A stretch of DNA of 62,934 nucleotides, counting the filler, from Lenisia limosa (Eukaryota > Protista > Breviatea), in the NCBI GenBank assembly GCA_001655205.1. It is 14 parts of 14 records of this genome, joined end to end, with 100 filler letters (N's around TTAATTAATTAA, not from the genome) between each part and the next. Parts side by side here need not be neighbours in the genome. Positions count along the whole stretch, not along the records: positions 27,957 to 32,055 come from LPNZ01007938.1; 13 more parts are not named here. One strand, 5' to 3'. The notes beneath the pieces were generated by a model. That model was not told where the DNA came from and ran no database searches. It was given only the letters and a program-made list of their open reading frames with translations. Shown piece after piece: positions 1 through 62,934 of this stretch. A program made the position numbers and the translations under genes. Numbering within the stretch: the first letter of the stretch is position 1; each line of letters starts with the position of its first letter.

Positions 1-432
1 ATATATAATATATATATATGTATGTATGTATGTACACACCAACAGGTTTTGTTATTGACAACCTGCAGAGCAAAACAGCATTCTCAAGACTCAGCAGCCA
101 GCCTAAGCCGCCAACGTCATCACCGAAGCCCCCTACTCAGCTTAGCAAGTTTGGCTGGTCTTTTCTTTGCTTCTTGAAAAGAATTGGTCCCATTATTACG
201 TTTTTTCATTAGTTTTTTTTTACCCCCCCCCCCCCNNNNNNNNNNNNNNNNNNNNNNNNNNNNNNNNNNNNNNNNNNNNNNNNNNNNNNNNNNNNNNNNN
301 NNNNNNNNNNNNNNNNNNNNNNNNNNNNNNNNNNNNNNNNNNNNNNNNNNNNNNNNNNNNNNNNNNNNNNNNNNNNNNNNNNNNNNNNNNNNNNNNNNNN
401 NNNNNNNNNNNNNNNNNNNNNNNNNNNNNNNC

Positions 433-668
433 TATCTTATTAGGCAAGTCCGCAGCTCCTGCCGCCCTCTCGGCCTTGATGGTACCTCAAATCCCTGAGT
501 TGGTTGAAAATTAACATTCGTATTACAGAAATACCGACAGTCATCGTTCATCACTTTGCAGAGTAGCCACAGAAAAGGAACACATTGCACCAGGCTCAGC
601 GCATGCCGTCATGACGTCATGGAACCAGGCTGTGGAACAAATCAGTGAACTTCGTGACTTGACTGGTA
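433..668 (+). CDS. Exon fragments of an unidentified multi-exon gene
   Basis: A 30-nt GT-AG intron (gttggttgaaa...attacag) joins ILLGKSAAPAALSALMVPQIPE to NTDSHRSSLCRVATEKEHIAPGSAHAVMTSWNQAVEQISELRDLT; no family recognised. Confidence 0.3.
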
Positions 669-1920
669 GGCTCTACCGGATTATTTAGGGTTTGATGCTG
701 GGGTAGCTATCAAAGCTGCCCATCTGTTTATTTGGATAGACAACCAAAACAAACATGACGGATTGGACGGCTTGAGACGTCACAGAGATCTCACCATGTA
801 GCCCACCTGCCGCCGTCGGACCGGTGCAAGATCCTATCAGCAGTTATGGAGGACATATCGCAGCTGAACGAGAGCGCCACGTCGTCCTACCCCATTGGAA
901 GAGCTGTGGTAGGAGGCGTGTCATGTTCATGCTGAGTTTAGAGTGATGACACCTCTCCTTTCCATCAGGGGGGAGGGGTATCTGTCCTAGGATTTGTTTT
1001 AAGAGAGGTTTTGTCCCGTCACCCCCCCCCCCCAGGNNNNNNNNNNNNNNNNNNNNNNNNNNNNNNNNNNNNNNNNNNNNNNNNNNNNNNNNNNNNNNNN
1101 NNNNNNNNNNNNNNNNNNGGTACAAAGCTAAAGGTTGGACGTGGCTTCATTGATTATTTATTTGACACAAAAACATGGTCAACTAAGTTTCTTCCTTGCA
1201 ATGAACTCTTTGAAAGTGACAGAATAGGCCCCCTCCCCTCGCCAAAGAAGGCCGTACCCCCGAAGAGAAAGAAATAGCTATAGTGCAGCCGCAAGGTTCC
1301 TGGACGTTAACGATACCCTATTTTTGTATTGAGAGACAACTTGGAAAACCAATATGTGCATACATTAAACTCCAGATCCATATGCATAATCGGACATCCA
1401 GTATTGGGAAAGAAACAAAATAACGAAAAAGGAAACAATTTATCATTAGTCAGAGTGGGACTTGGGGAGGAACACCCCCGGGATCCATGGAACGATATTC
1501 TCAGATAACCATGACAGCGCGGGGTCGGCCATTTCTCCGATGTACTCCATAGGGGCCTTGAGTTCCTAAAGTATCAGGCCTGCTGTTTACATAAACGTTT
1601 ACCCTCATACAAAGTTAAAACCATTTTCCACATAAAAAAAAAAAAAAAAAAATCATAAAAAAATCTGCCAATTAGAATACCCTATCAAAGGACACTTCAC
1701 TAAAACTGAGCAGTGGAATCTTGTGGAATTGCAACCCACCTCCTTGGCATAAAGCGCAGCGTTATCTACCATGGGTGCCATATTCTGGTCAACTCTAATT
1801 TGGTGAAGGTTTCAAGAATAACATCTTGATCAATTTCAATGTTTTTGAGAGTCCATACCGCTGAGGACAATTCAGATATGATATTCGCCTGAGCCTTTGG
1901 TGTGAGATGCCCCCCACCTA

Positions 1921-2043
1921 TGAGCAAACTCCAGAATCTGTCCTTGGACCCGCGGAAGAACTATATCCGATACAGCGTCGGCGGCACTGTTGAGATGGTC
2001 CGACAGAATGCTGCACACCGGGACCACCAGGTTACTTGACATC
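1921..2043 (-). CDS. Internal exon of an unidentified gene, directly after a family-A intron end
   Basis: On the minus strand a poly-C-AG acceptor is followed by an open frame (MSSNLVVPVCSILSDHLNSAADAVSDIVLPRVQGQILEFAH). Downstream splicing was not resolved. Confidence 0.35.
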
Positions 2044-2920
2044 TGGGGGGGGGGGGGGNNNNNNNNNNNNNNNNNNNNNNNNNNNNNNNNNNNNNNNNNN
2101 NNNNNNNNNNNNNNNNNNNNNNNNNNNNNNTGGCTGACAACACACGAGGGTTGATAACAACAAAACAAACAAAGTCCAGGCAGGTCACTTCTACAGCACT
2201 ACATCCCATCACTTCAGCGTACGTGAAGAAAGGAATTTAGCAGACTTAATATAAGAAGAGTTTGAGAAACAAAGTAACGTCCCACCTCTCCTCATTTTTG
2301 TATTCAAAAAACATAACGAAGCTGATTATATTCGCATAATGGCATTGAACAAAGAGCGACAAACCTCTACTGCCGGGATGGTTTGCGCGGTTTTAACCAA
2401 GTCCTCTGTAGCATTATGGGCGTGGCGCGAAACAACATTGACAGTTTCCAGCGGCCACTGAAGACGGTGATGCAATAACATCCGGGGCAACAAAGCGGGA
2501 ATGCCTGGAACAAAAGAAGAACTCTATTAGCCTCTCTAACCCAGTTAATGGTTTGAGGCGACCCTCATACCGAAGCTTCCTTTTTCTTAGTTCTCACGGA
2601 GTAGCCTCCAGCTGCCAGCATTGTGACCATGTCAATAGCCTCCTGCTCAGAATTGTACTCTACAGGATGAATGGCCTCATGGTTTCACTCTGCTCGATAA
2701 ATGGATGCCAAGATGAAATCTTGATGATAGGGTTAGCCGTTATTCCCTCCGCATACGCGTGTCTCGAGTGACCAGATCAGGTAGATCATCGTCCATATCT
2801 TTCAAAGCCTCCAGCGCCTCATTGATCTCCCTCAGCTTCTGGAAGTCTTCTTCAACTTTCACCCTGTTGAAATTAGAATTAGATTTCAGAACAATCTATC
2901 AGTATAAATGCGGACTGGTA

Positions 2921-3631
2921 TTATGAACAGGTTATTTTGATGGCCCACTTGAAGGAATCTGCATCTCCATTACTGTTTGGGACTGCTTCTTCTTCGTCGT
3001 TATCGTCATCCTGCTCAACAGCTACACTTTGTACATTTTCTGTTCTTGCTTGTGTTCCTTGTACACAAGCGTCATTAATTTCGTCGTTTTCTTTCTTATT
3101 TTCATCTTCTTCCACTTCCACTTCTTCTTCCACCTCCTTCTTTTCTTCTTCTTTAACCTCTTCTTCTTCCTTCTTTTCTTCTTCTTCCACCTCTTCTACT
3201 TCCTTCTTTTCTTCTTCTTCCACCTCTTCTTCCTTCTTCTTTTCTTCTTCTTCCACCTCTTCTTCTTCCTTCTTTTCTTCTTCTTCCACCTCTTCTTCTT
3301 TAACCTCTTCTTCTTTAACCTCTTCTTTCTTCTTTTCTTCTTCTTCCACCTTCTTTTCTTCTTCTTTAACCTCTTCTTTCTCCTTCTTTTCTTCTTCTTC
3401 TTCGCTCTTATCATCCACTTCTTCTTCTTCTTTTGTATCTTCCTTCTCTTCTGCCACTCCTTTGCCTTCTTCTTCTCTCTTTTCATCTTCACCTTCTTCC
3501 AGCTTGGCTATTCCTGAAGAAGGGGTACCAGGCTCAACATCACTCGAGTCCTCATTCGGTGATATTGTCTGAGTGATCACATCTCTTAGACTTAATGCAC
3601 CAGAAGGGGAGTAAGGCCACCAGAAAGACAG
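2921..3631 (-). CDS. Glu/Lys-rich low-complexity exon of an unidentified protein
   Basis: Long open frame of E/K/V repeats (EEEVEEEEKK) with an acceptor tttcaaag at about 3632. A probable downstream exon VKVEEDFQKLREINEALEALKDMDDDL lies near 2760-2865. Confidence 0.6.
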   Translation of the reverse strand: MSFWWPYSPSGALSLRDVITQTISPNEDSSDVEPGTPSSGIAKLEEGEDEKREEEGKGVAEEKEDTKEEEEVDDKSEEEEEKKEKEEVKEEEKKVEEEEKKKEEVKEEEVKEEEVEEEEKKEEEEVEEEEKKKEEEVEEEEKKEVEEVEEEEKKEEEEVKEEEKKEVEEEVEVEEDENKKENDEINDACVQGTQARTENVQSVAVEQDDDNDEEEAVPNSNGDADSFKWAIKITCS

Positions 3632-4697
3632 CTTTGAAAAAAAAAAATACAGTACAATTTTTATGAACGTAATATATAACATAACTATTACAATTGTTTA
3701 TTAATAAATTTGGATTAAAGCAGAGGTGAAAACAATGTGTATCTGGCCAAAGCCATCCGCATCATTACAGTCAAAAGAGATGGACTAATTATATGATATA
3801 TAGTAATAAGAAATAAAAAATAAGGTAGTATCTGACCGAAGCCGTCCACGCCATCACGCTTATAAGAGATATTGGATGATAGTAATANNNNNNNNNNNNN
3901 NNNNNNNNNNNNNNNNNNNNNNNNNNNNNNNNNNNNNNNNNNNNNNNNNNNNNNNNAGGTAGACCCTCCTAAATCCGTCTTATGCCACAGATTCAGGAGG
4001 CGCCAGAGAGTTAGAATTGCAGACATCAAAGGCTTTATAAAATAATATTATCGTAAATCTTGATAAATGAGAACAGATTACAATGGATCAAGAGTAGGAC
4101 TAGGTCTCAGGTGGAAGAGATAGACTATAGTACAAGGATTAGGTCATTTATACGGGAATATACACCTGCAAACTCTCCCAAGTAGGTCCTCCTAAACCCA
4201 TCTGATAATAGAAATGTGACGCAGTGTGTCATCTTTTACACATGCATACAGAGCAATATCATATGGCTAGCAACTGGTGTTGACAGTAAGGCGGGGTTAA
4301 AACAACTGGATCGACCCCACACTACCTGCCGGGGCTTTTCGGCCTGCTTTTGGCCATGACGGTTTCGGCGCTTTTTGTTTTTTGACGGGGCTGAAAAAAG
4401 TGAGTTCGACAATACCAAGATTGTCAAGTGCTGTCATGGAAAAAAAAGAAAAACAACAACAACAACAAAAAAAAAAGAAAAAAGAAATCTCAATGGTTGA
4501 GAAAGACTGTTTTATGCCAATAAAAAAAAGGCCTCATTCCTCAGGAAGGGAAAGGTAAAGGATTTCACCATTCATCGAAACACCACCATTTAACAATATG
4601 ACTACCGCACAAAAGGTCTAGTACTGCGGTTAATTCCTTTACTGCCTATATCAGATATTAGGCCATAAGTTCTCTATCACGGCCAAGGTTTCATCTG

Positions 4698-4797
4698 NNN
4701 NNNNNNNNNNNNNNNNNNNNNNNNNNNNNNNNNNNNNNNNNTTAATTAATTAANNNNNNNNNNNNNNNNNNNNNNNNNNNNNNNNNNNNNNNNNNNN
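4698..4797. other. Artificial scaffold linker (N-run/TTAATTAATTAA/N-run); first of 13
   Basis: The same 12-mer, with stops in all six frames and flanked by N runs, occurs at about 4742, 6864, 10232, 15155, 19250, 21644, 27901, 32100, 41386, 54043, 55494, 59208 and 61591. Sequence on either side of a linker is not necessarily adjacent in the genome. Confidence 0.97.
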
Positions 4798-6218
4798 TAT
4801 GTGATATGTATGGTTTTGAGCTGATTTGAACTGACCCTTCAGACCAACGAGGAGGTTGAACTCGTAGCAATTCAACAGGACTACGGCCATGACGCTTCAA
4901 TGCCGGGCTCTGCTTCAACTTAGGCCATTGCATACTTAGGCCATTTTTTTCCCTTATGCTTTAGTATTTCGATGTATTATGTTCAACATGAGGGCACTGG
5001 CATTAAAATTTATCGAGATTTCGAGACTTATCAAATATTCCGTTCTTATTATACCTCTAGAGCTGGGGTAGTGCAGTGTTGATCTTTAATTTGATTGAAC
5101 AAATTCGAAAAATGATCTAGAATACCACCCACATACATAAAACATTGATGAATGTGTTGTTGATATTTGAAGAGGGATAGAATTCGATAATTCATTTCAA
5201 TTGGTGCTTATGACAATTTCAATTTTTTCCTCAGCGTATCAGTTGCCCAATAATTTATCCAGGGTGGGAGGGAGGTGCAAGAAAAGCATACAGTTGTGCA
5301 CTGTTACAATTACAATATGGATAACCTGGAATACTGGAATCGAAGAAAACTATGTAGATATGTAATTTATATTTATATCAGGGGTAGTACTGTCAAACGC
5401 GTGAAAGAACATCAAAATCATGAAATTGAATTGAAGTGGGAGTTATGTCACTTATTCAGATCCTGACAAGATCCTGACTCCTGAGCAATTCAATTATATT
5501 CCGATTATCTTCAACCAAGGAGCCTTCATTCATGAAAATTAGTATTCCACCAGATTCCACCACCACCACTCTCCAAAACCCGGTTTCCACCATCCACCAT
5601 TGTTTTTGGCACAAACGTTGTAATATATACAAATCGTATACATATATATAATAATTAGACCTAATATTTGAACCTAGTAAGTACCTAATTACATAACTAC
5701 ACATATGTAGCTGAAACTCTCTACTACTCAATAACTCAACTGTGACTGCTGTGACTCAATCGAAAGGACTCAATGTCCAATGTCCAACTCTACCGCCAAT
5801 TTTTTTTTTTTTTTTTTTTTTTTNNNNNNNNNNNNNNNNNNNNNNNNNNNNNNNNNNNNNNNNNNNNNNNNNNNNNNNNNTATTCAAATGACTGGCGGAA
5901 TACTACTATTCATGAGTGGAGGCCCCCTGTATTCTCACTAAATTTATATTGTTATATTGTTATCTGATTATAATTCTCGTTGCGCGCTTGAGCGCTTCGA
6001 TTTACTTTGCAGAAAATTCTTCGCGGCCGGGTTTTCTTTCTCGATTTTTTTTGCGAAGTACCAGTACGAGGGTTATAAACTGTAAGCGTCAAGTAACCGT
6101 CGTATTTATTTAGTACAAAGACGTAAAGACGGAGTCTGTCACCGAGACTTGCTGCTAGAACTCAAACAAATTAGTAATTATCTCCTTCACCCGATCCATC
6201 CTTTGGTAGAAGATCAAG

Positions 6219-6583
6219 ATGTCGGATGGCAAGTTTTTTGAATCATCAAAGAGGAGTAGGCGAGTTTAGAGGGTTTCTGTTATTGTTTCACCAAAACCAG
6301 GCGAGCTCCAATCCCTCATCGATGAGCTTGATTCTGTTGATATTAACAAGCAAAAAGAAGGAATGAAGAAGACCATTGCTGCCATGACCGTTGGCAAAGA
6401 TGTAAGGACCCTGATACGCTGTCATTTCTGACAATTTTTCAGGTTTCCAAACTCTTTACTTCGGTTTTGAAATGTATGCAGACCTCCAATGTTGAGCTGA
6501 AGAAGCTTGTGTACCTGTATTTGATGAATTACGCCAAGCTGAAGCCCGATCTTGTTGTTCTTGCTGTCAACTCATTCGTGAAG
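6219..6583 (+). CDS. AP1B1/AP2B1: AP-1/AP-2 complex beta subunit (beta-adaptin), N-terminal three exons, truncated by scaffold end
   Basis: Exons 6219-6255, 6301-6401 and 6443-6583 (introns 45 and 41 nt, GT-AG) give [24 protein letters not shown]...[59 protein letters not shown], the beta-adaptin N-terminus. Confidence 0.95.
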
Positions 6584-9500
6584 GTTGGTCCGATCGTGAT
6601 GCGCTGTGATGGTCTGATTGGTTAATCTTGGTGTGTGTGTAATAAATTACATATTTTCATCACTGTTAAAAGCGACGGATTTGAAGACTCTCACAATCCC
6701 CTTATTGTCACCTTTTTCAATCCTTAAATTTCCCGCTTCCTCTTCATAATACTAAAACTCCACTCACACCCATCCTCTTTATGACCCCAACTTCATGATA
6801 CAATCTTCATCCCCCCCCCNNNNNNNNNNNNNNNNNNNNNNNNNNNNNNNNNNNNNNNNNNNNTTAATTAATTAANNNNNNNNNNNNNNNNNNNNNNNNN
6901 NNNNNNNNNNNNNNNNNNNTTCAGAGAAGAAAACACAGCATCACCGTTTTGATTCAGCTTGAAGGAGAGAGTATTCCTTAATATCCATCAGAAGGAAAGA
7001 ATCTTCCTAAAGATACGATGCGAGATGGTTAAAAATATAAATAAAAATATAACAAAAAAAAAAGTACCTAAAGAGCGATAAAAAGTGAAGATACTCCTTC
7101 AACCCTTGTATGTTGTCAGCCAACAGTGTTGATTTTTTTTGTTTTGGGTTTTTTTATTTCATAAATTGTCCAATTTCACCCTCCAAATCCCCCACCTAGG
7201 GCTTCACTCCGGTTCGAAAAAAGACTGAATTAATCGATAAAATCTCGAAAACTATCGACATTTTACCGGCCTTTTTTGTACCGAAGTGAAGTCCTCTACC
7301 TCTATGATGAGCAAGATGACCCCTATGATAGCGATGATAACGAGATTCTTTCATACCAATAGGGCCTCTATGGAAACTAAAAAACAAGGAAACCAACACC
7401 CCTCCCAATCTAGGCACAGCGTTAGTCCCCCCGTTTCTTGGCCGCTGAGGGTTGGAAACTATTTCGATACAAATATTCAACGACTTTTCTTCATAAATCC
7501 CCCAAAATCAGTTCAATTGGTCTCCTTTAACACCTTTTCTTGAGGCAAAGTCGTCGAACTTTTTCGGTTCCAACATTGCCAACCCCTGCGCCCCCCCCCC
7601 CNNNNNNNNNNNNNNNNNNNNNNNNNNNNNNNNNNNNNNNNNNNNNNNNNNNNNNNNNNNNNNNNNNNNNNNNNNNNNNNNNNNNNNNACTTGGCATCTT
7701 CGCTGATCTGAGAAAGTTAAATATTAAGAAATGAGAAATAAAAAATAAACAAAAAAAAAGGTATTGCCGGACCGAAGCCGTCCACACCATCAAATTCATG
7801 TGTCGGATACAATGATGACACGATAAATCCTGATACTGATATCATATGTACAGATATAATAGCAATGAGAAATAAAACAAGGTTGTATCTGCCCGAATCC
7901 GTCAACATCACGCTTATCAGAGATATTGGATTACAGTAAATATTATACATGTTTACACCTTTGATAGAGACTTGTAAAATTTAAGATTAGGCTCTGGATA
8001 TCTCTATATGCACATGATATCTGATATGATATATACATGATATATATACTGAAATTGGGTTGACCGATTTTTACTTAGGATTACTCAAATCGGTCAAGAC
8101 CAGTCACTGTGTATACATACATATCAGAGGACGAAGAGACAAAGAAGATAGAGGCAAACCCACATACATATCTTTTTCACCTCTCCAAATATTAAACCAA
8201 TCGGTCAAAAAATGTTTCCTTGTCTTTTCTTAGTTTTCTAATGAAGCAATGAATTTCAAATACTCTGTACCCTGGACGATCCCTAGGACTTCGGGCTGAA
8301 GGCTGGCTGAAGGGTATTTCGGGAAATTTCAAACAGTTTTATATTGTATTAGTTGCATTAGTTGCACATGCTACTACAAATTCTGCAATTGAATTTGCCA
8401 AGGTTTTTACAGTAAAACATTTTGTCCAACAGTACCGCTACTAATATATTACTCTCCACTGTTTTATTGAATTTTTTCTTCAATAGAATGCCATCAATGT
8501 ACGCAACCGGTGATTTGGCGTGGGATTCCTGTTATATCATGAAGAAGAAATTTGTGGGAATGCCAACTACTACAAGCGAATCCCAAGTCCATGCGCCGTT
8601 GTGGCGAATCCATTATTTCTTCGGATTTCAACGATGAGAGATGATAACATGTATGAAACATATGAGCCGAAATTTTCCAGTAGCATTCATAACAATAAAT
8701 ATAAGAAAGAAATAAGCCAATACCATAACAACGTCCACGCCAATTGTCGAGCAAACTAGTCAGTCGTATCTGTTCGCGTTTCATCCAGGTCTTCACAATA
8801 GCCCTCGGGCATAAGACTAGCGAAGGACGTCATAAATTCCAGACGAGAGAGTTGATCTACAACCATTGCTACNNNNNNNNNNNNNNNNNNNNNNNNNNNN
8901 NNNNNNNNNNNNNNNNNNNNNNNNNNNNNNNNNNNNNNNNNNNNNNNNNNNNNNNNNNNNNNNNNNNNNNNNNNNNNNNNNNNNNNNNNNNNNNNNNNNN
9001 NNNNNNNNNNNNNNNNNNNCTCAAGCCAGCTTCTGCAGAACCGCATCACTCCAGCGAATATGATATTTCGGTGAGTGATACCCTCTCCCGTATACACTCA
9101 AGAATTGTAATCTTTATCCACATCTCTCAACAAGGTTTGAGTGATACCCCCTCTCCCGGGATACCTGGAGGAGGAGCGCTCTGAACTACCGGACCGATGG
9201 GAGTCAACACACTGAAGGCCGGTTCCTCTGTCGGGATCTGTGTGTGTCAACTTGGGATTTACGTACATGTACATATAATATAGTGACCGGGATAAGTCTT
9301 GACCTATTTACTCCATGATTTCCAAAGGAATATCGGTCAAGGATTGTTCCATTCACTGAATGTATATTTGATAACTTCGTGATTAGAGTGCATTAACTGA
9401 TCATTTCAATTATAATTGTAACACCCATGATTGGAGTGGTGCCCGCAGTAGACAGAACCATGAACTTATTCTTATTGTTATTGGACATATCCTATAATAT

Positions 9501-9776
9501 AATTAGGGCTTCGTGCAATTAATTGATAAAATATTTGAAATTTTTTAAGTGCGACACATTGTAATGTAAACTCAATTTCAGACTCTTTAAATTCAGATTT
9601 TGTTGATTAATTACCTTAAACAATAAATTTCTTGGAGCCCTAAATATAATAATGCATATAGCTAGATATATATATAGACATAAATACCGCCCCCCTTCCT
9701 ATTATACCTTAACACCCCTCTCTTCTTTTCCTTTTCATCATCACCCTCTACCCCCTTCTTTTGTTTCTTCACTTCC

Positions 9777-10187
9777 TCAACCTTGTAAACCCACAATAGA
9801 AGTGGTGTGCGGATTGGGGAACTTCGACTGAACCAGGGCTTTTTGGTCGTGGAGCGGCAGGACGTGCGATGCGTCAGGTAAATCATTGGGAACTGCAGGG
9901 GACGTTGAATCCACTGGTTGGGCTTCTACTATCTGGGCAGGGTGTTAGGTGTGTGTGCGTAATATAATATATATTATATAGAAGTTTATTACCACTAGAG
10001 CTTCGGTTCGAAAAAAGACTGAATTTTCCGATAAATCCTCGAAAACTATCGATATTTTACCAGACTTTTTTGAACCGAAGTGAAGCCGTAATACCGCTCC
10101 CACCTGTGCATCAGGGAGGGGTCGGAGCAGCGCGGGGAGGTTCATCTCATTGAGGGAGTACAGGAGACGGGGCATTGTGGGATATCC
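9777..10187 (-). CDS. Last two exons of an unidentified gene
   Basis: GYPTMPRLLYSLNEMNLPALLRPLPDAQ splices across a MITE-containing GT-AG intron to IVEAQPVDSTSPAVPNDLPDASHVLPLHDQKALVQSKFPNPHTTSIVGLQG, then TGA. Confidence 0.5.
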
Positions 10188-10287
10188 NNNNNNNNNNNNN
10201 NNNNNNNNNNNNNNNNNNNNNNNNNNNNNNNTTAATTAATTAANNNNNNNNNNNNNNNNNNNNNNNNNNNNNNNNNNNNNNNNNNNN

Positions 10288-13200
10288 CGAGGTCGTCAAC
10301 ACGGTGGTTGGCGGTCTCCAAACGCGATCGCATTTCACTTGTTTTCTCCTCCGCATTCTAGGGGGTTAACATTGCTGGAACAATAGAGACTCAAGTCCAA
10401 AACTGACCTGTAACGAGTCTTTGAGTTTTTTGATATCATTTTGCATGGAAAGCGCCTCAGATCGTAGATCGCCAAGTTCGCTGGACAGGTCCGCGGCCCG
10501 GGATTGGCTTTCATCCCTCTGATGCTCGACATCATTGAGGTCCTCGCGAACTTGCACCATATTGTTACGCTCAGCATCAAGCTCTGCACGCGCCTCGTTT
10601 AGGCGTGACCGCGCAACGCTGGCCTCCGTCTCGGCAAGAATGACTTGCTCCTCGAGCTCTTCGCACCGGGCTTCGGAAGTGGAAATCAGTTCCGACAGCC
10701 GCAGAACCTCTTCCGATAGTTCGTCGAGGCCGGCCTGGGACTCCATCAGTCTTTCCTCCAGTTCAGCGCGGTCGATGTCAAGAGCATCCGTGTCGGCTTG
10801 GGCACCTAGGGGGGGGGGTGAGAAATGCCATGTTGTAATTGTAATAACATGGGCTTCCCTACGGTCCCAAAAAAGACTGATTTTCTCGACAAATCCGATA
10901 AATAAATATCGATATTTTACCGGTCTTTTTCGGACCGTTGGGAAGCCCTAGTAATAACGCCCCCCCCCCCTCACCCAGCAGAGACGAATGCATGTGGTCA
11001 GCCTCGGCACGTGACTGGTCGGCTGTGGCGCGGGCGTCGTCCAAGTCGGCCTCAAGAAGGTCTATCTGCTCTTCAAGTGATACGCAGGTTTGCTCGGCCT
11101 TGAGTTTGAGCGACTCGATACGCCGGCGCTCATCACGTGCGGCATCGCGGGCGGCCAAGGCTTGGTCACGTGCTCCCTCCATTTCCGAGTTCAGATCATT
11201 GAGATCGTCAACCTCGGTTTGCAACCGGGCCATCTCAATTTCGGCCTTCCGGATCTCATCCCGGGCCACGATATTGGTGTTGTGGCAGTCACGTAACTCG
11301 GTTTGGACGGTGCGGGCTCTGGCTTCGGCCTCCAAAACGGCAGCATTGGCGCTGAGCGTGGCAGACTGCGCGTCAGAAAGGTCCTGTTCGTGCTTTTCAC
11401 GGGCATGCTTGAGTTCGTCAATCTGGGCCGACATTTCGGCGTTGGCAGCCTTCATCTCACCAAGCTTGACCTCAGCATCGCGCAGCTCATCCAACGTGAT
11501 GGTGTGGTTCTTGAGGGCGGTGGCGCGGGCTTGTTGCGCCTCTTCCGCACGCTTGTCGAAGCGACGTACTTCCTCCTGCGCCCATTTCCTCGCGTCACGC
11601 GCCTGGATATCGGCAAGTTCCTGCAGGGACTTGACGCGGGCCATGGCTTCATCCTCCATGTCGGCCCGCTCGGCTTCCGTCTTCTCGCCGATCACGGTGA
11701 TCTCTTCTTCGGTGCGGCGGATCATGTCTTGGATCTCCTGCTGGTAGCGCTCGAGGGCCATGTCACGCTCACGCTCATGCCTCGCGCACAGCCTCTCAAT
11801 CTCGTCGTCGTGCCTCTGGTTGAGAGCGGCAATGTCAGCCTCGTGGGCCTCGCGGTCGATGGCCTGCTGCTGCCGCGTCTATATGCGTCATATTGCTATC
11901 ATAGTAACAAGGAGTAACAAAACGCGAAACCAACCATGTCGCGGGCAATTTCATCCAATTTGGCTCGGAGGTCAGCAAGAGCTACCTCTTGTCTGGATTC
12001 CGCTTCTTGCTCCTTAGCCGCCGCAAGCTGGAAAGTCAAACACGGTAAGAACACAATAAGTCAATTCAATTCAATGAAATAATGTCAGTTACAAAGCCCA
12101 CCTCGTTGGCGTGTTTCTGCTGTTGAAGAAGTTCCTTTTCAAACTGCAGGCGGGAGGAAGTGAGGTTGGCTTCCATGTCCGTCGCTGTGGTCTGAGCCTG
12201 ACTGACAGCCTTCTCCATTTCGGCCTTGGCTGTCTCAAGTTCGCGTTGCAAGTCCGCCTTCAGGGCCTCTGCATCGGCTCGGAGGGCGGCCTTGCCGTCT
12301 TCAATCATCCGTTCTGCCTCCTCCTCACTGGCTTGGCGTTGGCGCACAATCTCCTCTTCGTTGCGTTCGCGCTCAGCCTCCACGTCAGTAATGCGGGCTT
12401 CAGCCTCGCGGACCGCCCTGTTCTTCCCATCTTCTGCCTCAGAGGCTCGGAGTGTGGCTTCCTCAACTGTTTTCTTGAGCTGCTCTACTGATGATGTCAG
12501 TGCTACAACTTGCTTGTTGGTGTCGGATAATTTCCTTGCTGTAACCGCTTCCTTCCGAGTTGCTTCCGATAGTTTACTGTCGGTTCTTCTCTGAGCAACA
12601 CCCGCCTTTTCTAACTGATCTCGAGATCGCGAGTCAGCGGACTTGAGTTTTCGGATTTCAGCCTCGAATGCGCGAAGAGAGTTACCTGGACTGTGAGAAG
12701 GGTCTGGATAAGGCTTCACTTCCTAAAAAGGAGAAATAATTACGATAATAAGATGAACCTTTCAATGATGGCCAAGTACCCCATACTTTGGGCTATGGCA
12801 GTTGCCTTTGAAGAATTGGCCTCAGATTTGGCCTTAGTGGCAGCCTTCTCAGAGGCAGCCAGCTTGGACTGTGTGGTCTTGAGCGTGGCTTGCGTTTGTC
12901 TGTTCAGAGTCTCTGATGCCTATAGTGTCACTCATTAACATATAATGAATGGCAAGACAAGGGGCAAATCAGAAAAGAAAACTTATAATTAATTTATGTT
13001 AATCGTAAAATAACAAAAGCCAGACCATGAGTGCAGTATTCAGCTCCTGTGAGTGCTCTTCATGTCTTGCGCGTTCGGATTCGGCTGCCTGTTTGGTCAA
13101 AACTGTTCTTCAATAATTCGGATTACAACATAGTACATAACAGGAGATTCTTTTCTGTCCGCAGACTCTCAGCTTTTCTTCCAAGTCGGACTTTTTGTCG

Positions 13201-15110
13201 AGAACCGTATCATGTGCCTCATTGAGGGTGACAAGCTAAATTCATGAGCACTATGCACCCAAGTAAATAATAAAGAAAACAGCTCCATCACAAATACAAT
13301 ATATACTTGTCTGTCACTCACCTGTTCTTCGAGGTAGTCTTTTTCCGTTTGTTTCTCATTGAATTCGTTCTTCAACCTGAATGCGTAATCGAAAGGAGTC
13401 TCAACTTTAATGTAAAATCTGAGTGGAAGGGACAAACTATATGGTAAATGATTGGGAGATACTATGTGCCCTGTCTGTGGTGCGTTATGATCGATTCCCT
13501 ATGTCATTTCCAAGGAATATCGGCAAAGACTTAACACGGCCACTGTACAATAACACACAATCAACGAGCAGTGTGGACGGCTTTATAGCAATGAGAAATA
13601 AAAATAAGGCTGTATCTTGTTGAAGCCGTCCACACCATCACAGTTATAAGAGTTATTGGATTCAATCATTTGCATTACAACTCTGTGCACAGCTTTCTGC
13701 GTGCCTCCCCAGCATACCTTATTTCCACACAAATCATCAAAACAACCACCACAAACTGCTGCATCTGGACAGCCTGATCATCGATAGTCTTCTGAGCAGC
13801 TTCGAGTTTCTCTGCAAAGTCTGCGGACTCGGCCTCTGCGGCGGCAACGTCAGCCCGGGCCTAAGTCAGTCAAATGTCTGGTAATACTGGAGAGTAATTC
13901 TAGAAAAACTTGAAAACTTGCATTGTTCTCTGGTTTAAGTATGCAGCCATCAAGAGAAGAAGGCAAATAAATGGTTTAAAATGTCCCAATTGAAACACGC
14001 ACCTGAGCCATAACAGTGTCAAGTTGCGCACAAGCATTACGCCACTTTTCCTCTATTGCCTCCGTTTCCTAAAGAGGTGAGCGCTGCCTTGGGCCCTTTG
14101 TTTTGCCCCCAACGCCAACCTCAACAACAGCACGAGATGCGTTTGCTAAAGACTCTTCGTTGATCTGTTCAAAGTAAAGAAGAATAAAACAAAAATATAA
14201 GTTGTAATGATATTGATTAAGCAAGACCACGCGCACCTCTTCGCTTAGAGCAAGACTGCGCTCCACGGCCGACAGCTGCCCCTCAAGTTCACTGAGACGA
14301 GCTTGCAGTCCGGCCGCCTCGGCTGCCATAACGGCAATCTCCTCGTCTGCCCGTGCTTGGCTAAGTTCTTGCGCTGCCGCTGCCTCCAACGCTCTGAATC
14401 GTCACACTGTTAAAACGGTATCGTAATGCATTGTTTTTTATTTGAAATAGCGAAATTATATTCCATATTTCCTTGCATCGAGATCCATTATCAACTTAAC
14501 TTTACAGAAACGGATCTCCCCCACCCCCACAGTTCTTTGTGAGCTTCAATGTCATCTTGGGCACATTGTTGCATTGTCTCAGCCTTCTCCTTTTCGGACT
14601 GCAATGACTCCTCAAAGGTGGCAATCTGAGCATGGTGAGGTCAACCACAAACAGAAAACACCCACCTCAGAAGCATGGGTTGAAGAAAGGTCGGCAAGAG
14701 CATTGGAGAGGTCCGCAGCAGCTAAAGCGATCTCATGATCCAGCGCTTCTTGGTGGGACTGTTTCAGCGATTTCTCAGCTTCTTCAGCCTATACCGTGAC
14801 TTTTGTTATCGACTTGTAGTCCACTATTCCTCCTTGTTATGCTACCCACCAATTCAAGCGCGTGTTTCATTTCACTATCCTTCGCCTGCAAAGCAGTCTC
14901 TAACTCCAACTCTCGCTCCTAGAGAAAAGTGAATACACTGATATGACCAATTCAAACATGACGCATTTGGCCTACAGTGAGACGCTGGATTTCAGCCTTG
15001 GCCTTTTCAAGCTCGGTTTCAAGTTCCTCGGTCCGGACTTTCTCATTCGACAATTGGATATCAATGTCCTCAGCGGAATTTAGGGCGGCACGCGAGGCAG
15101 CATGTTTCCT
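10288..15110 (-). CDS. Long coiled-coil protein (A/E/R/L heptad-rich), multi-exon, open at both scaffold ends
   Basis: The ORFs 10366-10746, 10859-11761, 12066-12719 and 14069-14389 plus smaller exons join through GT-AG introns, e.g. intron 10806-10974 gives ...SSLLG-AQADTDALDIDRAELEERLMESQ... Confidence 0.85.
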
Positions 15111-17343
15111 NNNNNNNNNNNNNNNNNNNNNNNNNNNNNNNNNNNNNNNNNNNNTTAATTAATTAANNNNNNNNNNNNNNNNNNNNNNNNNNNNNNNNNN
15201 NNNNNNNNNNGGGGGGGGGGGGTGAAGAATGGGAATGGACATTGATGAGAGAAGCCCAAAATCAGCTCTATTTCTCCCTCCCTCCACACTTTCTGGCAGA
15301 ACGAAGACATCGAAGGTAGTAGAGGGCTTGGCGATAGTACCTGAAATGTCAGACATGTAATATTTAAGTAATATTATAAAATGGTAAAGTGATTAAGAAC
15401 CGATGGAAAGCTCATAGAGGTGTAGCAGTACAACGAATGAAAGACTTACTTTGTTAAGGTCGTGAATAAGAGGTCTGCTACGCAAAATAAAAAAGAACAA
15501 ATAACGGTGAAATGAAAAAAAAAAAAACATTCAATATTGATTGTANNNNNNNNNNNNNNNNNNNNNNNNNNNNNNNNNNNNNNNNNNNNNNNNNNNNNNC
15601 TTTGTTTTGTTGAGTTTTTTTTTCTTTTTTTTCTCAGCATTTAAGTCTCATTTAATACTCTACATATTCTTGACATTATGATTATCTCAAAATGCCCAAA
15701 TATGAAGTTCCGCGGCGGCGGATACGCCTTAAGTTGAAGCATTTTTGCACCTTCCCCAGCGTGTATTTCTTTTACTATGAAATCTTTGTCAGCTGAACCC
15801 ATACGTTTCAGTGGAAGTTCTAAGCGCCCAGTTGACACCACTCCTTCACCTGTTGCAGGTAGGCAAGCTTTTAGACCCCTGTTTCTTTCATATTTGAAAA
15901 GACCATTTATTTGCGTAGTTCTGCCGGCTGCAAGGCGTCTTGTCAGCCTTGACGGATATATTATCCCTGATCCCGAGACGGTGGTGGCCGAGACTTTGTC
16001 AGGCAATCCACCCAAACCAAATACGAGGAGGGTGATCATCTAAACGATGCTGGTAGGGGTTTAGAGATTGCCCTGGTGGCGTTGGGCCTTATCAATTCCC
16101 TCTTAGGTCAAGAGGCGTTCGAGCGGTTAAACGAATTTAAGGACGGTTCGTCATTCATCTGAATTATTTAAGTTTCACCGCTTTCAATGTTCAAACGCCC
16201 CTTTATGAATTGACTTTGATATTGATAGAGAAAAAACATGCCTCACTGGCGAATGGTCTGCCACAGATTGCAGGGATCGCAACTCGGTCAAATGCGCTCT
16301 CGGCCACAGTGCTCTCAGTCCGTGAAAATGTGCCATGATTTGGCTGCTGCCGTCCAATTCAAGAGTTGGTTATGTGTTTCGTATTGTTCCACTTCATATT
16401 GCGTCTTTGTCCAGCCTCCTAATTTTTGCAGCACGAGTCGGTTGGGAATATGATGTCATCGCTAACGACCCTCATGAGCTCCGTCTCTCTGGTTCGTTCT
16501 TGATAATGCAAATTCCTCATTGTCACCCAATATTTCATCACTAATGGTTACAGGCTTCATCATCGCAAGCAAAAAAATCCGTAGGTGTTGTGGCTTTAAG
16601 AATCTTCTGGGAAATGACTATATTGCCTGTTGTTTTATTTTCACGTGAGCTGCTTGTACTCCTGGTTTTTTTTCTTTTTTCTGATGGCAACCAGTTCTCA
16701 GTCGATGCTCTCATTGACTACACAAGTTATTTCTGATTTTTTTTTGTGTTCAGCTATGAGAGCCACGGGTACCCAGGAGTGCGGTAAGGACAAGTGGGAA
16801 CCTCTAGTCTTGCACCAAACACCTTTTGGTCATGAGAGTATGGTCCATTTTTTTTTTGGAAGTTTTCACCTGTTTTTGTAGCGAAGTGGGGAGCAAATGC
16901 CCAGATAAAATCATGCAGAAAGAGAGAATCTAAAAAAGAGGAAGAACAAAAAAAAATGCAGAAAGGAAGTCGAGAAAAGAAGGAAATATAACTGGGAAAT
17001 GATAAAGCAAAACAAAATGAAATAAATAATGGAAAAGAGTGGGGTAGAGAGATAGGATAATGATCAAAACTTAATCAAAGTGTGATTATACCCAATATTG
17101 CCATCATGTTCATAAAGGGTAGGAAGCAAACTGGTGAGCAAGAAAGTATCTGATCTATTCATGGAATCTCAGCTTACTATTGTGTTTACATAAGTTATGT
17201 TTTATTTCTGCATAAAAAGAGGGNNNNNNNNNNNNNNNNNNNNNNNNNNNNNNNNNNNNNNNNNNNNNNNNNNNNNNNNNNNNNNNNNNNNNNNNNNNNN
17301 NNNNNNNNNNNNNNNNNNNNNNNNNNNNNNNNNNCACACAGAC

Positions 17344-19205
17344 CTGGATGAATCGTGCAGCAAACTCTTCTTCGTTCCTTACAAGCTGCTCAAAGTGTAC
17401 GTAGTCTAAGAGTAATGGTCAAAAGTACGCAGTGGTCACGATAAGGTCTGCCCTTCTTTCAGTGCTATTTCACATTGAATTCCAATAACCTGGTGGTGCA
17501 TTCTAATACTAACTCAAACCCCCCCATTATACCCGATATGATTTGCTGGTGGAAATTGAGGGTCAATTTGTTGGTGATGACAGCCACCAGGAGAGCCGTT
17601 AAAGTCACGCCAAAGAGAGCAGTTACAATACTGGAGGATTAGATGCTCATCTCACAATGTGATGGTTTTTGTAGCGTATGTAGTTCCAAAAATAAAAAGT
17701 GATACAAGTGGAATTATTATGGATAAGGGAGAAAGTGCATTGGTGGAGAGAGGTGCAATATTGAATAGTTAGTGAAAGAGTTACTACTACAAGACTAGGG
17801 GGGAAGAGCAACAATTAGAGCCTCCCTATGAGAGCTGAAGTACCGATGTGGATCTGGGAAAAAGGTGACCTCCAGATATTCCAGATGAACCTTTTGCCCG
17901 GATCTGCAGCCCCTTGCTCCCCGGTATTAAGTACACCATCGCAAACCTCAAAACTTGGCCGACCCGTGTGGTTGGGCTGGAAAGTGAGTGGAATAAGTAA
18001 GGCTTCCCTTCGGCCAGAGTAAGACATATCAATATTTATCGAGGATTAATTGAGATTAGGCTGCTTTTTCGGTACATAGTTAATCTCTAGACAAGGAGTA
18101 GGAGGTGTGGATATTGGTGCAGTGATGATGGTGTAGTGTGCCCCCCCCCGACAAGATATCACCGTATCCAGTGGAGGTCATAGTGATGATGGTGTAGTAC
18201 AGAGCGTAGAAGTAGTCTGAAACTAAGTCCGGCTGGGCCTTCCTGGGGGGGGGGGAGGTAAAATTGGAAATTATGTAATAAAAATAAAAGCCCAAAGTCA
18301 GCTCTGTTGGCTGACAACACACGAGGGTAGAAAAAAACAAAACTACGCCCAGGTATCCATCCCATCAAACTACGCCCAGGTATCTATCCCATCATTCACA
18401 AGTGAAATTAAGATGATTCGATAAAGAATGGTGTGAAGGTCAAGCTGTCATCCCCCCTCCCCATCAAACCTCTCAGCAACAAAAGAGAAGTAGGCCAAAA
18501 TGAAGCAAATCGAGATTCCAACCAGAGAGACTGTAATGAGAGACCTTTGAAGTGAAAAGTATGTCATTTTTGCGAAGAGGTATTATGCGATATGAAAGTA
18601 CAATCGTTTATACCAACAGCTTAAATGTCATGTGTATAATGAAATTAATCCTACTGTTCATCTTCCTTCACAACTTTCAATATTATCGGAAGACACTTTA
18701 ATAACAACACAAACATCCATCTCCCTTAAATTAACATCAAACATTCTAAAGACGGATACGCTATCGATATTTATCTAGGATTTACCGGGTATAAGTCTGT
18801 TTATGACAAAGGTGACGTTTAAATTAATCAAATAGCCCCAAATCAAATAACCACGTTTTGCCCCAAATCAAAGAACCACGAAAGACCAGCCCACCTTCTC
18901 GCAAAGCTGTCCTTTATAACCAGTGAGGATGAGAAGTCCACTGCCTGCGCTGCATCCGGCCTGGGGTGTGAGGAGCGGGGGTTGCGGGGAGTAAAATTTG
19001 AAAATTTATGAAACAGAAAAGCCCAATTCAACTCTGTTGGGTGGGTGGAAATATGGAGCAATTTGACCAGGCAAAAGGTAATAAAACCTTCATAGTGAGC
19101 TCACCCGTTTTCTATAATATCATCACGGTCGCGGTAGAGGTTGGAATGGTCACGCAATACGCGCACTACTACGTAGAGGCGCAGCGCCATCAGCATGCCA
19201 ATCGT
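17344..19205 (-). CDS. KCNN-like: Small-conductance Ca2+-activated K+ channel-like protein (SK/KCNN family), S4 to calmodulin-binding region, partial
   Basis: Spliced exons give S4 MLMALRLYVVVRVLRDHSNLY, linker VDFSSSLVIKDSFAR, S5 SLITVSLVGISICFILAYFSFVAER, pore YFYALYYTIITMTSTGYGDIFPTTRVGQV, S6 IVTALFGVTLTALLVAVITNKLTL and YVHFEQLVRNEEEFAARFIQ. These are collinear with the SK motifs LRLYLIARVMLLHS, RACER, SIGYGDMVP and ALVVAVVARKLEL. Confidence 0.88.
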
Positions 19206-19898
19206 NNNNNNNNNNNNNNNNNNNNNNNNNNNNNNNNNNNNNNNNNNNNTTAATTAATTAANNNNNNNNNNNNNNNNNNNNNNNNNNNNNNNNNNNNNNN
19301 NNNNNTCTTCTAAGCGCCGGTTAGTTGCTGTTATCATCTTTTAATATTTTGGATATCTTTTGTTGGCACGACAGTCCCCCTCCGTGTGGTGCTGACTTGT
19401 TATTGTCATAAATTAACGAATTGTTGACTTTTAGACGGCGACAGTGATTTAGAGACGGGTCGACCTCGTCACTTGTTCCTCTTAAAAGATGGAAGGTAGT
19501 TCGCATCTTGGCGTTTCTAAAGACTGTAGACGGCAAAGCGGCCTCTCCCGCAACGACACCTAAGACAAAAAAGGTTGTCAAGATTTTCAGAAAGAAGAAG
19601 GTCATCGTCAAGAAAAAGAAGGTTGACTTGGGGGATCTGAAACATTATTTGGGGAGAATGGATGAAAGTAATATGAGGGCTAAATTCAAGATAACTCCCT
19701 CAGTTTTACTCCTAACCTTGATGTTTTTTTTTGTTGTTGTTGTTTTGTTGTTGTTGTTTTGTTGTTGTTTTTGTTTTTGTTTCAAAAATATTACTCCCAG
19801 TGTATTATTATTATACATATATCTACACTATAATATGGATATCTCTACATATACATGGTTAAACTAAACTGTATCTTAACTCTGAGTTGAAACACGAG

Positions 19899-20022
19899 TG
19901 TATGTATCAATCTAAACAGGGTAACTTTTGTACCAATCTAATCAGGGTACTGCATGTATCACTCTAAACAGAGGACTTTTGGTACTGCATGTATCAATCT
20001 AAACAGAGTATTGGTACTGCAT
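19899..20022. repeat. Degenerate minisatellite
   Basis: Recurrent GGTACTGCATGTATCAATCTAAACAG(A/G) units. Confidence 0.7.
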
Positions 20023-20368
20023 ACATATCATATATTATATTATATATCATATGTATAATATACATAAAAATATATCATTATATTGTGTAGTATATATTAT
20101 GATATAGTAGATATATATCATATAATATACTAGTATTAAAGTGACTGGGATAAGTCTTGACCGATTTGCTATGTGATTTCCCAGGGACAATTGGTCAAGA
20201 CTTATCCGGTGTATACAATAGCAATGAGAAAGAAAAAAAATTAGGTAGTATCTGGCCGAAGCCGTCCTCACCATCACGCTTTTAAGAGATATTGAACTAT
20301 AGTATCTGGCCGAAACCGTCCACACCTTGTTCCAAATTTATGTCATCACAGGTTGTGTGACCTTTTAG

Positions 20369-21599
20369 GAAACTTCAACTCCCAAGAAGTCTAAAGGGGG
20401 TGAAAATGACACCCCTGCACAAACCCCCATGAAAGGTTGGGAGGAAGAGTTACAATTGGAGGAAACGCCTGTGAAATCTGTTACATCGTTGACGGAAGGA
20501 GAAAATGCAATCTCTGAAGTAAAGAAGGAAGAAGAGAAGACGGAAATTGAAGATAAAAAGCAGGAAAAGAAAGAAGATGAGAAAGAAGAAAAGAAAAAAG
20601 TGAAGGTGGAAGAGAAGATTGCGGAGAAACAAATAGAGGAGAAGAAGGTGAAAGAAACGAAGATAGTCGAAGAAAATCAGGAAGAAAAGAGTGAGGAGAA
20701 GATTAAAGAAAAGAAGTTTGAGGAAAAGAAAGTCGAGGAGAAGAAGGTAGAGAAGAAGGAAGATAAAAAACCAGATGACAAAAAGGTTGAAGAGAAGATT
20801 GAAGAGAAGAAGACAGAAGAAAAAAAGGTTGAAGAGAAGAAGTTTGAAGAGAAGAAGGAAGAGCCTAAGGTCGTTTCCACTCCCGCTAAGCCAGCCCAGG
20901 CAGGTGGATGGGGTAGCGCTGACTGGGGTACTCCATCTTGGACCACTCCTTCTCCCACTCTGAAGGTTAAGCATCTAGAAGAAAAGAAGGTTGAGCAGAA
21001 GAAACCAGAAGAGAAGATAGAGGAGAAGAAGGTAGAGCAGAAGAAGGTTGAGAAGAAGAAACCAGAAGAAAAGAAGGTTGAAGAGAAAAAGGTTGAAGAG
21101 AAGGTTGAAGAGAAGAAGGAAGAGCCTAAGGTCGTTTCCACTCCCGTTAAGCCAGCCCAAGAAAGTGGATGGGGTGGTAGCGCTGACTGGGGTACTCCGT
21201 CCTGGGACACTTCTCCTACTCTGAAGGTCAAACAGGTTGAGCAGAAGAAACCAGAAGAGAAGAAGGTTGAAGAGAAGAAGGAAGAGTCCAAGGTCGTTTC
21301 CACTCCCGTTAAGCCAGCCCACGCAGGTGGATGGGGTGGTAGCGCTGGCTGGGGTACTCCGTCTTGGACCACTTCTACTTTGAAGGTTAAGCAGCCAGAA
21401 GAGAAGAAGATTGAAGAGAAGAAGGTAGAGGAGAAGAAGTTAGAGGAGAAGAAGATTGAAGAAAAGAAGATTGAAGAGAAGAAGGTGGAGGAGAAGAAGC
21501 CAGAAGAGAAGAAGGTTGAAGAGAAGAAGGAAGAGCCTCAGGTCGTTTCCACTCCCGTTAAGCCAGCCCAGGCAGGTGGATGGGGTGGTAGCGCTGACT
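20369..21599 (+). CDS. E/K-rich protein with four GW/WG-containing repeat units, partial
   Basis: Open exon from the acceptor at 20368 to the scaffold end. EEKK low-complexity tracts alternate with VVSTPVKPAQAGGWG(G)SADWGTPSW(T)..TLKVK units starting at about 20861, 21122, 21284 and 21533. A possible upstream exon lies near 19500-19690. Confidence 0.85.
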
Positions 21600-22851
21600 N
21601 NNNNNNNNNNNNNNNNNNNNNNNNNNNNNNNNNNNNNNNNNNNTTAATTAATTAANNNNNNNNNNNNNNNNNNNNNNNNNNNNNNNNNNNNNNNNNNNNA
21701 CGGCTTCGGCCAGATACAACTTTGTTTGTTTTTTTTTCATTGCAATATGCATATCATATGATATACTATATTGATATGTAGTATAATATCATATATATTT
21801 TCCCTGTCTCTCAAGAAATGACTATTAGGTGGAGATTTTGGTTCATCCCTCCTTTGACAGTGTACCTTCAACTTCAAGATGTGGGAGGGGGGGGGGTAAA
21901 ATGATGTAGAAAGTGATGCAAGAAAGGCGGCCGGTAGACATGTGGTCATTTTTAATACAAATAGGTGGGGGGTAAGGAATTTGATGGTCGATATTTGAAG
22001 TGTACAGTGACCTTATAAGTCTTGACCTATTTTCCTGGGAAATCACATAGCAAATTGGTCAATCGCAAGTTACTGTATGTGGGGACTTTTTCTATCCACG
22101 AGTATCCTCATAAGGGACTCTTTTTCACTCCCTTCCCGCGCGTCCTTACCTCTTCCTACGAATTGTCCCAGTATTATGCAATCAAAAATCCATATCACAG
22201 AAATTAACGGGGAACCAATGAACATGTTTGCCTGCGAGCGGACTTGTTGATTAGTAGCGGGATACCTGGCGATCTTTAACTCTCTGGAAATCAAGAAATT
22301 GCAGTGACCAGAATATGTCTTGGCCGATTTGCGCTGTGATTTCCGAAGGAAAATCTGTCAGACTCATCCCGGCCTCTACACCTATTATATATAGTAGTAT
22401 ATCTACTCGTCAACTCGCGACGGGACCTGGTTCTTATTCTTAATGCGATCCTCTTGCCTTTTAAAACTCAAACAAAACAAGATCAAACTTCTCACTTTAT
22501 AGGCTCAGTAACCCCATTGAATGACGGCCTGTGAGGGGGGTCCTTTTTGTAGGGGCTGGTGAGGTTTGGTTTGTTTTGTTCATATCGTATATCATATATA
22601 TGACTGTTTTATAGATTAGTATATTTTGTATATAGCTAGCTGGTATCGTGTTAAAAGCAGTTTATATCAAATGAGGGGTGTTTTTATATGTGTTTGAGAG
22701 GGGGGGGTTACAGGGGTACTTTTACTGCTATTTCAACTTTTAGAAGCCCTTAGGCTATCTAATAACAAAAAGACCGGTAAAATATCGATATTTATCGAGG
22801 GATTATTGGGAAATTTAGTCTTTTTGTAAAGCCTCACTATTAACACTTCAG

Positions 22852-25249
22852 CTCGACTTACGAGGACGCTATTGCCGTGTTGAAGACCCTTCCTCCCCTC
22901 AGTGATCTTTATGTACGGTTAAAGCAGGGTGGTAATTCAGAACGTGGCTCTGATTTTAGTTCAATTTTTCTCTAAGATTGGCGCATATTGAACGTGATTT
23001 ACTCCAAAGCTTGGTGTCTTTCAAACTGAAGTAATGGGTAGTTCTTAACAAAAAAAGTAGTTCGTTTCAAAGAAGGCGTCTTAGAACAATTTTCTAGCAG
23101 CATTCGAGGCAAATTCTGAATTACCACCCTGCTTTAACAAATATATCTTGAGGGATTCTCTACGATCCAAAAAAGACGGGTTGAAGTATCGATAATTTTG
23201 GGAGGAAATTTGGAGAAATCTGTCTTTTTTGAAATTGTAGGCAGTCTCAAGATATCCACTCGGTGTTTTTTTGTTTATGTGTCTCTTTTAGGAGAATATT
23301 ATCTTGGAAACTTGTTCTCTTTGGATGATTCCTCTTACGTGAGTCAGCTTCCTGTCATCAACTTACCATATTAGGAAGGTTACTGTCATCTACTTACCAT
23401 ATTAGGAAGGTTCCTGTCATCTACTTACCCTATTAGGAAGGTTTAGACTGGGGGCGTTGCTTTGCAGACACCTTAGGCAGTATGCCGTCATTTGTGTCGA
23501 GTCTCTGTTCTGTTGCAGAGGGTTTGTGGGGTTGTTGGTGGTGCGGACAAATCAATTACGGGAGTGATTGGATGCGAATACCCCCCCCCCCGNNNNNNNN
23601 NNNNNNNNNNNNNNNNNNNNNNNNNNNNNNNNNNNNNNNNNNNNNNNNNNNNNNNNNNNNNNNNNNNNNNNNNNNNNNNNNNNNNNNNNNNNNNNNNNNN
23701 NNNNNNNNNNNNNNNNNNNNNNNNNNNNNNNNNNNNNNACAACAGAATTGATTTTGGGCTTTGTTTGTTTGTTGTTTTCAACCCTCGTGTGTTGTCAACC
23801 AACAGAGTTGATTTTTGGCTTTGTTTTGTTGTTTTCAACCCTTATATGTGTTTCTCAAGTGTTTAGCCAATTTGCTGTTTGCTTAATCGCACCCCACCAC
23901 TCGCCCTCAGCTTCTTACGTACTGCACAGTCCCCAAGGTTCTCGAGTTAACTTCCGGGCAATATATTGTGCTCTCTGTACTGGAGCTTTCCAAACTCAAA
24001 GAAGCCATTATGGATGGGCTACCCAAAACTACTGCTGGTATGAGTGGTTGTCTAACGGTTCTGAAAAGACTGCCTTTTTCTTTACGATAAATAGGAAGAA
24101 CGAATACTTATAATAATAATACCAGTACTCAGTGGGTTGTTTTTTGAAGACTTGTGTTGACAATTTTTGAAATTCAAGTGTCTGAAATGGAGTTCTTGTG
24201 ACCGGGATAGTCTTGACCTATTTTCTTAATCGGTCAAGACTTATCCTGGTCACACTGTATGTCCTGCTTCAAAAGTCAAAATTATTTCTTGATTAATTAC
24301 TCAGAGTCAATATTGTCAATTTTTGGGAATACATTATGCAAGATGATAATTAAGAAATATATGCTGGTATTGGGTCTTTACTGTTCGTAAATTTTCCAAT
24401 TTACTCTCTCAGGAATAATTGTGACGCAGCTTGCGGAGGACGCTCAGATGAGCACTGTAATCCAGTCCCTCTTTGCCCAGGCTTTTGAGGCTCTTGCTGT
24501 GGGTGATTTTTTCGGTCTTGTTATTTGCTGTGAGCTTTTTTTTTTGTTTCAAAGAGTCCTACTTTACGTACGCCAATATTCGTCATCAATCGTTTTACTC
24601 CCCCTTAGACTGCCCGGAAACCATCGAGCGTTGGAGGGCCGGAACCCTGGGCAACCTTCTTGCTTGCTGTTCTGGCGTTTGTTCCTTCTTGCCTCCGCGC
24701 CCTTGTTTTCACAACGGTTTGGGGAGGGGGGTCTACCTTCTTTCTTTGTTTTTTTTTTAAGGGTTGTAGCACTTTTTCTTTCTTTTTTATTGTTTTTTAG
24801 GGTTGTGGCACTTTTTCTTTTTTGGGAGGGTGTTTCTATTTAATCATTNNNNNNNNNNNNNNNNNNNNNNNNNNNNNNNNNNNNNNNNNNNNNNNNNNNN
24901 NNNNNNNNNNNNNNNNNNNNNNNNNNNNNNNNNNNNNNNNNNNNNNNNNNNNNNNNNNNNNNNNNNNNNNNNNNNNNNNNNNNNNNNNNNNNCACGATAA
25001 CCATTCCGCAGATTGTTCAGCCTACTCTCTGTGAGCTGAAGACCGAGCAGAAGTGGAGCAAAACCCTCATTAACGCTGTGGTCACTGCTGAAGTGGGGGA
25101 GGGGGGCAACAGCGTTGATTCTGGGTTGTTTTTGTTTTGTTTTTTGTCGAATTTTATTGTTGAATTTTACCCCCCCCCCCTTTCAGGACGCACTCCTTCT
25201 TAACAACCTGGCACGAACGTGCCAAATTCCTGCACTGGCACCCCCTGTG
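22852..25249 (+). CDS. Unidentified helical protein, at least 8 exons
   Basis: Exons STYEDAIAVLKTLPPLSDLY / ENIILETCSLWMIPLT / HLRQYAVICVESLFCCR / LLTYCTVPKVLELTSGQYIVLSVLELSKLKEAIMDGLPKTTA / GIIVTQLAEDAQMSTVIQSLFAQAFEALA / TARKPSS...LVFTT / TITIPQIVQPTLCELKTEQKWSKTLINAVVTAE / DALLLNNLARTCQIPALAPL-stop, with consistent phases where the junction is not in an N gap. Confidence 0.65.
22919..23137. mobile_element. TTAA-flanked MITE with a perfect 20-bp TIR AGCAGGGTGGTAATTCAGAA
   Basis: TTAA at 22919-22922 and 23134-23137 flank an exact inverted repeat; the element sits inside an intron just after a donor site. Confidence 0.85.
23349..23443. repeat. Tandem repeat, 3 x 31 bp, intronic
   Basis: Unit TT(C/A)CTGTCATCTACTTACCATATTAGGAAGG at 23349, 23380 and 23411, with no spacers. 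Confidence 0.9.
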
Positions 25250-25435
25250 AACCACCCGACTGGTTTGAACCCTTTTTTTGAATGAGAAAAATAATTAACA
25301 TACATTAGAAATCTCGGGAAACAAATAAAGACATAAGGATACCATAAACAAAATATCATACTTCCGCACCCACGCTCCTTGGCTAAACCCCTTGTGGAAA
25401 TTGATTCACAATTGACTTCAAATTTTACCCCACAG

Positions 25436-27774
25436 GTGAGGCGTCCATATGGTCTCAGCAGCAGACAGGAGATATCGGTTTTATTGAGGCTAGCCGGCCG
25501 TTAGAAGCCGCAACGGCTGTGACAGAAATCCTGCCGACTATGTGAGGGGTATTGTGTGTATATTAGGGCTCCGTACAATTAATTGAAATTTATTTTCATT
25601 ATTTGAAGTCGGATATATTACAATGAGAACCCCTTTTCTGACACTCACTTTAATTTATAATTTTGTCAATGAATTTGCTCTAACAAATTAATTGCACGAA
25701 GCCCTAGTGTATATGCTCATACTATATTTTGCTGTAGAAATAGATATCCTGCAATGGGGGAGTATTGGAGAATATAGGGCTTCACTTCGGTTCGAAAAAA
25801 GACTGAATTTCTCGATAATACCGAAATTTTACCAGTCTTTTCGAGCCAAAGTAAGTCCTAATACATATGAATATTGAAGATGGGTAGGGGGGAGGTCATA
25901 CATATGTTTGTGCTTTGTTTCTCTTGTCTAATAATTCAAAAACAGTAGTTGACCCCCCACCCCACAGTCCCAAAACGTCCTCTCCAAAACCCGAGGGAAT
26001 CACCCAGGTAGAAGAGGAGCTCGATATGTCCGATCCTTCCCAGGCCCTAATTGCTGAGATTCGACGGGGAAAGGGCAAGGGCGTTGCAGTCGACGATAAT
26101 TCTGAGGCGGCCGTACGGGGGAGCGTGACGTTGGAGATTAGTTATTTGTATTAGCTTTAAAGGAATAATTTGTCAGTGTAAGTATCATATGTATAGTGAC
26201 CGATTTTCCTTTGGAAATTAGATGGCAAATTGGTTAAGACTTATCCCGGTTACTGTATATGGGTATAACCCACACACACCTTAAATAACCCGTCAGCAAG
26301 CCATGCGTGTCAGCCATCAGGAGCTTCATAGTGCGGTCGCGCAGCTCTCAGATGCCCTCTACTCCGAACAGGTCCATTTCGGTGTGGCACAAAGGGGGTA
26401 TTGTTTTGGTTGTTTTTATTATTATTGTGTGTGTTTACCATTACACTAATAAGAGATATTGATTATCACATCAATTCACACAATGATTTACTAACAACTC
26501 TGTGTATATGTGGCCATAGAGGGCCCCGGGGGGGGGGGNNNNNNNNNNNNNNNNNNNNNNNNNNNNNNNNNNNNNNNNNNNNNNNNNNNNNNNNNNNNNN
26601 NNNNNNNNNNNGTTATTGTTGCATGTGGGTGTGTGGGTGTGTGGGTTGATCCAGAATCTGTTTTATAAAAAGTGGTAGCCTAACAGAATGTAACGTCACT
26701 GTTTTTAGTACTGGAATTGGTTCAAAATTGCGAAGACAACATGTACGCTTCAGATGTTGACCCTTCAGTCTGGTTCACTATTTGCCAGGTGTGTGGCATT
26801 TTGCAAAAGCTCTTGTTTTGTCTTTGAGAATACTCTCTAAATTGAGACATTAACCTGGGATAAATCTTATTCTCTAAACTGATTACCTTGGATAAATCTG
26901 ATTCTCTAAACTGATCACCTTGTGGATAAGCATTGATGAATATTCTCTAAATCGATAAATGCACTGGAATAACTACTTCGGAATATTCTCCAATACTGAA
27001 TGTTATGATCATCGCCAAAAAGTTTCAGTTTAGTGTGTACAGAGTGGCAAATGATTGTGAGTGAATTAATATTACTATATAATTCAATATCTCAGATAAA
27101 CGTGATGGAGTGGACGGCTTCGGCCAGATACAACCATCTATATACTATCATATACTGTTAATAATAGTCTCATTATTGATAAAGACTTTCCTTCACCCCA
27201 CTCCGCTTTATTTCATGCATTTTGCATCAACGTACGCTGGAGTGATGGGATGCGACTGGCCTGGGCTTTTTTTTGTTTTGTTGTTATCAACCTCGTGTGT
27301 TATCAGCCAAAAAAGTTGGTTTTGGGTCATTTTTCCATTTTACTTCCCCCTCCCCCTAGGACGGCATCATAGTCCAGAACAACGAAGTCGGTTTCAATGA
27401 CAAGAACGTCCGCGCGATTTGTAGTGTAAATAACAGGTAAATGGTGTGAAGTAAAAATAGTGCACTGATGTGGATAAAGGCAAATCTGTGTATAACCAAA
27501 CATACACGTATGTAAGTGTACACTGATCGCGATAAGTCCTAACACGGATATTGAGCTTTCTCTCTGGGCAAGAAACGTTTATTTATTTAAAGAAGGGGAA
27601 ACTAAACATAAAAAAAAAATTCAAGGATTAGATCTGGATTTCCGATTTTACCCCCCCTCCCCTAGCACCAAGTCTGGCAAGGAAGGCTACATTGGAAGGA
27701 AGGGAATCGGTTTCAAGTCTGTATTCCTGGTGACCGACACGCCGCATATCGTCTCAAACGGCTACTCGTTTGAT
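25436..27774 (+). CDS. Sacsin/NO VEIN-like GHKL (HATPase) domain protein, N-terminal part
   Basis: The splice gives LSDALYSEQVHF-VLELVQNCEDNMYASDVDPSVWFTICQ-DGIIVQNNEVGFNDKNVRAICSVNNS-TKSGKEGYIGRKGIGFKSVFLVTDTPHIVSNGYSFD, matching the NOV/sacsin motifs LYS..HF..EL.QNA.DN, NNE.GF, STK and IG.KG.GFKSVF. Confidence 0.9.
25564..25706. mobile_element. Family E MITE, about 140 bp, TIR TAGGGCT(T/C)CGT(G/A)CAATTAATT
   Basis: TIR pair at 25564 and 25706; a second, more diverged copy at 9504-9642. It shares the terminal TAGGGCT with family B. Confidence 0.75.
26853..26955. repeat. Tandem repeat, about 3 x 32 bp, intronic
   Basis: Unit ACCT(T/G)GGATAAATCT(G/T)ATTCTCTAAACTGATT at 26853, 26885 and a diverged copy at 26917. 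Confidence 0.8.
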
Positions 27775-28398
27775 GTGGGAGGGAGGCAGATGTTAATGCA
27801 TATTAATGCATATTAATGCAAATGATCAACTATGATAGTATATAAAATATTAATTTNNNNNNNNNNNNNNNNNNNNNNNNNNNNNNNNNNNNNNNNNNNN
27901 TTAATTAATTAANNNNNNNNNNNNNNNNNNNNNNNNNNNNNNNNNNNNNNNNNNNNATTAGTCAGTTGTCATATATCATGGGAGGTATTAATAGAATGGG
28001 GTGTGGGGGGGGGGTTGGTTGGTCGGATGTCTGCTGTTAGTCAATAATATGCCTATTATAAAAAACATTTAACATTTGTTCCTAAACAAGGTACTTTTAG
28101 AAGTCATTAGATCAAAGGGGATGAAGATGAGAAACGGCTGTTTTTCAACTTTTAAAACCTTGCTTCCCAATTAGGCAAGTAAAGAACTTTCTGGTTATGG
28201 GGTCCACATATCAAAAACGTCACAAAAGTTATGTTACTTCCGCAAACTTTTTCTAGAATCTAAGAAAAGGGTAAAAAGCAACCACAGCAAGATTTTGGAC
28301 CTGTCTTTCAGGGAGGTTCTTTTCTTCCAATGGAAAATGATTGGGTTTTAAAGGGGTTTTGGAACAGTTCTTTCAAATATTTCTTATTATTTTTTTAG

Positions 28399-28685
28399 TA
28401 TATGACTGATGGTATGCTTTTAAGGGAATTCTTGACTGAACCTGATCTTGTTTGTTAACAAAATCTTAATTTCTGTCTTCGTATAGTGTAATGATCATTG
28501 ATGAAGCTCATGAAAGAACACTACATACTGACGTTTTATTTGGATTAGTCAAAGACATTGCACGTTTCAGGTTTTTTTTAATTTATCGAGTTACTTTGAC
28601 CAGATATTAAATTAATTATCTCATCAGCAACTCTTGATGCAAAGAAGTTTTCTATTTATTTTGATAATGCTCCTATTTTCAATGG
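28399..28685 (+). CDS. DHX16: DEAH-box splicing helicase (DHX16/Prp2-like) internal fragment; possibly a truncated copy
   Basis: Exons 28399-28449, 28476-28570 and 28599-28685 give [77 protein letters not shown] (motifs Ib, II, III) with no stops. It ends at a 10-N gap with a convergent gene 27 nt beyond. Confidence 0.9.
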
Positions 28686-28712
28686 NNNNNNNNNNATTAT
28701 AGACATATTTTC

Positions 28713-29790
28713 CTATCCTTTCCGGGCCTGCTTATGATATTTTAAATGCTGATCTGACCATTTTAAGGGTTTTGGGGGGTCAGGTTTTTGGTTTCTAACG
28801 TCATTAGAAGTTTTTAAGGGGTCTGAGATGTCATAGTACAATTTGCTTTTCGAGAATGCGTCAAAGAATACAAAATTATGTAGCATTGAAAACGTAAATA
28901 AAGAACTGATTACCCCCCCCCCCCCNNNNNNNNNNNNNNNNNNNNNNNNNNNNNNNNNNNNNNNNNNNNNNNNNNNNNNNNNNNNNNNNNNNNNNNNNNN
29001 NNNNNNNCAGCCGTGAATATGACGCATAGTTGAAGGTGCTTTGTGTGAATACCCTTGGCGATGAACGTGGGGATGGTTGATTCACAATCCAACATTAATC
29101 AAGTCGTAAGCTTACAACAGAATTAGCGGACTCAATGTTGTTGTGTTCGACAAGGACAGGACGGACTGAAATGGGGAGAAGAGACTGCTCCTTCTGATGG
29201 CACTTGTTGAAAAAAGGAGTCAACTTCTTGCCGTTCTTCTTGTGCACACCAGTCAGATGATCGGGGATCTCGGAGAAGCAGGTCATGGCGATCTTGACAT
29301 CACCCTTGGCATTCTTATAGATGTTTCTAAATACAGTCTGGAACTAGTTGCCGAGATCCTTGTCTATAATGCATCAGATTACCACCACCATTCAAGATAA
29401 CTCTGACATAGCCCCTTAAAAAGAAAACAAATATTTGCATTATGAAGCCTACTCTTACCAGAGAGAAGCAGAGAAGGTGTTGATGCGGTGTCTTTTGGTC
29501 TTTCAAGGTGATAACAATTTAAACAAAATGGAGACATGTGCAAAAACATTTCAAAAACAAAAATTCTCCATCATACTTGGTGGGAGGGAGAGGGGCAAGG
29601 TGAAGTCTTTGACGGAAGTTGAGATTCTGGGCGCGGAGATCTTTCTTAACGGAAGGCGGCGTTTCTGGTTGAGTGACTTTTCACGATCAAAGGGGGCGTA
29701 TTCTGTAAAAGGATCAGCAAGAGAAAGGGGAGGCAGAACTGGGGTTGGAGTTTTCTTGATCTCTTTCTGATCATTTTAGGAGGAAAAGGG
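28713..29790 (-). CDS. Unidentified multi-exon gene, 3' part
   Basis: Open exons QKEIKKTPTPVLPPLSLADPFTEYAPF..., FQTVFRNIYKNAKGDVKIAMTCFSEIPDHL...ESANSV, GIHTKHLQLCVIFTA and a terminal ...KWSDQHLKYHKQARKG-TAG; some junctions are ambiguous. Confidence 0.5.
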
Positions 29791-30276
29791 AAACATGAAA
29801 GAACTTTCATTTGGTTCAGAAACTCATCCGTGCTACAGAATTCGATCTGATAAACAGATGGAAGGCTCTAGAGGTTATTTTAATGATAGACAAGCTTACA
29901 ACTTGAAACTTAATGCAGCATTTGGCGCATCGCTGCCCGTTTACGATCTTTCGTGAACGTCCACGCTCAATTTTGCAAGTACAAGAGTATCTGAATAGAA
30001 GGGCAAAACGACATGAAATATTTTACTTTCTCTTTCTGGACTGCTGTTCCATTAGATCAAGTACTCTTTTAACTTGAGTTGTTCCACTCATTATTTTTAA
30101 CATTTTTTTTTTTATTTTTTTTCTTATTTATATCTACACTGGTACATGTTGACTATATCTCGTATGCTGGGGAGGCACGCAGAAAGCTGTGTGCACAGAG
30201 NNNNNNNNNNNNNNNNNNNNNNNNNNNNNNNNNNNNNNNNNNNNNNNNNNNNNNNNNNNNNNNNNNNNNNNNNNNT

Positions 30277-30352
30277 CCAATATCTCTTAGAAGCGTGATT
30301 GTGTGGACGGCTTCGGCCAGATACTACCTTATTTTTTTATTTCTCATTGCTT
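30277..30352 (+). repeat. Family C: asymmetric repeat of about 75 bp with a GGC-TTCG-GCC hairpin (representative copy)
   Basis: Consensus CCAATATCTCTTATAAGCGTGATGGTGTGGACGGCTTCGGCCAGATAC(T/A)ACCTTGTTTTTTATTTCTCATTGCTAT. Copies at about 3801(-), 7735(-), 7858(-), 13587(-), 20217(-, two), 21700, 27087, 30277, 57551, 58490, 59068, 59358 and 62222 (two). Confidence 0.92.
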
Positions 30353-30373
30353 CATATATATATAATATATATA

Positions 30374-31260
30374 GTTAAAACCGCGAACATGATTAAAACC
30401 GCGAACAAAAAGGAGGCTTCTCTTTCAATTTTTGAGCCAATACGCTCCTTATTTACGCCTCTTTCGCATTTTTTGCCAATTATCGCCCGAAACACTCCTT
30501 TATACAGGGTTTTATTCATCACCTTCATGGAACTTCAATTTTTCATGCGAAATACATTAAAAACACTGATTATGGGCCAAGAATGCCCCTGCGATAAAGT
30601 GAAGACATTCTTGCACCATCAGATTTAATTTTTTTTCCACTCTTGAGTAACCTAGAGGCATTTAAGTAGAGAATACGAGACAGATTGGGCAAAAAATGAG
30701 CATAGATTACCCATAAATGGGCGGATATATGATAGAAGATGTTAATAAATCAAGCGAATTTGACTCTTACCTTTTGTGCCATTCCAAACGGTAAATGGGT
30801 TATTGACGCAGTATATACCTTAATCAGACGTCTAATTTGTCCAATGGCTCTCCATTATAGAGACTGAACAAGAAAAATTCTTGAAAAAACCGTTACAAAA
30901 GTTGACTTAAATACCTCAAAATCACTACATTTTCTCCAAAAATGGACTTCAGATTCGAATTCTCCTTAAAAAATCGCGTTTCTATGGTGGGGCACTTTAA
31001 TAGGCTCAAAATGCTATTATTCTGAAAGAGGGGGGTTTCAAAAAATATTTTCGCGTAAAGGAAACTGGATGACCCCGGCCGGATTCGATTCTGATCAAAA
31101 GATCTTATTTTTCGATTTTTTTTATCTCCTCATTTTTTTTCTTTTTGCTCAAAATTTCTTTGTTTTGATATTGTTGATAGCACTAAAACGGGTGTTATTG
31201 AAGCGATTTATGTCGAATTTTGACTTGTTCGCGGTTTTAATCATGTTCGCGGTTTTAAAC
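30374..31260. mobile_element. Non-autonomous DNA transposon of about 890 bp with 35-36 bp TIRs
   Basis: Left end GTTAAAACCGCGAACATGATTAAAACCGCGAACAA (30374-30408) and its reverse complement at 31225-31260. Each TIR has an internal direct repeat, the element is flanked by (TA)n-rich sequence, and no intact ORF lies inside. Confidence 0.85.
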
Positions 31261-32386
31261 ATCAACCTAGATATATATATCTCGGAAGTGTGACCAAAAA
31301 GTGTCTTCGGTAGTGCTTGTTTTCAAAAAAAATATAACATCTTGTCTCTTGTGTGTTATTAAAATAACTATCCTATATTGTTAACAAAATGGATAAGGAA
31401 AACGTTTGTAACAAAATACCCATGATTATCATTTTCTTCACTAGATCACTGGTAAAATTGTTTGCCAAGTGTGAAAAAGACGGCATCTTAAAAACCTTGT
31501 CATTGTACTCTTATTTTTTGCGATCATGTTAAGCTTGTTAAATCTGTAAAAATAATGAAGTCCAAATGTGACCTTACACTGACACTATGAATGTACCACC
31601 TTAATATGACTGTTTGCGATCAACAAAAATAATACATATCATATTATGGTGGTGTAGTCACCTGGAGAGTTTTAGCAAAAAGTCGCCACAGTAATTTGAT
31701 AATGGCATTCAGATTTTAAAAGGACACTTCTCTATCTACTTTATGCAGGCATGGAGGGAGAAGTATTACTTTTTACCTTGCTTTGGCTTCTTTGTTGCCT
31801 CCACTCCTAAAAATCGACAGTAAACTAATTAATCCGTCAAATATCGTTCGCGAGGTTTTTCGTGAAAGGGGCTCGCATCTTGGTGGAGTTCCCCATCTCC
31901 CGACGTATTCCTCACTGAAGAGGAATGCTGGGACTCTGAGTTCGTGCTGTTCTTCATATAGGTGAAGGTACATAATTGTGTCCAGTCACATTATTGTCCA
32001 CTTTTAAAATTTTCCGTATTTTTGACTGGGCGCAAGTATTTGGTTTCTTTTTGACNNNNNNNNNNNNNNNNNNNNNNNNNNNNNNNNNNNNNNNNNNNNT
32101 TAATTAATTAANNNNNNNNNNNNNNNNNNNNNNNNNNNNNNNNNNNNNNNNNNNNTATTTCCCTTGTGGTATGTTTCTCGTATTATTTGCTAGTACTTCT
32201 CAATGGATGCTTATTTTTTAAAAGACGAATACTATTAAGGTTTGTCTAACATTATAGTTCAAGCCGTAAACCCATGAAACCGGTTCTACTTCTCAACCAG
32301 GTTTCAATTCACAAAAAGACTGGACCGGACTGGACCGCTCAAATTTCTTCCACTATTTTTTCCTCTTTCATTTCATCTCCTTGATA

Positions 32387-33296
32387 TTATACTTCTTCTT
32401 CTCCCGCTTTATCTTCATCTACTACATCTTTTACATATTCATCTTCATCTGATTTATATTCCTCATCTTCATCTTCTTCTCTATTCTCTTCAATGTTTTT
32501 GTCTTCTACTAATTCTTTATCATAATCTTCTTCTTCACCTTCATCTTCTTCAACTACTTCATCTTGAACATCTTTAACTTCTTCTCCTTTTACATCTTTA
32601 TCTTCATGTCCTTCATCTTCTACTTCTTCATGTTCAAAGATTTGTTCGTCAACAGCATCTTCTTCTGATTCTTGGTCTTCCTGCACATCTTTTTCAAGGG
32701 AGTCTTCGCCTCCATCGCTATTCGGTTCCTCAATATCACTTTCTGAGTCTGAAAAATCATATCTTCAATACAAGGTTGAGGTGCTGAACGGGCAGAAGAA
32801 GGTTTCAAAGTTGAAGGACTATGATCAAGCATTTTACTGCTGTCAAAATCATCATGAGAGTCATTTTCTTTTTCGCTTTCGTTAGAGTGAGCGACCTTAA
32901 ACACAGCTTTAGAGGGGCTGGCCCCTGGGGATTTGAGGATTCTGGGCTCACCAATTGCTGCATCTTTGGGGTTGTACACCTGGAGCAGAACCTCGGGTGA
33001 GTGTTGTCGGTCTGACAGCACTGACAGACCCACCACTTTTGGGGTACTTCGAACTCCTCCTCCTCCTCAACCACATTGTTGAGTCTAATAACGACCTGCT
33101 TGACCGTGTCAATGTCTTGTGCAACAACCGCCTTGTTGAAGTGTACGCGGCGAGGAGTGGACGGCACTCGCATATGGTCGCTAAGAAGTGAGGAAGGGAT
33201 ATGAGGAATTGAGCCATCTTCATTTAAAACTGCCAAAAAGACAAGACCGTCTGAATTTGTCCAGGATGGAGAACTAACCGTATCAAGCAAAGACAT
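32387..33296 (-). CDS. Protein with a RanBP2-type zinc-finger-like motif and an acidic D/E-rich C-terminal region
   Basis: ATG at 33296; WWVCQCCQTDNTHPRFCSRCTTPK is followed, after a frame change, by SNESEKENDSHDDFDSS and MQEDQESEEDAVDEQIFEHEEVEDE... Confidence 0.6.
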
Positions 33297-33483
33297 ATTA
33301 TAATAATGATAGTATGATATAATTAAGACTTCATTTCGGTTCGAAAAAAACCGGAAAATATCGATAGTTTTCGAGAATTCATCGAGACATTCAGTCTTTT
33401 TTCGAACCGAAGTGAATCTATAATTTTTCAATATTGTCTAAGAATATATGTAGATTGTAGCAATAATACTTAATGCTGACTAC

Positions 33484-34240
33484 TTACTCTTTGACTTGAA
33501 GTGCACCTTGAGGGCCTTTAACAAAGTGTGGAGAAGGGCTATCAAACTGACTTGGCGAGTGAAGATTATGGACACTTGGGAAAATGTTGGCTTTTGGGAT
33601 GGGTGTCTGGAAAGGACTGGAAAAAGGACTTGACATTGGGGATTCATCATCGGAGTCTATGATTACTTCTTCATCCTCATCAACCCAGTCGTCTTCTTCA
33701 TCCTCATTAACCCAGTCGTTTTCTTCATCCTCATCAACCAGTCTTCTTCATCATCTTCTCTACTCTCCTTAAGATATGGAGCAGCATCATCCTCAGTTGA
33801 ACCAGAAGATTCAAAAACATTGTCACTCGATGGGATTTTTGAAATGTTACACGACTAGATTTGACGTCATACACTTGTTGTATTCTTGCAAATGACTGGG
33901 TAAATAATACAATACAATATGACGATAAAGACTTCGGTCAACTTAATTTTTTCTTATTTCTCTACAGCAAAATGACCGCATACTGGATGGCGACTGCCGA
34001 ACCTATGGGAAGGACTTCTCTTCCTCGAAGACAGATTCACTTTCAGCTTCTGGATATGTAATAGGAATTTCACAAATAGATGAAAATGGAATCAAGAAAT
34101 TTTGCAACAATATTACACAAGAGAAGCATATATATTTAAGAAACAAACCTTTCTGAGGATATTCATCATCTGTTTCAGATTCCTCTATGACATCCGAATC
34201 ACTGTATTCTTCCTCGTATGCATTTTCTTAATTGAATGAA
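33484..34240 (-). CDS. Acidic low-complexity protein, 3' exons
   Basis: YEEEYSDSDVIEESETDDEYPQK and EEDWVDEDEENDWVNEDEEDDWVDEDEEVIIDSDDESPMSSPFSSPFQTP...LQVKE-TAA. Confidence 0.55.
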
Positions 34241-34967
34241 TCAACTTCATCAATTTAGAAAATAATTATTTTTATAAAATGAAATATAATGCGGTGAAAA
34301 TGCAGAATGTGCATTCATTGCGTCAAGTATATGATTCGCATTATATGTGCTTAAAGCCAGAGTACACTTAAATTTTGTTTTCATTTTATACAATTATTGT
34401 TCTGGGGTGGACAAATGTATAATTTTGAGTTTAATCGTTTCCGTGAGATTATTAACTGAATTCCTTTGATTCTCATCACTATTCTGGTTGATATAAAGGT
34501 GATGCGGACTTCTCCAAAACCTCCAATATTAACATAGAATTCATTGAAAAGCTCTACTAAAGGAGCAAAGAATGGTAATTATGCAAGATTTCCACTTTTC
34601 ATACCTCTATAAAGGACTTAGGACTTTCTCTCTACTCTCTCGCGCTATGCTAAATACAGAAATAAAAACATATCCATCCTGTTTTCGAACCGATTTCTGA
34701 CATTTCCTTCAGAGCCAGCCCATTATCAGGTTTTATTTTTGTTTTCCCTCTCTGATTTTCACGTTTTACTCCGCAGGTACTGACCAAGAGTGCAGCCCTG
34801 AGGTAAGGGAGGCGTTGCTATTGGAAGGCANNNNNNNNNNTCGTGGCGCTCTCGTCGCACCTGGGTTCCGAGGACAGCCCCCCTTGTATGCTGGCGAGAG
34901 GGAGGGCTGCAGAGGCACTGGCCTGGGCTTTGTCTGTTTTATTGTTTTTAGACCCTGATAAGGGTTT

Positions 34968-35046
34968 TATACAGTGACTGGGATAAGTCTTGATCGATTT
35001 TCTGTGTGATTTCCCAAGGATAATTGGTCAAGACTTTATCACAGTC
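34968..35046. mobile_element. Family D MITE, about 75 bp, TIR (TA)CAGTGACCGGGATAAGTCTTGACC; Tc1/mariner-type ends
   Basis: Palindromic with CAGTG ends and TA flanks. Copies at about 8050, 9281, 13490, 20140, 22003, 22302, 24197, 26193, 34968 and 54630. A related subfamily (CAGTGACCGCGATAAGTCC..CACG) occurs at about 27520 and 35396-35462. Confidence 0.85.
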
Positions 35047-35959
35047 ACGCCAGCAGTGTTTTCTTTTGGGTTCAATGGTCAGCCAAAAGCGTTTTATTGT
35101 TGTTTTCCCTCTCTGATTTTCACGTTTTACCCCGCAGGTACTGACCAAGAGTGCAGCCCTGAGGTAAGGGAGGCGTTGCTATTGGAAGGCAGGGGTAACA
35201 TTGTTCGACAAAGGAGTGGTTGGGTTTCATTGGAGTGTATTTTTTTGAATAGTATTGGAAGTGGAATTCAATTCTTGGCGAATCCGGACACTTGCAGTGA
35301 CCGCGATANNNNNNNNNNGGATAGTATTGGAAGTGGAATTCAATTCTTGGCGAATCCGGACACTTGCAGTGACCGCGATAAGTCCTGGCCCTTGCAGTGA
35401 CCGCGATAAGTCCGGACACGATTGATAAAAGATAAATATCCGTGTTAGGGCTAATCGCGGTCAGATAATCTGTTGAGTTACAGGAATCCTGGGGGGGGGG
35501 TCTTGATGGTAGCATTTCTTGCCAAATCAAAGCTATACGGTCGTTTCCCTTAATTGGAATTTTTGTAGCGAAAGGGCTCTCTGGGAGAACTCAGATACAA
35601 CAANNNNNNNNNNGGACACGATTGATAAAAGATAAATATCCGTGTTAAGGCTAATCGCGGTCAGTTAATCTGTTGAGTTACAGGAATCCTGGGGGGGGGG
35701 GGTCTTGATGGTAGCATTTCTTGCCAAATCAAAGCTATACGGTCATTTCCCTTAATTGGAATTTTTGTAGCGAAAGGGCTCTCTGGGAGAACTCAGATAC
35801 AACAACTTGAAACGTTGCAATATTTCCCCCCGTCTTTTTCGGATCCGAGTGAGTCCTCACTCACAACAATAAAATTGTCTTTATTTTTTGGGGCAGATGA
35901 AATTCGGAAGAAACCACCACATACTACGAGGGGAAAGTATGTGACCCCCATCTCTTTGT

Positions 35960-36062
35960 TTATTGTGTTGTTATCAACCCTCGTGTGTTGTCAGCCAACG
36001 AGTTGATTTTGTCTTTTTTTTTTGTTTCATAAATTTTCCAATTTTACTCCCCCCCCCCCCCC
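35960..36062 (+). repeat. Family A: intron 3'-terminal cassette (representative copy)
   Basis: Consensus TTGTTTTGTTGTTATCAACCCTCGTGTGTTGTCAGCCAACAGAGTTGATTTTGGGCTTT..TTTGTTTCATAAATTTTCCAATTTTAC(C)nAG. Copies at about 2131(-), 7098, 15220(-), 18243(-), 18961(-), 23739, 25107, 27262, 35960, 54870, 58826, 60620, 62485 and 62885. Confidence 0.92.
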
Positions 36063-37085
36063 NNNNNNNNNNGGGGGTGGGAGGTGAACCCTGTTCGAAG
36101 TTGTGGCATGTCATGGGTTAGTAGAATAGTTATATCTGGGGACTCGACCTGTCAAGTCTGTCTCAGCCTCTCTAGTGTGTGCTGATATTATTTGTTTTTA
36201 GAATTCTCTCTGTAAAATTTAGTTGAGAGGACTGGGACCCTTGCAGAGTATGATTTCCCTGAGTTTTGGATAACTTATGAGAATCCAACCCCGTAATACA
36301 CTTATTTAGAGATTTCAAGAACAGTAACTTTCGAGAGGTGAGAATCAAAATGACATGAAAATGGTGATCTCTTTATTTGGTGAAACTCTATGATTTATAT
36401 CCCAAGCCAATCTGATCGATGGAAGATGCGACCGCCAATATATTTATCTTAATACATATTTAGATTCATGAAATACACATATAAGCCACACCTGCCAGTC
36501 GGATAATTTAGTGAATGATTGGACACAAAAAGCCCGTGCAGGTCACAGCATCAATAAGATTTCCTTTTGACCTGCGCAATCAAGTTTTTTTGTTAATCAA
36601 GGATCGGGAGATTGTGGCTGGAACCTGCAAATATTCTCAACAGGTCGAAATCCCCAGATATAATATATTCTACTACCCCATGTTGATGTTGGTGTGTATA
36701 AAAATCATCACAGATTTGTCGATTTGTCACAGAAAGCCTCTTCAGTTTCCCAATGTCAAATGAAGACACAGACATGGAAGAATTCTTACAGATGGAAGAG
36801 GTAGGGCTTTCGAAATCTCATTTGTAGCACTCAACAGGAATAAAGGGGGGTCAGGCGGTATGTTTTGACGAACTCTCAGCCGAGGATACTCTTATTGCTG
36901 AAAAGACTGAAGCTTTAGGTCATATTTAATAGTGTTTTTTTATTGCGTAGCTGAGTTGCTTTCGTCTCAAGATAATCAGAAAACTACTGATATTCAGTTT
37001 AAACTCGACCAAATGATTATGAAAGTGGGAATTTCGGTATTTGCACTGTTTACTTTGAATAACTTTCACCTTTTAGGTATCACAA

Positions 37086-38276
37086 ATGGCCGTTGACAGT
37101 AGCCACTCTGCACCAAAGTGTGAAGTCTGGTTAGCTGATATCTTTTGGTTACAATATAGCGATTCTCTTGGTGTTGAAAACATCTCGCATATTCATTGTC
37201 AAAACTGTCAAGCTTTTTTGTGTTTTTCCCATGATGCTGAAACACATCCTCCAATTAACCCAATTTTGTCAAGACATATCCGGGAATCCGCCTTAAACTA
37301 TGTGTAATGCCTATGGCTGTTATTGCTTTTAGATCATACACTTGTCCATTCCACCCTGAGGAGACGGCGTCTTATTTCTGTTTGGAGTGTGAAAGCCATC
37401 CTGTGTGTGCAGAGTGCATTATTCATGGAGCACATCAAGGGCATGAGGCGCTGTCCCTCAAGAAGTCGCTTCCAAGTTTGACTTTTGCTCTATTTCTGAC
37501 CTTGCTAAGTTGTACAGGATAGGCTTAAGCAACTGGCAACTTTTCTTTCCACGTGTGTATCTGAGGTTGAAATGATGATTGAAAAAGCAAAGCTTCACAA
37601 AACGGAGCTTGTCGAAAGTACAGTGGCAATCAAGAAAAGCATGCAACGCAGTTTTCAAGAAGTATTACACGTTTATTCTTTGATACTTTTTTAGCTTCAT
37701 GATAAACTGCATCGAAAAGAATCCGACCTACTTTCTGCAGCTGATTCCTTTGCTGAACAGCAAATATCTAATTTATCACATTATGCTGATAATGCCTCGA
37801 AAAAGGTCTGAATATGAAAAGCATTGGAAATAATTTTTCAGGTCAAAATGGTTTCTAATGTTGTTGATGACCTCTTGGTAAATGCTAGCACAGCCGATGC
37901 TTCTCTTTGTCTCGCATATTATGCAAATAACCGGAACACTCTGGCAACTCTAACTGAAAGTAAAGTATGCTAATCTTGCTCCTATTTCTACAATTTGGAG
38001 GCTGTTGTAATTTGCAACCTTTGATCTCTCATGTCAATTCACACCTATAGTAAATATACTACGTGTTTGGAACTTATTTCAACAAAATATTTACTCCATC
38101 TTTGTATTTTCACTTCTTGAAGGATCTGTTCTCTGAAGAATTACCGGCCTTGGCCCCCAGAAAGGTATATCTTGATACAGATGCAGCGGCTGAGCAGGTG
38201 GAATCTATCAACGGACTACACCTGGTCATAGCTCAACTGGAGCCACAAGAACCAACTCCTCAAAGATCCAATAAGG
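37086..38276 (+). CDS. B-box1/B-box2/coiled-coil protein (TRIM-like BBC architecture)
   Basis: After removing 30-34 nt introns: CEVCDSLGVENISHIHCQNCQAFLCFSHDAETHPPINPILSRHIR (B-box1), CPFHPEETASYFCLECESHPVCAECIIHGAHQGH (B-box2), then a long coiled coil. Termini are uncertain. Confidence 0.85.
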
Positions 38277-38592
38277 TGAGTTCTAACCTTCCTCACCATA
38301 GACTCTACTCTGGGTATCCGAATTACGATTTATTTGTTTTTTTCGCGTCATATTGATCGAGATTTACGCCACTTTTGCCTCTTTTTGTTCATTAATTAAT
38401 AATGAAATAAAAATAACAATTCTTCGTTTGAAACCTTGCTTTAACACTATCAGAATACCCCAATCCCGCAAGCACTAAAAAGAGATTTCAGGCTGTCTAG
38501 GAGATAACAGTTCTTGATTTATATTTGTAAAAACCATGATGATATTTCTATTGAAGTTGATACATGTGCAGCAGTGTGAGCTAAAGATAGCT

Positions 38593-39626
38593 TCAGAGAC
38601 GAAGATGAGACATGTTGTCGTAAGACGACATTGATTTAGCGGCGTCATCATGATACATGTAGTCCACATGTAGACGCTCGTCAAGCTTCAGGAATTCACG
38701 TAACTGAGAGCTATTATGTTACTATGAAAAGACCACCATACCATGTTCTTTGGATACGTTCCACAGCAAATTTGCGCCTTGTCCAAAGAGCGATCTTGTC
38801 CCCCTTAGAGCGGCGGCTAAACACACACCCGCAAATGTCCTCAGAAAAGTCGAAGTTCTCACCAATAAGGGCAAGGAGCTTAAATATCAACAAACAATGT
38901 TACTTACAAGATGCATCCATGCTCCATCAAGCTTCTCATTAGATTCATTACGGAGCTGCATGACAAGTTTTCCACCCTAGAATGTCAAAAAGAACTCATT
39001 CGAAGACAAATATTTCGCTTACGTCAACGTTAGATTCATCTTCCCACATCGGTTTAATCCCGAACTTGAAGAAGTGATAATTGGCTGCAATTGGGATAGA
39101 TGAGGCTGGAGAAACATTGTTTAGATAACTGAAACGTAAACGCAAGACAACAGTAAATGAAAAGGGAATAAGAAGCCTGCAGCCACTAACCTCCAAAACT
39201 TCTCTACTGTATCCATTTGTCCAATACGAATAAGAGTATTTTCATATGTTTTCTTCTCTCCAGGATTTCTTTTCCCTCCTGAAGGCATGCGACGATCAAA
39301 CCAAAGTACCCATCCGTTCTCTGAAAGAATAAATTAATGAAACCTGCATCATTAAAGAATTCCAAGACCTAAAAGAACGTTCACACGAAATAACCTGAAA
39401 GAAAATGCTTACGGAGTGGATGGTGAGTTTCAAGATCAATCTGTTGAAGGCTAGCAGTCAAAGTTCCTGTAGTTGGGGTGGGAGTTGGTTCCCCCAAAAA
39501 TGAACGCTGCTGATTGATACTTTTTGCATTATTTGGAGATTTAGAAGGTGAACACTTATTTTGAGACGACCTGTGGGGATGGCGCCTACTAGGCTTCTTT
39601 TGATCATGTTTTCCTTCGTTGGTCAT
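38593..39626 (-). CDS. EIF4E: Translation initiation factor eIF4E family protein with S/R/P-rich N-terminal extension
   Basis: The splice gives HHPLQNGWVLWFDRRMPSGGKRNPGEKKTYENTLIRIGQMDTVEKFWSYLNNVSPASSIPIAANYHFFKFGIKPMWEDESNVDGGKLVMQLRNESNEKLDGAWMHLLLALIGENFDFSEDICGCVFSRRSKGDKIALWTRRKFAVERIQRTCSQLREFLKL...; TGA at 38593-38595. The start codon is uncertain (39626 or upstream). Confidence 0.95.
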
Positions 39627-40518
39627 TTGGGAAGAACGACCCCGCCTTGAAGAACTTGGAATTTGAACTTCCCTGATCAAGGATGGAGGTAAAGTAATAT
39701 CGTAGATGGGGGTCCAACCAAAGAGACTGAATCTACCAAAGGTCGCGTTCAAAGTGTCAAGAATTCTTAGGAATCTTAAAGCGAGATGTGCACCTTTTGG
39801 AGATAATTCTACTAGCATCTTTACCCTCCGTAAAAAACTGTTCAATTGAATAAAACTTGCATTCCCGGAAAGGAAGGCTACGCTGTGGGGCTAAAAGTCC
39901 TGCCTTTCCTTTTTAACCTTTATATATTAGTTTTCCTTAACGCGAGGTACAAAGACGTCTTCAATAAAAAGTAAATGCATCATCTACTTGATTAGTTTTG
40001 TCGGAAGTCGGAAGCTGGAAAGTAATCATCGCTAACTTCTTTTCATTAAAATAAAGCACTCGAAATATGAGAATCTTCGATTCATACTATAGTTATTTGG
40101 GTTTTACAGAAGTTCTATCAACGTAATAAGTCCAAATTTTAAGACTGGGGGATATACGTTGCCTAAAACAAGGGCAGATCAGCCTTTACTAAATAAATTG
40201 AAGCACTAAGTTACATTGGTGCCTCAAAATAGTTCAAAAAGCAAATACATATTTATTAAAGCAACTTTCAAGCAAGAGAGATGATCGAAGTGGCTCATGA
40301 GAAGACAATTTGTCAAACAAGCGAAAGCTCTTTAAGATTTTCTGATGTGACACTGCTATATCTTCTTGATGACAACATTGCATCTTTCGAGATGTAAAAG
40401 GGTGGGGAAACCAAAACTATCTTTAAACTCTCAATCAGCTTAGTCTCGTCGATATTATGAAATTCATATGCCTCCTAAAAGCGGGGTTAAAGGACATTTT
40501 TTGTGCGCCTTTTTATAA

Positions 40519-40598
40519 GTGGCCAAATGGGATAAAGATCGTTTTCAGACTATTTTGGGCTCGAGGTCGAGGGTTTGAACCCCGGAGTGGTCATTTTT
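40519..40598 (+). pseudogene. Degenerate tRNA-like sequence (A-box/B-box, poly-T)
   Basis: GTGGCCAAATGGGATAAAG ... GGTCGAGGGTTTGAACCCCGG followed by T7. The acceptor and T stems pair poorly, so it is not a credible functional tRNA. Confidence 0.3.
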
Positions 40599-41441
40599 TT
40601 TCAAAAAGGATTAGAATTGCTAATATCGAGAAATATCCAAAAAAGGCCATTTAACTTTCACCCGCTAAGAGGGCAAAAATCGATTTTTAAATGATTGTTT
40701 TTACTCTAATTTTCCACTTTAATAATGTATAATATCCTCCACAGGTCGGCAAATTTGACTTGCGTCCACAGCGAAAGAGAGAACGAAGACCCTCTGTTTC
40801 AAAGAAAAGCAGGATTGAATGGATCTGGAATTTTCCTTCCGCAAATTCTTGATTTCTCGATTTTTAATGCATCTCTTTCTCTTTTCTCGTTTCAAATGAT
40901 TTTATCTTTCAATAACAATCAATTCAGAGAGCAAAAGATATATCTCAGGAAATGAGAACACCCATAAAAGGAAAACCTTAAATTAGTAATATCTCATAAT
41001 ATGTTGCCACCCCCACACCCATAATTTATCTTTTTGATTGTCACGCCCCACCATTGAGTATTGTTACCAAGCCCCCCCCCCACCCCCGTATTTCTNNNNN
41101 NNNNNNNNNNNNNNNNNNNNNNNNNNNNNNNNNNNNNNNNNNNNNNNNNNNNNNNNNNNNNNNNNNCAACTGGCCTATTATTTTGTTTTTGTACTGGCTA
41201 ACCAATATGTATGGGTTATCCCCCCTTCATATATGCCTGGACGGGTAAACCCGATAAAACCCGATAATTTTTTTTGTTCTCTTGGTTTGAAGATTATACC
41301 TGGAACATTTATTAAAACCGATGGCTGAGATTAAAGATCATNNNNNNNNNNNNNNNNNNNNNNNNNNNNNNNNNNNNNNNNNNNNTTAATTAATTAANNN
41401 NNNNNNNNNNNNNNNNNNNNNNNNNNNNNNNNNNNNNNNNN

Positions 41442-43140
41442 GAGAAGACCCCCCTCCGCCTACTCCAGAAGTATGCTCTTCACTGAGGTCAATGTCTCCC
41501 CCAGGCCCAAGGCTCATCCGATAAGGACTTTCCCTCCACAAACTCCAGTCATTACCAAGAGCTCTGCAGCACCAGCCAGCTCTCCTCTCCTGGCCAAATC
41601 CCCAGCTGCCACCTCTAGGCACAACTCCCGCTGTCGCAGTAACGACCCCTGTGCCAAAGACAGTTCCAATTAAGAAGTCTCAAACTCCCGTCTTACTGCG
41701 CCTACGGTCTCTAATAGGACGAAGAAAGCCCATTCACATCGCCGTGGTCCACGACCTCCCGTCGCGCACATCCAACCTAGCCTGTACCCCTACATAATCA
41801 CGTTGCCTCAGCCATCTGATCCCTCCTCTACTACACCTTGCAAGACGATCTTCCTTATCCGTGAAGACGTACTGGGATGGTGCTCGTCTCCAACTCCAGC
41901 AATAGCCCATTTCTCATCTCTCACCATTCGCCCACCTCAAGCTCCTGATTTGACTATATCTAATGTCTACGCCCCATCCGGAGCCCTCCCTCCTGTATCG
42001 CAGACGATCTACAAGGCTCTCACAACGGTGACCGTCAACACTGCCAACTCCCTTGGCCACCACGTAGTAATTGGTGACTACAACGAGGCCTCTCTCTCCT
42101 TAGACCGCAGCTCCGGCAAGAGGGACGATGCCCCCCTATACACGAGGAAATAATGCTCCTCCACCATCAAGCAGGATAGACCATGTTCTGGTCTCTCCCC
42201 TCATCCTACCCGCACTTGCCTCAGTCTACGTGGCTCCTTACTCACCAGACGTTGGTGGGCCGCTATCCACCCGGAACCATCTCCCCACAATGTCCTCTGT
42301 GCCCAGTTCCATCTCCGCTCCACCAGGAATCCCTCCGCCACCTTCTCTCCGTTTGCCAGCATCCAACCATGGTCAGCCTAAGGCGGGATATTGGCCCGAC
42401 CATCAAGAACATGGTCTTGGGTGCGCTCTTGTTCCCATCTCCTGAGACCAAGAAGGGAGCCATTTCGGCATACTGTGATACCTGTTGGCCTTTCTCGCCT
42501 ACCACCACCAGACCCTCGTCCAGGAAACATCGGAGGCCTGGCCTCAATGAGGACATGAGATCCCTCCTCGACTCCAAGGCACTGACTAAGATGCGAAATT
42601 CCCTTCTTGACCACTCGCTCCGGGTCTGGCAAACCCGCTGTGACCTTTTTGAGGAGGTGGCTGCCCCGCCCAATAGACCAGCTATGGTCACTGAAAGCCC
42701 GTCCGTCACCATGGATACCGTCGTCACCTTCGTCCCTGGACCCTCACTTCCATCGGCCGGACCACCCACCCCTATACTCACTCTCCATCCTTGTCACCTT
42801 CGCCACCCCCATCACCTCCAATTCCTAGACCTCTANNNNNNNNNNNNNNNNNNNNNNNNNNNNNNNNNNNNNNNNNNNNNNNNNNNNNNNNNNNNNNNNN
42901 NNNNNCATCCGACCCTGAACACTCACGGACTTCAACTTTGACATCGCCAGGGGGGTCATCACTGGCAACCTCACCACCCACCCGATCATGACCTTCCATA
43001 GCCCCACATGTCCGTCGTTCCGGGAGTACCTAGCGTACTTCACCTCCCACCACCTCACTAACCTCAGCTTTGTCTTCCAACATCACCCCTAACCACCCTA
43101 AACCCTTCAAACTTTACCCCTCTTTCCCTCACCTCCACCT
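41442..43140 (+). mobile_element. Non-LTR retrotransposon remnant: APE endonuclease joined to a C-terminal CCHC zinc knuckle, RT absent
   Basis: APE motifs ISNVYAPS, HVVIGDYN and SRIDHVLVS (about 41955-42200) are followed within about 100 nt by CPLCPVPSPLHQESLRHLLSVC. The region is C-rich, intronless and frameshifted. Element ends are approximate. Confidence 0.8.
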
Positions 43141-44065
43141 ATTCGATTTACAACAATTGAATTCATCCTATTACATTATTATGTGATAGGTGAAACCCGT
43201 AAAACGGTTTGCACTCCAAGTGTCCAGATCACTCGCCGTGCCACCACAGAAGAGATCACCCGCTGCCTCGCTGTAGTCTGTTCACCCGCTGCCCAGATCA
43301 CCCCCACCGCCCCGCTCCAGAAGAGATCACCCTCCCTCCAGTCCGTCGCCGCCGTTCTCCTATGTATCTTCTTTTTTATCTTTATTTTACTCAGATTTTA
43401 CTGATACTGAATGTATTTTTTCGATAAATACATTTTTTGTCCTTTCAACTAACTGCCTTTCAAAAAGATTTTTGTCTGAATGTGTTTTTTTTTATTTTTG
43501 TCTTTTCAAGATTTTTTCGAGAGAACTATTGAGTGAGTAACCAACCAACCTCCTAAATACCATACTGTACCAAAAAGACCCCCGAAGAAGCACCACCAGA
43601 ATCCCCCCAATCCTCCGGGTGGTCAATCTGTGGCCCCGCCACCTACCGGCACCGGAGCTTTGTCTCTTTCTTTCTAAACTTTCTTTCTCTCCACAGCCTT
43701 GCTACAACTTGCCACAGCCTCTCCGCCTCTCCAGCCTCCTCTTCCCTCCCCAAAACACACATACTCGACACACACTACAACACAACATCAAAAAACCACA
43801 ACACCACACTACAACCACACAACCCCATTGCAACTCCAAACCATCACTTCTTCCCTCCCACAATCCTCCCAGAGGTCTCATCGGTGTCTCATCATTGTCT
43901 CATCAGTTGATTTACACCAAGAAGAAGGTAGGATGGTGATGCCTGCCAATCGGGTCACTTTGTCTCAGTTCCTTCCTAATGATGATAAACATGAAGGTTT
44001 TGTTTCCCCATCCCCAGCTCATCAAAATTTGATTGTGATTTGATGGAGTTATTTATACGCATAGA

Positions 44066-45482
44066 ATGAAGGGTTCCGTGGAATGTTTGGAGTGTTTCGC
44101 AGCGGGGGCAGTTAAGGATGCCAAGAGAGCCACTGATGATATCGAGGACCAAGCCGAAATCGTTGGTCGTTAGATTGCATTTCATTCTCGGCAGCATATC
44201 TTCTACCTGTTTATCAGAGACTGATGTGTGAAGGTCAAGAAGTGTCTCGGGATGGTGTCGGAGTATGACATGAAGGTCCCGCCAGCCTATCTTGGCGGTC
44301 AGATTTATCGGCGAATCCGGGATATGACCGGCAACGAGGACCCTCATGCTGAAGCCAAGAAGGTGCGGATGAAGGCTTAGTGAGGATGCCCTCAGGCAGG
44401 TCGACCGGCATTTTGAAAAAACCCAAAGCTTAACTAGTTTGTTCATCTATTTCTTTGTGCATCCTGCTCGTGACCATTGTAGAAGCAGAACGATTTTCTT
44501 CTTAGCCGTTTGGAGATGTACAGGCCCCTTTTAGAAACCTCAAAACACAGCCCGCTTGAATCCGCTGTTCGCCTCTCAATTGCAGGTTTGTTTCCCTACC
44601 TTTCTTGATTGGTTCAGGAAATGTGATTGATTTGGGTGTAGCATCACTGCAAGTAAACTCCGAAACTATCATCAAGGTAAGAAGACATAGTTGTCAACTT
44701 TTTGTACTTGTATCACATTTTCAGTTTTTTAAAATTGCCTCGTCTTACCCACGTTTTAGACTATCGATTTAGCCATGGAGGAGAAATTTGGAGAGGGAGA
44801 GTTTGATACTTTTTCGAAGAACCTTGGTAGGCTTTGTCGCTTACAAGTCTGATTGCTCAGAAAAAGCCAAATCTATCCTCTTTGTGACAGACAATTGTGG
44901 GGAAGTTGTTTTTGACAGACTTCTGATAGAAACCATCCCAAAGTGAGAAGGCTTACTCCTTGCTGTATTAACTATATCGCGTTCAAGTCTTTTCTGACAC
45001 TTTAGTCATAAAGAAAGGGTGACTGTTTTGTGTAGAGGAAAGCCTATTCTCAATGATGCTACTCGAGACGTAGGCTCTTCCAATGTGATCTCTGAACTTT
45101 GTATATCAATCTCATTAAAGGTCTCTTTTCTTACTCATTAGGATATCGACTATGTTGGCATCACACCTCTAGTATGCATGGTTGTAAGGTGTGACATCTT
45201 TAGGTGAAAGAAGTGATTGATAATGGAACTGACTACCCCGGAACATTTCTTCGAGATTCACAGTCAGCACTTGAATGTTTCAAAAAGGCTGATATGATCA
45301 TTTCCAAAGGAATGGGCAACTACGAGTCTCTTTCTGGAGAGACAGAATACCCCATTCATTTCCTTTTTAAAGCCAAATGTAAAGGTGAGTACAAATGACA
45401 ATCAAATATTCATTATTCAGTGGTTGCGAAGAACGCTGGAGTGCCACTGGGAAAATTCGTGCTGCAGTGCCCCAGAAACTAA
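44066..45482 (+). CDS. DUF89 (ARMT1-like domain) damage-control phosphatase, prokaryote-type subfamily I, intron-rich
   Basis: Complete hand splice: MKGSVECLECFAAG...IYRRIRDMTGNEDPHAEAKK...SAVRLSIAGNVIDLG...KAKSILFVTDNCGEVVFDRLLIE...CRGKPILNDATRD...DNGTDYPG...ADMIISKGMGNYESLS...IHFLFKAKCKVVAKNAGVPLGKFVL...TAA. Confidence 0.92.
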
Positions 45483-46210
45483 GTCAAGGTCCATTGGTAA
45501 TCTTGATAATATTAATATACAATATGGTAGAAAAAGGAAACAAATTACATTCATTTGGCCATGGCTCAACTGACATGATTCAAGGGGGTAATGGACAGGT
45601 TTGTGAGGATGCTTGATGAAATAGCACCTTCATGTCAGGAAAGAAAATCCTTACTGAATTGCGTATCTTCGTAGTGAACTGCTGGCAGCTACAGTGGAGG
45701 TTTACTTTGAAAAGAGCAACCTACTTGTATTGTAAGGAGTGGTGGTGAGTCGTAGTCCTCTGAGCAATGAAAAAGATAGTTTGTAAAGTCTCACCTGGAG
45801 AGCCTTCAGCGGGAGAGCCTAGGAACGTGAATGGAGACCCAAGAGGCATGGATAGTGGTGATTGTGACGGAGTCAATTGTAGATATACATTAGTGAAATT
45901 GCCACAGTTTGAAAACTAATATCACAATATAAGATATATTAATCGGGCAAATAAACACATTTGAATTGAATAACAGACCTTCAGCAGATTGCTTCTGAGA
46001 TTGAATAGCGTGAAATACAGATGGATAGTGTTTGCTCGCAAGAATTAATGCTACAAAGGGAGTAAACAGAAGGAATTTCGATGACAATAATCTGAACACT
46101 CCAAACAATAAACAAAAACAAGCAATTACAAACACGAGCAACCAATGCTAAAACTAGACCAAAACCAGATGACTGACTACTGATGACAAAAAAACAAAAA
46201 CAAAGCCCAG

Positions 46211-49200
46211 ACCAGCCTTTGAAGAGTCCCACCCTCTTGACCCAAACGTACCTGTAAGGCAAAAAAGTCAGGGAAAATTCCGACTTGTTAACGGGTCATA
46301 GCAAGGTAAGACCAAGGAGCAGTGTCATATTATATCATATCGATATTATATCATATTATATCATTTATCATATTACATCATTGAGGTCATTTTGAGTATC
46401 TACTGGATATCACCAGAAAATTGTGAATGTATGGGTTTCAGAGCCCCAGAAAATGAATATCACATAGTCCAGAAAAATGTGAAGATATGTAACGTCCCTC
46501 ACCTGGCACATCAGACGGGTATGCAGTGAGGTAGGTAATGAGGTTAGCCATTCCTGATTGCATTTTTCCATCAGAAATGTTGAAGAAGACCTAAAGAGAT
46601 CACGGAAAAGACCGTAACCTTTGAGAAAGCAATGGTTTGTAGATGAAGAGATTCAGGTAGTTCCTTTCTCTGGCCATACACCTGGTACAACATTGTTCGT
46701 AAACGGCTTGGCTGTTCAACAAGAATATCCAGGGGACTGGCGGTAAAAAATTGACTGAGGCTAACCTTATGATGAAGTCAAATACAAATGAAGATATGGA
46801 ATCGAAGACAGTACTTGTGATAATTATTGATGTTTGGTAATGGAGGTTCAGTCTTTCTACAGTGCATTAGATGTGGGTATTGTGACAAGCCCAATTACCT
46901 AATTTTGCAGCTAAGTTGACCACATCACCAACAAGAGTAAATTTCATACGTTGGTTTGAACCAATATTCCCCGAAAGCACTTTACCAGCATGTATCCCTT
47001 TCCATTGTTATAAGAGGGAAAGCCAACCGACACTTAGCTCAAGAAAACAGACACTGAAGCTTTTCCATTCCTGATTGAGCTGAAGGAGGCGTTTCTTCTG
47101 AGATATTGCGCAATTGAGGGCTTTAATACCACCATCCTTCTAAATATTGTGACCAGAAAGTTACCAACTTGGCACCAATAAGCAACAATGGAATTTCCAC
47201 TAAAATCGCTTACGATCCCTTTTGCATTCTGAAAGGGCCATAAAAGGGCTGGGAGAACTCACATGAATTTCATCTGTCATAGACTCAAGGTATTCATATA
47301 GGATGGAAGCAACCACTTCTGCTGTTTGTGTCTGACAAACCAAATTGAATCCTAAGATGTGAGTCTCTTAACACGTACCTTTGATATTATTTATGAGAAC
47401 TGTTGCTTCAATGGTTTCAATATAGAGCTCGCCCGCATTAGGCTTGTTCGATAAAATACGCTCCAACGCAGTGGAAGGTATAAACCTGTGCAATGAGAAC
47501 AATATTTTCCATATGAGCTGACTTACTTGGTGAAAAGCTGTAACGAAGAGGACATTTTTAACATATAGTGTTGAATATTCATAATCTCCTGAAGCGGGCT
47601 TGGAGTTGGGTAAGTCTCACTAGGAAGTCAACGAAAAGGAACAAGGAAGTGGAAGAAATAATCCAGCCATTTGCACACCAGTTGAATTCAAGTGAAGAAA
47701 ATTGGGCCATTAGTCCAGCAATCTAAACACATCAACAATATTCTGACAAACATTCGACAAGGGGCTACTTAGACATCTGTTACTGATAATGAGAGTTGTT
47801 GATAGGGACATAATAGCAGCAAGAAAAGTCAAAATCACTGAAATCGTTGCACTTGTTTGGATACTTCCAACATAATAGTCCGCCTAGACTTTGAGCAAAT
47901 CTAGCAAGTCAAACCTTGACAAGTTGGAAGGATGTGAGAACCAGCGGGCCAATGTATACATTTCGAACAGTCACAAAAAGGCTCTCCTCTCCGACAAGTA
48001 CAGTTTCTCCACTCATAGGAATCTAAAAAGCCAATTCACACACAAGAACCAAAGATATTATCGTAAACAAGCCTCACACAAGTCTCACCTCATCCTTGCC
48101 AGATAAAATGCTGTTGAGGTACTCAAGACGAGTATTTCCCTTAAACTCAGAAGCATGATGAATTCCACTTCGCTTATTCACGTTTTCTGAAATATCTGAA
48201 GAACTAAATAGTAAATTATTTATCCCCTTAACAAACGCAAGAAACCTCTGATCTTGGTCAAAGAGGTAAAGTGTGATTGCATTTTGAGGAAGATTGTGTG
48301 AATCAGCAAGGATTTGCGGAAGGAAATAAAGTTCCAAATCGATTCCAGTAACCCCAACAAAAGTTCCATTCTATGTCAGTAACAGCAAAACAAACTTGGT
48401 CGAACACAGTAGCTGCAAAAGTAATCCAATGAGTGCCTAAAAGGTGAGACCCAAGATAGTGAACCTATATATTCGAATACTTCAGTCCAACTCGTCGAAA
48501 GAGGGTTTGTATGGTCCAAAATGCGGAACCACTACAAAATGTAAATGGAGAAAATCCATACTGTTCCTGTAAGCGCATCAGGTAGAAATGCGTGCTTCAG
48601 TTCCTCTCGAGATCCATCCGCGTTGGTTTTCCACTCAAGGTTCATGCCTGTGTTATTTGCACTGATCTAATGGGATCAAATACTAAGAGAACCCAACCAG
48701 GGGGTTGTTTGAGCAGTAACCTTCCCAGATTCCTGAGTATGTTTTTGATTCCTCCAAACGAGAAAAGGCGCCTTGACGATGAGGTCAAATGAATGTAGAC
48801 TGAAATTCAGATTGATGATGAGATAGGACTAATAACAGAATAGGATAATATTGTTCAATGTGGAAAGTAACACGTTAAAAATGATAAGAGATTGTAACTG
48901 TAATCCAGTCTGACCAAAAAGGTAGCCTTCAGTTGTAGTGTAATGAATGGATGACAATATGTCCTAAGAGAGTTGATTGGAATAAACTTGTTTCTATTTA
49001 TACCCCTAGTTGAAACATTTTCATGCCTGCCATACCTTGTAGAGATTCATTTCTGTTTGGAAGGTGCCTATCAGCTGCTGTCCTTCCTCGAAAGTTGTTA
49101 TCTATTAAGATTAGCTGGAGGAAAAACGACAAATCAGGCTGTTTACTCTATTGACCAGCTGCCCCTGGCTAAGGAGCCTTCGGTTCATGATAGCGACTTT

Positions 49201-49823
49201 TTCAGAGATTCTATCAGGGATTACTTCAAATCATGAAATGTAACATGGATTGCAAAGAGAAATAACTATCAACACCTTCACTTAACCTACAGCAAAGATT
49301 TTGCCAGAGATCGTTCAACAGTCAAAGAAATGTTTTCTTGAAGAGAAGCCATGGTCTTCACAATTGAACTCTGGCCTATGGACAAATCAGTGCCTGATGA
49401 ACAAACCTGAAATAAAGATAATGGCAAACACAAGGCAGCAAGACAGCATGACAGACATTGTCATTATAATGGCCATTGCCTGTCCCACTGAAAGAAGTCC
49501 ACTGATTTGCTGGTCCCTAAAGCCGATCAACACACATGAGGCCTACCCTGAGTGTCCATCAGGGGCTGATTTAGGCTTGTCCCAAAAAAAAGACTGGCCT
49601 TTCGAACTGACGACATCATCCTCAAGATCAGAGATTGGTGTTGGCGGAGGTTTTGGTCGCGTGAACTGGCGGGGTAAATCCGAGAGGGGAGGAGGGGATG
49701 AACTGTTCTCAAGAAATATAAACTCACGGTTACTGCTTTATTATGGGGCAAAATTTGCTCATGAAAGGTTGGGGAATCGTCAATAGTTAGTTCTCGGCTA
49801 GTAGGCCTCTTCTGACCCATCAT
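46211..49823 (-). CDS. Transmembrane receptor-type class III nucleotide cyclase homologue with an extracellular dCache-like domain
   Basis: N-terminal [25 protein letters not shown]; Cache-like [50 protein letters not shown]; cyclase motifs [61 protein letters not shown]. Many short introns; the 3' end is uncertain. Confidence 0.88.
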
Positions 49824-50177
49824 TGGGTGTTTTGTATAAGGTTCTTCTTTTGGTGTTGGATATAAGCGTATTTATATCAGATGTTATTAAATATACGACA
49901 AAACTGAGAAAAGGTGGAAAAGGGTGAAAGAGGCAAGGGGGCTGTGGGGGCTGCGAAAAGGGTTCCCTGGACGCCGGCGGGATATTCTCTGAAAATTTGG
50001 TCCCTTCCAATTTCAGCCCCGGGAAAAGGGGGCAAAGGGTAAAATGGACCTGTAGCAACGTGCTTTCCTCAAAAGGAAAGTTTCAAACAGGAAAGCCCAA
50101 CCCTTTTTGCATCTCCCATCCTATTTTTTGGGTGTTGTTGTTTGTTTTTTTGTGCTTTTTTTAGCTTAGAGAGTAAA

Positions 50178-52157
50178 ATGATTGGCTTTAAGCAACTTTT
50201 GGTTTTTGTCCTTTTATGGGCACTTACCTTTGCCCAATGTCCCAACACAAGTGACACAGTTTGTGTTGATAAATGCTGCAGTAGATTGCACGAATGTGAA
50301 ATGACTGTTATTGCAGGAAATCGTGTTGGACTCTGTACAGTTGTTCCCAACAATTGCCCAAGTGGAACGTCCAAATGCAACACTGAGTGCTGTACTTCAT
50401 CTCAAATTTGTGACAATGGAATTTGCGAAGAGTCTAATCCCTGTTCTTCTGGCCTTCCAAGGTGTGGTGGGGTTTGTTGTTCTTCAAGTCAAACTTGTTC
50501 TAATAATGTTTGTGTTTCTACTTCTCAATGCCCATCTGGCCAAACTGAGTGTGGCTCAAACTGTTGTACTTCTTCTCAAACCTGTTCAAATGGAATCTGC
50601 ATTACTCCTTCTCAATGCCCATCTGGCCAAACTGAGTGCGGCTCAAACTGTTGCACTTCTTCTCAAACATGTTCAAATGGAATCTGCATTACTCCTTCTC
50701 AATGCCCATCTGGCCAAACTGAGTGTGGCTCAAACTGTTGCACTTCTTCTCAAACTTGCACTGGTGGTATTTGTGTTGATTTAGGGAACTGCCCACAGAA
50801 TCATGTTGAATGTGGTAACGAATGCTGCAGATCTTCAACCCATTTCTGCTCAGGCAACACCTGTGTTGCACGCCCTCGTGTTTGTGACACTGGTTTCTTC
50901 CAATGTGATGCTTCATGCTGCAACTCTGCAACCCATGAATGTGTTAATAAGCAGTGTGTTGTCAAGGGTGGCTCTCAATGTGACCCGGATGAAACTGAAT
51001 GTGGAAATGACTGTTGCTCTGCTGATGAAACCTGTGAAAATGGCATCTGTGTAATTGGACAACAAACTTGCCCTACAGGACAGACTGAATGTGGTGATGA
51101 CTGTTGCACCTCTTCAGAGCAATGTCTCAACGGGGTATGCACTATTGTTAATCCTACGTGTTCTACTGGTCAAACCATTTGCGGCAGCCAATGTTGCACC
51201 TCATCTGAGACTTGCGTGGATAATATGTGCATTCCTCAGGGAACTTGCCCAACTCACTTCACCTCCTGTGGCAGCTTCTGCTGCCAGGATGCATTCTATA
51301 CCTGTTCTGGTGCAAAGTGCGTAGCTCGTCCTCGTATTTGTCCCACTGACCACTTCCAATGCGACAGACACTGCTGCGACTCTGTTACTGAAATGTGTGT
51401 TAACAATGAGTGTGTGGCGAAGGGTGATGGGTGTACTTCAGGCTCAACTGAGTGCGGAACAGACTGCTGCGAATCCAACGAAGTTTGCATTGATGGTGAG
51501 TGCATTGTGCCTACCCAGTGTCCTGGTCCCCAGGTCTGTGGTGATGACTGCTGCACTACCGACCAGGAATGTATCAATGGACAATGTGTTAATCCTACAA
51601 CATGCCCAGTTGGTGAAATAACATGTGCAGAAGATTGCTGTGACTCCACTGAGCTCTGTCTCAACAACGTTTGTGTTCCCAAACAAGACACTTGCCCAAC
51701 CAATTGGGTTGCCTGTGGTGAAGGTAACTGTTGCAGACACTCCACCCACTTCTGCCGTAATGATGAGTGTGTTGCACGCCCTCGTGTTTGTGACACTGGT
51801 TTCTTCCAATGTGATGCTTCCTGCTGCAACTCTGCAACCCATGAGTGTGTTAATAAGCAGTGTGTTGTCAAGGGTGGCTCTCAATGTGACCCGGATGAAA
51901 CTGAATGTGGAAATGACTGTTGCTCTGCTGATGAAACCTGTGAAAATGGCATCTGTGTAATTGGACAACAAACTTGCCCTACTCATTGGACCCAATGTTC
52001 TGATGACTGTTGCAGACACTCCACCCACTTTTGCCGTAATGATGAGTGTATTGCACGCCCTCGTGTTTGTGACACTGGTTTCTTCCAATGTGATGCTTCA
52101 TGCTGCAACTCTACAACCCATGAATGTGTTAATAAGCAGTGTATTGTCAAAGCTTAA
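50178..52157 (+). CDS. Secreted cysteine-rich repeat protein (about 660 aa), intronless
   Basis: Signal peptide MIGFKQLLVFVLLWALTFA, then about 30 repeats of C-x6-C-x3-CC-x5-C-x4-C (e.g. CPSGQTECGSNCCTSSQTCSNGIC). No TM or obvious GPI tail; TAA at 52155-52157. Confidence 0.93.
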   Translation: MIGFKQLLVFVLLWALTFAQCPNTSDTVCVDKCCSRLHECEMTVIAGNRVGLCTVVPNNCPSGTSKCNTECCTSSQICDNGICEESNPCSSGLPRCGGVCCSSSQTCSNNVCVSTSQCPSGQTECGSNCCTSSQTCSNGICITPSQCPSGQTECGSNCCTSSQTCSNGICITPSQCPSGQTECGSNCCTSSQTCTGGICVDLGNCPQNHVECGNECCRSSTHFCSGNTCVARPRVCDTGFFQCDASCCNSATHECVNKQCVVKGGSQCDPDETECGNDCCSADETCENGICVIGQQTCPTGQTECGDDCCTSSEQCLNGVCTIVNPTCSTGQTICGSQCCTSSETCVDNMCIPQGTCPTHFTSCGSFCCQDAFYTCSGAKCVARPRICPTDHFQCDRHCCDSVTEMCVNNECVAKGDGCTSGSTECGTDCCESNEVCIDGECIVPTQCPGPQVCGDDCCTTDQECINGQCVNPTTCPVGEITCAEDCCDSTELCLNNVCVPKQDTCPTNWVACGEGNCCRHSTHFCRNDECVARPRVCDTGFFQCDASCCNSATHECVNKQCVVKGGSQCDPDETECGNDCCSADETCENGICVIGQQTCPTHWTQCSDDCCRHSTHFCRNDECIARPRVCDTGFFQCDASCCNSTTHECVNKQCIVKA

Positions 52158-52811
52158 CCTTACAGCACCTTTCTTTTCAATGTAATAGCTCTATTTCTGA
52201 AATTTCATGTATCGTGTAATGTAAGCTGGGTTGGGGAGGGAAGTTGATGTGAACATACATATTTTGACATATGATATATTATCATTTTACTTGTTCCTGT
52301 ATCGAGTCTCACACTGCTCAGAGCAATTCTACATAGTCATTAACCTTTCAGTTGAGGAAGGACTCTCTTTTCAAGTCTTAACTTTGGCATCATGTATGAA
52401 ATCTCTTACTTTATTGGAAGTTCATTTTAAAGAATAATGCCGAAAATGGGTTTAGAGGTTTTATGTAAAAAGGTTTCACATAATACAAGTGAATTGAACT
52501 TTGAAATAGTCTCTCTATTTCTTCATAGAATCCAGAATCTGGTAGAATATGGTCAGCTGACCGACCATTTCATGCATAACCATTTGGTTTTTTGGATATG
52601 ACATTTTATCACACTCTTGCACCTAAATCGTGTTTTTAGACTCAGAAAATGAATAATAGAAAATAACCTGGAATAGAGCGGGAAACAACCATAGATACAC
52701 AAAACACAATCACAAACTATAACTCCTTATAGTAACATACAGGGCAAGGAATTTTAGGCATATTTTTCTCACTTGCTTCTCGGGCTTCACCACAACTGAG
52801 ACACGAAAGAC

Positions 52812-53948
52812 CTAGATAATGACATTAGGATACAAAAGAGACCTTGGCTCACTTGTTTGGAAGTTAAATGTCAACTTGGATCCTTGACATTCTTTATCAG
52901 AAGAGGAATGACCGCAGATACAGTCGGCAATTTGGATTTCGCAAACATCGCAAATGTTGTGAAGGTCACCACTGCTTCTAAAAGCTACAACTAAAAGATA
53001 ATAATAAAACCTACAACCTGCAAGCTTCATACTTTTGGCACAAGGCTTTGAAGAAAAAACTCCAATTTGATAAGGGTCGTCCTCTTTGACTTCTTCGACA
53101 GCTACAGAAGACTTCACTGCAGGCTCCTGAGAAGACGTGCAGGCCGGGCGTGTAACAAGACAGACGTCACAGTGATTTGACTCTTCATTGTTGGGCGTCA
53201 GACAAATAGGGCACATCCAGCCTTCCTCACTATACGACGGGGTCTCAGGAGTCACAGGTTGAACGCAAACGTCTTGATCTTGATCTGAAGCCGCCGGAGT
53301 GGGGGAGGTGCACAAATGGCCTGAGAAGTCTGGTTCTTTCTTGAGGCCGAAGTCGAAGTGTGGTGCGGGCGATGCGTCAAAGGAAAAGGCGGTGGTAGGA
53401 GGGGTGAAAGGGGAGGGCGTGAAGGGGGAAGATTTGGGGGTTGCAGTGGCGAATGAAAATGCTGTCTTCTTGGAAGTAGGCTCTTCTAAACAGTCAGAAA
53501 CTTTAAGTACAGATAATAATAATGATAATAATTCATTGTAAACCCGACCTTTCTTTTGATATTTTGGCTCGGGGATGCTTCCATCACACCGTCGAGACAA
53601 CGATGTGAACGGGGACGCGCCAAAGGCAGACGTCGCCTTGGTCGGAGGCATGGCAAAAGGATTCGAAACGGGCTTCTCCCAGCTCGGTGCGGCAAAGGGA
53701 TTTGCAGTCTCCTTCTCTTCAGCTCGAGCTAACGCAAATGCTGACGGCGTCTCTTTCTCTTGTTTCGGCTCCCATGTCATTTCAGACCCAGTCCTCTGAC
53801 CGAATTCAAATTCAAATTTGATTTTACTTTCTTCACCTTCCTGTTCATCTTCTTCTTCGTTCTTTAACTCTTCCTCTGTCAGAGCATTCTCCTCTTTGTT
53901 GTCTTCTTCTATAATCTCTTCTTCCTTTTCTTTAGGCTTGTTAACCAT
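52812..53948 (-). CDS. Nucleoporin-like protein with Phe-rich low-complexity repeats and a RanBP2-type zinc finger, partial
   Basis: Acidic region, then NPFA/SAFG/AFSF/FDFG-type motifs and WMCPICLTPNNEESNHCDVCLVTRP. The ORF-track frame reads through at least one intron (near 53490-53550). Confidence 0.65.
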   Translation of the reverse strand: MVNKPKEKEEEIIEEDNKEENALTEEELKNEEEDEQEGEESKIKFEFEFGQRTGSEMTWEPKQEKETPSAFALARAEEKETANPFAAPSWEKPVSNPFAMPPTKATSAFGASPFTSLSRRCDGSIPEPKYQKKGRVYNELLSLLLSVLKVSDCLEEPTSKKTAFSFATATPKSSPFTPSPFTPPTTAFSFDASPAPHFDFGLKKEPDFSGHLCTSPTPAASDQDQDVCVQPVTPETPSYSEEGWMCPICLTPNNEESNHCDVCLVTRPACTSSQEPAVKSSVAVEEVKEDDPYQIGVFSSKPCAKSMKLAGCRFYYYLLVVAFRSSGDLHNICDVCEIQIADCICGHSSSDKECQGSKLTFNFQTSEPRSLLYPNVII

Positions 53949-54098
53949 ACAAAGAGAGCAACTCAGCCCCGTGTTGACAGTTTCACAACAAGCACACTNN
54001 NNNNNNNNNNNNNNNNNNNNNNNNNNNNNNNNNNNNNNNNNNTTAATTAATTAANNNNNNNNNNNNNNNNNNNNNNNNNNNNNNNNNNNNNNNNNNNN

Positions 54099-55394
54099 AA
54101 GTTCGACTCGAGTATTCGGGCCGCCATAAAGAGCCATCAGGTTGATATGAAGCCCTTCAACAAGCAGCTTAACAAGCTCGAAGATCATATAAATGAGGTG
54201 CGTAATGATGGATTGCAGATTACTTATGTTATATTGGGTGAATTATTATTTTACTATAACCCTATAATGTCTCTTATAAGCTCCCCAGGTTCAANNNNNN
54301 NNNNNNNNNNNNNNNNNNNNNNNNNNNNNNNNNNNNNNNNNNNNNNNNNNNNNNNNNNNNNNNNNNNNNNNNNNNNNNNNNNNNNNNNNNNNNNNNNNNN
54401 NNNNNNNNNNNNNNNNNNNACTAGAAGTGAACTGAACTCCAGGCTGGAGGAAACGGAGGTATGCCGTACCGGGTTCGGGTTTGTGATTTGGAGTTTAGGT
54501 TTATGTTTTGGGAGTTTGTGGCTGGCAGGAGTACCTTCGTGAGACTAATTCATTAGCTCCATTTCAGGGGTACTAACAGACACTCTTACATTAAGTATGA
54601 TTATCATGAGGATAACAGTATAAGCAATTACTGAATCAATTTGCTCTGTGATTTCCCCAAAGAAAATCGGTCAAGCAAGACTTATCCCGATCACTGTACA
54701 CGTATTATAAAACAATTTCTGATTCTCAGTGGTATTTCTATTTGCTCAAATCAGGCTAATAACTTGTTCCAGGGGTACCTCCGTGAAACTAACGCGGCCA
54801 CAAAGGAGGAACTGTATAAGGCTATTTCAAGCAAAGCCCAGGAGGTTGGGGGGAGGGGAGTCACAAGTGTTTCAAGCCAACAGAGTTGATTATGGGCTTT
54901 GTTTATTAATTTTTTTTGTTTCCCAAATGATTTGGGGGTTTTCTCTTATTAATTTCCAATTTCACCCCCTCCGAAATAATATCCCCCCACTCCCTCACAG
55001 GTGACGAACGAGATGGAGGCGAACATGCTGGAGGATATGGCTGATGTGGGGAGTCATTTGAAGGAGGAGCTGACGATGCTGAGGGAGAGACTTCCAGAGG
55101 AGGTTTGTGAAAATTATCAAATTTTAGAGATTTTGGAGTGTACTCATGTATCTGATAGTGGTATTAGACGGCTGAATGTTTCTTATGTAGTATAATGGTA
55201 GTGACAGTCTATGAGAAGCTCATGTATCAAAAGTCTAGCTTTATCCAGCAGTGTTAACAGTCTAGATTTTGGAGATTATCCAGCCACAACTCGAGGAATC
55301 TCTGCCGGACAAGGTAGCTGACCATCTTAACGACAAATTGTGGCCGCAGATTAAGGAGGCTAGCAAAGAGACTGTTGAACTTATTATGGAGGAG
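54099..55394 (+). CDS. Coiled-coil protein, internal exons
   Basis: Exons KFDSSIRAAIKSHQVDMKPFNKQLNKLEDHINE / TRSELNSRLEETE / ANNLFQGYLRETNAATKEELYKAISSKAQE / VTNEMEANMLEDMADVGSHLKEELTMLRERLPEE / ILEIIQPQLEESLPDKVADHLNDKLWPQIKEASKETVELIMEE, with phase-0 donors. Confidence 0.75.
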
Positions 55395-55449
55395 GTAGGG
55401 GAACTTATTATGGAGGAGGCAGGGGAACTTATTATGGAGGAGGCAGGGG
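55377..55449 (+). repeat. Tandem repeat, 3 x 24 bp, spanning an exon end and splice donor
   Basis: GAACTTATTATGGAGGAGG(T/C)AGGG at 55377, 55401 and 55425. Confidence 0.9.
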
Positions 55450-55741
55450 NNNNNNNNNNNNNNNNNNNNNNNNNNNNNNNNNNNNNNNNNNNNTTAATTA
55501 ATTAANNNNNNNNNNNNNNNNNNNNNNNNNNNNNNNNNNNNNNNNNNNNGGCTGACCCATACCAGCCCATGGATTCCCCTCTCCCCTCTGCTCCTCCCCC
55601 AGGTTGACGAGGATTTTGTTATCTGGTTGTGATTTGGCCTTCCCTTTGGTCCGAAAAAGACCAGTTAAATATAACTTCATTTTTTGGGGGAACGATTCTG
55701 GGTTATTTTTGTTTTATAAAATCATCATTTTTACCTTTTCA

Positions 55742-55901
55742 GATGATGAAGCTCCTGCATACAGCCAAGTGATGAACGACGAGAAGATGGCAGCTCCGCC
55801 GATGGACGACCACTCCCCCGATATTGTGGAAGCGAAGAAGGCCGAGGCCAATTTGGATGACAACATGGATGAACCCCCTCCATCATACCCTGCTGATGAG
55901 T
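55742..55901 (+). CDS. Terminal exon of an unidentified gene (PPSY motif)
   Basis: Acceptor ttttcag, then DDEAPAYSQVMNDEKMAAPPMDDHSPDIVEAKKAEANLDDNMDEPPPSYPADE-TAG. Confidence 0.55.
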
Positions 55902-56485
55902 AGCTTGTATATTTCGCGATTTTGGGTTTTTTTTTTGACTTTTCGAAAGTGGGCTAGCTATGATAGATTTTGAAATGGTGTTCTAACTGAGGATGTTGAA
56001 ATAAGAAATAAAAAAATAGGTATTTGTTTTCCTTCACCAAAAATCACTCTCATATGCGACATTGGATTTTTGTTGATATACGGAATACAGAAATTAGTTA
56101 TGTTCAATCCTGTTGGGCACCATTAAAAAAGAAGACTGGGGGTAAGGGAGGCTGAGAGAAGGAATCCTTAACCCAAATCCAAAAGAAAAGACGAAGTGCA
56201 TTTTTGAGGACTCGTCTTTTATTTGTACAAAACAGTGTGGGGAACAATATTTTGAAATATTGGTGCAAATTTGCAGCAAATTTGAGAAATAATAATTGAA
56301 TATTAATATCAATAATCCAAATGGGATGAGATTTGGGAATATCAAGGAAGAATCTTCAAAACGCCCGCGCCGCCGCAAAACCCAATCATACAAATAAAAA
56401 TTGTAAAATTGTAAAATAAAATTAAACAAATAAGAATTGAAACAGCGTTTTGTTATTAGGAGCATAAGGCAGTTTTAGTTCAAGG

Positions 56486-58637
56486 ATGGAGGACAAAGAC
56501 TATGTCGAAGATGATGAACTCGAGCTTTCAGGCTCCGACGTTGAGTCTGAAGGATCAAATGACTCTGGTGTTGACCCAGATAGCGTGAGCAATGGGTGCG
56601 ATAGAGCCGTTTTAACAGCTATTGATGATGATTTTACGGTATTTAGGCCCTCATTGCTCCGATTCAAGCGGTCTTGAAAGGGCAGCTTCTGCAAACTCTT
56701 GAGAAGTCTGAGCTGGAGCTCCGTGAAAAGGTGAGTTCTCGGCTGTGATCCGTTAGAACAATGTTAACTATGTCTTTGTAGAGAGAAGCGGTGAAGAAGG
56801 CGGCAAAAGAGAGGGAGTCTGAAGGTGTAGCCCTCTATGCTGAGCAACAACAGCTAGCGCTTGCCCAGCTTCTTCTCGAGCGGCAACATGAGAACTATCT
56901 TGTCTTCCAGCGTGCTAGAACGGAAGCAGATGCAGCACTCGACAAAGCAAGCGACATTTACAAAACGAAGAAGTCGGACATTGCGGCCAAGACCAGTGCT
57001 TGTTTGAGGGCCTTCTGGGGGTTAAGAGTGGTGCTGGCTCTCTTTTGAGGCTTCTTAACTGAGCTATTGAAAGTTACCGGTTAGTTATTTGAAAGTGCTT
57101 TAATGCTTGCAATTGCTTGTGAACCTACTTGTTTTCTGCTTTGTTTTATTAATGGAGAAACGGAATTTTGTTCTTGTAATAAGCGAGGATTTTGTTCTTT
57201 AGTTGCTTCTTCTGAAGCTATGTGTAGTACTACTATTTTATTTGTCGATTCACTGTAAACATTCCGCTCTATTTTTCAATAGTATCAATGTTGGTTGAAA
57301 TTGCTACAACCCTGTGAAGTGATTTTGAAATTTAGCAGATAAGGGATAAGCCAGTTTTATTATACCGAAGGGATGGAGGGAATAATGATTTGACTAACAT
57401 AATTTTTTTTTTTTTTTTTTGAATTTGTTTTACATAAAATATAGAAGTAATACTTATTACATTTGTTATCTATGTATATGGGGAGCTATGAAGCATGTAG
57501 AAAGCTTTGTACACAAAATTAGAAGGCAAATAAATTTAATATACATCATGCAATATCTCTGATAAGCGTGATGGTGTGGACGGATTTGGCCGGATACAGT
57601 GTCACGTGTTTTGCTCCTCGTCATCCCACATATTTTCAAATTTTACTCCCCCCCCCCNNNNNNNNNNNNNNNNNNNNNNNNNNNNNNNNNNNNNNNNNNN
57701 NNNNNNNNNNNNNNNNNNNNNNNNNNNNNNNNNNNNNNNNNNNNNNNNNNNNNNNNNNNNNNNNNNNNNNNNNNNNNNNNNNNNNNNNNNNNNNNNNNNN
57801 NNNNNNNNNNNNNNNNNNNNNNNNNNNNNNNNNNNNNNNNNNNNNNNNNNNNNNNCACGCCAACTTGAGCAGTATAATGAGGAGGTGGGGGGGGGCACCG
57901 CGAAAGTTTATTAACTTTTTTTGTACATCTTTAAGAGTTAAACAATAAGTTTTGGCTGCATAGTGGGAGCTGGAGCTTACTTTTAGTTCCTTAAAGACGT
58001 ATAATTTATCGATATTTTTCGACAATTTTTTCACTCCCCACCCACNNNNNNNNNNNNNNNNNNNNNNNNNNNNNNNNNNNNNNNNNNNNNNNNNNNNNNN
58101 NNNNNNNNNNNNNNNNNNNNNNNNNNNNNNNNNNNNNNNNNNNNNNNNNNNNNNNNNNNNNNNNNNNNNNNNNNNNNNNNNNNNNNNNNNNNNNNNNNNN
58201 NNNNNNNNNNNAGAAGCCGCTACCGGCCTGGAGAAGCAGAAGGAAAAACAGGTGAGATGGGGGCTTCTTTCATTATTTCGACTCGGAGGCGGTCGTGCCG
58301 CTTGTGGATACGGAACACCAACATATTGTTTTGGTTTTTTCTTCCACAAGATATTCAGGAGTATCATATATCATAGGAACATATTTTTTTTTGACCCAGG
58401 ATTTATGATAAAATCCATTCGATTAGTGTCGGGGGTTTTTTTTTTACACGGTCAAGGACAGAATTCAGCAATATGAATGATATATGACGTGGTGGCTTCA
58501 GCCAGATAACCTTGTTTTGTATCTATGATGATCGTTTTTTTTTGTTTTTTTTTTTCACGATTTAGGACGACATTTTGGAGAGGCAACAGCAGCAAATCAG
58601 AGACTCAAACGAGCAATACGCTCTCATTGATGCGCAG
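56486..58637 (+). CDS. CCDC40: CCDC40/FAP172-like axonemal ruler protein, N-terminal part
   Basis: Acidic N-terminus, then ALIAPIQAVLKGQLLQTLEKSELELREK, KERESEGVALYAEQQQLALAQLLLERQHENY, RQLEQYNEE, EAATGLEKQKEKQ and DDILERQQQQIRDSNEQYALIDAQ, collinear with remembered CCDC40 motifs (GVNLYEVQQHL, YNEE, EKKKQDLY...LFEAQ). Confidence 0.8.
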
Positions 58638-59534
58638 GTATGGGGGTATAATACTAGTTTCCATTGATGCGCAGGTACGGGGGTATTTCTTCCCATTAAA
58701 ATTGTCGCAGTTTAAATGGTCTATTAATCAGAGTTTCAAAGACGAAAAAAGGCCCAAGTGTAACCATCTAGTGAATCAAAGAACTCTTTGGCAAATTACA
58801 TTTTTGAGGGGAGCTTGCTTTAGTAATTCTAACCTCGTGTGTTGTCTCACAGAGTTGATGTTGGGCGTTTTTTGTTTCATAGTATATCGATATTTTCTGT
58901 ATCCCTTTGGTGATATNNNNNNNNNNNNNNNNNNNNNNNNNNNNNNNNNNNNNNNNNNNNNNNNNNNNNNNNNNNNNNNNNNNNNNNNNNNNNNNNNNNN
59001 NNNNNNNNNNNNNNNNNNNNNNTGCACAGAGTTGTAAGGCAAGGGTGAATTAATATTATACTATAATCCAATATCACTTATAAGCGTGATGGTGTGGACT
59101 GTTTCGGCCAGATACATCCTTATTTTTTATTTCTCATTGCTATATATCTTCTACCCCCCCCCCNNNNNNNNNNNNNNNNNNNNNNNNNNNNNNNNNNNNN
59201 NNNNNNNTTAATTAATTAANNNNNNNNNNNNNNNNNNNNNNNNNNNNNNNNNNNNNNNNNNNNACCTGCGTAAGTATCATAGAAAGCTCTGTTCACAGAG
59301 TTGTAAAGCAATGTTTTAGTGAATTATTTTTATAATATGCATATAGTGTATTACAATCCAATATCTCTTATAACTTCGGCCAGATAGTATTAATCCAATA
59401 TCTCTTATAGCCGGCCCTGTTTTTGTATCTAAGTTCTCAATAAATCTTGGATAAATATCTATATTTTCCCGAGTTTTTTCGAATTGAAGTCAAGCCCTAG
59501 TCCCTGCATATTCGTTCTCTCTCTAACCCTGCAG

Positions 59535-61441
59535 CTAACAAGTACCCGATCAGAAGTTGCTGCATACGAGTTTACTACTTTGACTTGTGTTCCTGGTGGG
59601 GAGGGANNNNNNNNNNNNNNNNNNNNNNNNNNNNNNNNNNNNNNNNNNNNNNNNNNNNNNNNNNNNNNNNNNNNNNNNNNNNAATCCCAAAACTATGAAT
59701 AGGACCATGAATAGGACCATGAATAGGACGGGACCTTTCTCATTTGGGTGAGCTTCCAACTTCAGACAGTTAGGGCTTCCTCCTGGTCCTAAAAAAAAAG
59801 ATTCCCTGAATAATATCGATCTTTTACCTTTCATTTTCTGACAAATACGGTTTTACTGCCTTTACGGTCCCACAATAGATGCCCGATAAATGGCGATATT
59901 TTTATTGTCGTTTCATGGAAATTCGGCTTATTCCCATCTTTAACTTACTTTAATGGAATTTATGGTGATTTGTTTATGGTGCAGTCCTCAATTTTAAAAA
60001 TTTACTTGCTCAAAAAAAAACACAATAATAACACCATAGGCGTTATCAACTACAAGGGCTCCCGCATCCAACTTCTCGATCTTCCCGGTATCATTGAAGG
60101 TGCCAAGGACGGCAAGGGTAGAGGAAGACAAGTAAGGGGGGGGGGGGGANNNNNNNNNNNNNNNNNNNNNNNNNNNNNNNNNNNNNNNNNNNNNNNNNNN
60201 NNNNNNNNNNTATGATTCATAGTTAGGGCTTCATTTCGGTTAAAAAAAAGACTGAAATTCTTGATAAATCCTCGAAAACTACCGATATTTTCCCGAACCG
60301 AAGTGAAGCCTTATTCATAGTACGGCCAGATGATACCTTTTTTTTTATAATTTCATCTCTACTCTAGTTAGGGCTTCACTTCAGTTTGAAAAATCCCGGT
60401 AAAATATCGATAGTTTCGAGGATTTATCGAGGAATTCAGTCTTTTTTCGAATCGAAGTGAAGCCCTAACACTAGTTTATAAATAATATGGTATGCAGTCT
60501 TTTTTGGTACCGTAGGGAGTCCCTCAGTATCACAATATTTCCATTTTTACATCCATTTTTACTCACCCCCAAAACCCAAAAGAGTTCACTTTGTGAAATT
60601 TTCCATTCTTACACGGGTGGCTTTGTTTTGTTGTTCTCAACCCCTGTGTTTTGTCAGCCAACAGTTGATTTGAGCTTTTATTTGTTTCATAAATTGTCCA
60701 ATTTTACATCCCCCCCNNNNNNNNNNNNNNNNNNNNNNNNNNNNNNNNNNNNNNNNNNNNNNNNNNNNNNNNNNNNNNNNNNNNNNNNNNNNNNNNNNNN
60801 NNNNNNNNNNNNNNNNNNNNNNNNNNNNNNNNNNNNNNNNNNNNNNNNNNNNNNNNNNNNNNNNNNNNNNNNNNNNNNNNNNCGCCCGGACCTGTGACGT
60901 CATCATGATTGTGCTGGATGCTGTCAAGCCCATGACTCATAAGCGTCTTATTGAGGTGGGGAGGAGGTACTTCATAGGGCTTCACTTCGCTTCAAAAAAT
61001 AAGAGAATTTCGCGATAAATCCAGCCCTATGCTTCAGTCTGAAGATGAATGGATTTTTCGATAAATCCTCGATAAATATCGATATATCACCCTCCAGAGT
61101 GATGGGAGGCGGTGCTGCAGNNNNNNNNNNNNNNNNNNNNNNNNNNNNNNNNNNNNNNNNNNNNNNNNNNNNNNNNNNNNNNNNNNNNNNNNNNNNNNNN
61201 NNNNNNNNNNNNNNNNNNNNNNNNNNNNNNNNNNNNNNNNNNNNNNNNNNNNNNNNNNNNNNNNNNNNNNNNNNNNNNNNNNNNNNNNNNNNNNNNNNNN
61301 CCTTGACAGAAGGAACTCGAGGGATTCGGAATTCGTCTCAACAAGAAACCTGCAAACATCTACTTCTCCCGCAAGGACAAGGGTGGTATCGCCTTCTCTC
61401 ACACCTGCAACCCCACACATCTCAACTCAGACATCGTCAAA
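59535..61441 (+). CDS. DRG1: Developmentally regulated GTP-binding protein 1 (OBG family), internal exons
   Basis: Exons 59535-59595, 60040-60131, about 60883-60955 and 61310-61441 give [104 protein letters not shown]. Confidence 0.96.
60369..60470. mobile_element. Family B MITE, about 100 bp, TIR TAGGGCTTCACTTCGGTTCGAAAAAA (representative copy)
   Basis: TIR-bounded, TA at both ends, in both orientations. Copies or remnants at about 7197, 9995, 10848, 18030, 22765, 23165, 25775, 33325, 55640, 59440, 59772, 60224, 60369, 60975 and 62770. Confidence 0.9.
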
Positions 61442-61692
61442 GTGAGATGGAGTCTTGTGTGTGATGGTGTTGTTTATTGTACCAGTTTTAGCGTTGGTTG
61501 CTCATGTTTGTTATTGCCTGATTTTTTTTTTTTTGGTTTTTCAGATNNNNNNNNNNNNNNNNNNNNNNNNNNNNNNNNNNNNNNNNNNNNTTAATTAATT
61601 AANNNNNNNNNNNNNNNNNNNNNNNNNNNNNNNNNNNNNNNNNNNNAATGCTTAGACAACAGAGTAATCAACTCTCCATTTCACTCCTCAAG

Positions 61693-62754
61693 GTGGCACA
61701 ATGGAGGCTTATGACGGGTTTTCGACCCAGTCAACATTCCTGCTTGATGATGGGACAGGATTTCATCCCTCACCATCACCAGGTACCAGGATGCAACAGT
61801 GACATTTTTTTATTATTATTATTTCTCCATACGGCATATTACATCACTCTTCAAAGGCTGGCTCGAGCTTATTTTTTTGTTTTTATCATCTGGTTTTGTC
61901 AAGATTTAGCGTTTGTTGTTTGTTTGGAGTTTTAGAATTCGTTTCGTGATTAGTACCTTTACGCCAATATTCTTCATTGAAATTTCCTTCGTTCCAACCC
62001 CCCACCCCCAAGGCCCTGGATTGGACATATTCCGGCGGCACACGTCCCTCCCGCTGCCTGATGCCCTCCGAGCCCGAAGTAATTCGCCGATCATGCCGCT
62101 TGATCTGGAGTTTCCTTCGTGAGATGGGGGTGTGTGGTGATGGTTGATGTTTGTGAAGATGCTATCTATGTGAGGATTGTGTTTTATTTTCCTATTAAAC
62201 TTTAATCCACTATAATCCACTATCTTATATTAGCGTGATGATGTGGACGGCTTCGGTCAGATACTATAGTCCAATATCTCTAATAAGCATGATGGTGTGG
62301 ACGGCTTATATGCGATACAGCCTTGTTTTATTTCTCATCTCTATGAACCTTATTTTTATTTCTCATTTGTCCAGAGACGCGTTCAATGAAATGATTGATA
62401 TTCCCGATATGGAATGCGACATGCCGACTTTTGATGTTTTGGTGGGAGGAGTAAATGTAATCAAAATCTGAAGATGGTTATGATGTGTATTGTCAGCCAA
62501 CAGAGTTGATTTAGGCTTCTTTTTTTTTGTTGTTTCATAAATTTTCCAATTTACCGCCCTCCCTCCAGGAACTACCAGAGCCCTCAGTCCTGCCGGCCTT
62601 CAATCACGTATCTGTCGCTGCCCCTATCACCAATCCATGCGCCCTCACAATCGAGTCGCTCCATCCCCTGGTAAAACACCTCGCAACCGTGAAGGACGTT
62701 TTCCAGCCCCGACTTTTGCTTCCATGGAGACCCCCTTTTTCGGGAAATCAAATG
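61693..62754 (+). CDS. Unidentified Pro/Ser-rich protein, internal exons
   Basis: Exons GGTMEAYDGFSTQSTFLLDDGTGFHPSPSP / GPGLDIFRRHTSLPLPDALRARSNSPIMPLDLEFPS / DAFNEMIDIPDMECDMPTFD / ELPEPSVLPAFNHVSVAAPITNPC...GNQM, bounded by GT-AG. Confidence 0.6.
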
Positions 62755-62934
62755 GTAGGTGGGCGATTCCTTCGGTCTGGTAAAATATCGCCAGTTTTCG
62801 AGGATTTATCGAGAAATTAAGTCTTTTTTTGAACCGAAGTGAAACCCTAGTGGGTGCTCACCATACTATTGAGTGTGATTGTTGATCTCAACTCTCGTGT
62901 GTTGTCAGCCAACAGATTTGATTTTTTTTTTTTT

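Follow-up and report, generated by a model that had tools for sequence, protein, structure and literature searches.

The window, that is, the whole stretch of DNA that was analyzed, comprises 62,934 nucleotides (filler included) from the Lenisia limosa assembly GCA_001655205.1, and all positions given here count along it. One of its 14 parts, LPNZ01007938.1 (27957-32055), is a gap-ridden scaffold interrupted by runs of N at 28686-28695, 28926-29007, and 30201-30275, which are edged by G/C homopolymers. The G- and C-homopolymer runs at 27998-28016 and 28908-28925 abut contig ends or N gaps, as in short-read single-cell style scaffolds, and the scaffold joins around the first contig may not represent true adjacency. 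This first contig (27957-28685) bears three plus-strand coding blocks of the DEAH-box helicase DHX16/Prp2, separated by two short inserts (Table 1). When joined, the three blocks form an open frame of 77 codons with no stops and no indels, which includes SSYSV..DEAHERT..ARFR and ends with APIFN. The piece has a G+C content of approximately 35% (range 26-47%), with 32% in the exons as compared to the lower values of the two inserts.

Table 1. Features of the DHX16/Prp2 fragment, in positions of the window
Feature	Position	Strand	Basis and remarks
T-rich tract with terminal TAG, resembling the canonical 3' end of an intron located upstream	28384-28398	+	Sequence; in-frame TAG directly before Tyr 28399
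Exon block 1, 17 residues	28399-28449	+	17/17 identical to L001
Insert/intron 1, 26 nt, GTTTGT...CTTAAT..TTTCTG, phase 0	28450-28475	+	Sequence and frames; 23% GC
Exon block 2, 31 residues plus AG of an Arg codon; helicase motif II, DEAH	28476-28570	+	Human DHX16 513-542, E 4e-12
AG 11 nt 3' of the first TG (TATAG, then T)	28485-28486	+	Use would cause a frameshift; coincides with the shared intron site Y-S(AG then Y)-V
Insert/intron 2, 28 nt, GTTTTT...GTTAC.TTTG, phase 2 within an Arg codon (AG,A)	28571-28598	+	21% GC
Exon block 3, from (R), 28 residues, then (G)	28599-28685	+	Ended by the 10-N scaffold gap
AG 5 nt 3' of the second TG (TTG,ACCAG)	28602-28603	+	Use would lead to a stop

The identity of the gene was supported by several comparisons. 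Exon block 2 alone aligned without gaps to human DHX16, with DHX8 following at an E value of 1.5e-7. Human DHX16 ranked ahead of DHX8, DHX15, Prp16, and Prp22 for this block and was also the best match among solved structures. The nearest relative of the 77 residues, with 92% identity, was a DHX16 fragment from a TARA-Oceans metagenome (P0001, encoded by contig L001), and hundreds of further sequences shared 84-89% identity, the named metagenomic matches among them being annotated as DHX16. Using tblastx against L001 and against L002, a complete metagenomic DHX16 gene, we obtained E values of 3e-36 and 7e-29, respectively, with alignments on exactly the three blocks of Table 1 and on nothing else in the piece. 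While a full DHX16/Prp2 helicase has approximately 1000 residues, only 77 were found in the piece.

The fragment is isolated. The 5' end of the apparent intron before exon block 1, as well as the upstream exon, lie outside the contig, and DHX16-like coding sequence was absent from 27957-28398 according to both reading frames and tblastx. The latter found no upstream exon in these 442 nt and no downstream exon in the whole piece. Two brown-alga-like fragments (P0126 and P0147) also presented acceptor read-through just before YMTDG, and an intron follows APIF(R) in L001 and in another DHX16 contig, L006, approximately where exon block 3 ends.

Convergent on the DHX16 fragment is a GC3-rich ORF on the minus strand (29095-29720), of which the region 29095-29334 weakly resembled the Pfam SGS domain (E 0.02-0.17). 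This ORF had no real homologues among 1.84 billion representatives, no match in the Atlas, and one weak match in a full HMMER search. Judging by sequence pattern only, its apparent introns are ordinary GT..AG introns of about 46-83 nt (for example, GTAAGA..TTTAAG, 29458-29413, 46 nt). Since the SGS match and the homologues were too weak, the ORF could not be used to calibrate the introns of this genome by homology. An in-frame TAG at 29346-29344 may mark the end of an intron, or it may be a codon that is defective or has been reassigned. Further along the piece, we observed a non-autonomous DNA-transposon-like element of approximately 884 bp (30375-31258) with (TA)n-rich flanks and perfect 34-nt terminal inverted repeats (30375-30408 and 31225-31258), each made of two 18-nt tandem units.

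Boundaries of the two inserts

The initial annotation had proposed that the reading frame is restored only by removing both inserts, and that each of them starts with GT and ends with TG. Indeed, their removal left 77 uninterrupted codons, the homology fell exactly on the three blocks, and both ends were of the form YTG (TTTCTG and ACTTTG). Neither insert length is a multiple of three and retention leads to early stops, with an in-frame TAA at 28456-28458 for insert 1 and a frameshift to TAA for insert 2. The branch-like motif described just upstream of each end was likewise present, as CTTAAT in insert 1 (A located 6 nt before the insert end) and as GTTAC in insert 2 (A located 5 nt before the insert end).

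We checked by hand every nearby GT or GC donor and AG acceptor, and the outcome agreed with the earlier statement that GT-AG and GC-AG alternatives fail, as all of them produced stops or the loss of invariant residues. Splicing to the AG at 28485-28486 reached a stop five codons on, the AGs at 28589-28590 and 28602-28603 also led to a stop, and the sole phase-keeping GC donor removed sixteen invariant residues. Some freedom exists in the exact placement of the inserts. In terms of DNA sequence, a shift of insert 2 by -1 (GG..TT) is possible. In terms of the protein, any 26-nt window starting from 28446 to 28451 fits insert 1, with CTG in place of CTT still encoding Leu and a shift of +1 giving the consensus Ala; RNA alone is able to decide between CTT and CTG at this junction. 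As each shifted placement would have two non-canonical ends, GT..TG is the reading that requires the fewest assumptions.

Compared with the signals of U2-type introns, both inserts have the 5' GT and neither has the 3' AG. U12-type introns carry a 5' RTATCCTT and the branch site TCCTTAAC. This type was rejected, as the 5' ends are GTTTGT and GTTTTT and only a partial TTGTTAAC occurs in intron 1. An Rfam search for other intron-like classes returned no match. Folding for a structure that would pair the intron ends, as in euglenid introns, gave z-scores of about 0, with neither insert folding significantly. Of note, insert 1 holds a perfect 12-nt palindrome (TTTGTTAACAAA, 28451-28462), for which folding indicated no significant stability.

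Shared intron positions, exon constraint, and RNA content

To place the inserts among known DHX16 genes, their sites were compared with intron positions in other eukaryotes. L002 has an intron at the exact site and phase of insert 2, within the Arg codon after ARF (GC..AG, 68 nt; junction TTT AG, gcaagt..tctag, G CCT). L005 (NCBI assembly, 61% GC) and L006 (Logan contig) harbor GT..AG introns of approximately 300 nt at the same site and in the same phase (junction AG, gtgggt..cag, G CC), and several further fragments presented ARFR followed by donor-like read-through. According to these three independent DHX16 genes, insert 2 occupies an intron position common to distant eukaryotes, a finding that speaks against an artefact or an insertion at random. 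The L002 intron, located at 3164-3232 of that sequence, has a non-canonical GC donor (GCAAGT..TCTAG, ~68 nt), and the genome of L002 is AT-rich (36% GC), like the window.

None of the other DHX16 genes compared had an intron at the exact site of insert 1. The nearest shared site is 11 nt downstream, in the Ser codon of Y-S-V, where L005, L006, and many animal-like contigs have an intron. The stretch from 28476 to 28486, TCTTCGTATAG, encodes the conserved SSYS, also resembles a pyrimidine tract plus TAG, and ends at this shared intron site. Because the 11 nt before it encode conserved SSYS in frame, the AG at 28486 is not productively usable. The 11-nt offset could be the trace of an intron relocation or a coincidence of the TAT AGT codons. 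We also searched JGI metagenomes using degenerate DNA patterns with an insert of 15-48 nt at either site, both patterns having been validated on the window, and obtained 0 matches.

The comparison with L001 revealed 40 codon differences that were synonymous only and 7 that were non-synonymous, with 56% of third positions differing and 10% of first and second positions. In a three-taxon comparison (window, L001, and L002), the non-synonymous branch estimates were 4 for the window, and 3 and 6 for the other two. This substitution pattern indicates that the exons are under strong purifying selection, without excess change on the branch of the window. The initial annotation had considered neutral decay at both neighboring acceptors to be unlikely, and our estimate points in the same direction. 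Two random substitutions in the 287 nt would both fall on the acceptor A's with a probability of approximately 2e-5. Together with exons free of decay, this low chance suggests that the TG ends function or that they came from a functioning parent copy.

Two sequencing runs from one study and organism contain the region, namely X1, whose kind is not recorded, and X2, a polyA RNA run. When words were sampled from 27957-28685, the Logan contigs of X1 contained 0.96 of them, and for 28399-28685 this share was 1.00. T is found at 28474 and 28597 in both the assembly and the X1 contigs, which are not independent of each other if X1 is the assembly's own data, as it may be. X2 contained 0.20 of the 70 words sampled from 27957-28685 and 0.54 of the 24 words sampled from 28399-28685. 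The 31-mers lying wholly within the three exon blocks number 143, corresponding to 0.205 of 699 and 0.556 of 257 for the same two intervals. The X2 shares equal this exon-only expectation and thus fit a spliced mRNA lacking the inserts and the upstream sequence. They exclude the presence of the whole region unspliced in X2, and they fit as well one unspliced fragment of ~180 nt (roughly 28385-28568). One of the 14 X2 words was located upstream of 28399, and contigs of this kind can tell that a word is present but not that it is absent. A spliced protein product of this organism did not turn up in any of three protein searches, which covered lengths of 25-222 aa, and a look-up of the exact products of the window ORFs gave no match.

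Candidate TG acceptors and competing explanations

On balance, we find it rather probable that both inserts are true spliceosomal introns of very small size, located in a DHX16/Prp2 gene that is expressed and with YTG in place of YAG as 3' splice sites. This reading is based on four observations, as the site of intron 2 is shared with other DHX16 genes, the exons are under constraint, neutral decay of the acceptors is implausible, and the share of words in RNA is that predicted by the exons. The suggestion of real non-canonical introns made in the initial annotation gains indirect support from these same four observations, while splicing exactly at the TG, and the way in which this site would be chosen, is what we infer from them. 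In both introns, the 5' GT would be used normally. The branch-like A is located no more than 5-6 nt before the 3' end, and joining would take place at the first dinucleotide ending in G that follows the branch point. Joining at TG would yield an in-frame mRNA, the predicted joints being CCTGATCTT,TCTTCGTAT for 28449>28476 and CGTTTCAG,ACCAGATAT for 28570>28599. The AGs located 11 and 5 nt downstream might help early recognition or might compete as unproductive sites. Indeed, each TG is followed by a frame-breaking AG, at 11 nt (CTG,TCTTCGTATAG) and at 5 nt (TTG,ACCAG), and a competition between productive TG and unproductive AG could be envisaged, weakly so as AGs within these distances are expected by chance at 0.44 and 0.21.

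Another explanation is that these downstream AGs (28486 and 28603) are used mostly or only, giving frameshifted, non-productive transcripts in which TG would be a minor site at most, either because the locus is dead or because it acts as a regulated unproductive-splicing switch. The sequence TTTCTGTCTTCGTATAG does have the look of a textbook acceptor, with a pyrimidine tract followed by TAG, and its end coincides exactly with an intron site common to many eukaryotes, and the human TG acceptor needs a nearby AG and is never constitutive (PMC2374985). Moreover, splicing at the downstream AGs would predict an X2 word share of 0.49, within sampling error of the observed 0.54. However, the 11 nt that would be skipped (TCT TCG TAT AG) encode the conserved (A/S)SYS, which is unlikely to occur by chance in the tail of an intron, purifying selection is seen in the frame defined by TG, and the proximity of the two AGs is itself within chance expectation. 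We therefore regard exclusive or predominant use of the AGs as unlikely.

The fragment might also be a non-functional partial copy (an unprocessed pseudogene or a fragment) whose acceptors decayed from AG to TG, with a functional DHX16 elsewhere in the genome being the source of the RNA words. Such a copy would be expected to look like this one, with only 77 codons placed between non-coding sequence, gaps of the scaffold, and an unrelated gene in convergent orientation, but short contigs and misjoined scaffolds explain this isolation equally well. The exons also have 0 stops, 0 indels, and no excess of non-synonymous change. As the RNA shares approximately all of the exon-internal words, the exons must be identical or nearly so to those of an expressed copy, and at such a low divergence the probability that both acceptor A's were hit, and both changed to T, is approximately 3e-6 to 2e-5. 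A decayed partial copy is, in our opinion, quite unlikely.

We further considered that the inserts are IESs of a ciliate-like germline genome, removed from the DNA and not by RNA splicing. Their length of 26-28 nt and AT-richness are like those of short IESs, the RNA would lack the inserts either way, the data look like single-cell DNA plus RNA, and the neighboring ORF has a possible in-frame TAG. Nevertheless, the inserts have no TA boundary and no pointer repeat, with 0 nt (insert 1) and 1 nt (insert 2) of shared boundary bases, and the deletions that a pointer would imply (TCTT and ATCTT) do not keep the frame. The site of insert 2 is that of conserved spliceosomal introns, GT is found at the start of both inserts, and exon 1 is preceded by a normal acceptor with a T tract and TAG, all of which makes DNA elimination very improbable. 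Finally, an error in sequencing or assembly, with A as the true base at 28474 and 28597, would suit a fragmentary assembly with homopolymer-flanked N gaps but is hardly credible, since the X1 Logan contigs reproduce 100% of the sampled words in 28399-28685 (with the caveat that X1 may be the assembly's own data) and two identical A>T errors at equivalent positions next to clean exons are very unlikely.

If the inserts are TG-spliced introns, a broader proposal would be that YTG is, in this lineage, a regular constitutive 3' splice site of tiny introns with the branch point 5-6 nt from the end, chosen by distance and not by AG, and that TG/AG competition in DHX16 could tune the level of a spliceosome-activating helicase. 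We consider this proposal doubtful. Prp2/DHX16 has its role in catalytic activation, ahead of the first step of splicing, while proofreading of the 3' splice site is the task of Prp16/Prp22 (DHX38/DHX8). For this reason, the identity of the gene as DHX16 adds no specific link to the autoregulatory splicing sensor that had been suggested for it, the sole hint of which is the pairing of each TG with a frame-breaking AG.

Few signals in eukaryotic gene expression are as invariant as the 3' AG. If true, two neighboring TG-spliced introns in an essential and highly constrained gene would be a natural test of the tolerance of the second step for U at position -2, and would show how very short branch-to-acceptor distances relax the choice of site. 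On the practical side, gene prediction with an enforced GT-AG rule would disrupt this gene and similar ones in the genome.

Comparison with known systems

The rarity of TG acceptors, stressed in the initial annotation, agrees with the literature, yet such sites have been documented both in human TG-AG tandems and in the small AT-rich introns of Micromonas. For U2-type introns of 36 human genes, an alternative TG acceptor has been described that has a pyrimidine at -3 and forms a TG-AG tandem with an AG at a distance of up to 28 nt (Szafranski et al., 2007, PMC2374985). According to the model proposed for these tandems, early recognition is aided by the AG, and the catalytic step may then select the TG; TG is never the sole acceptor, and AG>TG mutations abolish the use of a site (PMC2374985). 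The two inserts are similar to these tandems in their YTG ends (CTG and TTG), their GT donor, and an AG a few nt downstream (11 and 5 nt), with close human parallels in CTG,TTTCTCCTCAG (ALAS1, 11 nt) and TTG,AGCAG (5 nt) (PMC2374985). They differ in that the human TG is always alternative and found in introns of normal length, whereas here TG must be the productive site of two neighboring introns of 26-28 nt for which the AG forms are out of frame.

A second parallel comes from the BOC1 of Micromonas, where short (<75 nt), AT-rich introns without strong signals are found, 34 of which have TG/CG acceptors that were mostly validated by ESTs (Verhelst et al., 2013, PMC3879977). These acceptors apparently stand alone, and the introner elements IE-B and IE-D also use GT-TG (PMC3879977). 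With 26 and 28 nt, 23 and 21% GC, and TG acceptors, both inserts have the length, GC content, and acceptor of BOC1 introns (<75 nt, <43% GC, TG/CG acceptor). However, the BOC1 introns belong to a low-GC region of one outlier chromosome of a GC-rich green alga, whereas the piece studied here has approximately 35% GC throughout and its introns are shorter. Indeed, with 26-47% GC along the piece and 32% in its exons, the locus does not form a low-GC island like the mamiellophycean outlier chromosome.

In terms of size, the closest counterparts are the tiny introns of ciliates, which measure 20-33 nt in Paramecium and 21-29 nt in Nyctotherus, have lengths that are not multiples of three, and cause a premature stop on retention (PMC2633312). 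The inserts share their length class, AT-richness, non-3n length, and stop if retained, while the apparent introns of the neighboring gene are longer (46-83 nt). As for a ciliate-type stop reassignment, we counted 0 in-frame TAA/TAG in the 77 codons and one doubtful TAG in the weak SGS-like ORF. We know of no report of Paramecium or Nyctotherus tiny introns ending with TG. The type of acceptor proposed for this DHX16 gene is rare but already documented, and what would be unusual here is its combination with very small introns and its role as the productive site.
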